NCBI GenBank assembly: GCA_020137815.1
Contig: CM035359.1
Span: 1,302,001 to 1,366,000, forward strand
Source: Hormiphora californensis
Taxonomy: Eukaryota; Animalia; Ctenophora
DNA: 64,000 bases
Reading direction: 5' to 3'
The notes beneath the pieces are model-generated. The model was not told the origin of the DNA. It saw only the letters and a list, made by a program, of their open reading frames with translations, and did not search any database. The position numbers and the translations under genes are program-made. Numbering within the stretch: position 1 is the stretch's first letter; each line of letters opens with the position of its first letter. Of the stretch, positions 1 to 64,000 are shown in pieces.

Positions 1-44
1 AGTTTTTGTATATTGTTGCTTAATAATCCATCATTACTTCCCTT

Positions 45-75
<31 letters not shown>

Positions 76-97
76 TGCATCATCTTCATTCTCCTAT

Positions 98-154
98 TGG
101 TAATGAAATTACCCCTCCGCACGCGAGAGTAAAAAAGGGGTGATTTCGTAACCA
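98..154. mobile_element. Tiny inverted-repeat element family TGGTAACGAAATTACCCC...GGGGTAATTTCGTTACCA
   Basis: Terminal inverted repeat; related copies at ~3427-3497, ~3520-3610 and ~9170-9235. Confidence 0.55.
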
Positions 155-180
155 AATTCTCCTATCAATCTCTAGGATAC

Positions 181-3100
181 ATGATGCTGTTGTTCTTGAC
201 ACTTTTTGTGGCAGCTCTAGGAGACACTCTTATTGGTACGTAGTGAAATCATATCTCCCTAAATTAATATTCACAACTCCGAATCACACTACATCACCAA
301 CTCCCAATCATAATTCAAATTGATCTGTCATAATCGCCGCATTTTGTAAATCATATCTCCCTAAATATTCACAACTCCGAATCACACTACATCACCAATT
401 CCCAATCATAATTCAAATTGATCTGTCATAATCGCCGCATTTTGTAAAATATGATCCATATATAATGGTACATTGCATCTCGAGGTTATATACGACAACC
501 TCGATATGCAAGGTACCATATCTTATACATACAGATAATATTTTACAATATCTTGACGGGTATACTCACTAAGCATTCCAATGATATTGCATAATATTAT
601 CTAACATTCCTTCCTTTCCCAAACCTTCCATTCCCGATCCTATCATATCTATTTTGGCGTTATATATGAAAGATGACATCCACTTCCAGTTCCAATTGTA
701 AATACCGATGAAGCATGGGAAGTTACATCATATGGGGCACGTATCTTGAACACGTGGCGACGTAACCATGACATGTGTCTTTCGAGAGGGGCAACACTTT
801 TAGAGATTGGCGATGCAACTTTTAACGCACAGGTATGGCGTAATTAATAGATATCTTTCTTCTCTTTAAATCTGCTTTTACAAAATGATTGTAAACTCAT
901 TCTTGCTGGATAAACCAAGGAATTGGTGCTATTTTTAAATTTGTAATGACTGCAGCTGTCTAACACCGAGGGCCTGTGTTTAGGTTGCATCCCTCGCTGG
1001 CAAGACGGGGATTTGGCTGGGTTTGTTGTTCAAGGGAGACAATGAGTTTGATTGGTTTAGCGGACAATCGCTCTCCTACAGCCCTTGGGCTAGAGGTATG
1101 TGTATAAGTTTGCAGAAAGGAACTCTCAATTCCTAATTTTATATTTCCAAAATCTGAACGCTAACGATACCCTCTCGCTGTGACTCTAAACATTGTTATT
1201 ATAGGGTACCCCACTACGAGTGAAAGTCGTTATTACGCCTACCTCCGTCCTGATGGAACATGGGCCACTGCAAATGGAGCTGCTGACATGAAACCTGTCT
1301 GCATGAGAAGGATCAAACGGGTATAATTGTGAAGCTATATCTTGTTTAGCTTACTAATAAACAGACACACCTATATTTTGATACTAGCTTAAATTTTTTG
1401 AATCTCGAGTATAAGAGTCTTTCTTTGAGTGACTTTTAGTTGGCATATAAAGTTAAACGCGGTATCCTGAGATTCTGAGAATACGGAAATTATATAGTAG
1501 CTCTCAGATGAAATGAAGAATTATATGAACGTGAAAGCTCAAGTAAATATTTCAGTAGAACAACATTTTGACATGTGCGTAGGTCTCAGGGGCTAGGGAC
1601 TCCCTAGCAGGGAGTTCCTAGTAGACTTGAACGTAAGATCTTTCTCAGAATCTTGGATACATACTGTTATAATACTGTTAAACAGGGGTGCCCCGCCCTT
1701 ATATAAACTGCGTTGCATACTATGGAGCACCAGTAACCGATCTCTCAACCCCTTATATCCAACAGCTGATATATCGTTACAGGAATATAGGGAGAGGGAA
1801 GCGAGGACCGATAAAGAGAAAACTACAAAAATGTCAAAAACCGAGATGGTTGCAACTGAAAAGGCTGTGGAGTATAATTCGGAGGTACCTTACAAACCAA
1901 AAAGTAAGATAAATGGTGATGGATGAAATTGTTGGGGGTAATTTAATTAATTCCCGATCAAGGCAGTACTAGTATCACTAATATATGTTGCCATGGCAAC
2001 TGCTCTTACCAACCCTTTTCAGTTTACCTAAATGGTATGATTCTTCACGTTGACGAAGCACCCTCTACATGGCTGAATGCCTACTACTTCTGCAAACGAA
2101 AGGGACTTGGGCTGCCCACTGTGTTAACAGACAGTGAGTAAAGACTTTATTTACATGATGATGAACACTCGAATATTAGTGGTGTACTTATATCGGCACA
2201 AGTGATGTACTAAAACGGTCAAAAACTGAGATTTTCCTATTTTTAATCACCGAAATATGATCGCTTTTCCACTTCAGATTTCAATACCATTTTGTCACGA
2301 GTGGTGGGTCAACTGGGCTCCCCAGTTTGGCTATCTTTGGTCGGTGCTGGTGGTAGGTTTTGGTGGATGAATGGGGTGCCCTTTGAGTACAACGCTCTAT
2401 CGGAGTCTTACCTACTGTCAGAAAAAGAGAGGTGAGTCGTTTTGCTATGGACAGATGTACTCTATCAGTTTCTCTAACAGGCGAATTCCTTCTGTGCGAT
2501 TTTTTGCAATCCGTAAATCGAAGTGAGTCTTTATCTCGTGAGCTTCACTGCACTAATTAACATTCCTTCGAACTGAGCGCATCATGTGTGATCTTGAGTG
2601 ACAACTCAACTAGAAAACTGAAATTCTGAGAATATTTTAGTGAGAGAGAGAGAGAGAGAGCAGCTCGCTTAATAAAAATTTAAGCACGACTATATAATGA
2701 GTTTTTCATGGATTTGAAAACCAAATTTAGTTACTTTATATCTTGCTATCTCTAGCACGTACATTTCCGTCCACTTCCTGACATTCATAATTAAGTGGTC
2801 GAAATATCTTCCTTCCTATGTCTAGCAACCAAGAAATCGTTTAAAACCAGTTCTCCAATCCACAGCACGTACACGTTGTTGAAGAGTGATGGTAAGTGGC
2901 ATGGTAGTTGTGCTGCTGAGAGTGAGGATGAGGATCAGTGTGAGCTGGGACTAGCGCTGTGTGTTGAGATAGCACCCACCGCCACGGCTGAGGTCACGGA
3001 GGAGGAGAAATGGGATAATGGTAGGTACACATTTAGATAATAGATTATCTAACTGATATTTTAAATTGCATGGTAGTATGGCTCGGAAATTGTACACAGT

Positions 3101-6100
3101 ATGATTATATGGTAATATGAGACACTTCTGGGAAATGCTGAGTCCGCTCATATTATAAGCGAAAGGGTCAGCGTGATGCCTGACAGTGGCAGTTTGGGGT
3201 GGCCCAATAATCATTCTGGTTGTCAGCCCGACTTTCCTGATGGTTTCACTTTTTCACTTTATCGTACGTCATATCTTTCCCACCTGCCAACTTAATACGC
3301 TATAAGGGGGGGGGGGCGTGGTGCGACACCTTACTACTCCGCCTTCTGACCTGTGCAGTAGTGTGTTACATTTGCGAATCATTCAGCATCCAGCATCTGT
3401 ACACATCAATTGTACTGATCTTGGTATCGGTAACGAAATTACCCCTCGCAGCTGCATCGCGGGTGTCTGCAAGGTATAGTAGTAAATTCGCTACCAATGA
3501 CTGGTCCCCTATTTTGCTTTGGTAACGAAGTTACCCGCTCTGGACATAGGGCATTGCGATAGTAAGGCACTTCTTAGCGTGCCCGCAATATATAGGGGTA
3601 ATTGCGTTATTTTGCTCATCAACATGGTTTAAATGATATATTTGTGGCTAAGTTGTTAGTTGGTGAGGCTTCTATTTCATTGGTTGATGTGTTGCTTCCT
3701 CTTATCATAATAAAATGATTAAATGGTTTAGCTTTCCAGCATGCCCTGTCTCTCTCATCTATCATCTATCAACTTTGCGGCACCAAAGAGACTGTCAGGG
3801 TGAGCCTGTATTCTTCCTATAATGGAGTTTAGAGGGTATCCGGGCCGAAACCAGTTGGCTTCATTGGGACACTATCGCACTCACTATCTTTAGATTAAGA
3901 TTTACTAACTATAGCTGTTGTTAAATCTTAATCTAAAGATATTAAGTCTCACTCCATTTTAGATTACGACCAAACAGATCCGATAACAACTACAACTGAT
4001 CAGCCGGTGTACACTGCCAATCCCATGTCGACCACAATGAACAACTACGCCGTGGAAAACTCAAACGAAAAAGGTTTAAAAATTGTGATGAAAAAACCTG
4101 GTGATTGGTTCCCCGTCAGGGATTCCATGAAATGTGTGTTGCGTCCTGCTGTATTATTTCGTTGTATTATCTAGGTATATTCAAATATTTCTTATCTAGT
4201 TCTACCTATTATCTATTTTCTAATTTTCATAACTGTGCAATCAGGTGTAAAACTGTTTCCTATATTTTCCAGAGCGATTAGTGTATGGCACAGCTGCAGT
4301 AACAACAGGACCTTGTTTTGAGGCCGTTAGCAAAGCCAAGGAACGGGAACAAATTTCCGGAAACTCAGTATTTTATCCCTTCTGTGAGGACGATGGAACG
4401 TTCCGGGCCCTGCAATGTGGTAAGTGATTGTAGAATCAGGTATGATAATGCGTAATTAGAGGAGAGAGAACAATCAAACAATCACCGAGGAATTCAAAAC
4501 ATATCCTCCTAATATTGGTTCCCAATAATGAAGGTTTATTATAGACCACTGTGGCATTATGAGTTCATTATGGGATCATTATAGTATCTCCGACATAAAA
4601 TTGCCATATCTCGACATGAACTTCGAGGTGGAATTCGACAAGGAATAGCAGGCGTTTGTAGTTATGAACGACTGCTGTGCGCGGCACATTGGCACGTGCG
4701 GCATGGGCAGCAGGCGTTCATAACTACAAACGCCTGCTATTCCTCGTCGAATTCCACGTCGAAGTTCACGTCGAGATATGGCAATTATGTCGGATGACCA
4801 CTGTTAACTGTGGCATTATGGGATCATTATCAAATATTGCCAATAGGAACCCAAACGTGTTGGTGTGTTACCGGTGAAGGGAGGTTGTTTGCTGACTCTA
4901 TTGACGGTACTAGAGAACGAACTACGGAACAGTGTCTGGAATACCGAGCGAGGGAATTCGAAACAAATGAAATTGATGGTAAATAAGCAATACTTGTGTA
5001 CAAACAGCTTTAATCAATTTAGCTGTGGTAGATGGGGAACCACTCAACTGCCACAATGAATTTCCTGTGCATCTTTATCTCATGCTTCACTCTTTGGACA
5101 ATTATAGCTGACAATTATAGCCCTTGATTTATATTTATATTTCAGAACCTACAGAATTATGCGTTGTGAGTGCCAAGGTATACTCAGCCGGAGAGCGGTT
5201 TACCGTGGAATGCCAAACGTGCACGTGCGTGGGGAAGAATGAGATTGTGTGTTCGCCATCGATAGAATGTTCAGAAGGTAGGAAACTAAATCAGTTAAAC
5301 GATGGTAACTGACTAAATCAGTTAAACGATATGGTAACTGACACACATAATGATTAATACAAAATCCTTCGCATCCTTCTTTTAATACTTTCACAGAGAA
5401 AACTACCATTCCCCATTCCTCATTTTCAGAGGAGATATACTGTCAATACATGACGTCATTTGACTTTGTCTGTTCGAAGTGCTCCTGTAATGGTAACCAA
5501 CAATCATTCTCATGTCTGACATACGACAGGTAAAATTTATGAATTATTCTCCATCGCAAAGTTATTCGCCCAAAAGAATTCTCTTCCTCTACAATGTCAC
5601 AGCTGTGATAACCCAAAACATCCTCAAACAGATATTGTGGCCGTGAGATGACAGTTGAAGATAACCAGATTTGGTACGCCTATACGAACATGAATGTGGA
5701 ACCGACAACCTCCATGCCGGTCTACACGGGAAGGGGCAATGACCATGAGGTCGTGTTTGAGGTGACGGATTTGGTGGTCCCTGGAACTTCTGATTCGCCC
5801 GAAACAGGTAAAGGGACACATGGGTCTGTGAAACAGGTATAATGGCACACATGGGTCTGTGAAACAGGTATAATGGGACACATGGGTCTGTGAAACAGGT
5901 ATAATGGGACACATGGGTCTGTGAAACAGGTATAATGGGACACATGGGTCTGTGAAACAGGTATAATGAGACACATGGGTCTGTGAAACAGGTATAATGG
6001 GACACATGGGTCTGTGAAACAGGTATAATGGGACACATGGGTCTGTGAAACAGGTATAATGGGACACATGGGTCTGTGAAACAGGTATTATAATGGGACA

Positions 6101-9100
6101 CATGGGTCTGTGAAACAGGTATAATGGGGACACATGGGTCTGTGAAACAGGTATAATGGGACACATGGGTCTGTGAAACAGGTATAATGGGACACATGGG
6201 TCTGTGAAACAGGTATAATGGGACACATGGGTCTGTGAAACAGGTATAATGGGACACATGGGTCTGTGAAACAGGTATAATGGGACACATGGGTCTGTGA
6301 AACAGGTATTATAATGGGACACATGGGTCTGTGAAACAGGTATAATGGGACACATGGGTCTGTGAAACAGGTATAATGGGGACACATGGGTCTGTGAAAC
6401 AGGTATAATGGGACACATGGGTCTGTGAAACAGGTATAATGGGACACATGGGTCTGTGAAACAGGTATAATGGGACACATGGGTCTGTGAAACAGGTATA
6501 ATGGGACACATGGGTCTGTGAAACAGGTATAATGGGACACATGGGTCTGTGAAACAGGTATAATGGCACACATGGGTATGTGAAACAGGTATAATGGGAC
6601 ACATGGGTCTGTGAAACAGGTATAATGGCACACATGGGTCTGTGTAACAGGTATAATGGGACACATGGGTCTGTGAAACAGGTATAATGGGACACATGGG
6701 TCTGTGAAACAGGTGTATAATGGGACACATGGGTCTGTGAAACAAGTATAATGGGACACATGGGTCTGTGAAACAGGCATAATGGGACACATGGGTCCGT
6801 GAAACAGGTATAATGGGACACATCGGTCTGTGAAACAGGTATAATGGGACACATGGGTCTGTGAAACAGGTATAATGGGACACATGGGTCTGTGAAACAG
6901 GTATAATGGCAGACATGGGTATGTGAAACAGGTATAATGGGACACATGGGTCTGTGAAACAGGTATAATGGCACACATGGGTCTGTGTAACAGGTATAAT
7001 GGGACACATGGGTCTGTGAAACAGGTATAATGGGACACATGGGTCTGTGAAACAGGTGTATAATGGGACACATGGGTCTGTGAAACAAGTATAATGGGAC
7101 ACATGGGTCTGTGAAACAGGCATAATGGGACACATGGGTCTGTGAAACAGGTATAATGGGACACATGGGTCTGTGAAACAGGTATAATGGGACACATGGG
7201 TCTGTGAAACAGGTATAATGGGACACATGGGTCTGTGAAACAGGTATAATGGCACACGTGGGTCTGTGAGAGGCACTATTTCTACTGTTATACTGATGGT
7301 GAAGTTATTATAAAATTCTCTCAGTGCATGTTGTTCTGTACCAGACACCAGTGAACACTGAACAGCATACTGTATGCTGTACAGAACAGTACACGTATGC
7401 TGCATACCTTGGCCTTCCTGTACTTCCTCAATTATTTAGCCGTTCCTCACTTAGTTATAGTAGTTAAATGTCCATCAAGTTGTTTCTTGAGTTCCCCCCG
7501 CAAATGAGCCTGCTGCCTGGTTAAGTAGTTATATCATATCGGTCAGTCCCCATGGCGCCGGGAGTGGTGATCAATGTATAATACATTACTAATAATTAGT
7601 AGTGGGACAAAGTAAGGTATGCATATCAAATTGATTGAATTACATCCTAATTCTGACAGAAAACATTTTAGAAAATTCAGGATCGATGACAGAGGAGCGT
7701 GCGACTGAGTCTGCAGCAACCAATGAAAAAGATGAAGTTGCTACTCCAACTATTTTCCACATTGATGGTAGGTTGTTCCAAGCCCCCTTTTGTTAATCAG
7801 ACTCTACCAGCCCAACCACATGTACTGCAGTATAAGCAAGAAGTTTCAAAAATAGTGTAACAAGAATTATTGCATTATGTATTCATAATGCGGTTTTCCC
7901 TGCCCCAGATGGGTGTAAAATTGATGACTAAGCTTCAAATTCAGATTTTCCGATGAATTTTGCACTCTAAGAGCAATTTTTGGCTGATATGATGTTAGTT
8001 GCTATGGTAACCAGGGTGGTTGCTATGGTAACCAAGTCAGTTGCTATGATAACCAAGACAGTTGCTTAGGAGACCCTAGTTGGTGACCAAGCGCTTCATC
8101 TTTACCCCCAGGCGTCAGTCATCTTAACACCAGTCACTTGCAATTATTGTGTGACAGTAGTTTCATGCTTGGAAGACTTGCTACCACGTCATGGTACGGC
8201 TGTAGGGTACCCAAAGTGATTTCACGTGAAAGTAGGAAGTGTTACGAGTGAGTAATTGCGCGCCACAATGTGTGTTAATCATTTCCTTTGTTGCATCAAC
8301 AAAGTGTGAGTTGAAAGATTTATGAAGGAGCAGACTTTGTTGCTATGTGTAACGGTGGACAGACGGACAGACGGACACTTTTCATTTAACTACACAATCT
8401 GCTGATTTCTAAACCCTGAATGATCTTTTTAGCACGTGCGTGCTAAAAACATCACCCGGGCAGGGAAAAAATTCCAATGCTAAAGCCTCACAATCTTCGA
8501 AATGATACACTGGTCACAATGTCACTAAACTAAATGTGTGTTTAGAGAATGATAAGCAGTACAGGGTAACCGTCTACACAGCAGAAAAGAAGACTAGCTG
8601 GATCGATGCTTACTATGATTGCCAGTAAGTAGGGATTTCCCGAGTGAAAGGTTTCCCCTTCCCCGTTAAATGTAGGGATTTACCGGGTGAAAGGTTTCCC
8701 CCGTTAAATGTGGGGATTTACCGGGAGAAAGACTACCCCCCCCCCCCGGTAAAATCGGGGTCCCGGTAACTCGTTGTGTTTATGACAAATCATATTCCTC
8801 GGACTAAGGTCGAGCGCTATAAAAATAGTTCTCATGATAGCCTGGTATTAACTATTGGTAATAATCATATCTTAGGAGCCTTTAATTCGCTTTTTGAAAG
8901 CTTGAATCCTTATAAATTGCTCGACCACTTTCGTAGGGGAGCTAGCAGAAAAATGCAGAACCTTTAATTTGAGCCCTTAATTCCATTTGTATTTGTCAGG
9001 TCGATGGGAATGGTCCTACCTACCGACCTTGGATGAGGTTCTGAACACCTACCTCAGTAACTTCCTCCGACATCACATGATTGAAATTTGGCTCAACGCT

Positions 9101-12100
9101 GAACAGAGCAACGGTAATTATACTTCCACTTCACGCGATATAACGATTTTACACCAATACTATAACCGGTTTGGTTACCAAGTCACCCCAATTACGCTGT
9201 GTGGGCTTGCGTTGGGGAGTAATTTCGTTGTACCAAATAACCGGTTACTTACGTAGCAAACTAGCGATTAATCCCAGTTAACTAGACTACGTACTGCAGT
9301 TTTCTATACCAAGTAAAACATTTTTGTTTTACAGGTATGTGGTAAATACAGAACCTTTAGAGTTTGAATTCAATACTATCATAACTTCCTCATTGACCAA
9401 TGACTTCTTCTTCTTCAGGTTATGCATATTGGTATACAGGTGCTGAAATGGACTATAAGAACTGGTCGCCCTACAGCTATCCAGAGTACAACTACGGCCG
9501 TGCTTACGTTACCCTTAGTTACGACGGTACGTTATTGATGGTATTAACCCTTTGACGGCGACAGAGCATATATGCTACAGTCTATTCTAGGCGGCCTGGA
9601 AGTCCTTATGTTTTATCTAGGTGGCCCATATTTTGTCACAAGCTAGTTTTAGGGATTATGAACCTAAAACCACGTCCAGATCAGCTCAGAAAATCAAGAA
9701 AAAAATTTTTATAGCCCTTCTAAGGAGGCTAATTTCGGCCTTTTTTTAAAAACATTTCTCATTTTTTTGTTTTTTGGGGGCACAACTAATCCTTTGAAGG
9801 AATAAAAGTGCTCGACATAACCGACCGAATGCAAAAAGCCGCATCAAAAAATATTGAAAATTGAATGAGTTATTAACATTTAAGGCGCCGTATCATATAT
9901 GATACTATCGCCCGTAAGGGAATTCTAGTAACAAATCTAAATTGTACAAGTTTGTGGGTGCTATGGCATAAATTTATGCTTTCATGCGGTATATAGCTAC
10001 AAGTTCTACAATCGTGAACGGTTTTTACCAGGAAAAGAACCCAAATTAGAGATTTGTATCATATATGATACTATCGTCCTAAGGGTAAATTCTCCTAAAA
10101 CATACATAATTCGGGCTAAAAAAGGAGCTAAGAGACAAATGGGGGCACTAAAATGTGTAGAATCATCGCATTAGTGGGGGTAGAGCACATATTTAGGTCG
10201 CTATCTGGATTCCTAATTGAAATAATTGTATAATTAGCTAATTATCTGTCCTGTGCGTGCTAATTATTCATGAAACTTTGCTCTGGGAAGGAGTTATGAG
10301 ACAAATGGGGGCACTAAAATGTGTAGAATCATCAAATTAGTGGGGGTAGAGCACATATTTAGGTCGCTATCTGGATCCATAATTGAGATAATTGGATAAT
10401 TAGCTAATTAGTTGCCCTGGAGCGCTAATAAATGAGACTAGGCGGAGTATTCATGACAAGTGAGGGCACTAAAATGTGTAAAATCATCGCCTTAGCGGGG
10501 GTAGAGCACATAGCTGAGTTTCTATTCCCATTCCTAATTGAGATAATTGGATAATTAGCTAATTGACGGTTGCACACCGTCCACTTTTCACCAAATCCCG
10601 TGGTTTCTAGGTAATCCTGAGCTCTTTTGCTCAATCTGAGGATCTTCTCACAACCCCTAACCCCATTTGTATCACCTTTGACTCGTTTTACACAATATTA
10701 GCACTCGATACAACCCTAGACACTGTCTTCAGCTCTTTAGAACCCTCTTGCTCCATCCTAGACCTCCCATACATCCAAGATCCAACTACAATCCTATAGA
10801 ATTTTTATATCCTATTGCTCCTACAACACGTTCAACCTCTAATGTACTACAGTTTCCCATATTTATTGTCTGGACACACGGTTATAGGGGTTTAGGTATA
10901 TTAGCGGATGTCAGAAGATCCTTAGATTGAGCAAAAGAGCTCAGGATTACCTAGAAACCACGGGATTTGGTGAAAAGTGGACGGTGTGCAACCGTCAATT
11001 AGCTAATTATCCAATTATCTCATTTAGGAGTTGGAATAGAAACTCAGCTATGTGCTCTACCTCCACTAAGGCGATTATTTTACACATTTTAATGCCCCTA
11101 CTTGTCTTGGATACTCCGCAAAGTCTCATTTATTAGCGCTCCAGGGCAACTAATTAGCTAATTATCCAATTATCTCAATTATGGATCCAGATAGCGACCT
11201 AAATATGTGCTCTACCCCACAAATGTAATGATTCTGCACATTTTAGTGCCCCCATTTGTCTCATAACTCCTTCCCAGAGCAAAGTTTCATGAATAATTAG
11301 CACACGCGGGACAGATAATTAGCTAATTATTCAATTATCTCAATTAGGGATCCAGATATCGACCTAAATATGTGCTCTACCCCCACTAATGCGATGATTC
11401 TACACATTTTAGTGCCCCCATTTGTCTCTTAGCTCCTTTTCTAGCCCGAATTATGTATGTTTTAGGAGAATTTACCCTTAGGACGATAGTATCATATATG
11501 ATACAAATCTCTAATTTGGGTTCTTTTCCTGGTAAAAACCGTTCACGATTGTAGAACTTGTAGCTACAAACCTCATGAAAGCATGAATTTATGCCATAAC
11601 ACCCACAAACTTGTACAATTTAGATTTGTTACTAGAATTCCCTTACGGACGATAGTATCATATATGCTACAGTGGGCCCAGCAAAAACTACATGTCGGAA
11701 TTACAAATTTCCTTTTCGAGGCGTTTTGTGTTGATAATATCTACTTATAAACGAAAAATTAGACAATTCTATCGAGCCAATCCTTCTCGCCGTCAAAGGG
11801 TTAACATAGTGCGCTGTACTTAATTGGATTAATCGTAGGTGTAAAATAAATAAACAGTCTATACTATCTAGTAGAGGCAATAATTACACTCACCTCCTCT
11901 GATTTCTATGAAACTTCTCCCATGCTAAGAGGTGGCAATAGAGGTTCAAATACCGCAGAGTTTAAGTCTGAACAATGTTCGGTTCGTTAATTATCGCTAA
12001 TTGAAAAACGCCAAAATGGCCTAAAATCGCCCTAAGTTCCGAATTGAAATTTTGGAGTTGAGACTCCAGACTTCGTGGAGATGTCCGCTAGGATGACAAT

Positions 12101-13913
12101 ATGCACCAAAATCGGACGGAAGCCTAAATTCGTCCGAATTCGGTACGAAAAGCCGGGTAGACTGAATTTTGGTCACGTGACATGGGTCCAAAATCAGTTT
12201 TTTGCCATTTACGCCTTTCCTGTACGTCGGAGACAAAAAATATGGCCAGTACTTGTCATTTCCATCGCTTTCTGCATCTTTTAAGCCCCCTATAAATATC
12301 CCTTACTTCAACGGTTCAGAAGTGACGTCATTTAGTCTCCTGAAAAACTCTAACTACTGAACCGTTGAAGTAAGGGATATTTATAGGGGGCTTAAAAGAT
12401 GCAGAAAGCGATGGAAATGACAAGTATTGGCCATATTTTTTGTCTCCGACGTACAGGAAAGGCGTAAATGGCAAAAAACTGATTTTGGACCCATGTCACG
12501 TGACCAAAATTCAGTCTACCCGGCTTTTCGTACCGAATTCGGACGAATTTAGGCTTCCGTCCGATTTTGGTGCATATTGTCATCCTAGCGGACATCTCCA
12601 CGAAGTCTGGAGTCTCAACTCCAAAATTTCAATTCGGAACTTAGGGCGATTTTAGGCCATTTTGGCGTTTTTCAATTAGCGATAATTAACGAACCGAACA
12701 TTGTTCAGACTTAAACTCTGCGGTATTTGAACCTCTATTGCCACCTCTTAGCATGGGAGAAGTTTCATAGAAATCAGAGGAGGTGAGTGTAATTATTGCC
12801 TCTACTAATCTAATAGATGGGTAGATGTATTATAGGTATTATCTATACATCTAACAGCACTGTTCTAATAAATGATAAACCCTTTTTACAGGTATGTGGT
12901 ACACAAAGAGCGACTACGAAGAGGCCAACTATTACTGTGTGAAAATGGAGCAGGTGACTGTTCCACGAGCTCTGAAAATGGGTGCAACCATGGGTAGGTT
13001 TGTTATGTTCTAACCCTCCTTTACATTTGTAAAGGCGGGGCGTGCGAAACACAGTCTAGCTAGGCAAGGGCAGGTTTGCTGAGTAAGTGGTTACTCAACC
13101 ACATGGGTAGGTAACACCAAACATGGACCCAACAACTCGACCGTCGAGCGTGGGCCAGACCCATTCTGAAAGAAAGGCCAGATAGATTAATACATGATTT
13201 GTTCATTATAATCACAAATTCTACTTTCGATTTTATTCGATCCATTTACATATAATAATTGGTTAATGGTTACACACTTCAGGTAAATGTGTGATTGGGG
13301 AAAAGGAATACCATAAGGGAGAAACTTTCGCCCGTGGATGTGGAAGATGCACGTGCTTGTTGTACTCCACCGTTTATTCCGATTGCTTGCGGAGTGTTGA
13401 TTGTAGAGAAGTAGAACCTACACAGCCAATTGTCGAGGAGGTCGTGGAAAGGATAACAGAACCAAGACGGGTCAAATCAAGTAAGGGACGGCACTACAAT
13501 AATATATCGAAACTTAAGAATAATTTTCAGTCCTTGTGGTTTGTTAAGAGCAGATGCATTTGTTACCATAGCAACCATTTCAGAGTGTCACGGCGGAGTG
13601 AGGTTCCAAGATTGCACGAGTCCATGCAAGAGAGAATGTGGAGATGAACACTGCCGAAGACACTGTTCAAAGGTAAAAAATAGTGAAAAATTAGTAATTG
13701 TGAACTCACAACCTTTCAATACTGCTAAAAATCTATAAATTAATTTCCATGATTCTAAGTTTTTACTCTGCTCTTATTATTCCCTTTATTCCTATTTTTA
13801 AATTCACTAATTTGCGGCCCCCGCAGGAATGTTCATGTCCACCAGAAAGACCGGTCTTCTATGGTGGTTGTTGTGTTGCCGAGGCTGTTTGTATTGACGA
13901 TGGTTGGTTCTAG
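181..13913 (+). CDS. Multi-exon secreted mosaic protein: signal peptide, 3 C-type lectin-like domains, thyroglobulin type-1, VWC-like and TIL domains with acidic/Thr-rich linkers
   Basis: GT-AG exons read by hand: 181-235 (MMLLFLTLFVAALGDTLI), ~690-832, ~983-1095 (IWLGL..FDWFSGQSLSYSPW), ~1204-1320, ~2023-2133, ~2278-2431, ~2866-3020, ~4273-4418 (CFEAV..FYPFCEDDGTFRALQC) + ~4847-4978 (CWCVTGEG), ~5146-5277 (CVVSAKVYSAGERFTVECQTCTC), ~5602-5807, ~8548-8624, ~9000-9112, ~9419-9526, ~12892-12953, ~13283-13480, ~13584-13671 + ~13828-13913 (CHGGVRFQDCTSPCKREC..CSKECSCPPERPVFYGGCCVAEAVC). The last exon end is uncertain. Confidence 0.8.
247..449. repeat. Two-copy ~100-bp tandem duplication just after the exon-1 donor
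   Basis: aaatcatatctccctaaa...cgccgcattttgtaaa occurs twice back to back. Confidence 0.9.
4590..4794. mobile_element. Palindromic MITE (~205 bp)
   Basis: ~95-bp arms tccgacataaaattgccatatctcgac... / ...gtcgagatatggcaattatgtcgga. Confidence 0.75.
5801..7268 (+). repeat. 31-bp minisatellite (~47 copies) beginning at a splice donor
   Basis: Unit gtataatgggacacatgggtctgtgaaacag; the first unit follows the exon end CCCGAAACAG|gtaaag; a higher-order block of variants repeats (~6540-6800 and ~6880-7140). Confidence 0.97.
7874..8470 (+). mobile_element. HINE/DINE-1-like (non-autonomous Helentron-type) element
   Basis: Short inverted termini ttttccctgccc / gggcagggaaaa, internal (gacg/gaca)n microsatellite at 8357-8378, 3' hairpin tttttagcacg..cgtgctaaaaa; related 3' end at ~57290-57484. 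Confidence 0.55.
9548..11800. mobile_element. Non-autonomous piggyBac-like element with a long internal foldback
   Basis: TTAA|CCCTTTGACGGCGA ... TCGCCGTCAAAGGG|TTAA; internal inverted arms ~9890-10650 vs ~10910-11670 built from ~130-bp subrepeats; no transposase. Confidence 0.85.
11869..12807. mobile_element. Near-perfect ~940-bp palindromic (foldback) element, TA-flanked
   Basis: TA GTAGAGGCAATAATTACAC...GTGTAATTATTGCCTCTAC TA; ~450-bp arms, mirrored ORFs differ by one residue; ~37-bp loop. Confidence 0.9.
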
Positions 13914-14321
13914 TTCTTATTGCAACATATCCATCATTGTTGAGCAAAGAATGCGGTTGTCTTGTTCAAAACTCTCTCACAAAAATTGTAAAGGAGGGTT
14001 AGAAAATAATGAGGATGGGTCATGAGGGTGGTTCGAGATACATGAAAAGCCGCTTTATGATACCTTTTTGTGTGTGTTTTTGTGTGTTCAGATTCATTGG
14101 GTTTTTCGACATTCTCTATGTATTATTATTTTTTCAGACTATTTAAACAATTAGTTATTTGTTTTGAAAAAGAAATCACATGTTATCACATCGTACATGT
14201 CACCTAGCTGCATTGTAAATTGTTTTTGATTTTGTTTCGACACGTCATTGCCGATATTTATTATCAAAATACCACTGTTTTGTATATCACCTTCTATCGT
14301 TTAGGAGGTACGACCCTGTTT

Positions 14322-17300
14322 TTAGTTTGAGCTAACTCCCTTCGGGTGATGTTTCCTCACGAAGTAGTCTGTGGAACTGAACTCACACTTTGGAACATCG
14401 CAGTAGGCCCAACGTTTGAAGAAGTAAGTTGTGTAGCACCATGGCCTGTTGTCACTGCCAGGGTTCGGATTTCTGAAAGAGGTAAATAAGAGGTTGTCAT
14501 TCCTGGAAGAGGTTGAGAATACTTAAGGCCAGAGGGGGGGGTCCGGGGGTATAAAAAGTCACCTTCGGTCTCTGGTCCGGCTCGAAGAGCCGGACCAGAT
14601 GAAATTCTCAGAATCGATTTTGTGCGCACCGTCTAGGAGAAAATTGAGGTTAACTTTTGTCCAAAATTTAATGTTAACCTCATTTATTCATGAACCACAA
14701 TAGCTGAGAAGCTAAATTTAGTACTGAATGATAGGTCTAGTTACAAGGTCAACTCAAACGAAGTTTCAGACCTCTATACCTAAAGGTTGGAAAGAAATCT
14801 GAGGTTAACTTGATTCCCGAAAACTATGTTTTTCTTGAATAGCTCGGGCGAAATTTGGGCCAGTCTATGTCGTTTCATTTGAGAACCACTTATCCGTTAA
14901 CCTCAGAAATTGGCAGGGATGTTCCTCTGATGGTCCTCTACAAATTTGGTGTAGCGATTTTTGATATCTGTCCCCGTTCAAAAATTATGAGGTTAACAAT
15001 GCATTTTTAGCCGACCGGGCTCTATTGTTAACCTCATAATTTTTGAACGGGGATAGATATCAAACATCGCTACACCAAATTTGTAGAGGACCATCAGAGG
15101 AACATCCCTGCCAAGTTCTGAGGTTAATAGATAAGTGTTACTCAAATGAAACGACATAGACTAGGGGAAAATGAGGCAAAAATAAGTGCCTAGAATATAA
15201 CTTTCCCGAAATTCAGTTAACCTCAAATTTCTAAACCTCCAGATGGTGTAGCGATCTAAAATTTTCCATAAGTCAACATTATTCCTATAGCAAGCGTTTG
15301 ACACTAAATTTGTCCATACAGGCCGAACAGAACCTGAATTATTGAGGTTAACAATCAAATAAGAGCAAATGTTAACCTCAAAAAACAGGGGGTTCTGATA
15401 CACTTGGCGCACAGTTACCCTATCCAAAACTTTCCTACCTTCGAGTTTTATCACATATGTAAACCTCAGAAAAGTATACTTTTTGACCCTCGGACCCCCC
15501 CCCCCCCCTCTGGCCTTAAAAGAGGTTGAGAGGTTTATGAACCAATAGTAGTCGGGGTCAAACAAAAGGGAATGATGATAGATTGGAAAGAATAGAGAGT
15601 TATATGGTCGGACTGAGGCTACGGTTTCCTCCTGAGTTACCATAGTTACCAAACTCCATAGCAACGAGTTATACCTGCAGTTACGGTGATGTCCTATTCC
15701 ATAGTGTTCTGCGTTGTAGTTGCTATCGTAGGAGTGAGGGTGCGGAAAGTTGCTATACCAATCATTGCAGTTGTAGCTGAAACAATTTTAAATTCTGAAA
15801 GCTGAAACGTCCACGAGATAAGAGCTACCCCATGTTAGACCTATCACATGCCCGAATGTTAGTACAGACTTCTGAATTCTTACGCAATCGGAAGATAACA
15901 TGACAAAGCTATAATCATTTTGTCGCCAAAAGTAACGAAAGTTTGTTCGAATTCCGATAAAATATGATTCAATCACCTTTTATTTGAGTTATCTCTCAAA
16001 TGTGTTCCTAAAGCTACCTGTTTCCAACAGTTCGGGTCCTAATGGTACCTGTTTCCAACAGTTCGGGTCCTAATGGTACCTGTTTCCAACAGTCCTAATG
16101 GTACCTGTTTCCAACAGTTCGGGTCCTAATGGTACCTGTTTCCAACAGTTCGGATCCTAATGGTACCTGTTTCCAACTGTTCGGGTCCTAATGGTACCTG
16201 TTTCCAGGTGTGCGGACTCTAGTGCTACACTCTAAGTCTACAGTGGACTCTATCTAAATTTAGATTTAGATAAAGAGTCCAAATAAGTCTAAACTCTAGG
16301 AGGACTCTTTATCTAAAAAGTCTACACAGGGCGGACTCTTTATCTAAAAAGTCTAAACAAAGTGGACTCTATATCTACATCTAACTATATCTAATGCAAA
16401 TTTGCACGGAAATATGACACCATATCGTCAGTGTGACGACGTGATCCGTCAGTGTGACGACGTGATCCGTCAATGTGACGACGTGATCCATCAGTGTGAC
16501 GACGTGATTCGTAGGTATCACGTATCACACGTGTTGAGAACTGCTTGCGACTTGAGGGGTCACATCACATGTATAAAAGGGAGAGAAAGAGAGAAAAAGA
16601 GAGGGATCACATCACATAGCATATAGCAGACAGGCAGAGAGAAAAACAGACCCCTCGATTTGCGATCGGTACGATCGCCCCAGTTTTGCTAGTAAATCTA
16701 AATTAGATATAGAGTCCGCCTTTCGCCGCGAACTCGAGATTTCGGCCGTTAGGCCGGAAACGAGAGTTTGCTCTACCCCTATACTAATTTAGAAGTGTTA
16801 GGGCCGTTATTTGGGTTCGAGGTTAGGGTTAGGGTTAGTGTTAGGGTTAGGTTTTGGGTCGGGTTAGGATTTTAGACATAGAGTCCGGGTTGGAGGATTT
16901 GGCGCCAAAATGTACTAGAGGACTCTATATCTAAAAATTCTACACATGGCGGACTCTTTATCTAAAAAGTCTACACAGGGAGGACTCTCTATCTAAACTT
17001 TTTTCAAAATCTAACTGTAGATAAAGAGTCCGTTTTTAGATATAGAGTCCGCCCTGGATTTAGATAAAGAGTCCGTTAGCACTAGAGTCCGCCCACCCTG
17101 TTTCCAACTGTTCGGGTCCTAATGGTACCTGTTTCCAACAGTTCGGGTCCTAATGGTACCTGTTTCCAACAGTTCGGGTCCTAATGGTACCTGTTTCCAA
17201 CAGTTCGGGTCCTAATGGTACCTGTTTCCAACAGTTCTGGTCATAAAACTACCTGTTTCCAACAGTTCTGGTCATAAAACTACCTGTTTCCAACAGTTCG

Positions 17301-18602
17301 GGTCCTAAAACTACCTGTTTCCAACAGTTCGGGTCCTAATGGTACCTGTTTCCAACTGTTCGGGTCCTAATGGTACCTGTTTCCAACAGTTCGGGTCCTA
17401 ATGGTACCTGTTTCAAACAGTTCGGGTCCAAAAACTACCTGTTTCCAACAGTTCTGGTCATAAAACTACCTGTTTCCAACAGTTCTGGTCATAAAACTAC
17501 CTGTTTCCAACAGTTCGGGTCCTAAAACTACCTGTTTCCAACAGTTCGGGTCCTAATGGTACCTGCTTCCAACTGTTCGGGTCCTAATGGTACCTGTTTC
17601 CAACAGTTCGGGTCCTAATGGTACCTGTTTCCAACAGTTCTGGTCATAAAACTACCTGTTTCCAACAGTTCGGGTCCTAATGGTACCTGTTTCCAACAGT
17701 TCGAGTCCTAATGGTACCTGTTTCCAACAGTTCGGGCCCTAATAGTACCTGTTTCCAACAGTTCGGGTCCTAAAACTACCTGTTTCCAACAGTTCGGGTC
17801 CTAATGGTACCTGTTTCCAACAGTTCGGGTCCTAAAACTACCTGTTTCCAACAGTTCAGGTCCTAATGGTACCTGTTTCCAACAGTTCAGGTCCTAATGG
17901 TACCTGTTTCCAACAGTTCGGGTCCTAATGGTACCTGCTTCCAACTGTTCGGGTCCTAATGGTACCTGCTTCCAACTGTTCGGGTCCTAATGGTACCTGT
18001 TTCCAACAGTTCGGGTCCTAATGGTACCTGTTTCCAACTGTTCGGGTCCTAATAGTACCTGTTTCCAACTGTTCGGGTCCTAATGGTACCTCTTTCCAAC
18101 AGTTCGGGTCCTAAAACTACCTGTTTCCAACAGTTCGGGTCCTAATGGTACCTGTTTCCAACTGTTCGGGTCCTAATGGTACCTGTTTCCAACTGTTCGG
18201 GTCCTAATGGTACCTGTTTCCAACAGTTCGGGTCCGGTACCCACGGTAATCTTGTCCCAGCTCGGTATAACATTCAACGTTCCACTTGCACTTGGGTACA
18301 CCACAGTAATCCCACGATCTGTCTGGATCCGTTGTATAACACCAGGGACCTGTAACAGGATGGTTGGTTACCATGGTTACCATGGTTACATTCTAAAGAC
18401 TAGGTAGATACTAGTTGTGCCACACCAGGGACCTGTTAGAATATGACTTGAGTTGTTACCATTTTTAGGAAGAGAGGGAGAGCCGAGAAAAGTTAGCTAG
18501 GGGAGGGCCTTGAACAAATGTTCGTAGCGCTATAATACATAGCTGGACAGGATTGTTGTGTAGCATGTCTCTCTAGCTTTAAATTCCTCGCCCTAGTATA
18601 AA

Positions 18603-18684
<82 letters not shown>

Positions 18685-21600
18685 ACTCTTCCTTTTAAAA
18701 GAGATTCCCAAATCACACCGATTTAGAAAATCAGCTCGCTTTCCCAGATGACTTTATTTAAGATAGAGAGAGAGAGGTGCGGAGAGAACGAGAAAAGTTG
18801 GAGAGCTGTTATAGATAGCTAGTGACCGTTGTGTTTGATGTGTTGAGATAACCAAAAGTGAAGTTCTGACCCTTTCCTCCAAATCTACCGGGAGCGGTGG
18901 GAGACGGTTGAGGAAGGCAACAAAATGAGGTGTTTCCTGTTTCTCGTGTTGTTACTCACCACCGAAGGTATGGCACTTGTTATTATACGTATACCGCATA
19001 TATCATCACCTTTTATTGTACTGCAATTAGACTTCACAGCCAAATTATATCAGTAAATTATCTGATTATTGTTTATCATTTAAGCGTGGAGTCCAGTTGT
19101 TCGTAGTACCTTCATCCCAATTGATCTGGAGAGTACCCCTCTTCAAATTAAAACTAAGTCTACCGTCGGGAGTGATGAATGTATCTATTTGAATGCATAC
19201 ACTGTAGATGACCAACACATTGGATTCTTGCAAGTGAGTTTCATATCACAAATAAGATGTTACATTGAGTCCTGTACTAGCGGCGGGACGGACTTCACAG
19301 TACAGCCAGGAGATGAAGTGGACAAGACGTGGACATTTCAAAAGACAGCTACTGCCCTTATTGTACAGTGTAATGGGGTGGAGGTTCTGAACTATAAGTT
19401 CAGTGACGGTGCTAGGACTGATTGTGCATCAACGTGGGGAGGAGATGTAGTAAAGACGATTAAATTTGACGAAGGGGACACTGCATCTGAAAGCTATCAG
19501 GAGAAACTTCCAGGTAATTATAACAATTATCAGGAATCGGGAAGCCAAAAATCATTCAAATCATATTTTACATCAGCCACTTCATATTGCCCCTCTTTCC
19601 CCGCGACTACATGTTTTTACAGAAATGTGTACAATAACTTCACCTTAAAGGTTGACAAGATACCTAAAACTTTTCGTATATCGTCTTATTTTGATTTATC
19701 ATTAATTTTCAGCATTTTTTCAGAATTTTTTGTCGGCTAGAAATATGTGCAAAATAGGGGGTCTACTGACAAATGAGTGTGCCTTTTTTAAAATTGATAC
19801 TGGAATATCTCCGGTTCCTGATGAGATACAGAAACCGTTTTGGTAGCGTTGGAAAGGTCTTATTAAGGCCAATCCAACGCAACCAAGATCAAGTAGCTAT
19901 CTTTTGAGGAACCGGAAACGTGAATTTCAATTTGCGAGACGCAGTGAGTGTGCCCAGTAAAACCAGTGCTGACAATATCGGTAGACCCCCTATTTCGAAT
20001 TTTTTTCTAGCCGACAAAAAATTCTGAAAAAATGCTGAAAATTAATGATAAATCAAAATAAGACGATATACGAAAAGTTTTAGGTATCTTGTCAACCTTT
20101 AACAAAGATATTTAGTGCACTGGGTTCCAAAAAATTTTCTATTACACGTGCTACTAATTCTTCAAAACAATGACAACAAAGAACACTTATTTGTAAACGT
20201 GCCAACCTTATACCTAGCTAGACTGTGTTTCACGGGCGGGGCGGGTTAGAACATAACAACCAACCTTTTACAATCCAATCCTAATTTACTGAGAATTACG
20301 CGATTGACTCCTATGCAGTTTATGGGACCATGCAATGCACACAGTTAACAAATTAATCATAACTGAAAGCGCTTGTGCGATTGCACAATTGTGAAGTTCG
20401 CTCCATATTTTCAGTCGTCTATAGAAAGGCCCCAAATCATATCCCTTCGGTAAAATTGAACTTTTATTTTTGCCTCAATTATTTTGTTCAAACCGTGGGG
20501 CGTGCAGGGCGATAAGGCCTCAACTAACCTTCAGTATGTATTTGAGGGTATTCTGCACTGCAGTAACCCTGCTGTTACTCCCATCCATGTAGGAAGACGC
20601 ACAGACACCTTCCCATTTATACACACAAGAACTGCACGTGTTACAATATAGTGGACTTGCAGGATATTATAATGTAGAGGTTATATATTATAATGAGGTC
20701 TCAAGAACTCTGAAGAGAAGTTCAAGAGCTGATAGTTCCAAGTTATGAGATGAGCATTGAACTATATATTCTGTGTGTATGGTAGAAACATTATTGTCTT
20801 CGAGAACACTAGCATGCTTGCATGTAATAAGTTCCTTCGGTAGTGTTAGATGTTTGTTAGCTATTTGGCAAAGACGTCATATGCTTCTAATTTCTAAAAT
20901 CCCTCTAATTTTTGGCAAAATTTCCACTTTGAAACTCATGTATTACAGGCTAGTGTACTCAATTACTGATGGAGACACGGTGAGAGAATTATAATGGGAG
21001 CACTAAATATACGTCTAAAATTTAACGCTTTAATTTGACGCACATACCTTCGTTGTAACTAGTTTTGTGTTAGTACTGTGTGTTGTCACAATGTCACAAA
21101 CCAGTTGACAAAGACATCTATTCTAGATGATGATGACATCATTGTATGGAATCAAGTCTACTCCCATGAACCTTGTAAAACCTTGTAAAACAATCACCAT
21201 CTCACAACACCATATATGGACACCACGTGACACACAACACCATATTTGGACACCACGTGACACACAACACCATATATGGGCACCACGTCACATCTTTATT
21301 TCACTCACCATTAGCATCGTTATCACCATACTATATGATGGGCACCACGTCACATCTTTATTTCACTCACCATTAGCATCGTTATCACCATACTATATGA
21401 TGGGCACCACGTCACATCTCTCTTATTCACTCACCATTAGCATCATTATCAGGGTTCCGGCAGTAGTTGTGATTCCCGATACCCCGTCCGTTTTTCCAGT
21501 TTGTGTTATGGGGATAGTTACTCTGCCAGTTCTGACAGGTAACGCCATGCTGGGTTTTACTACGGTACCCTATGTAACGGTAACCGTTCTCAACGAAGCA

Positions 21601-24600
21601 CATAACACTGCTAACGGCTGGCCGGAGGGCGTACCTGTAGGATGATAGAGATAGTTTAGGTCTCGAGCTACCTGAGATTCATGTAGATTGTAAGTGAGGT
21701 GAAAAAAGAAATCAGGAGGAGAATAGTATAAATGAGAGTACAATCTGATAGTAGAAACGAGGAAAGGGTGATGATAGCAGGAACCGACCGAAACAACCAA
21801 TCAGAACTCGTTATTTAGGTCACGTGACTGGTTATCAGCAAATCAGGGACCAGCATTTCCTGATCAGGTCGGTTCCTGGATGATAATATCTGTATCACGG
21901 ATCAGTTAGAGCTTCTTACCAGTTCCTGCTAGACATGTGAGAAATCCGGGGATTTTGGTTGCCATTATTCGTGTCTGACCGGTAGTCACCCTCTCTCAGC
22001 CTCATCTTGTAACCGTTATACCTGTCATATAGTGGTATATTAGGAAAATTCGGTGACCACAAGCCTAGCTGCAAGGTCTTATACCAACAACGATGAATAG
22101 ATTTACAAAATAGTAATCTGTGATAAACTGTAAGCTGATATATATATCAGAATTACATAATATAGACAGTAACCTGTTCTCACTAAAAAGATACCAATCC
22201 CCACTGAGGACACGGAAACTCCTGACATTGCGAAGGAAACTCCCCGGAAGTTGGGTTCTCCTATCGTATAACGTTATCACCTGCAGCAGGAAGTGATATC
22301 GATCACTTTATACATTATTGAAAGGAAATGATACAATAATAACGTATCATTTCCTTTGAATATAAATATCATGTAACCATATTTAGATTTATTTATTTAT
22401 CAGTCGACCTTTACTTGCTTTTGCTTTCAATATGTATTACAAATTACCAGGAAGCGACCGAATATTCGGTTCGGTTCGGTTCGGTTCGGAAATTCGGTGT
22501 TTTTTGGGCGGTTCGGTTCGGTTCGGTTCGGTAGGAAATTTTGGCCGAACCACCGAATTTTTTGGTCAAAAAATGCCCAGAAATCGGGCTTTTTCATGCA
22601 AAATTTTTCAATTATTTCACGAAAATTGTATGGATTTCAATGTCAATTTCGCCGTATTAACCCTACTAGTAAACCCGTTCGCCCTACGGGCGAATTTCAG
22701 GGAAATGGTGGCTGGATTAGGGAACATCAGCAGCCGTTCCTAGCCAACATTGATCGGCTTTAGCTTTTGGACAATTGCAGTCTCGCGAATGTCACCAATC
22801 TCGAACTGTCGACATGCACCATCCCATCTTAAGTTACGGTAACGTAGAAGCAGCTCAGGTGGGATCACTGAGAGTTTTAGAACGTCAGCTAATGATGATC
22901 AGGCGATCAAAGTGATAAAAGAACTTACTATTTTGCTGATTCCTCGCGTTTTGTCTGTTTAATCTACAACGTCTTGTTCGTTCTCTTGGCGTTGCTGCAA
23001 GCCGGTTTTCCGAAAAAGGCGTTGCTGCATCTAAACCCCTCAGTGTATTGAAAAGTTGAGAATGGCGTTGAGATCTTGCTTCAGTAACTATCTCCAGCTG
23101 TCGCTGTCTTATATCAGCAGTAGTTGAAGAAGGCATATTTAGCTGGAACACACACAACAAAGCAAGATCAAATGCACGTGCAGCACAGTAGCAACCATGC
23201 CATTGGCAACGGCTCCCATCCCTGGCCCCACTCCAGCTAGTAGTACTCCACCTCTAAACCTGCACGTGCTAAATCCCATATAAGGCAAAAAACGTTACAC
23301 AGGATTTCCCTATTTGCTTTAATAATAGTATGATTTCGAATTGGTGGTGCTATGTGGAAATGATTTCGCTAGTTAGCGGGTTCGATATGGATTGATTTGA
23401 TACCTGACTTCCCGTCGAATCGTGTCCTCATGAGAGGGTCAACAAATTCAGAAACTTTTTTTTTCAAAAAATTCATGGAGAGCACCGATCAAGGTGTTAA
23501 GAATCATTCTCTGAAATTTTGTAAAAAAGTTTGGAAAATATTTCAAAGTCAATTTTATGGAAAATTTTCTATGTCAATTTTTGCGTACGAATCGTGTTTC
23601 GAATCGGTATTGCTAAGCGGGAGTGATGTTGCTAATTAGTGGGTCCGAGATGGATTATGCTGATACGTGATCCCCCATCAAATCTAATTAGGAAGTTTAG
23701 GGGAAACGATTCATGTTTCAATAAATCCTGCTAATTAGCGAGAGCACTGCCGCATAGCATCACCGATTCGCAACACGATTCGTACGGCAAAATTGACATA
23801 GAATTTTTTTCCGAAATTGACTTTGAAATATTTTACAAAGTTTTTTCACAAAATTAAATGCTTCTCTAAAAATTCATGGAGAGCATCGATCAAGGTATTG
23901 AGAATCATTACCTGAAATTTTGTGAAATTTTTTTGTGAAAAATATTTTAAGTAAATTATGGTATACGAATCGTGTTTCTAATCGACAATGCTAAACGGGA
24001 GTGATGTTGGTAATTAGTGGGTCCGGGATGGATTGTGCTGATACGTGATCCCCCATCAAATCTAATTAGGAAATTTAGAGAGACACGATTCATGGTTCGT
24101 TTAATCCTGCTAATTAGCAATACCATTCCCGTATAGCATTGCCGATTCGAAACACGATTCGTACGCAAAAATTGACATAGAAAATTTACGATAAAATTGA
24201 CTTTGAAAATTTTTTCACAAAATTGACTTTGAAATTTTTTCAAACATTTTTTAACAAAATTTCAGAGAATGATTCTCAATACCTTGATCGGTGCTCTCCA
24301 TGGCTTTTTAGAGAAACATTTATACAGAAAAAGTTTTGTATGGTTCGGTTCGGTTCAGTTACCGAAATTCGGTTCGGTTACCGAAATTCGGTTCGGTTCG
24401 GTTCGGTTCGGTTCGGTAAAAAAGTTTTTCGAATTCGGTTCGGTTCGGTTCGGTGGAAAAAAAACCGGTTCGGTCGTTTCCTGCAAATTACACAGTTTTG
24501 ACAACTGAGTACCTGTCCCTGCATGTTTTGCCCGGTTGCCAGCTGGATTGCTGGCCCCTCACAATCAGAGGCATCCGATCCACCGGTCGAGTAGGTCACG

Positions 24601-27600
24601 TGATTCTGGGGACATCTATTACAGGATGAAGAGCCTGGAAGTGGGTTAGAAAATGTAAAATTGTGTGTTCTTTATCTGTTTTATAGTAGAGTCGATTTAA
24701 CTACATCGACCCCTACATCTTTACCTTCTGAGTCTTGGTATGTGTCCCAGTCACATTTCTTGCACGAGGTTTGGTTACGAGCGTTTTGATAGAACCCACG
24801 TGGACAGTCTTCACACCTGAGTGAGACATTGTAGTTTATACAATGTACAATGTACAATGTACATATAAGATGAAATTGTCAGGTTGCCTGACGGGACAAT
24901 ATATCAGCTGATTCATCTGTAACCAGTAAAAATAAGAAGGGTTGTTGCACGATTAGCTGCTACCATCATCATACCTGATTCTTCCATTGTCGATCACCAC
25001 TTTCCTCCCCACGTCACATGATGTAAAGTGACACTCCTGCCTGGAGACACTCCCCGCGCTATCAGTTGTCTGGCCACTCGGGCACTTCCTACATGCTACA
25101 CCGTTCTCAGCCTCCTGGTAGTAGCCCTTGGGGCATTCCTGGCATTCCGCAGCGCCCTCATTGGGCTGGACCGTACCACGTGGACACGCAAAACAGAAGT
25201 TTTGGCCTAGCTCAACCTGGTAGGTTCCCACCGGGACACTTCTGGCAGTCAGTGGCAGACGTTTGGTTGTTATAGCTGCCCTTACCGCACATTCGACATG
25301 CGGGCATGCCAGTTTCGTTACCAAATGTCCCGGGCTCACACGCGTAACAGGAAGTGAGGCCTGTAGAGTTGGCGAACTGACCAATTGGGCACATGTCACA
25401 CGAGGCAGGAGCTGAGTCAGGAGTCAGAGAAATGAGCCCATGGGGCAACTCTCACATGAAACTCCATCGGTGTAAGTTTCCAGCCCCACATGATTTACAA
25501 GACAGGGAACCTCTGTCAGGGGCCCAGGTGCCGGCTGGACACCGGTTACACGGTGCCTTGCCTGTGAGTGAGAAGTGTCCCTGGACACAAGTCCTCCAGA
25601 CACTGTGTCACATTAGTCGACCCCTCATCCAGTGTGTCAGTACCATTGGGACAGTTTATACAGGAGGCTAGCAGCGTACTCTGATTGGTAGGTATCCTCA
25701 GGACATGGTAGACACGAGGTGGAACCCTCGTTTGGGGCGTGTGTTCCCCGGGGAGCACTTTCTGCAGGGGCCGTAGTTTCCCGAACGGGAGGAGTACCCC
25801 GTGGGACAAGGTCCGGAGCACTGGCCCTCCCAGGAAATGTAGGAGTAGACCTTGTTAAAGTAATCATCCTCGGACAGCGATGTAGAAGTCCACTCCGTCA
25901 GTGTAGGCGATGACACCGGCACTGCACAGCATCTTGGCCATCTCACAGCTGCTGGGATACTCGGCTAAGTGAGCTGTCACAGACGGGCCGAGGGGTGATA
26001 ATCCCCGTGCAGTTGGGGCAGTTGCCACCTGGAGGGGGAACATGTCTCGTTAGAGCGATCGATTTAGCCAGGACTCTATTTGCAACACAATACAAATACA
26101 CACCGCAAGGACAATGCAGCCAGGACACCTAGGACAGGTCTGTATCATACGGCCCTGTTAGTTAGATACTTGCAAAAATATTTCGTGTTTTATATTCCAG
26201 CCGCCTAGTCCCCCCTGGCCCCAAATAGATGTAAAACCTAACTATTTCAACCCCTTTTAACCATTTTAACCACCGTATATCAACCCTGAAATTCTGTAAC
26301 CATGGCAACCCTGTTATGATCTGTATTACCCACCTCCACCGTCATCTGAGCAGGGACCCATGTTGGCTATGTAAGACGACACCATCATGTCCACGGGGAG
26401 GGTATTCAGGTCCGCATCTGAGTTCAGTGTTATCACTCCATCCTTGATAAAAAATGGGGCATTTTAGAATCTAGGTAATTCGTTAGGGTTATGGCTGTGG
26501 GATACTTAATTTTTAGGGGCCTTGGGAGGGACCGGCAACTAATTAATTAACTGAAAACCACATTTACTATATTGAATTAAGCGTCGGCAGCAAGCATTAT
26601 TTAGTAAAAGTTTGGAAAGTATCCAATAATGCAACAGTAGCACCATCCAGTGTACACCAACCATGCTGCATGCCCACATTTTGTTGCATACAGACGGAAA
26701 TATTCAGGAATGCAAAACATAATTGGTATTTCCGCTAAAATATTCATGACATTAAATCGTGCGAAGAGTTTACTCTAGGCGTTTGTAGAAGCCAGCTGCT
26801 TTCTTCCCATAGCTTTAGATTGCTCTTAGAATTGGTATGCATTTATCGACTCATATATAATGTCACTTCAGCTAAGGACTTCCCCGATAATAATAAAACG
26901 ATTGGCATTATAAGGACTCAGGATTTAATGATTTAATCTATCGTTTAATTATCTACTTATACTTATACTTCGCCTTTTTTACTTGGTGCATCTGCATTAA
27001 ATGCAGTAATAGATGTCAAGAGCATGCCCACTTACGCCCTCTGCACATATATAACGTGCGATAATTGCCTCCTTAGTCATTATAGCTCACGATCAACGTC
27101 GCCGTTATAGCCTCGATCGAACGTAGGGGTAAGCCAATAAAACACATGAGTCCAGCATTAATTAGCCCAGCATTAATTAGTTCTACTATAAAAGGGGTCT
27201 TGCACGTGAGTTAACTATAAGTTCTTAAATCAACTGCGCTCAGTTAGGGTTTGAGGGAGGAGGGATTATAGGGATTAGTTACAGCCGGATCCCGATTTAC
27301 CGGGTAGGGAAAAATTCCTGTCATTCTGGTAAATATGGGTTCGACTGTACTTACCATAGTTACCTGAGTCCCGTGACCCGCATTAGTTACCATGGTAACT
27401 AATGCAGGTCACGGGACTATATAATGCATTATATAGTTACCTGGCAGAGAGCGATGAGAAGTTCGCAGGTGCTGGCATGAGTAACTCCATCAAATCTGAG
27501 TCCCGTGACCCGCATTAGTAACCATGGTAACTAATGCAGGTTACGGGACTATATAATGCATTATATAATTCAAAATTAGCTTGATGGCTATACAGTGCTC

Positions 27601-27835
27601 AATCTTTTCAGAGAGCTATTAACACGAAAATTCGTTTTCTTTGGTTTTCGTGTTAATGCATTATATAAGTAGTTACCTGGCAGAGAGCGATGAGAAGTTC
27701 GCAGATGCTGGCATGAGTAACTCCATCAAATCCACACAGTTCATCAGTAGGTCCGGTCCATGATGAACAATCAGGACAGGTTGCAGCCACTGAGCTGAGT
27801 AGAACCAGCAGTAGAAATAGTGGCCCTTTTACCAT
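14322..27835 (-). CDS. Multi-exon secreted protein: signal peptide, 2 Kazal-like, multiple ephrin-receptor-like (GCC2/GCC3) Cys repeats, beta/gamma-crystallin-like, 2 kringle domains; large exon frameshifted in this assembly
   Basis: Exons: ~27677-27835 ([25 protein letters not shown]), ~26334-26443, ~24975-26028 (C..CP.GTYQ repeats), ~24726-24817, ~24513-24634, ~22173-22280 ([16 protein letters not shown]), ~21920-22021, 21435-21634 ([24 protein letters not shown]), 18214-18349 ([31 protein letters not shown]), 15675-15776, 14322-14472 ([23 protein letters not shown]). Confidence 0.82.
14527..15515. mobile_element. Non-autonomous Kolobok-like DNA transposon
   Basis: TTAA|GGCCAGAGGGGG ... 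CCCCCTCTGGCC|TTAA; many gaggttaac subterminal motifs; internal inverted repeat ~14865-15162. Confidence 0.72.
16013..18235 (-). repeat. 31-bp minisatellite (~42 copies) made of kringle exon 3' end plus donor; interrupted by an insertion at 16205-17100
   Basis: Minus-strand unit GGACCCGAACTGTTGGAAACAG|gtaccatta is identical to the real exon end at 18214-18235; variant unit ends gtagtttta. Confidence 0.97.
16205..17100. mobile_element. TIR element (hAT-like termini) inserted in the minisatellite
   Basis: TIR CAGG(G)TG(T/G)GCGGACTCTAGTGCTA; repeated ggactct(t/a)tatctaaa motifs in both orientations; 21-bp x4 repeat at 16425-16510; TTAGGG-like tract at ~16821-16868; TSD ambiguous (tttc or cctgtttc). 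Confidence 0.75.
18607..18683. repeat. (CT)n microsatellite; further CT/GA tracts at ~33750-33965, 34090-34140, 52890-53205, 55220-55450, 55555-55660, 59515-59560, 62850-62910
   Basis: Direct reading. Confidence 0.97.
18927..19513 (+). CDS. Nested antisense gene or gene fragment: signal peptide plus one ~140-aa lineage-specific extracellular domain
   Basis: Exon 1 18927-18967 [14 protein letters not shown]|gtatg; exon 2 ~19085-19513 [68 protein letters not shown]|gtaatt; compatible splice phases; 3' exons not identified. Confidence 0.7.
19649..20098. mobile_element. Non-autonomous Kolobok-like MITE
   Basis: TTAA|AGGTTGACAAGATACC ... GGTATCTTGTCAACCT|TTAA with ~120-bp TIRs. Confidence 0.82.
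21200..21450 (-). repeat. ~62-bp tandem repeat (x3) spanning exon end plus donor, grading into 27-bp repeats
   Basis: Minus strand GATAA(T/C)GATGCTAATG|gtgagtgaa occurs three times. Confidence 0.9.
21778..21878. mobile_element. ~105-bp hAT-type MITE (CAGGAACCGACCGAA family)
   Basis: TIR caggaaccgacc / ggtcggttcctg; near 8-bp TSD gatgata(g/a). Confidence 0.85.
22448..24483. mobile_element. Non-autonomous hAT element with (TTCGG)n subterminal arrays, carrying a nested Helitron
   Basis: TIR CAGGAA(G/A)CGACCGAA; perfect 8-bp TSD CAAATTAC (22440-22447, 24484-24491); internal inverted and direct duplications at 23340-24340. Confidence 0.88.
22666..23333 (-). mobile_element. Non-autonomous Helitron (family 1, copy 1)
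   Basis: Minus strand a|TCATACTATTATTAAAGC ... hairpin ttcgcccgtagggcgaa ... CTAG|t; no TSD. Confidence 0.85.
27280..27350. mobile_element. Tiny Tc1/pogo-like MITE family (TACAG..CCCCGATTTACCG)
   Basis: Related copies at ~35340-35428, ~48335-48386, ~54195-54232, ~61485-61568 and ~8626-8765. Confidence 0.55.
27360..27568. repeat. Intronic copy of the exon-1 3' end plus donor, flanked by two copies of a ~55-bp palindrome
   Basis: 27436-27496 matches 27671-27732; agtcccgtgacccgcattagttaccatggtaactaatgcaggtcacgggact occurs on both sides. Confidence 0.88.
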
Positions 27836-29365
27836 TCGTGTAGTATCTATAAGTATCTAGCTATAACAACAGAGCTAGGAACAGGAAAAAGATTCGTAAT
27901 TTAGGACAGTAAAACTAAGACAGTGAATAATTTTGGGGGAGCACAACAAAGAATGAATTTGAGACGTTGGTTTCAGTACTTCGTGTCCCATGGTTTTTAT
28001 ACAAAGATAAGAGAGAGAGATGAGGTGTTTTGAGGAGATAAGAGACGAGGTTGTAACAAAATTACAATTTGCCACGTGACTTTCATAACCCATGCCTGAT
28101 GTGAATATTACTCTTCTTCTAATTAGATTAAATTAAAAACATTTGACCGAAGAGCTATAGATGCAGTTATAATAACTGCAGTGGCTCAAGATTGAACATG
28201 ACCTAAACTTGGCAAATTAGTGATCATTGCCGGTCATTGCCAATATAAATTGTTCACATCTTATTTCGTTAAATGAGAAATAACATGTTTGCCAATGGAC
28301 TTTAATAACATATCTTTCCTCCCCACTGCACCGGCAATGTTTTTTAATAAAATATTATTATTGGATAAAGCTGAGTCAGTTTATCCGTAGTTTAGTATAG
28401 TAGAATGATAGACTCCCGATGTTTTTGGTACTATAAGGCAGCTATGGATTTGGTACAGACTATAAAAAATTGGTCAGCTCTATCGTCCATACTGTAAATT
28501 TTTGAAATATATTGTTGTGTGCCTATTGAGTCCAATGTATCCCTTCTTCTTCTTCTTCTGGAAGTGACGGGTTTGGAATCCTATTTAATGAACTATTGCG
28601 ACTTTCGTCAATGTGATATATATATAGTGTGAGTGCTCGAGTGACCCCACATGGGTGGAACCCAAGTGACATGTGGGTTGTATAAAGATCCCTGTGCTAA
28701 TATATTATAATGTATTGATCTGATCCCGGGTTCGTTTCCGTGTTGCCTGTCTGCATTGTCCTTGCGATGTGTATTTGTATTGTGTTGCAAATAGAGATGT
28801 ATCTGATCTGATTTTGCTAGTTTCCGCTTCACTGCACCGAAAAGTGAAAGGAAGAGAGAATGAGAGAGAGAGAGAGAATCAGAGAGCAAGAGAAAGGTGA
28901 TATAGAGATGCGGAGAGAGATGAGAGGAGAAGAAGGAGGGCACTTCTTACAATTCACTTTTACTGGCAATTGGTGTTGTATTTAATGAAGTTTAGTTAAG
29001 AGAAAACAGAGAAGATCAGATAGGCATGCATTAATGAGCCTGGGAGCTGATGTAAATCTTCCTCTCTGTCTTAGCTAGAATATATATTGTCTTAAAGTTA
29101 GAACATATTGAAGAGCAATATATTGTCTTAAAGTTAGAACATATTGAAGAGCAACCGATATTATGCTCTCCGACACTTGACGCTCTCCATTTCTCCTTGC
29201 ATAGCATGGATGTAGATGGTATACCCTATCTTGGATAATTCTCCACACTTGGCTACATGCATCTGTGTGTTATAGACTAAAGTATACCCTACATAGCAGA
29301 ATGCAGATAGCTATCTGATATGTAGAGATATCTTGGATAATTCATCGTTATACACTTTCTATCTA

Positions 29366-29977
29366 CTAGTAAACCCGTTCGCCCTACGGGCGAATTTCGG
29401 GGAAATGGTAGCTGGGTTAGGGAGCACTGACATCACCAGTCAAACTGTTGACATGCACCATCCCATGTACCGTAAAAGGAGCTCAGGCGGGATCGCTGCG
29501 AGTTTCAGAACGTCAGATGATGATGATCGGGCGATCAAAGTGATAAAAGATTAAAAGAACTTACTATTTTGCAGACTCCTCGCGTTTCGTCTGTTTGCAG
29601 TATTCATCTGAGATTGATCATCGGTTCTGTCTAACCTCCAACGTATTTTTTGTTGTCTCTGCACTTCTATTGGTGTTGCTGTATTTAAATCCCTCAGTGT
29701 ATGGAAAAGTAGAGAAATGTAGTGAGATCTCCAATTGTCGCTTTCGTATATCAACGGTTGTTGAAGAGAGCATAATAGCTGGAACAGTGACACAATACAA
29801 AGCAAGAACAGCTGCACGTGCAGCTGCAGTACGTAGTAACAATCCTTGGTAACGACTCACACCCCTGGCCCCACTCCAGCTATAGTACTCCACCTCTAAA
29901 CCTGCACGTGCAAAATGCCATATTTGGTAAAAATATCATCACCCATCATTTCCCTATTTGCTTTAATAATAGTATGA
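29366..29977 (-). mobile_element. Non-autonomous Helitron (family 1, copy 2)
   Basis: Collinear with 22666-23333; homology stops at the a|TC and CTAG|t termini. Confidence 0.87.
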
Positions 29978-31594
29978 TTTGGTATTGCTTTCTTCTGGTG
30001 TTGCTTTTTGCCTGTATTGTTTACTGGTTGTGATCTGTGGGCTCAGTTTCCTATAACACGCCAAAATGTCTGCTCTCTCTTTTTTCTCACCATTTATGGA
30101 CAACTGCATGGCTATAACTTCCAACAGCACAATTTTCCTCACTACTCTCTATCCATCCCTATCTCTCTCTTTCTCTCTATCTCTCTCCCCCTATCTCTCT
30201 CTTTTTCTCTATCTCTCTCCCCCTATATTTCGCTTTCTCTCTCTCTCTCTCCCTTTTTCCTATGTTCGATTCTGTTTCTCTCACCGATTTCATCCGTTTG
30301 CTGCATGCCTTTATACCCACTGCCTAACCACAAGGCAGGCTTATTATACTCTTTGGTTATGTCTTCCATTCCTGATAGCGAAACAGAAAAACAACCATCG
30401 TCGAGTGGTTTCTTTTTTAAAGCTTCCCTACTCAAGCTTACTGTATTATATACCTCCTTAAATCTAGAGAGAGTCTTTGCTGCTCAGGTGTGTGTGTGTG
30501 TTTTTCAAGTGAGAACAACACCATTACTGCACTCAGTGCTTACCCGACGAAGCACGCAATGCAGCAGCAGTAGCCTTCTAGAAGCTTCGGGGATCTTCTG
30601 ATAGGAAGACCACTAGTCCTAGGTCGGCCGTTGGCTTAATCATCAACTAAGTAAACTCAATCAAAACTTGTTAACTTGTTTCCATACAAAGAAATAGACC
30701 TACTATAAATCATCTCTTGTTGAAAAAGAAATCCTCTCTTGCTGCAGCACCTGTTACAGAGTTCTATTTTATGCCAGATGGCGTTTCCCTTTATTAGTTT
30801 CTCATACCTCCTTGTTTATCTCGCATATATGGTTGTTACATTGAGACTGTTTTTTTTCTCTTGCTCTCTTCAGTCTTCACCATCTAATAGAAGCGCTTAG
30901 ATCATTCCCACACCACTCGATTTTAAGCATTTTCATAGTTGCTTCATTCCGCATTCAATCAAAAATGTCATTTTGTAGATCTCGATTAGTCTTCCAGATG
31001 TGTCTAATAATTCTCTATAATGCGTTAAACTCATCAATGACAACGATGGTATATTGGACATCTATCATTTTTATCTCTCTTTTCCTCCCTTTCTTTTCGC
31101 AATAACAGCTTGAAACCATGCCTTCTCTTTTTGGTCATCTTCGCCAAATACCAAATCACTGTGCTGACAAGCGCCGAACATCAAACACCCAACATCAACT
31201 ATATTTATTTATTTTATCGTTCATATCAAGTCATTGACACTTACCAGCTGTAATTAAGATTCCACGTTTTCTTTCTAATTCATACTCCAATTGACTGTAC
31301 AGTGTAGTGTGTACCCTCCAACTCTGAAATAACGTTTTTTGGGTTATGCGAATAACGTTTTTACATTTGACGCATTCATCGTATTTTAGTGAGTACGGAA
31401 GTGTTTCATTAATTCTGGCACAGCAATGGCATTACTGTTCCATTAGCATTTCAATAAATGTTCAGGGAAAAACGGCTACCAAAAAACGAACCATTTTAGA
31501 TATTCTATGGCCATGGTATTATTGTCAAACATTTTCTATATTTATCCCAACCGTAAATTCTGATTTTCACTATACTAGAGTTTTACATCTTTAT

Positions 31595-33137
31595 TATATT
31601 CTCCGGGTCGGTTGGCGAGCTGTCACGCAAAAACGGTGATAGTTGTGTGAAAACAAACTGCGGGAGTGTGCTGGATTAATTCCTTCCTAACTGATGGCTT
31701 TGTTTTAAAATTAAATTTCAAAAGTTCATTTTTCATGAATGAACATTGCTGCCGTTCATTCATAAATTCTGAAATATTGTTTACCTTGAGTAAGTAACTT
31801 TTCTTTGGCTCACAATTATCTTTCCATTGAGCACCATAAAACTCAAATTGAAGCACCAGGTCACATGACAGTTGAGAAAATGAACATGCATGATTTTGGC
31901 TCTTTTTGCGACTTTCAATCGGCTGTATCACCGCTACCTTACCTTCAATCTTTTTGAAACTTTGGGTGAACATTGGATAAGCAAAGATCTTTGCTCACAA
32001 GAAAAATCAAGGTCAAAACTCAAAGTTCATTTTTAAGTTTTGGTAGTTCATTCCACTCATTCAGGAACCAACAACCCTAAAGTGATGGAAAAGTGTTGGA
32101 TTTTGTTTGGCCAATGTCCTGCAATGACAGAGAGGTGTAGTAACGTGTTTCCGGGCTAGTTAGTGGGTGTCCATGTGATCTTGGTGATACCTGACACCTT
32201 CACTGAGCAATAATCAAGGGATTTTCTCGAATTCAAGCATGTGATTCGGGTTGACTGCGATTGGTATCGTGCAGAAATCTTGAGAGATCACATAGCACCT
32301 AATAAATGATGATAAGTTCAATAAATTGAGTTGATTTATGATCAATAAGATTAAAACCGATGCCACATTGAACTCAACGACCATTGTCGATCATAAATCA
32401 ACTCATTTCATTGAACTAACCATCATTTTCGAGGGGCTATGAGATCTCTTAACATTGCTGCACGATACCAATCGCAGAAAACCCAAATCACATGCTTGAA
32501 TTCGAGAAAATCCCTTGATTATTGCTCAGTGAAGGTGTCAGGTATCACCAAGGTCACATGGACACCCACTAACTAGCCCGGAAACACGTTACTACACCTC
32601 TCTGTCATTGCAGGACATTGGCCAAACAAAATCCAACACTTTTCCATCACTTTAGGGTTGTTGGTTCCTGAATGAGTGGAATGAACTACCAAAACTTAAA
32701 AATGAACTTTGAGTTTTGACCTTGATTTTTCTTGTGAGCAAAGATCTTTGCTTATCCAATGTTCATCCAAAGTTTCAAAAAGATTGAAGGTTAGGTAGCG
32801 GTGATACAGCCGATTGAAAGTCGCAAAAAGAGCCAAAATCATGCATGTTCATTTTCTCAACTGTCATGTGACCTGGTGCTTCAATTTGAGTTTTATGGTG
32901 CTCAATGGAAAGATAATTGTGAGCCAAAGAAAAGTTACTTACTCAAGGTAAACAATATTTCAGAATTTATGAATGAACGGCAGCAATGTTCATTCATGAA
33001 AAATGAACTTTTGAAATTTAATTTTAAAACAAAGCCATCAGTTAGGAAGGAATTAATCCAGCACACTCCCGCAGTTTGTTTTCACACAACTATCACCGTT
33101 TTTGCGTGACAGCTCGCCAACCGACCCGGAGAATATA
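31595..33137. mobile_element. ~1.54-kb foldback/palindromic element, TA-bounded
   Basis: tatattctccgggtcggttggcgag... / ...ctcgccaaccgacccggagaatata; ~660-bp near-identical arms, then a degenerate palindromic core ~32255-32480. Confidence 0.9.
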
Positions 33138-33812
33138 TGGGACACCCTGTACGTGTCACATGAACTACCGATAATATTTACCGATACGACCATTTCCGGT
33201 ATATAGTACAGCTGTGAATCAAAAATATCATCCTGTCTTTTGGCATGAATCTCATTTTGACACTCATATCTGTCATGTCTGTATGAGATTGGTTTCTTCT
33301 AATTCAATTGCTTTCATATCGAAATTTGCCAAGCTAGACTGCAATTCGCAAAGGGTTTGAACAAAACAAATCGAACTGGGTGAGGTCACTGAGGTGAACA
33401 TTCGTAAGCCAGGAATTAATTCGAATTATATTGTGGTATTCTTTCGATATTCTAATTCCAGAGAAATTCTAAACAGATTCAGAGTTATTGAATACAGTGT
33501 GTGCGGTAACTTATATCGCCAGTATCAAAAATAAAATTAGAGACACTTCATAGCACATTAATTTAGTACACTTTTCCTGTAGTTTCAAAATTATCGCTTA
33601 AGTTGGGTATTTTGGAACAACAATTAACACTTTGCAGCCTGTCCCGTGCACTTGTACGCTGATGTTTGCTTGACTATCGTTATATAAAAGAGTTTTGCCG
33701 AGTCAAGTATTTGCATCTTTATTCTTTATATTGTTGTGTAATGTGTATTATCTTTCTCTCCCTCTTTCCATCTCTCTCCCCTCTTTCTATCTCTCCATCT
33801 CTCTCCCCTCTT

Positions 33813-33886
<74 letters not shown>

Positions 33887-34088
33887 CTCTTTCTCTCTAT
33901 CTCTCTCTCTCTATATCTCTCTCTCTCCCCTCCTTCTATCTCTCTCTCCTCTTTCTATCTCTCTCTATGATACCTCTGTTATTGTTAGACTCTCTCATGT
34001 TAAGGTCATCTTTAAAGTTTCTATTGTCTGCTTATAGCATATAATAATTGTCGCATTGCCGAGCTCTGTTATACATCTCACATTTTCA

Positions 34089-34139
<51 letters not shown>

Positions 34140-34780
34140 TTCTCTTACCTCTTTATCATGAGTACTCTCCCGCCCTCTATTCTTCATTCCATTTTTCGCT
34201 TATGATGTTCCAGTTCGGCAATTTCACTTTAATTTACTTCTAATATTTAGAGTTTAGTTGCATTTAAATGAAAACCGAAGAGCTCTAAATATGTGCTAAA
34301 CACTTCTTTAACGTTAAGTATAACAATGATCACAAACTAAACCCATGCCCCTACATACTCAACTTGGTCCACTATAATACTTCTACCAATTCGAAGAAGT
34401 ATTCTGAATAATCATTTATCGTATTATCAGAGCTGAGTCGGTATTATATATGACTTTATAAATTTCTCAGAAGTTTATAAAAAAGATGTTGGATCATCAT
34501 TATTATACGATACTGCTTATTTCAGCATTTTAGATCGATGAGATTTCATTTGAAAGCTTTGTGTATCATCTTTTTATCTGGAACATTGTAGGTATTTCTG
34601 TATTAATTCTTGATTTGATTTGTGCTTTTCCATTTACCAGATCCTGTCAGTGCAACGGTTTGCCTAAACTTATTTGAAAGTGAACGGAACCAACTCTCAA
34701 TAAATTTAGCTGGCCAATTTACCGGTCTAAAGAAAGAGAGATCGTTTATTGACTCAATTTTATTCAGTAAATGTACAGTT

Positions 34781-36476
34781 ATGATTGGATGGACTGTTTT
34801 ACTGTTGGTTTTCGCAACTACGTGTCACACCAATACACTAAATGTCCTTGTAGGGTAAGTATATCATTGTTGAGGGTGGAGGACCCTCTATCACCCCTTA
34901 CGCTCCAGTTACAAAATTGAAACAGGACATCAGTTTCTCTGGACAGCTGGGACACTCCTAGTGAACCATGCTGCACGCGACATTTTCGATCACGTGATCG
35001 ATGTGAATTGCATTGAAAGTAGCGTGTCAGCACTCAGCACTCCAAATAGAAACTGACACCAGTTTTCACTGAAAACTGATACCAGGTTTCAATTTTGTAA
35101 CTGGTCCTTCAGCCAAGTTATTTTATGCCCATATATGGTGTTGACAATAACTCCCTACCTAGACGTGCAGACCAGACGGTGAGATCAACGTGTCAGGCGT
35201 GTCAAAGCGTAACAGGAACTTCAACTAATACATCCACCAATGATGTAATGTCAGATAATGCCGAGGGGGATATGCTTATTGGACGTGAGTATTACACAAC
35301 TTTACCGGCAGGGTAAGCTTCCCCCAATAAAGGAAATTTACGGTATTCGACCCCGATATATACCGGGCACCCCGATTTACCGGGCAAAACCCTTTCCCCC
35401 GAGGGTGCCGTTAAATCGGGGTCCAACAATATCAAATTTCTCCCTCAGTTCTGGTTCCACTAAAGCATAAACGTGGAAAGTACAAGGACCGAATTCGGTA
35501 CAGTAATGTGGCGATTGTCGAGGCGTTCAAGTGGGCCATTGACAACATCAACAAGGATGAGAGGATTCTACCCAACTTTACACTCGGATACGAGATAAAA
35601 GATACGATGAGTGATCCAGCTTTCGCCAGTGTTCAGGTATGAATATCTTCTTCTTCTTTTACGAGGCCAGGTCAGCCAGTAAGGTATGAATATCTTCTTC
35701 TTCTTGTACGAGGCCAGGTCAGCCAGTAAGGGGTGGGTACAATGAAGCTTCCGGTACCAGTAAAAATATATGTTCAGTCGAACCACCTCGATTTACCTGG
35801 CAATCTGCCCGAAATCCCCCGAGCATCTTGATGAATCGAGTTCCGACTTTACATCTAATGGCATATTTGTGATTTTTATAGAAATATACATTTTAAATTT
35901 CAAAATTGACAGTTCTGCTATGTTTCACTCCATGTTTAATTTCACATTTACTAGAATATATAATGCTATCTTCCTAATTAAGGCATTGGACCTGGCAGCT
36001 AAAAACTCGCTGTTTATTGTCGGACCTGGCAGCTCTAAAGTTGCAATTCAAGCTGCAACTTTAATGGGTAAGTTAATCAATTAGATTAATTAGATTAATC
36101 AATTAGATTAATTATATCATTCATTAACTTGGGTATACATGTAAAAAGTCTCTGGATTGAACTAGAGAGTTGTTGATCAGCAACCTACCAACCAGGAACC
36201 GACCGAATCAGGAAATACTGGTCCCTGATTGGCTGATAACCAGTCACGTGACCTAAATAACGAGTTCTGATTGGTTGTTTACTTGTTTCGGTCGGTTCCT
36301 ACTACGTGAGCCATGGTGTGCATAATGCTCCTGTTCCTATAATGCACGATCTGTATTATAACAGTGCTCCTGTATATTTAGGCATCATGGAATGTCGACT
36401 GTAGAAGCATTGAAATAGACTGCTATTATAACTAAAGGCCTTGTATAGAACTATAACTTTATAGTGAACGTTTGCA

Positions 36477-36558
<82 letters not shown>

Positions 36559-38410
36559 TAGAGGGATAATTTGAGGAGAAATGGTTGCGGTTAATGCAGC
36601 TAATGAATGTGTATGCAAAATTAGACCATGTCTAAATAACTTTGCGGATTTGTGGTCACAGAAGACTCTCTTTATCAGAGAAATAAATTGTAAATATATC
36701 GGTCGTGGTGGACAAATATTTGTGGACATGACATTGACACTATTCAGTCTTCAAATATTCCTAAATGTTTATTTAGAGCAAAAACTAATTGAAATTAGTT
36801 CGCCAGAAAGGTGGCCCATTTTGAACTTACTCCTTCATTTCCATCACCTTTGAGTTGAGGCTTCAAAGACATTGAGGTATCCGTAAACTTTTCCGCCTTC
36901 AACTCAAAGGTGACGGAAATGAAGGAGTAAGTTCAAAATGGGCCACCTTTCTGGCGAACTAATTTCAATTAGTTTTTGCTCTAAATTTGTACTCTTTTTT
37001 GGTCGTTTGAGGTCATTTATGACCTAAAACAACTAAGATAATTGTCAACTAAAGTGTTCAAATGTAATTCAAATGTATCCTGGGTTGTAGGAAACTGATT
37101 TGACGAAATTTTCAAAATTCGACGTCGTTTTGACGTTGTGACGTCACACGTGATGTCACGACGACGTAAAAAATTATGACAGACTATTTGGCCAATGAAG
37201 CACTAAACGTGTGGAAAGTTTTAAAGGCCATGGTAGTCAAGAACTGAAGTTATTGCACGAAATGAGAGTTTTTATGTGGATTTTCATATCAAATTTTTGA
37301 GTTCCGACGCGTTTTAAGGTCTAAAAATGACAAGTTAGAGAAATTCGCTATATTGTATCTGAAAGTTCAGACAATTTGCCACTAACGATTTTCCGTCAAA
37401 TCAGGAATCAGAATACGTCTTGAGGGTGTTAGAGGCGTTTGAAAATATTTGGTCTGAGATTGTTCAATGACGTCACTTTGTGACGTCACTACGGTCGTAA
37501 TAGTGAACATTTTGACCCGAAACCTTAACTAATGCATGCCCCGAACGATTTCCTAACGGATAAAATTTGGTTCAAGTCTCTAGCTAGTACGGTTCGGGCT
37601 ACAAGTGTTACACAGTGAAGCGTCTATATCTATATATCTATATATCTACAACGAAGTAAAACAACTACGTATTTGGTACGCTACAATTGTTTCATCGAAA
37701 CCCTTACGGGAAGCGAATCATCAGGCGACAAATTAGAAATGAGAATGAATTGGAATATAACCCTGCTCCTTTATAAAACAAAATAAACAGAACTTGACTT
37801 GTTCTTTCTTCCTAATAGATTTAGCAGCTCCTACTTCCTCTAGTTTCTTCGTGTAGCTGTCTGGTTGATCCCCCTAGTGGCTTGGCCATATATTTCCGTG
37901 GACTGTTGATCCTAAGTGTGGTGCTTTCATGTCATTTGTTTCCAAATACGAGATGTAGAAGGTGAGGAAAGTTCCAGTAGAGTGCTCAACCACCGCACCG
38001 TAGTTTGGGGGAGCTTTGCATTATCGCGGTAGAACTGGGAACTTCAACAAGATTTCCATCGAGTTTAGGATCCATCTGGTTTCCAGCAAAGAGTGCTCTA
38101 GCCGACAGTAAACTGTGGCGAGCTTATCACAACGAAGTAAAACAACTACGTATTTGGTACGCTACAATTGTTTCATCGAAACCCTTACGGGAAGCGAATC
38201 ATCAGGCGACAAATTAGAAATGAGAATGAATTGGAATATAACCCTGCTCCTTTATAAAACAAAATAAACAGAACTTGACTTGTTCTTTCTTCCTAATAGA
38301 TTTAGCAGCTCCTACTTCCTCTAGTTTCTTCGTGTAGCTGTCTGGTTGATCCCCCTAGTGGCTTGGCCATATATTTCCGTGGACTGTTGATCCTAAGTGT
38401 GGTATCTATA

Positions 38411-38441
<31 letters not shown>

Positions 38442-39946
38442 ACAAATTAAAAACAACAGAAGTTTTTTTTTAAAGGTCTATCTATCTATCTATATATATA
38501 CCTATCGCCACACTGAATTTTCTGTTTTGGGGGTGGTGTCATAATTTGCGACCGGAATGAGCTAGCTACTTCAAATTTTTACCGTCAGTAGAGGTCTATG
38601 TGAAGCTTCTTAGTACCAAATTTCAGCCTCCTAGCTCATCTGGTTCCGGAGTTAGGAGGGGTCGAAAAGTGCCAAAATGGGCTTAAACTTCAAAATTGTT
38701 ATATCTACGCTGTTGGCAAGCGGGCCCACTTTTTCAGGAAAAGTTTTTGGGGGGATGGGATGGGGCCACCTTTGCGCTTGCCAGCGCAGTGATAAAACCA
38801 AGCAAATTATGTCCTTCAGGAAGCTTAGGATTCCCAATGATAAGTTACGCTGCCACATCGGATATTCTAAGCAACACAGACCGGTTTTCTCTGTTTGCCA
38901 GAACGGTCCCATCAGATCTGTATCAATGCTGGGCTATCAAGGATATCGTGTTGTAAGTATTTTTTGTAAACGTTCCCACCCTTCTTATTTAGACGTGTTG
39001 AAAGCGTCTAATATGCATTATTCGTATCTAAATCAAATTGTTTCCATGTCTTGCGTCCTAATAACATTTCCCCCCCGTCCACAGGCATTATAAATGGTCC
39101 TTTGTCACTTTGCTCTTTTCTCCGGAGACATACGGGCAGGCGGGAGCCGAAGTGGTGCGGTCTCAGATCGAGGACAAGAAGTCTTGTGTGGACGTGTACG
39201 CAAGTGTGGTTTTGGATGACATGGAAGCTAATATCGAGGTACTATATTTCTCACCCAAACTACTTTCCTGATTATCAAAATTTAATTTTTAACTTAATAT
39301 TTAATATCAGTTCAGACTGTTCAGTTTCGAATCTGTCTACTAAAACAATTCAAGCTTGAATCAAGAATCAAGATGTTGTAATGACAATTAACTATAAAGT
39401 AGGTTTTGGCTGTTTTGAACACCCTCCATCACTCCCGTTTCAGACTCTCCGAATTGCGTTTGACCCCGTCGCAGCACCGTCCAATGCAAGTCGTCATCTC
39501 CACGCGAGAGTGGTTGTCTTATTTGCGACCAAAGACTATGCAAGGCAGCTTATAGCAGCGGCTATCAAATTAAAAAGTAAGGGTCTTACAACTAGACTCT
39601 CAAGTTGTAAGGAACACTAATTAAAGTAATTGAGAGCAAAGTTATGATCATTGATCAATCATCATTATAGTCATTACCAAACTTTATTTATTCCAGGTAT
39701 GAGGGATGAAACGTTTTTCAATGGTGTTACGTGGATAGCTCCTGATTCGTGGAGCAGCAACTCAGAACTTATTGAACAGATAGGGAAAAATAAACTAGGT
39801 CACTTCATTGGTATCACTCCTACATCTAATACGCTAGAAGGATTTAAGCAACATTTAACGTAATTAATGATAATAATTGGAGCGTTAATAATAATAATTG
39901 GAGCGTCTTTTGTGCAATAATTGACCAACGTTTGGCAAACTTGCAT

Positions 39947-39981
<35 letters not shown>

Positions 39982-42900
39982 GAGATTTATATACACGCTT
40001 ATACCCTACACAACCAAGATACAAATTAAAATCTATACCCTGCCTGCAGAGCTTCAAAGCGGTTCACCACTCGAATATAAAACTAAGTAGTAATAATTGC
40101 CAATGTCCAAAAGAAAGTCCAATTCAATAGTCTGCTACTGTTCCAAAACTACAAATACCAGTCCACTGCTAGGTTTACCACCTAGAAAACTCTCAACTCG
40201 ACTGCACACGCTAAACACTACAAGACAGTCACACTCACTCCTCATCTTCCCCATCTACCACCTTTCCTCCCCTGATGTAGAAAGTCTTGTCTGGGAACCG
40301 CATCCTCTGAACCTTTAACTCCTCCACGAGTACCCGCCTCGCTGCTCTCTCCTCAGGGGTCCTATCAGGTGCCAGATAAAACCCTTTGAATTTCTCAGAT
40401 TTCCTCAGACGTTCTTTGTTCTCCAACACAAACTTCCTGGTATCCCTGTTCTTAAACACCAGTTTCACAGGTCTGTTTCTCCCCTCAACATACCTACCTA
40501 GTCTGTAGTACGACCTTATTTCCCTCATTTCAACATCCCAGTTCTTCATCACGTGGAACATCTCCCCCCACAGGTCACAATCCTCCTCTTCCTTACTATC
40601 AACTAACCCATAACCAACCAGATTACATAACTTGTCCTCTGAAGCAGTGGTTATCGCTGTCCGGATACGTTGAGGGGCAAGGGCAGTTTCACACTCTTTC
40701 TCCAGAACCGATGCAAAAGATTTTATCTCCTGTTCAGCGGTAGACTGTACAGCGGAGATCTCTTCATCTCTTTTCTCCAGCAACTGGCACTGTAGCTTAA
40801 CAAGTCGATCCTGGGCCTCCACTAATGATCTCTGTCCTGCTATCAACTCCTCTTGAGACTGCATAATTCTCCTCTCGCACTCCTCAACGTCACTGTACAA
40901 ATGGTTCAGGGCTGGGTAGCACCGATATACCAACAAGTTACATGCTTTCTCTGCAAAATCTTAGCAATCTTGCTCTTGCTCGGACACTTCACACTGTCCC
41001 AAACACTACCACTAGGCATCAGACTCCTCGGGAACGAATCCAATACACCAGCATGAGCAAACAACTCTCGTACCAGATCAAAAACCTCACATTTAACATC
41101 TCCATAAGTGTTCTTAGACACCTTTTCATCACTATTTACACGTAGCCGATCCTTAAAGCTGGAGCTAGATGCTGAGCTCATCAGGTGAGCACACGGTGAG
41201 ATAGATATCACACAGTTAGAGAGAACAGATCACGTATCAGAGATAAGGGAGCAGTAAAACTGTAACGAAAGCTGGAACAAGATAGATAAAACATAATTTG
41301 TTATAAGGGGGGGGGGGAATATTTCGGTTTCTTTTGAAAGGAAAATTAGAAAGCAAGTGTGTATATCACTCGATCTTCCCCATGTGATTTCAGGTCCTGA
41401 ATAAAAGTCCCAAAAAGATCTCATTTCTCAACAACCGGTGTGTTTAAACTGTAATTTTCGTTTCAGTGATCTAAACCCATCTTCATCAAAGTGGACAACG
41501 GCTAGTCCGTGGTTCAAAGAGTACTTCGACGTGTGTAATGGCGACATTACCGACTGTGGAAGTGAAACTTTCCACGGACAGGTATTGTACACATGTTTGG
41601 ATACTGCAATATATTGGGTGCCCCAGTCCCCTTCATAACTATGCCACAGCTAAACCTAGGTTCACCGCCCCTAGTTCGGGAAACTGTTAATTGCGATAAA
41701 TCAATGTTCCGATATTAAATTATTGAGGTTTCAATTTACTTTATCCCACAGAGTCCATTTGAGGAGCCAGTAGTGCTGGCAGTTGACGTTATCGCCCGGA
41801 CCCTTCACAACTACCTGGGTACTCGATATAACAGGTCAAATCTTGAGGAATGCTTTCGGGTAAGAGAGAGCAGGGATTGTGTGTGATTTTGTATGTTTGA
41901 TCCCAATGATTGAAAAAGATTGCAATTTGCTTGACCCTGTTTTCCCGCGGCTGCTAGGAAATGTAATTGACCACCGTTAATTTTAGCCCTCAGAGCCGCT
42001 GCATTGCCAGAGCTCGTCGGACAGCGATTTTTGTTCAGAAAACAAAAGCGGAGTGAAACCCCCTGAACTGTACTACCTCAAAAACTCAGACATTGGATCG
42101 TGTCTGTACGCCAACCTGACAAGTGGTATGTGCCAACGTTTACTGTATCACAATCTCATAACATATACATTTCTTTTTCTTTTTCGGGTGGCTACGACGA
42201 GCTTTGCGTGATGTGATATGTATGTGATTTCAAGTTAAGTTATTTTCAAAAAATATTGGTTAGCGAAATGCAATAAATGTGTTTAAACTTTAAACACTGT
42301 TAACATCCGTCAAATTATAACAAGCAAAATTATAATCTAGCATCAATAGCCTCCGTGGGTAGTTAAATGTGTTCATTATAGTACTAGTAACTCCCTTTTC
42401 AAGTTCATCAATATTTCCAACTTGGTCGAGTCTCTCTACAATAATCCACACTGTATCCCATCATTATAGGGCAGTATTTCCGATTTCCGTGTCCAACTCT
42501 GTCCCAGTATCACGACGTTCCCCCGCTCCCTCCATTGGAATCTCTGCGACGTTGTGGTCTTCTGTTTTGCCCTGCTGTTTTGGACAACAAAGCGCCATGA
42601 TCTTGTGAAAAGCTGTTGTAAATATCTGACTCGGACTGTATAGCAAAGGGTTTATAAACGAGTTGAGAGGGAGGATGTTGAGGGAGAAGACCTGGTACCA
42701 TGTGACATATCCACAACCTCAGCCGTGTGGAGGGCACAACAAATCAGGAAGGGCATCCAGCAGCAGAAATCTGTCAAGCAGATCAGAGTAACTTTGCGGC
42801 CGAGAGAAGATTTTCGGCTGCCCCTCACACTTTTTATAGGTACCCACTGCATCGTCACAGACACACCGCCACGCACACACAAAGAAAGGAATGAAAACTC

Positions 42901-45900
42901 AGGTAAGTCCATACATAAAACACCTGAGGATCATTGCGAGGACGAGCTTGAACATACAAGAGGATCATTACCGTAGAAGGACAGCTTCTTCCCAATCACT
43001 CGATCTATCACTGGAAAACATCTCGGATACCATGTTTTGGATGCCACTCCAAGATACCTCACTCCCAGTCATACTTTGCTTCGTGTTACGGGTACTATGG
43101 TAACCCCTAAAAACATCCAGCAATCGGTTCTTACTCATGACACCAATAAATAATGCTATGTGCTTCTCAAAGACAAGTCCATTCACAAACCACTTATCGA
43201 AGATGTCTACCAGGGGAATCATTGCTACTGCGACGGATGCCACTAAGACTGCAACTAACTGGAGAATCACTCTCCCTCTTAGCTTTCGAGAGACCTCATC
43301 TGACCCGCGATAGCGTAACGCCCTCAGGTTACCAGCCAACGGTAGCAACTAACCAATGCCATGACAAACGGACGACATTGTTGCCCCGACGGTGTTCAAA
43401 ACACCGATAACATACACGGAACTCCACTAATCCAGTCCACCTGACTTTCACAGAAATTCGAACCTATGTACCAGTGGAAGAAGGCAAACGTTAGCAGGTA
43501 TACGGAGTGAGGAGGTCAGCGAAAGAAATGCCAGTACCATTGATTTGTTGATGAACTCACCACTTTTCTTAGACTCCCTTACCTCACAAACACCTTGGAC
43601 ACGACAATAGCACCGAAAACAAGTCCTAAAACACCCATTATCACAGCTAACGCCAGGACACCATCGTTATAAACTGCTTTTCTTCTGCAACTGTCATTAC
43701 ACTCGTCTGAAAAGTCTATGCAATCAAACTTACCGTCACATTTTTGGTTGAGCGCAAGAAATGCTGACTTGTCAGAGCACTGGAAGTTGCTGGCACATCC
43801 CTCCTCGTCCGACCCATCTCCGCAATCGTCAACTAGGTCACACACCCTCTCAAACAAGATGCAGTCCGTGTTTTTACAGACAAAGAAGTTGTTGTGGTAG
43901 TTATCACCAGACTTTTGTGCGACGGTCAGGGTGTTTAACTGAAGGTTCAGTGAGTATATAATATGGTTGAGGTTTGAACATGTGCTTTGTAGGACTGGCG
44001 TCACTAAAGGACACCCCGCGTTGTGACAGAGTCCGGAGCAACTGTAGAACACGTAAGCCTCTCCGTACAAGTGTCTACAATCTCGTTTTACCCTCGGTAG
44101 AACCAGTTCGGTTGTAAGATTTTTACCGGAGAATGAATGAAATGGGTGGTTGAATTCAGTGGAGATCGCATTCTTTGCCTGATTGGATGAGAAGGTTGTC
44201 TAATCCTTTGGTGCACATGATATTCTTGTAAACCCGTCCCTTATGAGTTCTACTACTAAGAAGTTTCTGTGAAATCGCCACTCTTTTCCTACTAGCACGG
44301 CACACTCCTTCATCACACTTTTGGCTAAAGAAGCACAATAACGAACCCTCCACAAACTCGGCCTTGTCATCTTTACAAAGGAATACATCTGTGCATTTCT
44401 TAGGCATGTACTTGATCCGTTTCCTGGGGCCTTTACCGCACGTTTCCCAGTCATTCCTCTCATCGGATCCATCCAAACAATCGACAGCGCCATCTTGGAC
44501 CCACTCGGCAGGGATCCGCAATGCACCCTCCTTCAAGCTAAACCTCCGGATACACGTGGAATGGGTGAGCTTGGAGCACAAGCCACCCTTTTCATCAACC
44601 CCCATTGCACAATCATCCACCCCGTTACATAGTTGGTGTTTGTGGGTTGTACAACGGCGACTAATCGGTCGACACAATGTCTCGATACCATCATCGCAGA
44701 TGTTTGGGACATCATAATATACTTCATGACAGACAGCGTGGATGGAGACAGTGGACGGGAACCCCCCGATGAGGCACGAGCCTGCCACCATAGCAGGGTC
44801 CGTACAGTTGGTTTGGTCCATGAAGTCAGTGCAGTATGACTGAAAACGGAATCCCTCCGATTCTTTGAACATGTGGGTAAATGAGGGTAATGGCTTGAAG
44901 CATCTTGTCTTGCTGGTTAGGGGAAATATCCCCTTTACAGTTGAAAAGTGGGACATGCACCCCTCTCTAGTTGTCACATCTGCACTGGCCGGACCTAACC
45001 CATTAAAGGGGGCAAACAGGTACCTAGCTGTTAGAACATCCCACAAAACGCTCCCATACTCATGTCCATTACAATCCCGTTCATCAACACAAGTAAGAAA
45101 CTCAGTTTGGGAGGAGGACACCCACCAACCCTCACTACCCCCCACAGTAATATAATCACAAACACCATCACAAACCCCTCCCTCCTTTACCCACAATTCA
45201 AGAACTCTTGCTCCCGAGCCCAGAGGAACGGTAATTTTAGTCTGCAGAGCACGATCTGCAGCTGTACTGCTGCACACCTGGGAGGAGGGGTTTAGTTTGT
45301 ACAAACGGGTCGTCACATCGTAACAGATTGCCCCACAGACTGGATTAGTGGGGAAGATGTTCAGTTTCGCCCCGACTCGACCCCAATCCCCGCATGCTTG
45401 GTACTGCGCTGGATCGTGGGGACACAGCTTGTCGACAAACACCGTAACTGTTCGTGTGGCGATATTAACGATATGATGCTTGTAGTATGTCGTGTTGGGA
45501 GAGGTGGTGCAGGTCATCTTCATGGAGCCGTCCGGGTTGAAAGTGGAACAGCTCCGGACCAAGAATCCATTTTCAGCGATGATAGGACACTGGCCATCCT
45601 CCTCAGCAGCCGCGGTAGGAAGGGTGAGAATTATACCAAGAGCAAGGTATATCATTTTACAAAGTAAAAGTAAACTTGATTGTGGCTGATGGAGTGAAGC
45701 AAGGGTAAATATAATTCTATATAGAACAACAAAGAAGGGCAGGGACAACAAAAGGAATTGACTGCGTTGACACCACTAGCGTCATTGGACAGTGCTCTGT
45801 ACTTTGTTTCTTTAATTTTTACCGCCCTTTCGCTCATGTATAACAAATCAAAGGGGAACCAAGAGAAGGCTGCAAGTGCCAAAAACAGAAGAAACAATAG

Positions 45901-48900
45901 TTGTAACACCTCACCCTAGCTAAAGTTGGGTGTTAAAATGTTTTGTTTCTTTTTGACACAGAAGTCCCACTTTTAATTTCTCGAGTATTGTCTTGACTCG
46001 AGTCTTGGCCCTCGACCAAAGTTTTAGTATAATCTTTCAATTTCTATTGAAGAGTTTTCCGACCTATTCTGGATGATGTGCCAAAATAAAAAATAACAGC
46101 AATCCTAATATGTATCGGTATTATCCTAATCAGTATTATCCTAATCGGTAATTTGGTCTTTCCAGGAACGTACGAGACGACAACACGAGACTACGTTTCC
46201 TTCAACACAACCAACGGAGATTTCAAAGCCACGTATACCTTTATCACGTACCGATGAACAATCGTTTCCTAAAGTAATCCATTCGGTACGTGAATGGCAA
46301 CACGGAACATCGAATTCACGGTAATCCTACTTTTAAGGAATCAAAACCAATCGGCATTTGTATCAGTCGAGGACTATCGACCACGGATAAGGCAATCGTA
46401 CCATCGGTAATCCTAATGGTACCAAGGATCATTAGTAATTGGTTTCAGGAACTAAGGACAGGACTCACGTTCTTCAACAAAAAGATTTAAGACTAACCTT
46501 TAGTACGATGAAATATTCCAAAGAATCCTTGTCACGAATGGAAACTGAATGGTCAGTCAATATTGGAGAAACCATCGTGTGTTGGGCAGTGAGGAGTCGT
46601 ACCCGGATCCCAAGGAAACCTGTGTGCAACAGAGTATCTGTGATAATGTGGAACGGCCGACAAGTAAAGACGTCGTGATTAGGACGGATGGGTTGATCAG
46701 GGACAGTATTGATTCGGTGGTTCCGATAAAAATGAGCTCAGGGTTCAGGTGAACAAATTTATTACGTCTACAAAAAATGTTAGACGTCGACGTGATGTCT
46801 GCCCCACGGCAGACTGTTTTATCAATGCAGAAAAGTCTTTTTGGGCAGAGTCCGTGATACCATACAACTCTTTCAACTGGTATCTGATCATTCTGGAAGG
46901 GCGAACCGTGTAAGGGCGATTATGAGGATGGTGATCTGTTAGATTCAGTTGTAGATTTCAGTAATTGTACGCGTGTTAGTTAAATATTTATTTTGCCAAA
47001 ATCCTGAATGAACTCGGACGTGACGCCCCCGCCAGATTATCTAAAAAGGAGTGATACAATCAGCTCGACATTCTGACGTACACCCCAGCGGGAGGTTTGT
47101 TTAATGCATTTGGCATTATCGGAATTGCGTACTATCATATTATTGTTGTTTTCATTAACACTCGTTAGAGTAACCAAAAAATTATAAATCTCAACACTAG
47201 CTCATAGGGTGGTGAATCTGCAATTCTGCTGATCACTATTACTTTTAGTCATTACGTTAGAACCAATTAATAAACGCTGTAGGACTCGTGATCAATGATT
47301 ATACGATCGTTAATCGCAACGTCACTCCTTGTTCCATTAGAGATAGAGATGTATTCCGTTGAACTAAAGGCAGAAGTTCCACGGATAGATCCATTTGTTT
47401 TCATTATAGTTGCACGTGCTATGGATTCGGTCTGTGGTGAGATTTTTAGTTCTTCATTTATCGTGGGAACTGGGATCTATTTCGGTAGAATTGATCCCTT
47501 TTTTTAGTAGATAAAAGTAAGGGAAGAATGATGTAACACTGCTACTTCAGATTGAGTGTTTTTCCCTGGAATAGAAAAATCCAAAAGCGAAAGTAAAAAA
47601 AGAACTAAAAGCTATTAATTGATCGTAGAACTTCAATCGAATTATATGACACAACCTTCCAAGAACAAGAACCTCCATATTATCTGAATTAGAAGTAGAA
47701 AAACTTCAATCGAACTATATGACATAACCTTCCAAGAACTTTCCAAGAACAAGAACCTCAATATCTGAATTAGAAGTAGAAAAACTTCAATCGAACTATA
47801 TGACATAACCTTCCAAGAACTTTCCATTGGATCTTGGAAAGTTTCCAAGAACAAGAACCTCCATATCTGAATTAGAAGTAGAAAAATATACAATTGTCAC
47901 ACCCGAATTTTAAAATTTTCAACTAAAATGGATAGACCGCAGCTCCTGCACTCATTCTATTCATGTTTTAGATAATTATATTCATATGTTTCAGGTCAAC
48001 ACCGATAGTGAAGGCCAGTAGTCGGGAGCTCTGTTTTGCAATGCTTTGCGGGGTGTTCCTGGGATTCCTGTCATCCCTCTTGAGTCTGGGGAAACCGACC
48101 GACAAAATATGCATGGTAATTGGTTTGTTGAGCCTCAAATCTGAAACTTGTTTATGTGGAAGGCGGTGTATTTTTATTAACCTCCAGCATTTCAGGCACA
48201 TTTGTGTTTTGGCTGTATGTTTGGGTCTCTTACCATTATCCCATTGTTCCTTAAGGTCACCCGAGTTTTCTATCTTTTCTTCCAGGTAAGACATTTCACA
48301 ATAATTACAGATAATAGAGATTCAGATTTGAATGTACAATCGGACCCTTTCCCCCGAGCATCCCAGTAAATCGGGGTCCAGCTGTATCATGGGTGTATCA
48401 TGATGGTTCGTTTGATGGAATTAGGGGTATCATCTAACCTTAGTATCTCGATCTGGTTGCTTTTTAGTGCAGTACTTATCCCTGGGGGGTTTGGGTGGAA
48501 TATTAGTATAAATCAGGAACAGACCGAATCAGAAAGTACTGGTCCCTGATTGGATGATAACCAGTCACGTGACCTAAATAACGAGTTCTGATTGGTTGAT
48601 CCTGGTATCATAAATACGACTATTTTTCATTCCAGAGTAAGAAGAGCAATGGAAAACCGCCCAAGTACCTTCTACCGATTTGGCAGTGCTTGATTTGCTT
48701 CATACTTGTTACAACGCAAGTTACACTTCTCAGTATAGTGAGCGTATGGTTCCCCCTCAAAGCCATACCAACCTATCCGGCACGAATGTATGTTGTATTT
48801 ATATTGGCAGTCACTAGTTTAATTTTAAAGTTGATTTAGAAACTTCTCAATCCAAGCAGCAATTGGAATGAGAAAATGTGTAAAGTTTACAAGTTACAAC

Positions 48901-51900
48901 CCTTCCAAACACCTATTCATTAATTAATTAATTAAATTATCAATTAAATTATTAAACCCCCTCTCAGGCAGGTATTCATAGTGTGTCAAGGTGAGACTCA
49001 GATGAATACCATCATGGCCCTGGGTATACCATTGGGGTACATCATGTTCTTTATGGTCCTCTCCACGGCAATGAGTTACAGAGTCCGCAAATTACCCTCC
49101 AACTTCCAGGTGAATTGAAAGAAAAGTCTTTCTACTGCTACATATATAACTTAATTGGTTCATTAATCGAATTAAGACCAGAGGGAGTCCGCGAAATTGT
49201 CACTTTCGGTAGCTGGTCGAACAGGAAAACAAAATAATATCAATGACCATTATTACAACTAAAAGATCCTTGATTTTCCAAGACAACCTTACACTTCACC
49301 CATAGGAAGCGAAGTTTATCTGCCTGGCCCAGATTATTTCCTTTATCGAGTTGACGGCCTTTGTTCCCGCATACTTTACATCACGAGGTAACATGCTCAT
49401 TTTTTTCTTTTTCCTCCTTTTTGCTTTTAGCACTTAACAGTTCATTGGACTACTCGTAATTTTCACCTCCCTTTCTTACTGGCTACTCCATTTAAAATGA
49501 AGGGAATTGGAATACCAAGGCAAATCGCAAAATCTTGCATTGTTACAGGAATTTGGCAGACATTTTGTGTTGGTATGGCAACGCAAATATGTGCAACATC
49601 CATACTCGTGCTGATATACTTTAAGAAGGTCAACATAATCTTACTTTACCCCGAGAGAAACAAAGTTGTCCTCACCAAAGGATCACTAAAGGTAAGCCAT
49701 GCTATGTTCTAACCCTCCCTTTACATTTGTGATTAAGGGCGGGGCGCCCGAAACACAGTCTAGCCAGGCAAGGTATAGAACACTTTTGGTACACGGTCCT
49801 GGTACTTTGATCGCTCTAAAACCGGTTGTAAGATAAACGGAGCACTCTTCTGACTAACTAAAATACAGATCCAGAACTTCCGGAATTGACCTATGCTGCA
49901 CCCACCTAAAAAGACAAACATTTCTTGGCCTAAAAAATTCTCAGAATATTTTATTTATTAGATCATATATATCATAATGGCGGATTTGCCAACAGTTAAT
50001 CTTACTTGGCTCACACAGCATTACATAACTATTCGATTGATTCCTTTTTACTACTGCAATCTCCTAGATAGAAATACCTCTCTCACTCTTCCTCTTTCTC
50101 TCTCTCCCCCTCTCTTTCTTTCTGTTGAACGTCCTCTTTTTTGACAAATCTCTCCTTTTTTCTCCCAACATTTTTTAGTCGCCTGACAATTAATTCAACA
50201 ACATTTCACGTTTTTATTTTTCAAGAGCCCTTCTCCTGATGGGCGATGGCAGTGGTTCAGTGCGGGTTCAGTGCAGGATTGTGCAATATGGGAGATTATA
50301 GAATATAGACATATATTATAGAGTGCACTTTCCAGGAAAATATTCCCATTTATAAAATATAAAAAGGAATTTTTCAAACCACTCCTAACTCTTCTGCAGA
50401 CTTTATCCTTCTCGTGCGTTCCACGGAATAACTTTTCCGCAGACTTTATCTTTTTCGTGCTCTCCACGGAACAAATAGGCCAGCCCAATGCAGCTCTGAC
50501 AGTACTCTCATGACTTTTACAGGATATTGAGATGACAAGAGATGACAAACGGAAAGCCTATCTGAAATCGGAGGTCTGTCATATGTGTGGTCAAGTTTTG
50601 GGAGCCGGTCGGGGCTATCGGCTTACAGTTACCAACGATAATCAGGTAAGCGGGGGTCACGCACCTCGGGGTACCATGGCAACTGAATAGTGTACCGTGG
50701 TGATTGAATAGTGTACTGTGGTTACCATGGCAACTGAATAGTTTAGCATGGTTACCATGGTTACTGAATAGTGTACTGTGGTTACCATGGTAATTGAATA
50801 GTGTATCGTGGTAGTTCTGGGTAGTGTAGTTTATGAACACCTGGTGAATGCCATAGACATCTTATATAGCCCATAGCTCTTGGTCACAGCTTAGTTCATC
50901 ATTTAAATTGTTATCGGTGAGAGTAACCAACATTGTTTAGGCACCCATTACTTAAATGGTTATCAGTGAAAATTATTAACATTGTTTAGGCACCCCAAAA
51001 TGCGGGACACAAATGCTCCGTAAGTGAAAAATCGATCTTGAAAAGCTTTAAATTGCATGTTTAAAAAAAACAAACTAAATGTGTGTGACTATTTTGGGAT
51101 GTCCCACGCTATTATAACTGGCATGGTGCAATCTAGAATGTGCTGGTATCTGCACAATATGCTTTGTATTATAAGCTACATGTATTATATCTTAGCGCAT
51201 GCAGGCGTATATTGTTAGCTTGTCTTGCTGATATATGTTAGGACTTAGGAGTTGAACCCGAATTCAATGAATGAAATGCTACTTATGTATATACATATTA
51301 TAATGATTGGCTATAATTCCATCAACATTCCAATATTCCAGTTTACTGTTTAGTATATAAATAATTTACATAACTGCAACATCCAAGTGATTAATTAACT
51401 AATTCATTTTCAGATGATGTGCACGACTGACCCGAGTTGTAATAAACAGAATGGTAATCATTTAACTCTTCTAAACAAGGAGAAGAGTTCGTCAAGCCAA
51501 CTATCCTGTACTCCACTGATCCCCCTTTCCAAGGTAAAGTAGTAGACTAACCAGGAACCGACCGAATCAGAAAGTACTGGTTCCTGATTGGCTGATAACC
51601 AGTCACGTGACCTAAATAACGAGCTCTGATTGGCTGTTTACTTGTTTCGGTCGATTCCTCAGACTAACCATTGTTATATCATGGTACTTTTAATTTACTG
51701 CATGAGCGAACCCCGCGTGGAACCCCCGATTAGGTCGATTTGTTGATTACTTATCCGCCACTTTCCCATTCATGTTTTGATCACGTACCACGTGTACCTT
51801 AATTAACAGATCAGTGAAATAACCGACCCTGTCGGCCAACGGAAATGTCAACGTCTACAAAAACGAAGATCATCTTTCTTCGAAGTGGTCGAATCGATAT

Positions 51901-51902
51901 GA
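34781..51902 (+). CDS. Class C GPCR (metabotropic glutamate / calcium-sensing receptor-like), ~18+ exons; VFT end, CRD and TM1 garbled in this assembly
   Basis: Signal exon 34781-34854; GDMLIG ~35256-35284; EAFKWAIDNINKDERILPNFTLGYEIKDT ~35449-35636; IVGPGSSKVA ~35982-36067; PMISYAATSDILSNTDRFSLFARTVPSD ~38820-38952; WIAPDSW ~39697-39859; TPIVKASSRELC ~47995-48115; LFLKVTRV; SYRVRKLPSNFQ|EAKFI; YFKKVNIILLYPERN ~49549-49691; tail exons ~50523-50645, 51414-51533, 51810-51902. Confidence 0.9.
36193..36301. mobile_element. ~105-bp hAT-type MITE copy
   Basis: Same family as 21778-21878, opposite orientation. Confidence 0.85.
36478..36557. repeat. (GT)n microsatellite
   Basis: Direct reading. Confidence 0.98.
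36771..36986. repeat. ~215-bp inverted repeat (hairpin)
   Basis: atttagagcaaaaactaattgaaattag... / ...ctaatttcaattagtttttgctctaaat, ~90-bp arms. Confidence 0.88.
37676..37729 (-). ncRNA. Minimal type I hammerhead ribozyme (copy 1)
   Basis: Minus strand gtcgc CTGATGA t-tcg-ctt-ccc-gtaa-ggg-ttt-cga-t GAA ACAATTGT A gcgtac: core boxes, stem II with GNRA loop, palindromic stem III, GUA triplet, stem I cgc/gcg. Confidence 0.75.
38157..38210 (-). ncRNA. Minimal type I hammerhead ribozyme (copy 2)
   Basis: Identical to copy 1, 481 nt away. Confidence 0.75.
39947..41300 (-). mobile_element. Non-LTR retroelement with ORF1 only (CR1/L2-type ORF1p: coiled coil + RRM + CTD) and (TTA)n tail
   Basis: ORFs 40906-41211 and 40235-40936 (one frameshift): coiled coil, then YRLGRY..RPVKLVF..GFYLAPDRTPEERAARRVLVEELK; ~255-bp 3' region, then (TTA)n at 39947-39980; the 5' boundary is approximate. 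Confidence 0.75.
42464..45655 (-). CDS. Intronless LDL-receptor class A repeat + rhodopsin-type 7TM GPCR (GRL101-like), nested antisense; 3' half frameshifted (assembly error or pseudogene)
   Basis: MIYLALGIIL signal; LDLa motifs CNGVDDC, DGAVDCLDGSDE, CDLVDDCGDGSDE, CDGKFDCIDFSDEC; TM motifs SFADLL..VYLL, FC..Q.DW.SG..C, TDFCCWMPF, NSFINPLLY across frame changes. Confidence 0.82.
47620..47886. repeat. ~3-copy 70-100 bp tandem repeat
   Basis: ttccaagaacaagaacctc..atctgaattagaagtagaaaaa recurs three times. Confidence 0.85.
48514..48604. mobile_element. hAT-type MITE copy (internally shortened)
   Basis: Same core ccagtcacgtgacctaaataacgagttctgattgg. Confidence 0.8.
49703..49774. mobile_element. 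~70-bp interspersed repeat (tatgttctaaccctcc..gaaacacagtctag..aggcaagg)
   Basis: Copies at ~13003-13069, ~20205-20260 (inverted), ~52215-52246 (partial) and ~60838-60890. Confidence 0.75.
50670..50812. repeat. Degenerate ~31-bp tandem repeat downstream of a donor
   Basis: ggttaccatggcaactgaatagtgtactgt variants, about five copies. Confidence 0.85.
51552..51660. mobile_element. hAT-type MITE copy with perfect 8-bp TSD
   Basis: AGACTAAC|caggaaccgaccgaa...ttcggtcgattcctc|AGACTAAC. Confidence 0.9.
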
Positions 51903-52915
51903 AGATCGAGATCATGGCATCTGTGCAAGATAGAGAGAATGTGAGCGGTGAAATACGCCTATGCTTTATAAAATGACCCTGGCTGTTGTTGTAACATGTA
52001 CACTAATGTTTGTCATGAATGCGTGTCTAGTCCCGTATCGTGAAGCAACAACTACATATATAACGTTTCATAAAATTATTTTCATAAAATTGTTTCCATA
52101 AAACGTTTCTAGGTTGGTTCTTGCCTTCTTCGAAGCCATGTAACTATGTACAACGTTTCATAAAATTATTTTCATAAAGCTTCTGAGAGACTAGGTTGGT
52201 ACTTGCCTTGTTCGACCATTTACAAATGTAAAGGAGGTTTAGAACAAGCTGAATGTTGACCTACAATTGTGAAGCAAGATCTAAGAGAGATATTATACCA
52301 ACCTCTGTATTGTCAGTCACTTTCTTCCAATGTTGTAAGAAAGAGACTGTTCAATGTCTTATCGCATGGCATTAAAAAAGCGAAGACCACCTCATCTTAA
52401 TTCCGATATAAATTATATGCGATATATATGATAAGTCGGGGTTCAACTGTTCATTATATGCAAAAGGTAAAACTGTGAAGCAAACTTTAATTTTGTATTG
52501 AGACCCTACGCTAAATTAACCTTATACATTTTCAGTTGTATGAGACTGGACATGAGACACACGATCTGGTAACAGAAACCTGCTTTTACAGCACCGCATC
52601 GGATCAAGAATTCACGTGATGATATCCTGGACAATTTAATTGGTATATCAGACTGAAACAGTTCTATTGGTTGAGAGAGATAGTATAGAGATAGTATAGA
52701 TCGTTTATAAGATTGGTTGATTTATTTTTCAAGAAAACATTAACTATAAAAGGATTTAGTGAAGAGTAAAGAGTGATTACTAGCCCATAGTAATGAGTCG
52801 ATATAAATATTATGATCAATGGAGCGTGTCAAACAAGCATAAATGAACATGATCTCATAGTGGTCAGAAAACAGAAGCTATAGAAAAATCAAGAGAGAGA
52901 GGGAGAGAGAGAGAG

Positions 52916-52946
<31 letters not shown>

Positions 52947-53041
52947 AGCTGAGTCTAAGAGAGAGAAGCTGAGAGAGCTAGAAAGAGAGAGAGAGAGAGA
53001 GAGAGAGAAATAGATAGAGAGAGAAATAGATAGAGAGAGAA

Positions 53042-53185
<144 letters not shown>

Positions 53186-53482
53186 CAAGGAGAAAAAAGA
53201 GAGAGCGAGATAAATCTGGAGATATGCCTCTAGACCGCAGAATCTTCTAGAGAAGGAGCACCGTCAACAAAGAGTAAAGACGAATCACGTGTAGAAGATG
53301 TGACACACTGTAAAAAGGAAAATTATTAACACTCTAGTCGTCTGCAGCAGTATCCAGTTTTCTAATTGTATTGATTGTTTTATGAGACTTGAAATTGAAT
53401 TTTTCAGTTAAAATCGAGATTTTAAATCATTGTTCTTTAAATACACAGTCAGACTCCCATTTACAGGAACCTATATATCATA

Positions 53483-54074
53483 TCATACTACTTACTAAGC
53501 AAATTGTGTGACACAGGTCACCTGGCAACTACACTTGCACGTGCAATTATTAGAGGGACCTGGAGACCTCTCTCCCGGTTGCAGTTGGGTACCAAGGGGA
53601 AATTCAATTCTGCACGTGCATTCTTTTACTTCTGTCCTGATGTCTAGCTCATTCCACCCCAAGCGCTATTAGGCAACGTTTATCTGGGTCCAGGAGAACT
53701 GCTGCTGTCAGGGAGCAGGCTAGAGAATATGACAGATTACGCCAACGTGTTCAAGCGAGCCAATCAACGACTACTGATAGCTTTACCCAACGTCGCCCAA
53801 GGGTGATTACTCCAGTCGAATATAGAAATCTCCGAATCGGCTACATAGCGGCCAAGTTTTCACGTGATGAGTTTCTGGAACAGCACTGCACCTCCCTGAC
53901 ATTGATCTCTTAAATTCGCACCTTGACATTGTCAGGAAGCCCAGAGCGTACAACAACATGGGTAGGGAGAAAGTGAGAGATAGGCTAGGAACGGATGGTG
54001 CAGGTGATGTCAGCGTTCCCTAATCCAGCTACCATTTCCCCGAAATTCGCCCGTAGGGCGAACGGGCCTACTAG
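53483..54074 (+). mobile_element. Non-autonomous Helitron (family-1 termini, different interior)
   Basis: a|TCATACTACTTACTAAGCAAAT ... ccatttccccgaaattcgcccgtagggcgaacgggcctaCTAG|t. Confidence 0.72.
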
Positions 54075-54744
54075 TTTACTGAAGGGAAAAGTGGGAGGGA
54101 TTCGATGCAGTATATAATATAATCGTCTGTGCTAACTAGACAGAAAATCAGCCGAAAGGAGAAAACTAAACTTCCTCACTAGACAAAATCCTTACCCCAG
54201 GGCCGGGTATCGGTAAAGTAGGGTCCGACTGTGGAAAATTTAAGTTTGTTTGTTTATGATTGTTGCGTCTGGAGGATGACCTGCCCGAAAGTAATTTAAA
54301 TTTAAGTCGTTGGTGTAGTTTTCGTTTTATTTATTTTTAGAATCTAACAAGCGAACAGATTCTGCAAGCTAACAAATTATATTGTGGAGCTCGTGCAGGA
54401 ATTTCAATTCCATTTAAACAAGCTTTTAACGAAATATGTGAAACCACTTTCGGGTTCCCGCAGATGGGCGTGGCACGGAGGTTTGTGTGTGTGGTGTCAT
54501 TTTCACACTTGGTATTTAAGCACCACTGCATGTCGCTTTACAAAATCAGAGCATTGACTATTCAAAACTGTGCACACTACGAAATCAGAGAACTCGGTCT
54601 AAAGAGGACTGAACCTTAGCTTTCATAATCGAATGTCCTGGCTCATCCAATCGATCAGCTCTTAAAAACTCTCTTGATTTTATAGCCTTTTCTTGATTTT
54701 GTGGAATCTTTAGCTTTTGAAGTTTTCGGATACAATAACAGCGC

Positions 54745-54915
54745 CGCTTGTAGTCGCATTACCGTAATGGAAATACAGTAATGAGACGCACACTTTGCGT
54801 AACACGCAGCAAAAAGTGCATGTGTTCAGCACGTACTAGCGCCCTGATTGGCCACGGTTGCGTGTATTCATACTGTATCTCCGTTTTTCCATTACCGTTT
54901 TCCCACTACAAGCGA
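54745..54915. mobile_element. Degenerate MITE-like inverted repeat
   Basis: cgcttgtagt..cgtaatggaaatacagta / tactgtat..ttccattacc..actacaagcg. Confidence 0.5.
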
Positions 54916-55225
54916 CCGTGTAATAATAATAATATAGCGGAGCATATAACTGATAGTTCGGGAACGCTATAATGCCATTCCATGTGATCGGTGACAATCA
55001 GCATGCACGTCACACAGCTGCAGATTGGATAGTTCGTGTGTATTTTAACAAGGATTCTTCAACCGTTTTTGAGACGTAATTTAATTCATTTGAATGGTCC
55101 AATGTTGACTTTTCAGTATATCGGATTTTTAAACTGTTTTTTTCTAAATAAGCCATTTTAGGAAAAACCAACACAACATCAAGTATGCACGTGCAGAAGA
55201 AGTGGTTTCAAAGCGCCGCTCTCTT

Positions 55226-55274
<49 letters not shown>

Positions 55275-55279
55275 TCTCT

Positions 55280-55399
<120 letters not shown>

Positions 55400-55553
55400 C
55401 CTCTCCCTCTCTCTTTATATATCTGCCTCTCTTTCTCTCTAGCTATCTATCTTTCTCTCATTTATTCTCACAGCATATGTCTCGCTATGCCCTATGGATA
55501 AATCTCTTTTTATCTATGCCGACAATAGAAAATGAACGAGAAGTAAGATAGAA

Positions 55554-55606
<53 letters not shown>

Positions 55607-55936
55607 GAGAGAGAGAGAGAGTGAGAGAGAGTGAGGGGGGAGAGAGAGAGAGAGGGAGAGAGGGTCAATCCCAGTGAAGAGAGAAGATTAAGGAAGGAGA
55701 TAGGTATAAAATAGTATGACACACGTGTGACGTGACACGTGAGAAATGTAACAGACCATGGCACTAGGTAGCATATATAGCAAGATCAACACCATATTCT
55801 GTAGCGGTTGGGATTTTTTTGCCAAGATTTCACCCAACATTCTGTATTTCTGTCGAGAACTGCTTCATTGAGTATATTGCTTAATGCTTAGTTTTAGCTT
55901 GAGAGGTAGTAAATTGTATATTATATGTGATGTGAT

Positions 55937-56729
55937 TAGGGTTGGCAATATGGAAATTCCATATGGAAATTCCATATGGAAAATGCCGTTTTTAAATTCC
56001 ATATTTCATATGGAAAAACGTTCATGGAAACATGGAATTTTTCTCGTGATACCAGGTGTAAGAATAGGGTTCTAAATTCATCATAAGCCGGTTTCAGATG
56101 ACACAGCTTGCGTGTGTGAGATAGGTATCCTGTATCCTACCAGTGATCTAATTGGGCCTCTCTCATTCGTAGCGACCATGCTGTATTCACAGAGATTGGT
56201 TAATAGAGTATGATTATCTTCAAGAGTGCGAATATGAAAATGAAATTGTTGTACGATGGCTTCGGGTGAATATACTGCCAATATATTGCCAAGTGAGCCA
56301 AATTTGGCCATCAGCCTGTGCCTTGTTTTGTTCAAACCGGGGCGCGGGGAAGGAGGGTCGAACAAGGCAACCTGTGCCCTGTGTGGCAGACGAAATTCGT
56401 TTCGTCTGAACATGACCCGAGGGAAGTTAACAAAAAACACTCTACCGGGAAACCTCGTGACAAGTGCCAATATGTTATTTTTGACTAAATTGTACAGTAG
56501 ACTTGGATACGAGGGCCTCTTATAACAGTTTTAATTTCCAGCTTAGTGCTTAGGAGAAAGAAAATTAGATTTTTGATGGAAATGCATGTAACTTATCAAG
56601 TTATACATTTTAAAACAAGGCTCATTTTTTTAGTTGAAAATCCATATGGAATTCCATATGGATTTTTTTGGGAAATGGAAATTCCATATTCCATATGGAA
56701 TTTAAAGCAACATGGAACGGACAACCCTA
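55937..56729. mobile_element. Non-autonomous hAT element
   Basis: GATGTGAT|TAGGGTTG ... CAACCCTA|GATGTGAT (8-bp TSD); subterminal ttccatatggaa palindromes. Confidence 0.9.
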
Positions 56730-56780
56730 GATGTGATCTAGACGGGTCTCAGAAGGGTTTAGGAATATCAGTCTATCATA

Positions 56781-59116
56781 CCGTGTGGGCCAATAAAAAG
56801 GGAGGGTCTTAAATCTTAGATTTCTCCGGCACCTTAATTCCAATGGTTCTGAAATTTTGACACAATGTTGTTGAGCTTATGCCAGATATGTGTACAGAGT
56901 TTCAAGCCCAAAAATGCAGAAATTCATTAATGAACCTAAATTCCAGTTGTTCCAAGTCGATTTGGATCGCAAAATTGCAGCCACTCAATAGTGTTAACAT
57001 TTATCAATGGCAATCTGAAATTTCATTGACAATGAATAAAGTTTAGTGGGTGAAATTAATGAATTAAAAGTGATCATTTTTTCAAACAAGAATTAATGCA
57101 TTATGTTTCATAATGCTATGTTTCCCCGCCAACCTTTCATCCCTAACATGAAGGCGGATAGACATTTTGGATGATTTATACATCACGCAAACAGTATAGA
57201 ACAAATCCTTGTTTTTTAGTTGCACTAAATTGCGCGCCACATTGCGGAATTGCGCGCCACACATTTCCTGAAAACATGTCAATGAAGTGGTTTATGAAGG
57301 AGCAGGTTGCTGTTGTGTGCGCGGCTCTAGTTGCTACATGTTGCCCCTCACAACCTGAAACGGGACAAGAGAGCTGACTTGCTACACATAGTCACTATAT
57401 CCGTTTAGATTTCTAAACCCCCTATGCCTTTTTGCAAAAGGCATCCGGGTGAAGGCCTTCGGCCTTCACCCGGGCGGGGAAAAAATAGATTTTCTCTGAA
57501 AATGAGAGATTTGCACTGTACAGATGAAATTAAAACCTACCTGGGTTATGTTTCAATCATTTAAGTTCACTAGCGCACCCATTTGGTGCGCCTCAAGTAA
57601 GGGCTTTTTGATAACCCACCCGGCAAAGCCGGGTGGTTCTTTTCGCCCCTTTCAACGTCAATAACACGGTTGCCATGGCAACTGAATTGGTAACTATGGG
57701 GACTGGCATGTTAAAAGTCATTCGAAAATATTAACAAACTTCCACTGGAAGTTCCAAAACTGTGAGTAACAGCTTTACAGCTTTGGGCATATAAAGTGTT
57801 TTATGAAGGAGCACTGTCGCGTAGATACCGCCTAACGAACGGCCATCACTTCGACGACGTTCATCTCCAAATTATAATAGAGATAGCGCACCCATTGGGT
57901 GCGCCTCAAATAAGGGGTGTTCACAAACCACCCGGCTTCGCCGGGTGGCCCTCTTTTTTCCCACATTTGATGGTTGCCATGGCAACTAAATCGGTAACTA
58001 TGGAGACTGAATTGCTAAATTATGTTCCGAAATAATCACTAACTGCCAGCAGAGTTTAAACATCTGCTCCCAAGAAGAAAGCCGGCTGTTTAGCGTACTT
58101 CGTTGCCCGGCTTTGAGTTTTCCATCAAAGTTCCATTATCACTCCCATAATTTAATGGGTGTGGAATACATGTCACAAAGACATGTGAGCACTGAGCTGA
58201 TGAGAAATGTGACACTGACAGGGGTACTAATGAGGTTAACTAATAGGGTTGATGTGATCTGATAGCAGGGGATCTAAGAGAACTGTAGAAATAGAAGGTG
58301 TCCCTATAGCAACATGAATGATTATGACGACACCTCGACCAAAATGACGTGTCTGGAACGCGCGGGTAGGAAGTTGAATTGAAAGTTTCTAATGTCTTCT
58401 GTGTGTGCTGTGCGCGCCGCGCGATTTCCTTCTTGGCTGCCGTAGTTACGTCAGTTCACCAATATTTCGTCACAACACGCCACTGAAATTCTTAATGAAG
58501 GAGCAGTCTGTCGCTTAGATACCGCCTAACGAACGGCCACTTCGACGCGACATCTCCAAATTATAATAGAGATTCTGGCATGTTAAATTTTTTTTAAATT
58601 TATTTTTTTAATTTTCTATTTTTCTCCGATTTTTCGTTAATAACTGCATAACTTAACATTTAACCGATAGTTCATTAACAAACCGTTAGTTGAGACATTA
58701 GTAAATCGAAAACTTGCTAATGGAAGCTTGCTAATGCTTATACTGATTGGTAACAACAAGCGTCATGTGACCTCCATGCAACCAACAAGAAACGTAATCA
58801 AGGTGTGACAAAATCTTGTTAGCAAGATTGCAATAGGTCTAGAATTCCCTTTGTTGTACCCAGTATCACATATCCGGCGTGGAGTGCAAAGAGGTTCCTG
58901 GAAAACGAAAATACCTGGAATAGAGAACACCTGTAATGGCTTAAAAACAGGAATTTAGGTTCATTAATGAATTTCTGCATTTTTGGACTTGAAACTCTGT
59001 ACACATTATATCTGGCATAAGCTCAACAACATTGTGTCAAAATTTCAGAACCATTGGAATTAAGGTGCCGGAGAAATCTAAGATTTTAGACCCTCCCTTT
59101 TTATTGGCCCACACGG
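56781..59116. mobile_element. Tc1/mariner-like non-autonomous element with nested insertions
   Basis: TA|CCGTGTGGGCCAATAAAAAGGGAGG ... CCTCCCTTTTTATTGGCCCACACGG|TA; ~165-bp TIRs. Confidence 0.85.
57570..58572 (-). mobile_element. Two head-to-tail non-autonomous Helitrons (family 2): 57884-58572 and 57570-57883
   Basis: Both start TCTCTATTATAATTTGGAGATG on the minus strand and end in hairpin gcgcacc..ggtgcgc + CTAG|t (CTA only at the internal junction). Confidence 0.72.
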
Positions 59117-59244
59117 TATATTCATGATGCTTGTCAGTCTGAAATCCGTTAAGAACTTCTATCGGAAAATACTATCATCACGTACCCAAGTCTGCCCTTA
59201 TTTACCCAAGTTTCTTTTAGACAATAATAAATATTCAATGGAGA

Positions 59245-59330
59245 CTGGGATGATCTAAAGAAAAGTCCAATCCGATAAGAGTCTTTATAAAGACTCTTAT
59301 TGGATTGGACGTTTCTTTAGACCATCCCCG
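59245..59330. repeat. ~85-bp palindrome
   Basis: gggatgatctaaagaaaagtccaatcc..agagtctttataaagactct..ggattggacgtttctttagaccatccc. Confidence 0.8.
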
Positions 59331-59513
59331 GATCTCCATTGAATATGTCATCCTTGTCTTTGTCCGGACAGTGATCTCGGACAATACGTATTCTAAAGCT
59401 TGGTAGTGTTTGTTCCACTCGACTACGAGCCGCCCAATTGAATACACATTTACTACGGCTAGGTTGATGAATTGGGAGAGAGAGGGAGAGAGGGTGTGTG
59501 AGAGAGGGAAAAA

Positions 59514-59565
<52 letters not shown>

Positions 59566-62500
59566 GGAGACTAAAATGACTAGAGTAGACTGGAAAATCG
59601 TATCATACAGTCTATTATCATATATCCCATTATGATCATGACTGGCCCTCATGACCCAACCTTAAGGAGAATTGGAAAAATATCACACTCCGCTGCAATT
59701 TAGGTCATCATACGTCCTGTTGTAGTACGGCATGTCTCCCTCGGTAGCATGTAAAGGGTCACAAATTGTGACACGATCCACTTAGTTTTCTCCTACTTCC
59801 TTTCTTTACGCTTGTTTGTCAATTGGGATTTAAGTTGTTGGATCAACCTATTAAGAACTTTGTCAAAGAAGGGAAGAAATAGAATAGTTTTATGAATCAG
59901 ATTGGGATCATATTACAGATCAGGTCATGAAGCCTTGAGGAGCTGCCGTTCATTTCTAAATATAGTAAAGATGGTCTTCCTGATAGAACTTTCACCAGAG
60001 TTTGGGTCATTCGATTAACAGGGACCGAATCCAAGAGTAACAACATATTATTATTATATGCCACCCTGGCCAAATGCCTGACCGAATGGCTGGTAAACGC
60101 ATTCCCTATAGCTATATAGAGCTTGGAAAACATAAAGTAACCTATCATATACGACGTACTTCTTTAGAGACGATAATCTATAATTATCTACTAAATATGA
60201 TTTCACAAGAAAGTATATTATTTAGGCAAATGCAGCAGCCCAGCTCCTCTATGCAGTAGTTGTGTTATTGTTAGGCGTGTTGTGTATGTGGTATATTTGT
60301 CCAGTAAAACATGTGTATACTTGGTATATTACAGAACTCTTTTCGGCTTGTTAACAACTCTTTCGTAGCTTATATATATATATATTAGTTAATGGACTTG
60401 GAAGTTCATGTTGACGTCTATCGACAAACAATGTTCCCCCTGGCCCATGGGGGCCTGGGGAAAAAATGACTTGTTCAAGACGAATTCCATCTTTCTAGGA
60501 TATCCCGTCAATTGATTGTCTCCGCACTACCCAAAATCAAACGGTTCAAGTATACTTACGTATTACTCAGAAAATCATCCCTACTTGACAAATTACATCT
60601 ATCTCCAACGTTGGACTAAATTCTGGTATGTATCTGGCTCCCGGCCATGATACTACATGATTCTTTGGCAGTATAGCACCGCCGTCGCCCTAGGATTCCC
60701 AATTGGATTTTGAGAGATAGATCAGTAGTAGCACGTCATCAGCTGACATTATGTAATAGGGCTATACACCATATATAACGTCATTATATATGACGTGTTA
60801 AGAGTTATAATATATTGGATAGGTTGCTGCTTTTTGTTATGTTCTAACCCTCCTTTTCTGGGGCGCACGAAACAGAGTTTAACTAGGCAAACAGCTTTAG
60901 CGAAATTGTTGAAGATATTTTATTACTATTGAAAAAAGTGCTTTCTGCTGGACTGTCAAGTTTACATGATACGATATCGAAACGTTAAATGGCTTGATGG
61001 ATTAACTTGATGGCTAAATTGTTCTAAGAACAACGTTCTTTGCATGCAGCTAACGCCCAATCTTTTGGGACATCGTTTAATTTATTAATAAACTGTATCA
61101 TATCTGTATCATATCTGCAGTGCTGATGGATTGTCGAGTTTAGAATACCTATCTAGTAAAAATGATAAGATATTAAAACGTTTGATGGTTTTGAAGTTTG
61201 CTTAAATGCTCGTTTCAGCTAACGCCCATTATCTTTTGCGACATCGCCGAATTAGGTCTTTAAAAACGGCAGATCTGCTGCAGGCTTCTGCAGGACTGTC
61301 AGATTCAGACTAGTTTTGAAATTCGACAGTTGAGAAAGTCTTAGGAAGTCTCACTTGATAGTTCATGTTATTGGTTAACTGTTTGGTTACTTAAGCAACT
61401 GCACTGATATAAAAGCGTGGAACAGAATCCTACGTATCCTACTACATAAGGGAGCACTACTATTATATATATGCAATTTTGTTATACTCGGTGAACCCTC
61501 TATTTACCCTCTACTTACCGTGAATTTATCCTTCCCCGAGGATTCAAGTGAATCGAGGTTTCATTGTAAAACACGGGCCGTGGAGGGAGGGGGTTACATC
61601 AGGTAATGGGCCTGTTGACGCTCCCTAGCTCCAACATTAACTACCTGAGTCAGGTAGTTAATGTGGGAGCTACCTGACTGCATAAGGTAATGCGCCGGTT
61701 GAAAGCGTGGAATTCCTTAGCAAACTGCATGAGGTAATGCAAATGTGTTTTCCAAAATCTTCCGCAGAAATACCAGCTTTTCAGAGGAACACGCTTTCAG
61801 AACGCTATTTTTAGAGGTTGACGCTATGCCCCGTGGGGATACAATTAATGTAGATCTATCAGTTGGTGTCATTATGCATTACAACGCTGGTTGACACATA
61901 TATTGTAACGCGACCCCCACACATTCCACAGCTACTATATTTAAGAACAATATTGTTGGACAGAATTAGAAAAATGATTTGACTGTTTCTTGGAAAAGTA
62001 TATTATATCTAGGTTCAAGGTTGAGCAATTCAATCTCTTTCTTGATATAGATTTCTCTTTTCATAGATAAATTTTGCTATTACAGCTTCCGTATTTCAAG
62101 ATAGCTTCCGTAATTTCCTATTTTAGGCCGTTTCCGTTTTATTATTGGCTTGGTTGTTAATTTTTCAATTCTATATCGACCCCCTCTTTGAGTCGTATAC
62201 AAATAGGAAGACCAGGGCTGTTGCAATGAAGAAGCGTCTGTGAAGATGTTTCAAACAACAAAAGCTCCATCGCGGCAGATCTGATAGAGAGCGAGAACTG
62301 GTGAATTATATTATTATTATCGCCCACCTTGCCTTTGTGTCACTTCCGGTTGTGTGGTTCTAGTCTCTCTCTTTCGAGCGATATAGCTCTGTTGGTCTCG
62401 ATAGAACCTATAACATAGCTATTGGGAGCTTGGTAAAACAATTTCTCTTGGCCTAACCTACTTTTGATACTTTTGGTAAATTCATCCGATTCCGATTCCG

Positions 62501-62860
62501 ACTATCTTTTACAGGATAGTCTGACCAAATCATATTATGCTGCCTACTGATGATTGCTTATATATTATTATTCAACCTAATTGATTACTCAGTACACAGC
62601 ACTATAGCTTTCCTTTACCAACTCGTTCCCATTCGTCAATATATATAACAACTGTCAGACTTATTATTAATTAATTATTAATTAATTATTAATTAGGACA
62701 TACACGTACTCGATCACCCGGGGCCACTAAGGGGACGATGTTAGTTGCTGAGAAAGAGAGCTTTTTAGTTCAATTATAGGTCAGACGGAACCAGAGCAAA
62801 ATAATTTGTCCCGCGAGACATACTCTCCTACACACATGCTGAGAATGCAGGATAGAGAGA

Positions 62861-62910
<50 letters not shown>

Positions 62911-63043
62911 AAGCGTGGGAACTTATGTGTCTTATGTTCTATCTTAATTTCGCATGACACATTTTCCAGTTTCGCTACGTTTTGATGTCCCTTCTTGTGA
63001 CACGTGTCCTAAAATCTCCCATTTTCCCTAGATCTCTACTCTT

Positions 63044-63684
63044 ATGATGACTATGACTATTTTAAACCTTCTCTTCCTAACCATCCTGATAAACATTGCA
63101 AAAGGTAAATGAATAGAAATCATATTTTTCGAATAAATTATTTTCGGAAATTTATAATCAGTTTTTATTATCTGTCACAGATCGTAAAATGCTTTTCCCA
63201 CAGCAGACCATGGAAATCAGTATCACCAGATTGGGGTTAAACCCTTGGGATGTTGGATCCGAGACCAGCAGAATAAGCCTGCTATCTCTTCTTTTGAAAA
63301 ACAGAACCCACATGTCATGGATTCTTACTGGCTACGAACAGATCCTGTTATGGTAAGTTACTAATACCATAGTATACGTAATTGTGGGTTACTTGTGGTT
63401 AATAAAATATCATTAATGAGGCTAATAAAGTTGGAAACTACTAAGTTAAACACGCTAAATGATCTCGTACCCTCTTCAGGCATGTGCTAAAGCTGCCGCA
63501 GCGGAAGGATTTAACGTGTTTGCCGTTTCGAACCGAGGGTATTCCCGTGGAGGTTTGCCCATGGGGGGAGAGTGCTTCACCTCCTGTTCTGCGGCCAAGG
63601 ATTTCGCTCAGTATGGGAAATGGAAAGCAAGATGCGCTGAAGGGACTGGAGGACTTCTCTCCATGGATGTGTATAGTCTTGATG
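63044..63684 (+). CDS. 5' part of a secreted protein with a WSC-like Cys domain (continues beyond window)
   Basis: Exon 63044-63104 MMTMTILNLLFLTILINIAK|gtaaat; ~63207-63351 PLGCWIRD..AI..YWLRTDPVM|gtaag; ~63480-63684 CAKAAAAEGFNVFAV..GGECFT..YG..C..GTGG..MDVY|gtacgt. Confidence 0.72.
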
Positions 63685-63764
63685 GTACGTCCACAAATAC
63701 TGCATCCGTTCGATATGATACTGTTCCGTTCAAAGATAATAATTATAGGGATGTCATTGAACCT

Positions 63765-64000
63765 TAAAATCACAAATCTTCCAGTGAAGGTTTTTTAACA
63801 TCCCAAATCTTGCAGTGAAAACTTCCTAAAGTCCCAAATCTTCCAGTGAAAACTTCCTAAAGTCCCAAATCTTCCAGTGAAAACTTCCTAAAGTCCCAAA
63901 TCTTCCAGCGAAAACTTCCTAAAGTCCCAAATCTTACAGCGAAAACTTCCTAAAGTCCCAAATCTTCCAGTGAAAACTTCCCAAAGTCCCAAATCTTCCA
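63765..64000. repeat. 30-bp minisatellite running off the window end
   Basis: Unit aaacttcctaaagtcccaaatcttccagtg(a), 30-31 bp. Confidence 0.95.

Follow-up and report, generated by a model that had tools for sequence, protein, structure and literature searches.

A probable retrozyme-type Penelope-like derivative with two hammerhead motifs in a class C GPCR intron of the ctenophore Hormiphora californensis

The 756-bp block described here, located in a window of 64,000 nucleotides of the Hormiphora californensis genome (contig CM035359.1, positions 1,302,001 to 1,366,000; C10 in Table 1), is very probably a single minus-strand insertion of a young, non-coding and non-autonomous derivative of Penelope-like elements (PLEs), of the “retrozyme” type. 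An earlier note on this DNA had proposed a hammerhead-bearing Penelope/retrozyme-like non-coding retroelement, and this reading is supported by dispersed copies, by target-site duplications (TSDs), by the covarying stems of the hammerheads and by the occurrence of PLEs of the same architecture in this genome. As found in PLE derivatives, the copies share a common 3' end, are variably truncated at their 5' end, form partial tandems resembling LTRs (pseudo-LTRs) and are bordered by TSDs.

The insertion consists of a 5'-truncated upstream unit followed by one full unit (Table 1). According to a repeat search and a recount, the segments 37648-37922 and 38129-38403 are identical at 275 of 275 positions with a spacing of 481 nt, in line with the identical direct repeats of ~275 bp at a 481-nt period reported in the earlier note. 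The tandem array that it described is rather one insertion of 1.57 units in a pseudo-LTR arrangement, in which the length of the “LTR” varies from copy to copy; Tandem Repeats Finder gives no 481-nt period at 1.57 copies. The hammerhead is placed in the pseudo-LTR, 34 nt from the 3' end of the element, which reads ...CGUUGU, and together with this tail it forms a piece of 83 nt. Embedding in a (TATC)n tract and absence of a protein ORF were also recovered, with microsatellite flanks on both sides and a longest ATG ORF of 29 aa (minus strand) or 15 aa (plus strand) when the unit is read as a tandem or as a circle. A TATAT at -30, counted from the start of stem I, could, speculatively, be a candidate promoter element. 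A tRNA-derived SINE was rejected, since no tRNA was found in 36500-39500 and the 3' end is ...CGUUGU; neither a tRNA-like head nor an A-rich or LINE-type tail is present.

Table 1. Positions in the window of the insertion, its parts, its flanks and the host-gene matches.
Feature	Position	Strand	Remarks
Whole insertion	37648..38403	-	756 bp; 1.57 times the 481-nt non-coding unit
Upstream partial unit (pseudo-LTR copy 1), 275 nt	38129..38403	-	100% identical to 37648-37922
Once-only part of the unit, 206 nt	37923..38128	-	same segment in the C12 copy, 98% identity
Downstream repeat (pseudo-LTR copy 2)	37648..37922	-	ends in the common 3' end of the family, ...UUUUACUUCGUUGU
Predicted 481-nt monomer between the two cleavage sites	37682..38162	-	inferred from the two hammerheads; 42.6% G+C
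34-nt 3' tail past the cleavage site	37648..37681	-	ends GUUGUUUUACUUCGUUGU
Hammerhead 1	38157..38211	-	predicted cut 38163/38162; custom covariance model R1, 51.2 bits, E 3.5e-9
Hammerhead 2	37676..37730	-	identical to hammerhead 1; predicted cut 37682/37681
TATAT at -30 from the first base of stem I	38236..38240; second copy 37755-37759	-	from sequence
Target microsatellite, imperfect (TATC/TATA)n, 3' side of the element	37621..37647		from sequence and repeat search
Target microsatellite, (TATC)n, 5' side of the element	38404..38441		repeat search; tract (TATC)9.8 at 38403-38441
ANF_receptor exon piece, profile positions 4-42	35520..35636	+	C10:1337520-1337636; E 8.4e-4, alone below the family cut-off
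ANF_receptor exon piece, profile positions 73-114	38825..38950	+	C10:1340825-1340950; 32.7 bits, above the cut-off
7tm_3 (class C GPCR) exon piece, profile positions 17-75	47948..48121	+	C10:1349948-1350121; 45.5 bits

The antisense location in a GPCR intron was borne out by matches to ANF_receptor and 7tm_3 exon pieces, which flank the element on the plus strand and thus place it in an intron of a class C GPCR gene. The 7tm_1 profile had no match in the window, and a Pfam scan of 30 individual ORFs was blank. The target (GATA)n microsatellite is situated within an older repeat of this intron.

On the minus strand, both repeats contain the hammerhead core and closing cgc/gcg noticed earlier, in the motif GUCGC-CUGAUGA-U UCG CUU CCC GUAA GGG UUU CGA U-GAA-ACAAUUGU-A^GCG. 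Stem I (CGC/GCG) has 3 bp, the core CUGAUGA...GAA is followed by the palindromic helix III ACAAUUGU, and helix II has 3 bp above a U.U base, then an internal loop and another 3 bp capped by a GUAA loop. The conserved core is complete in both copies (C3 U4 G5 A6 N7 G8 A9, G12 A13 A14, A15.1-U16.1 and H17) and invariant across 24 aligned hammerhead families. The predicted cuts, at 38163/38162 and 37682/37681, fall where the earlier note had placed them. Helix III being an 8-nt palindrome without a loop, the motif would be able to form only as a dimer of two hammerheads. The cofold of minimum free energy draws this intermolecular helix III of 8 bp, with an energy gain no better than that of shuffled sequences. 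In helix II, the register without a bulge gives U.U, U-A, C-G and G-C, and the register with a bulge gives no pairing; positions 10.1/11.1 of the window copy are therefore occupied by U.U and not by G10.1-C11.1. G10.1 helps to bind the catalytic metal, and its loss implies that activity may be low.

In the hammerhead model search suggested in the earlier note, the Rfam scan yielded zero matches either at the gathering threshold or at E<=10, and the custom model R1 found at least 133 matches in the genome. The hammerhead models of Rfam are made for motifs whose helix I is longer and whose helix III is a hairpin, and they are not known to describe loop-less minimal motifs. Since the curated models require a hairpin helix III, the blank scan was not taken against the hammerhead. 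The pattern CTGATGA-N8-40-GAAACAATTGTH occurs 86 times in the genome versus 0 times for its reversed control. The U.U at 10.1/11.1, regarded at first as an oddity of one copy, is found in 21 of 35 distinct genomic instances and in 15 of 24 aligned families; being the majority state of the hammerhead class of this genome, it is not a defect of the window copy.

In the covariation check proposed beforehand, the stems covaried and the core was kept among genomic copies. In an anchored count of 35 distinct instances, positions 1-3 of stem I were paired in 30, 24 and 26 of them, and positions 2-4 of stem II in 31 each, with 4-5 pair types; this pairing was equalled by 0 of 2000 shuffles. In the alignment A2, 72% of cells were paired against 43% in shuffles, with a covariation score of 0.694 against 0.204 for shuffled and 0.10-0.24 for slid versions. 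Stems I and II thus covary across 24-35 hammerhead families, which is illustrated by a compensatory change from UCG/CGA to UGG/CCA in a sister family, and on this comparative evidence the hammerhead is judged to be under selection. As for the GNRA-capped stem II described earlier, the GUAA cap is present here but is not conserved, the sister family having GUCA. The same genome also contains a hammerhead family with 460-nt tandem units (C2:40261/40721/41181 and C4:5002082/5002532/5002987), which shares with the window family the U.U base, the helix III ACAAUUGU and A at position 17. It differs by its unit sequence, by its stem II (UUGGUGCC...GGCAUCAU) and by its arrays of at least 3 units, the 481-nt family being seen only as insertions of 0.5-1.9 units.

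A genome-wide search with the element, as recommended in the earlier note, returned 43 matches. Three of them are long copies of 756 nt (window), 897 nt (C12) and 261 nt (C13), corresponding to 1.57, 1.86 and 0.54 units and 98.5-99.6% alike. They have exactly the same 3' end, 34 nt past the cleavage site, and different 5' ends. The C12 copy is bordered by a 10-bp TSD (AATTATCCAA) in non-repetitive DNA, and (GATA)n surrounds the window and C13 copies. About eight further loci hold copies of 66-104 nt with 96-99% identity, which stop at this 3' end too and have TSDs of 9-14 bp. The (GATA)5 tracts are estimated to represent less than 0.01% of the genome (~1049 overlapping matches); even so, (GATA)n tracts hold two of the three long copies and one autonomous PLE insertion, hence a target bias toward (GATA)n. 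The presence of only 1.57 units at the locus, flanked by slippage-prone (TATC)n, could suggest a local tandem duplication or nascent minisatellite generated by replication slippage, with no RNA intermediate. This is next to impossible given the near-identical copies on other chromosomes, which share one 3' end, vary in their 5' ends and are bordered by TSDs of their own, the C13 copy with less than one unit and the C12 TSD in non-repetitive DNA; a local, single-locus duplication is refuted by these dispersed copies.

The repeats provide information about the template. Their length varies from 275 nt in the window to 416 nt in C12 (416/416 identical) and none in C13. The window and C12 units differ at eight sites; each of those that lies in a duplicated part recurs in both repeats of its own insertion, among them a window-specific U-to-C change in stem II. 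Repeats that are identical within an insertion while insertions differ indicate that a one-unit template was copied more than once round. Besides, every genomic copy is uninterrupted across the cleavage site, so the template was either uncleaved or religated. Identical direct repeats around a short non-coding core, with hammerheads in the repeats, are also what an LTR-type element would have, i.e., a TRIM or a plant-style LTR retrozyme (PMC4918200) with true 275-bp LTRs, moved by an LTR retrotransposon. Such an origin is highly improbable, since the repeat length is unfixed (275, 416 or 0 nt) with a left boundary that is a variable truncation point, the TSDs are of 9-14 bp and not of 4-6 bp, and the hammerhead is of the minimal type I and not type III, in a layout equal to that of the PLEs of this genome; an LTR element is thus contradicted by both repeat length and TSD size.

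The derivation from PLEs is in line with the abundance of these elements in the genome, where GIY-YIG gave 66 matches and where ORFs with a C-terminal GIY-YIG are found ~65-100 nt upstream of hammerheads, U.U-type ones included. An autonomous 2.35-kb PLE (L043/L044/L048/L049) encodes a reverse transcriptase (RT) with a C-terminal GIY-YIG. Like the 481-nt element, it has a hammerhead directly 3' of the body and a 34-nt tail, ending ...UUGUUUUUAUUUGU; it also has an optional extension, ending either 34 nt past the hammerhead or 55 nt further on. Its partial tandem and inverted arrangements are a further likeness, and one of its copies lies in the same kind of (GATA)n tract, within a paralog of the repeat that hosts the window insertion. 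The 34-nt tail of the element matches the yUUGUUUy..UUUGU end of other hammerhead families and of this autonomous PLE, the hammerhead class and the yUUGUUU..UUUGU end being shared by the PLEs of the genome. Unlike the element, the 2.35-kb PLE encodes enzymes, and its hammerhead has A-U at 10.1/11.1, a helix III ACAUGUGU and a 5-bp stem I. The two lack extended nucleotide similarity: the global alignment of the element with the PLE end scores only ~2.6 SD above shuffles, with only short motifs outside the core. The ORF-less sister family (81-85% identity) has two alternative 3' ends 110 nt apart, with a TSD ATTAACTAAATC at locus L012, and all copies of the 481-nt family use the short 3' end. 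In published work, two internal RT start sites account for the PLE “tail” (PMC11167929; PMC8557442), a pattern matched by the alternative 3' ends of the sister family and of the 2.35-kb PLE.

As for the linked RT/GIY-YIG partner sought in the earlier note, the autonomous PLEs share the hammerhead-plus-tail layout, but blastx of the copy loci revealed no PLE ORF within 1.5 kb of any copy of the element or of the sister family. In a blastn of the element against 16 PLE loci only the microsatellite flank matched, no similarity to PLE coding sequence appeared when the element and the copy loci were compared with PLE loci and ORFs, and no autonomous PLE with the exact window hammerhead or tail was found among the PLEs examined. 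The 2.35-kb PLE is a plausible candidate partner of the 481-nt element. Because the hammerhead, the 34-nt tail and the motif UAGAGCACU directly after the 3' end of the element resemble this PLE, the insertion could instead be seen as an internally deleted remnant of one autonomous PLE that lost its ORF, rather than as a self-propagating family. This is very unlikely, since the 481-nt unit with its 206-nt middle is present at three loci whose truncations and target sites are independent, an ORF-less sister family exists and there is no nucleotide similarity to PLE coding sequence; a deleted solo PLE is contradicted by these independent copies of the same non-coding unit.

For a non-autonomous PLE derivative, the anatomy of the insertions and published PLE biochemistry lead us to infer the following route. 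A PLE reverse transcriptase/GIY-YIG endonuclease would nick the (GATA)n microsatellite in trans, cDNA synthesis would begin from a constant position inside the element RNA (...CUUCGUUGU) and the enzyme would copy more than one unit length before stopping. Two hammerheads located 481 nt apart in one transcript are predicted to pair as a dimer, and cuts after GUA at 38163/38162 and 37682/37681 would release a 481-nt monomer. The template would most likely be this hammerhead-processed monomer in circularised form, serial template jumps on identical monomers being an alternative route.

A less probable account, which nevertheless deserves serious consideration, retains the same PLE-dependent retroelement and considers the hammerhead as a folded RNA module bound by the PLE protein and not as a ribozyme, with unprocessed linear templates, template jumping and no circle. 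In vitro, PLE RT starts internally on unprocessed RNA, and for one PLE cleavage is not needed for insertion, as mutations of the hammerhead left insertion undiminished and no reads or RNA ends were found at the cut site (PMC11167929); besides, PLE minimal hammerheads are poor at cleavage in vitro (PMC4209133). In our data, this account is favored by the intact passage of the copies across the cleavage site and by the replacement of the metal-binding G10.1 by U.U in most families. In addition, ~10 of 14 independent truncated copies from two sister families have their 5' end at -3..+2 nt relative to the start of stem I, so that the 83-nt piece behaves as a discrete module. Against it, the catalytic core (C3-A9, G12-A14, A15.1-U16.1 and H17) is invariant and the stems covary, as selection for catalysis would give; the repeat identity needs a one-unit template, for which cleavage to monomers is simplest; an RNA library contains a self-closing 479-nt contig; and an axolotl hammerhead with U.U at the same position cleaves as a dimer (PMC7229834). 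A bolder combination, rather unlikely as a whole, is that the 83-nt hammerhead-plus-tail serves as a launch module of the PLE lineage, in which transcripts would begin exactly where stem I begins (with TATAT at -30) and cDNA at ...CGUUGU, and the U.U dimer would trim read-through RNA to a 481-nt monomer leading to a circle and to rolling-circle reverse transcription.

Parts of the unit were found as Logan contigs in four environmental RNA libraries from four studies. One contig of 509 nt is self-closing, its first and last 30 nt overlapping to give a unit of ~479 nt; it is ~93% identical and runs through the hammerhead and tail without flank. These are assembled contigs, from which RNA origin or circularity is not provable, and they may derive from DNA carry-over or from a long tandem array in a relative.

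The non-autonomous PLE derivative described here represents a young, clean case of the hammerhead/Penelope-like partnership in a ctenophore genome. The known picture of hammerhead/PLE elements is unchanged by it, and elements of this kind are already known in other animals. If the launch-module reading is true in a ctenophore, the hammerhead/PLE/retrozyme circle pathway would reach back to the root of the animals, in a version whose core is without the metal ligand G10.1. A full-text literature search found no report linking ctenophores and hammerheads; the one paper containing both terms names ctenophores a single time, as hosts of Naiad-type PLEs (PMC8557442). Repeat identity within insertions and difference between them provide sequence-level evidence for a one-unit template, and the clustering of truncated 5' ends where the hammerhead begins may point to a defined 5' end of the RNA or to a module bound by protein. 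The U.U majority in a covarying set also questions the need for G10.1-C11.1 in dimeric minimal motifs.

Compared with known systems, the window motif is close in form to the minimal hammerheads in the pseudo-LTRs of metazoan PLEs (Cervera and de la Peña, 2014, PMC4209133). It has their type I topology, short helix I (3 bp here), long helix II and palindromic, dimer-only helix III (palindromic 15.2-16.2), as well as their location near the 3' end inside direct repeats, and in both cases many covarying families occur per genome, with most copies solo from truncated elements. It differs by the absence of an extra nucleotide between A9 and 10.1, by a full 8-nt loop-less palindrome, by a carrier without ORF and by U.U in place of G10.1-C11.1, a pair with high conservation among the PLE hammerheads published so far (PMC4209133).

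The carrier itself resembles the metazoan non-LTR retrozymes (Cervera and de la Peña, 2020, PMC7229834), which have been proposed to be non-autonomous PLE derivatives (bioRxiv 10.64898/2026.07.22.740005). Both are non-coding, low in G+C (42.6% here) and made of head-to-tail units of a few hundred nt with one type I hammerhead per unit, with TSDs of more than 4 bp, PLE co-occurrence, a shared terminal architecture and proposed monomer and circle intermediates. However, the unit of 481 nt exceeds the 170-400 nt reported for these retrozymes (PMC7229834), and 0.5-1.9 units are found per locus instead of arrays. Its hammerhead belongs to the minimal PLE type and lacks loop-loop contacts, whereas invertebrate retrozymes have canonical type I motifs, and the element is intronic, whereas the vertebrate survey found introns depleted. 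The U.U at the base of helix II is shared with the axolotl HHR_Amex2, a weak ribozyme as a monomer whose dimer constructs cleave much better (PMC7229834); unlike the window motif, it keeps helix III as a hairpin, has contacts between loop 1 and loop 2 and occurs in 350-bp arrays with tens of thousands of copies. Plant LTR retrozymes (PMC4918200) are likewise non-autonomous, with hammerheads in direct repeats around a non-coding core and a proposed circular RNA, but their hammerheads are of type III, their LTRs are true ones that come with a primer-binding site and a polypurine tract, their TSDs measure 4 bp, their G+C is high and their partners are Ty3/Gypsy elements, none of which holds for the 481-nt element.

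The two direct repeats of the element were located by repeat search and recount at window positions 37648-37922 and 38129-38403, i.e., 275 nt identical at 275/275 positions and 481 nt apart, as the earlier note had reported. Read on the minus strand, each repeat contains the complete hammerhead core claimed there, GUCGC-CUGAUGA-UUCGCUUCCC-GUAA-GGGUUUCGAU-GAA-ACAAUUGU-A^GCG, with a stem I of 3 bp (CGC/GCG), a long stem II made of U.U, U-A, C-G, G-C, a 3x3 internal loop, CCC/GGG and a GUAA loop, and an 8-nt palindrome in the place of helix III. The cut positions predicted from the sequence (38163/38162 and 37682/37681) agree with those proposed earlier, and the embedding in a (TATC)n tract is reflected in both flanks, of which one is imperfect (TATC/TATA)n and the other (TATC)9.8. 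As also stated in the earlier note, the element encodes no protein: the 481-nt unit, read as a tandem or as a circle, has ATG ORFs of at most 29 aa, and no tRNA-like part is present in it.

The genome (110.7 Mb, 45 contigs) was then searched with the 481-nt unit, giving 43 matches dispersed over several contigs. Three long copies (Table), 98.5-99.6% identical to one another, all differ in their 5' start and end, on the element strand, at the same exact base (...UUUUACUUCGUUGU, 34 nt past the cut site). About eight more loci hold just the last 66-104 nt of the unit, 96-99% identical and with the same 3' end, flanked by target-site duplications (TSDs) of 9-14 bp, e.g., GATCTTTTAGT, GTTGAAATG and TATGTTTTA. 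Two pairs of short copies share their flanks, through an inverted segmental duplication on C3 (L007, C3:6129975; L013, C3:6150872) and a direct one on C10 (L015, C10:3812722; L019, C10:3808473), and each pair should therefore count as one insertion event. Since shared 3' termini, 5' truncation to differing extents and TSDs are hallmarks of target-primed reverse transcription, the element is, as judged from its genomic copies, a retroelement. True LTRs were rejected: the repeat length (275, 416 or 0 nt) follows the truncation point of each copy, hence these are pseudo-LTRs.

Repeats within a single insertion match at every position (275/275 for the window copy, 416/416 for the C12 copy). Comparison of the window and C12 units shows 8 differing sites, and any difference that lies within a duplicated part is shared by the two repeats of the copy concerned; a window-specific U-to-C in stem II occurs in both window repeats and in no other copy. 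A genomic tandem master is less likely as template, since a mutation in one of its units would give offspring with unequal repeats, which is not the pattern seen. The pattern agrees with copying of a single unit beyond its full length, which could occur through rolling-circle reverse transcription of a circular monomer, as proposed for Penelope-like elements (PLEs) and retrozymes (PMC4209133, PMC7229834), or through repeated jumps between identical monomers. The cleavage site is intact in all genomic copies, so the template either had not been cut at this site or had been religated. Parts of the unit were found in 11 public runs, 10 of them recorded as RNA, all from marine or seawater libraries, and the contigs of 4 of the 11 were aligned to the element. 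An oligo-dT library gave a 114-nt contig with 0 mismatches to 37744-37857. A 509-nt metatranscriptome contig has 30-nt ends that overlap each other (37833-37862); from the hammerhead it continues across a diverged tail directly into the unit start, with no flank, and closes to a path of ~479 nt, ~93% identical to the window unit. These assembled contigs, in which strand, ends and circularity are invisible and DNA carry-over is possible, weakly suggest that multimeric or circular forms of the unit may be expressed.

About 10 of 14 independent truncated copies from two sister families (L006-L030) start at -3 to +2 nt from the first stem I base (GUCGCC), which is not expected from random 5' truncation. 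This clustering may mark either the 5' end of an RNA or an 83-nt module bound by protein. In the former case, transcripts would start at the first stem I base, relative to which TATAT lies at -30 and TATAA at -46, and the 83-nt copies would be run-off cDNAs begun at the first ...CGUUGU site; in the latter, hammerhead and tail would be the RNA piece held by the enzyme.

No Rfam model matched the hammerheads of the element, even at E<=10. This is attributed to a stem I of just 3 bp and a helix III that lacks a loop, rather than to the motif being missing. A search for the exact pattern CTGATGA-N8-40-GAAACAATTGTH gave 86 genomic occurrences versus 0 in the reversed control. Pairing was counted in 35 distinct instances anchored on the invariant core, so that no alignment choice was involved: stem I positions 1-3 are paired in 30/35, 24/35 and 26/35 instances and stem II positions 2-4 in 31/35 each, with four to five pair types, a level matched by 0 of 2000 shuffles, while a MAFFT alignment of 24 families gave 72% paired cells versus 43% in shuffles and a covariation score of 0.694 versus 0.204 shuffled and 0.10-0.24 with partners slid by 1-3 columns, all figures that overstate independence because the instances are related. 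Over 15 clearly dissimilar stem II sequences underlie this covariation, and a sister family (81-85% identity) carries a clean compensatory change, UCG/CGA to UGG/CCA. From its covarying stems, the hammerhead is conserved as a structure. A covariance model (R1) built from the 24-family alignment gave at least 133 genomic matches and a score of 51.2 bits for each of the two window motifs.

The U.U at the base of stem II was correctly seen in the earlier note, where it was taken as unusual. It occupies position 10.1/11.1 in 21/35 distinct instances (G-C in 9/35) and is therefore a lineage trait, not damage to the window copy. The GNRA cap likewise stands for the window (GUAA) and is not conserved, being GUCA in the sister family. 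In the minimal hammerheads published for PLEs, A9 is followed by an additional base and G10.1-C11.1 is highly conserved (PMC4209133); the class found here departs from them in both features. U.U at the helix II base also occurs in a retrozyme hammerhead of the axolotl, which is weak as a monomer and becomes efficient in dimeric form (PMC7229834); by analogy, self-cleavage of the element's hammerhead is possible.

The genome contains 66 GIY-YIG matches, and in the ORFs examined this endonuclease is C-terminal, with one exception of the Naiad type, having N-terminal GIY-YIG and RVT_1. This Naiad-type PLE has a 920-aa ORF (L034:2540-5299; C7:5326039-5328798, minus) with GIY-YIG at residues 55-92 and RVT_1 at 574-773, and no hammerhead was seen within 330 nt downstream of it. 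One autonomous family has a 2351-bp unit, measured between the hammerheads at L044:4489 and L044:6840, in which CAGUU-CUGAUGA-AAUACAAUUUUGUAUU-GAA-ACAUGUGU-A^AACUG follows the RT/EN ORF and precedes a tail of 34 nt with the end ...CUUGUUUUUAUUUGU; copies of this family terminate either after the tail or 55 nt further on, within the start of the next unit. Hammerheads of the U.U and ACAAUUGU type are found ~65-100 nt downstream of ORF-bearing relatives, whose proteins are 42-46% identical to the query ORF (Table). As in the element, yUUGUUUy..UUUGU ends the sequence 25-35 nt past the cut in 20 further hammerhead families. The sister family often ends 110 nt later, at ...CUACUGCGAUUA, with its own TSD (ATTAACTAAATC in L012). 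The "tail" of PLEs corresponds to two internal start sites of their reverse transcriptase (Frangieh et al., PMC11167929; also PMC8557442), and the alternative 3' ends of the sister family and of the 2351-bp family, which carry this signature, thus make the architecture PLE-type in detail. The proposed Penelope-like affinity is thereby supported, hammerhead and 34-nt tail being shared by the element with the 2351-bp PLE of this genome. The linked RT/GIY-YIG partner was not recovered: a pattern search found no PLE with the exact hammerhead of the element, nucleotide similarity to the 2.35-kb PLE is confined to short motifs such as UAGAGCACU, and no PLE ORF was found within 1.5 kb of sister-family copies.

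Besides, other PLE families with C-terminal endonuclease carry different hammerhead-like 3' motifs, with cores reading CUGAAGA (position 7 is A) and, as a variant, CCGAUGA, which fall outside the hammerhead pattern and model. Head-to-head hammerhead pairs on opposite strands, 2-16 nt apart, correspond to the inverted 5'-truncated arrangement described for PLEs. Another hammerhead family, with stem II UUGGUGCC..GGCAUCAU, forms true tandem arrays of ~450-460 nt period with at least three hammerheads.

Positions of element copies, surrounding features and related elements (C, contigs of the same genome; L, genomic loci)
Feature	Position	Details
Long copy, window	window 37648-38403	756 nt, 1.57 units; flanks (GATA)n
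Long copy, C12	C12:2332331-2333229	897 nt, 1.86 units; 10-bp TSD AATTATCCAA, unique DNA
Long copy, C13	C13:613573-613836	261 nt, 0.54 units; flanks (GATA)n
Older host repeat	window 36771-37647 and 38473-38796	paralogue L049:2433-2754 and 5237-6111
ANF_receptor piece	window 35520-35636	plus; whole-genome family search
ANF_receptor piece	window 38825-38950	plus; whole-genome family search
7tm_3 piece	window 47948-48121	plus; whole-genome family search
ORF and U.U-type hammerhead	C4:6411339-6412481	hammerhead at 6411235; ORF-bearing relative
ORFs and U.U-type hammerheads	C3:238666; C2:9779859	further ORF-bearing relatives
Hammerhead-like 3' motifs	L035, L036, L037	~310 nt past ORF stop
Hammerhead-like 3' motif	L040	~190 nt past stop
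Hammerhead-like 3' motifs	L038, L039	
Head-to-head hammerhead pairs	C1:5958891/5958926; C3:3279143/3279184; C7:4840599/4840642; C11:3990830/3990878	
Arrays, UUGGUGCC..GGCAUCAU family	C2:40261-41264 and 47382-47929; C4:5002082-5004883	

The flanks of the element belong to an older dispersed repeat of ~1.1 kb or more with its own (GATA)n tract, window 36900-37647 matching L049:5982-5237 at 93.7% and window 38473-38796 matching L049:2754-2433 at 95.7%. This host repeat includes an 88-nt inverted repeat (36771-36858 / 36899-36986, 99% complementary). In its paralogue on C13 (L049), the same microsatellite contains two 2.35-kb-type PLE copies in inverted orientation to each other. (GATA)5 has 1049 overlapping matches in the genome, with ~15 loci on the 10.5-Mb contig C1, an estimated share of <0.01% of the sequence; three independent insertions in such rare tracts therefore indicate a (GATA)n target bias. 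PLEs are known to favour microsatellites, although the tracts usually named are (TA)n and (CA)n (PMC8557442).

Concerning the host gene, no 7tm_1 profile matched within the window; 7tm_3 and ANF_receptor were found by scanning all ORFs from 27 to 64 kb, and their exon pieces were positioned by whole-genome family searches. These positions place the element inside an intron of a plus-strand class C GPCR gene, with the hammerheads on the opposite strand, which confirms and specifies the GPCR intron noted earlier. That the host pre-mRNA would be spared by this orientation is a plausible proposal for this single locus. LDL-receptor class A repeats in long open frames (<=531 aa; 43582-45775, minus strand) sit between the ANF_receptor and 7tm_3 exons, opposite to the GPCR gene; either they form a nested/antisense gene, or the two GPCR parts are separate genes. 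A perfect (TG)29 microsatellite lies at 36500-36557, ~1.1 kb from the element.

Dispersed copies with a common 3' end, TSDs and PLE-type architecture bear out the Penelope/retrozyme-like identity, within which self-cleavage, a circular form and a PLE enzyme donor are putative parts. A full-text search for literature joining ctenophores and hammerheads found ctenophores mentioned only in passing, as Naiad PLE hosts. The element is best filed with the non-autonomous, hammerhead-bearing PLE derivatives, the animal "non-LTR retrozymes" (PMC7229834; bioRxiv 10.64898/2026.07.22.740005), like which it appears to work. It differs from their published descriptions in its minimal U.U hammerhead, its longer unit, its occurrence as insertions of 0.5-1.9 units instead of arrays, and its intronic site.
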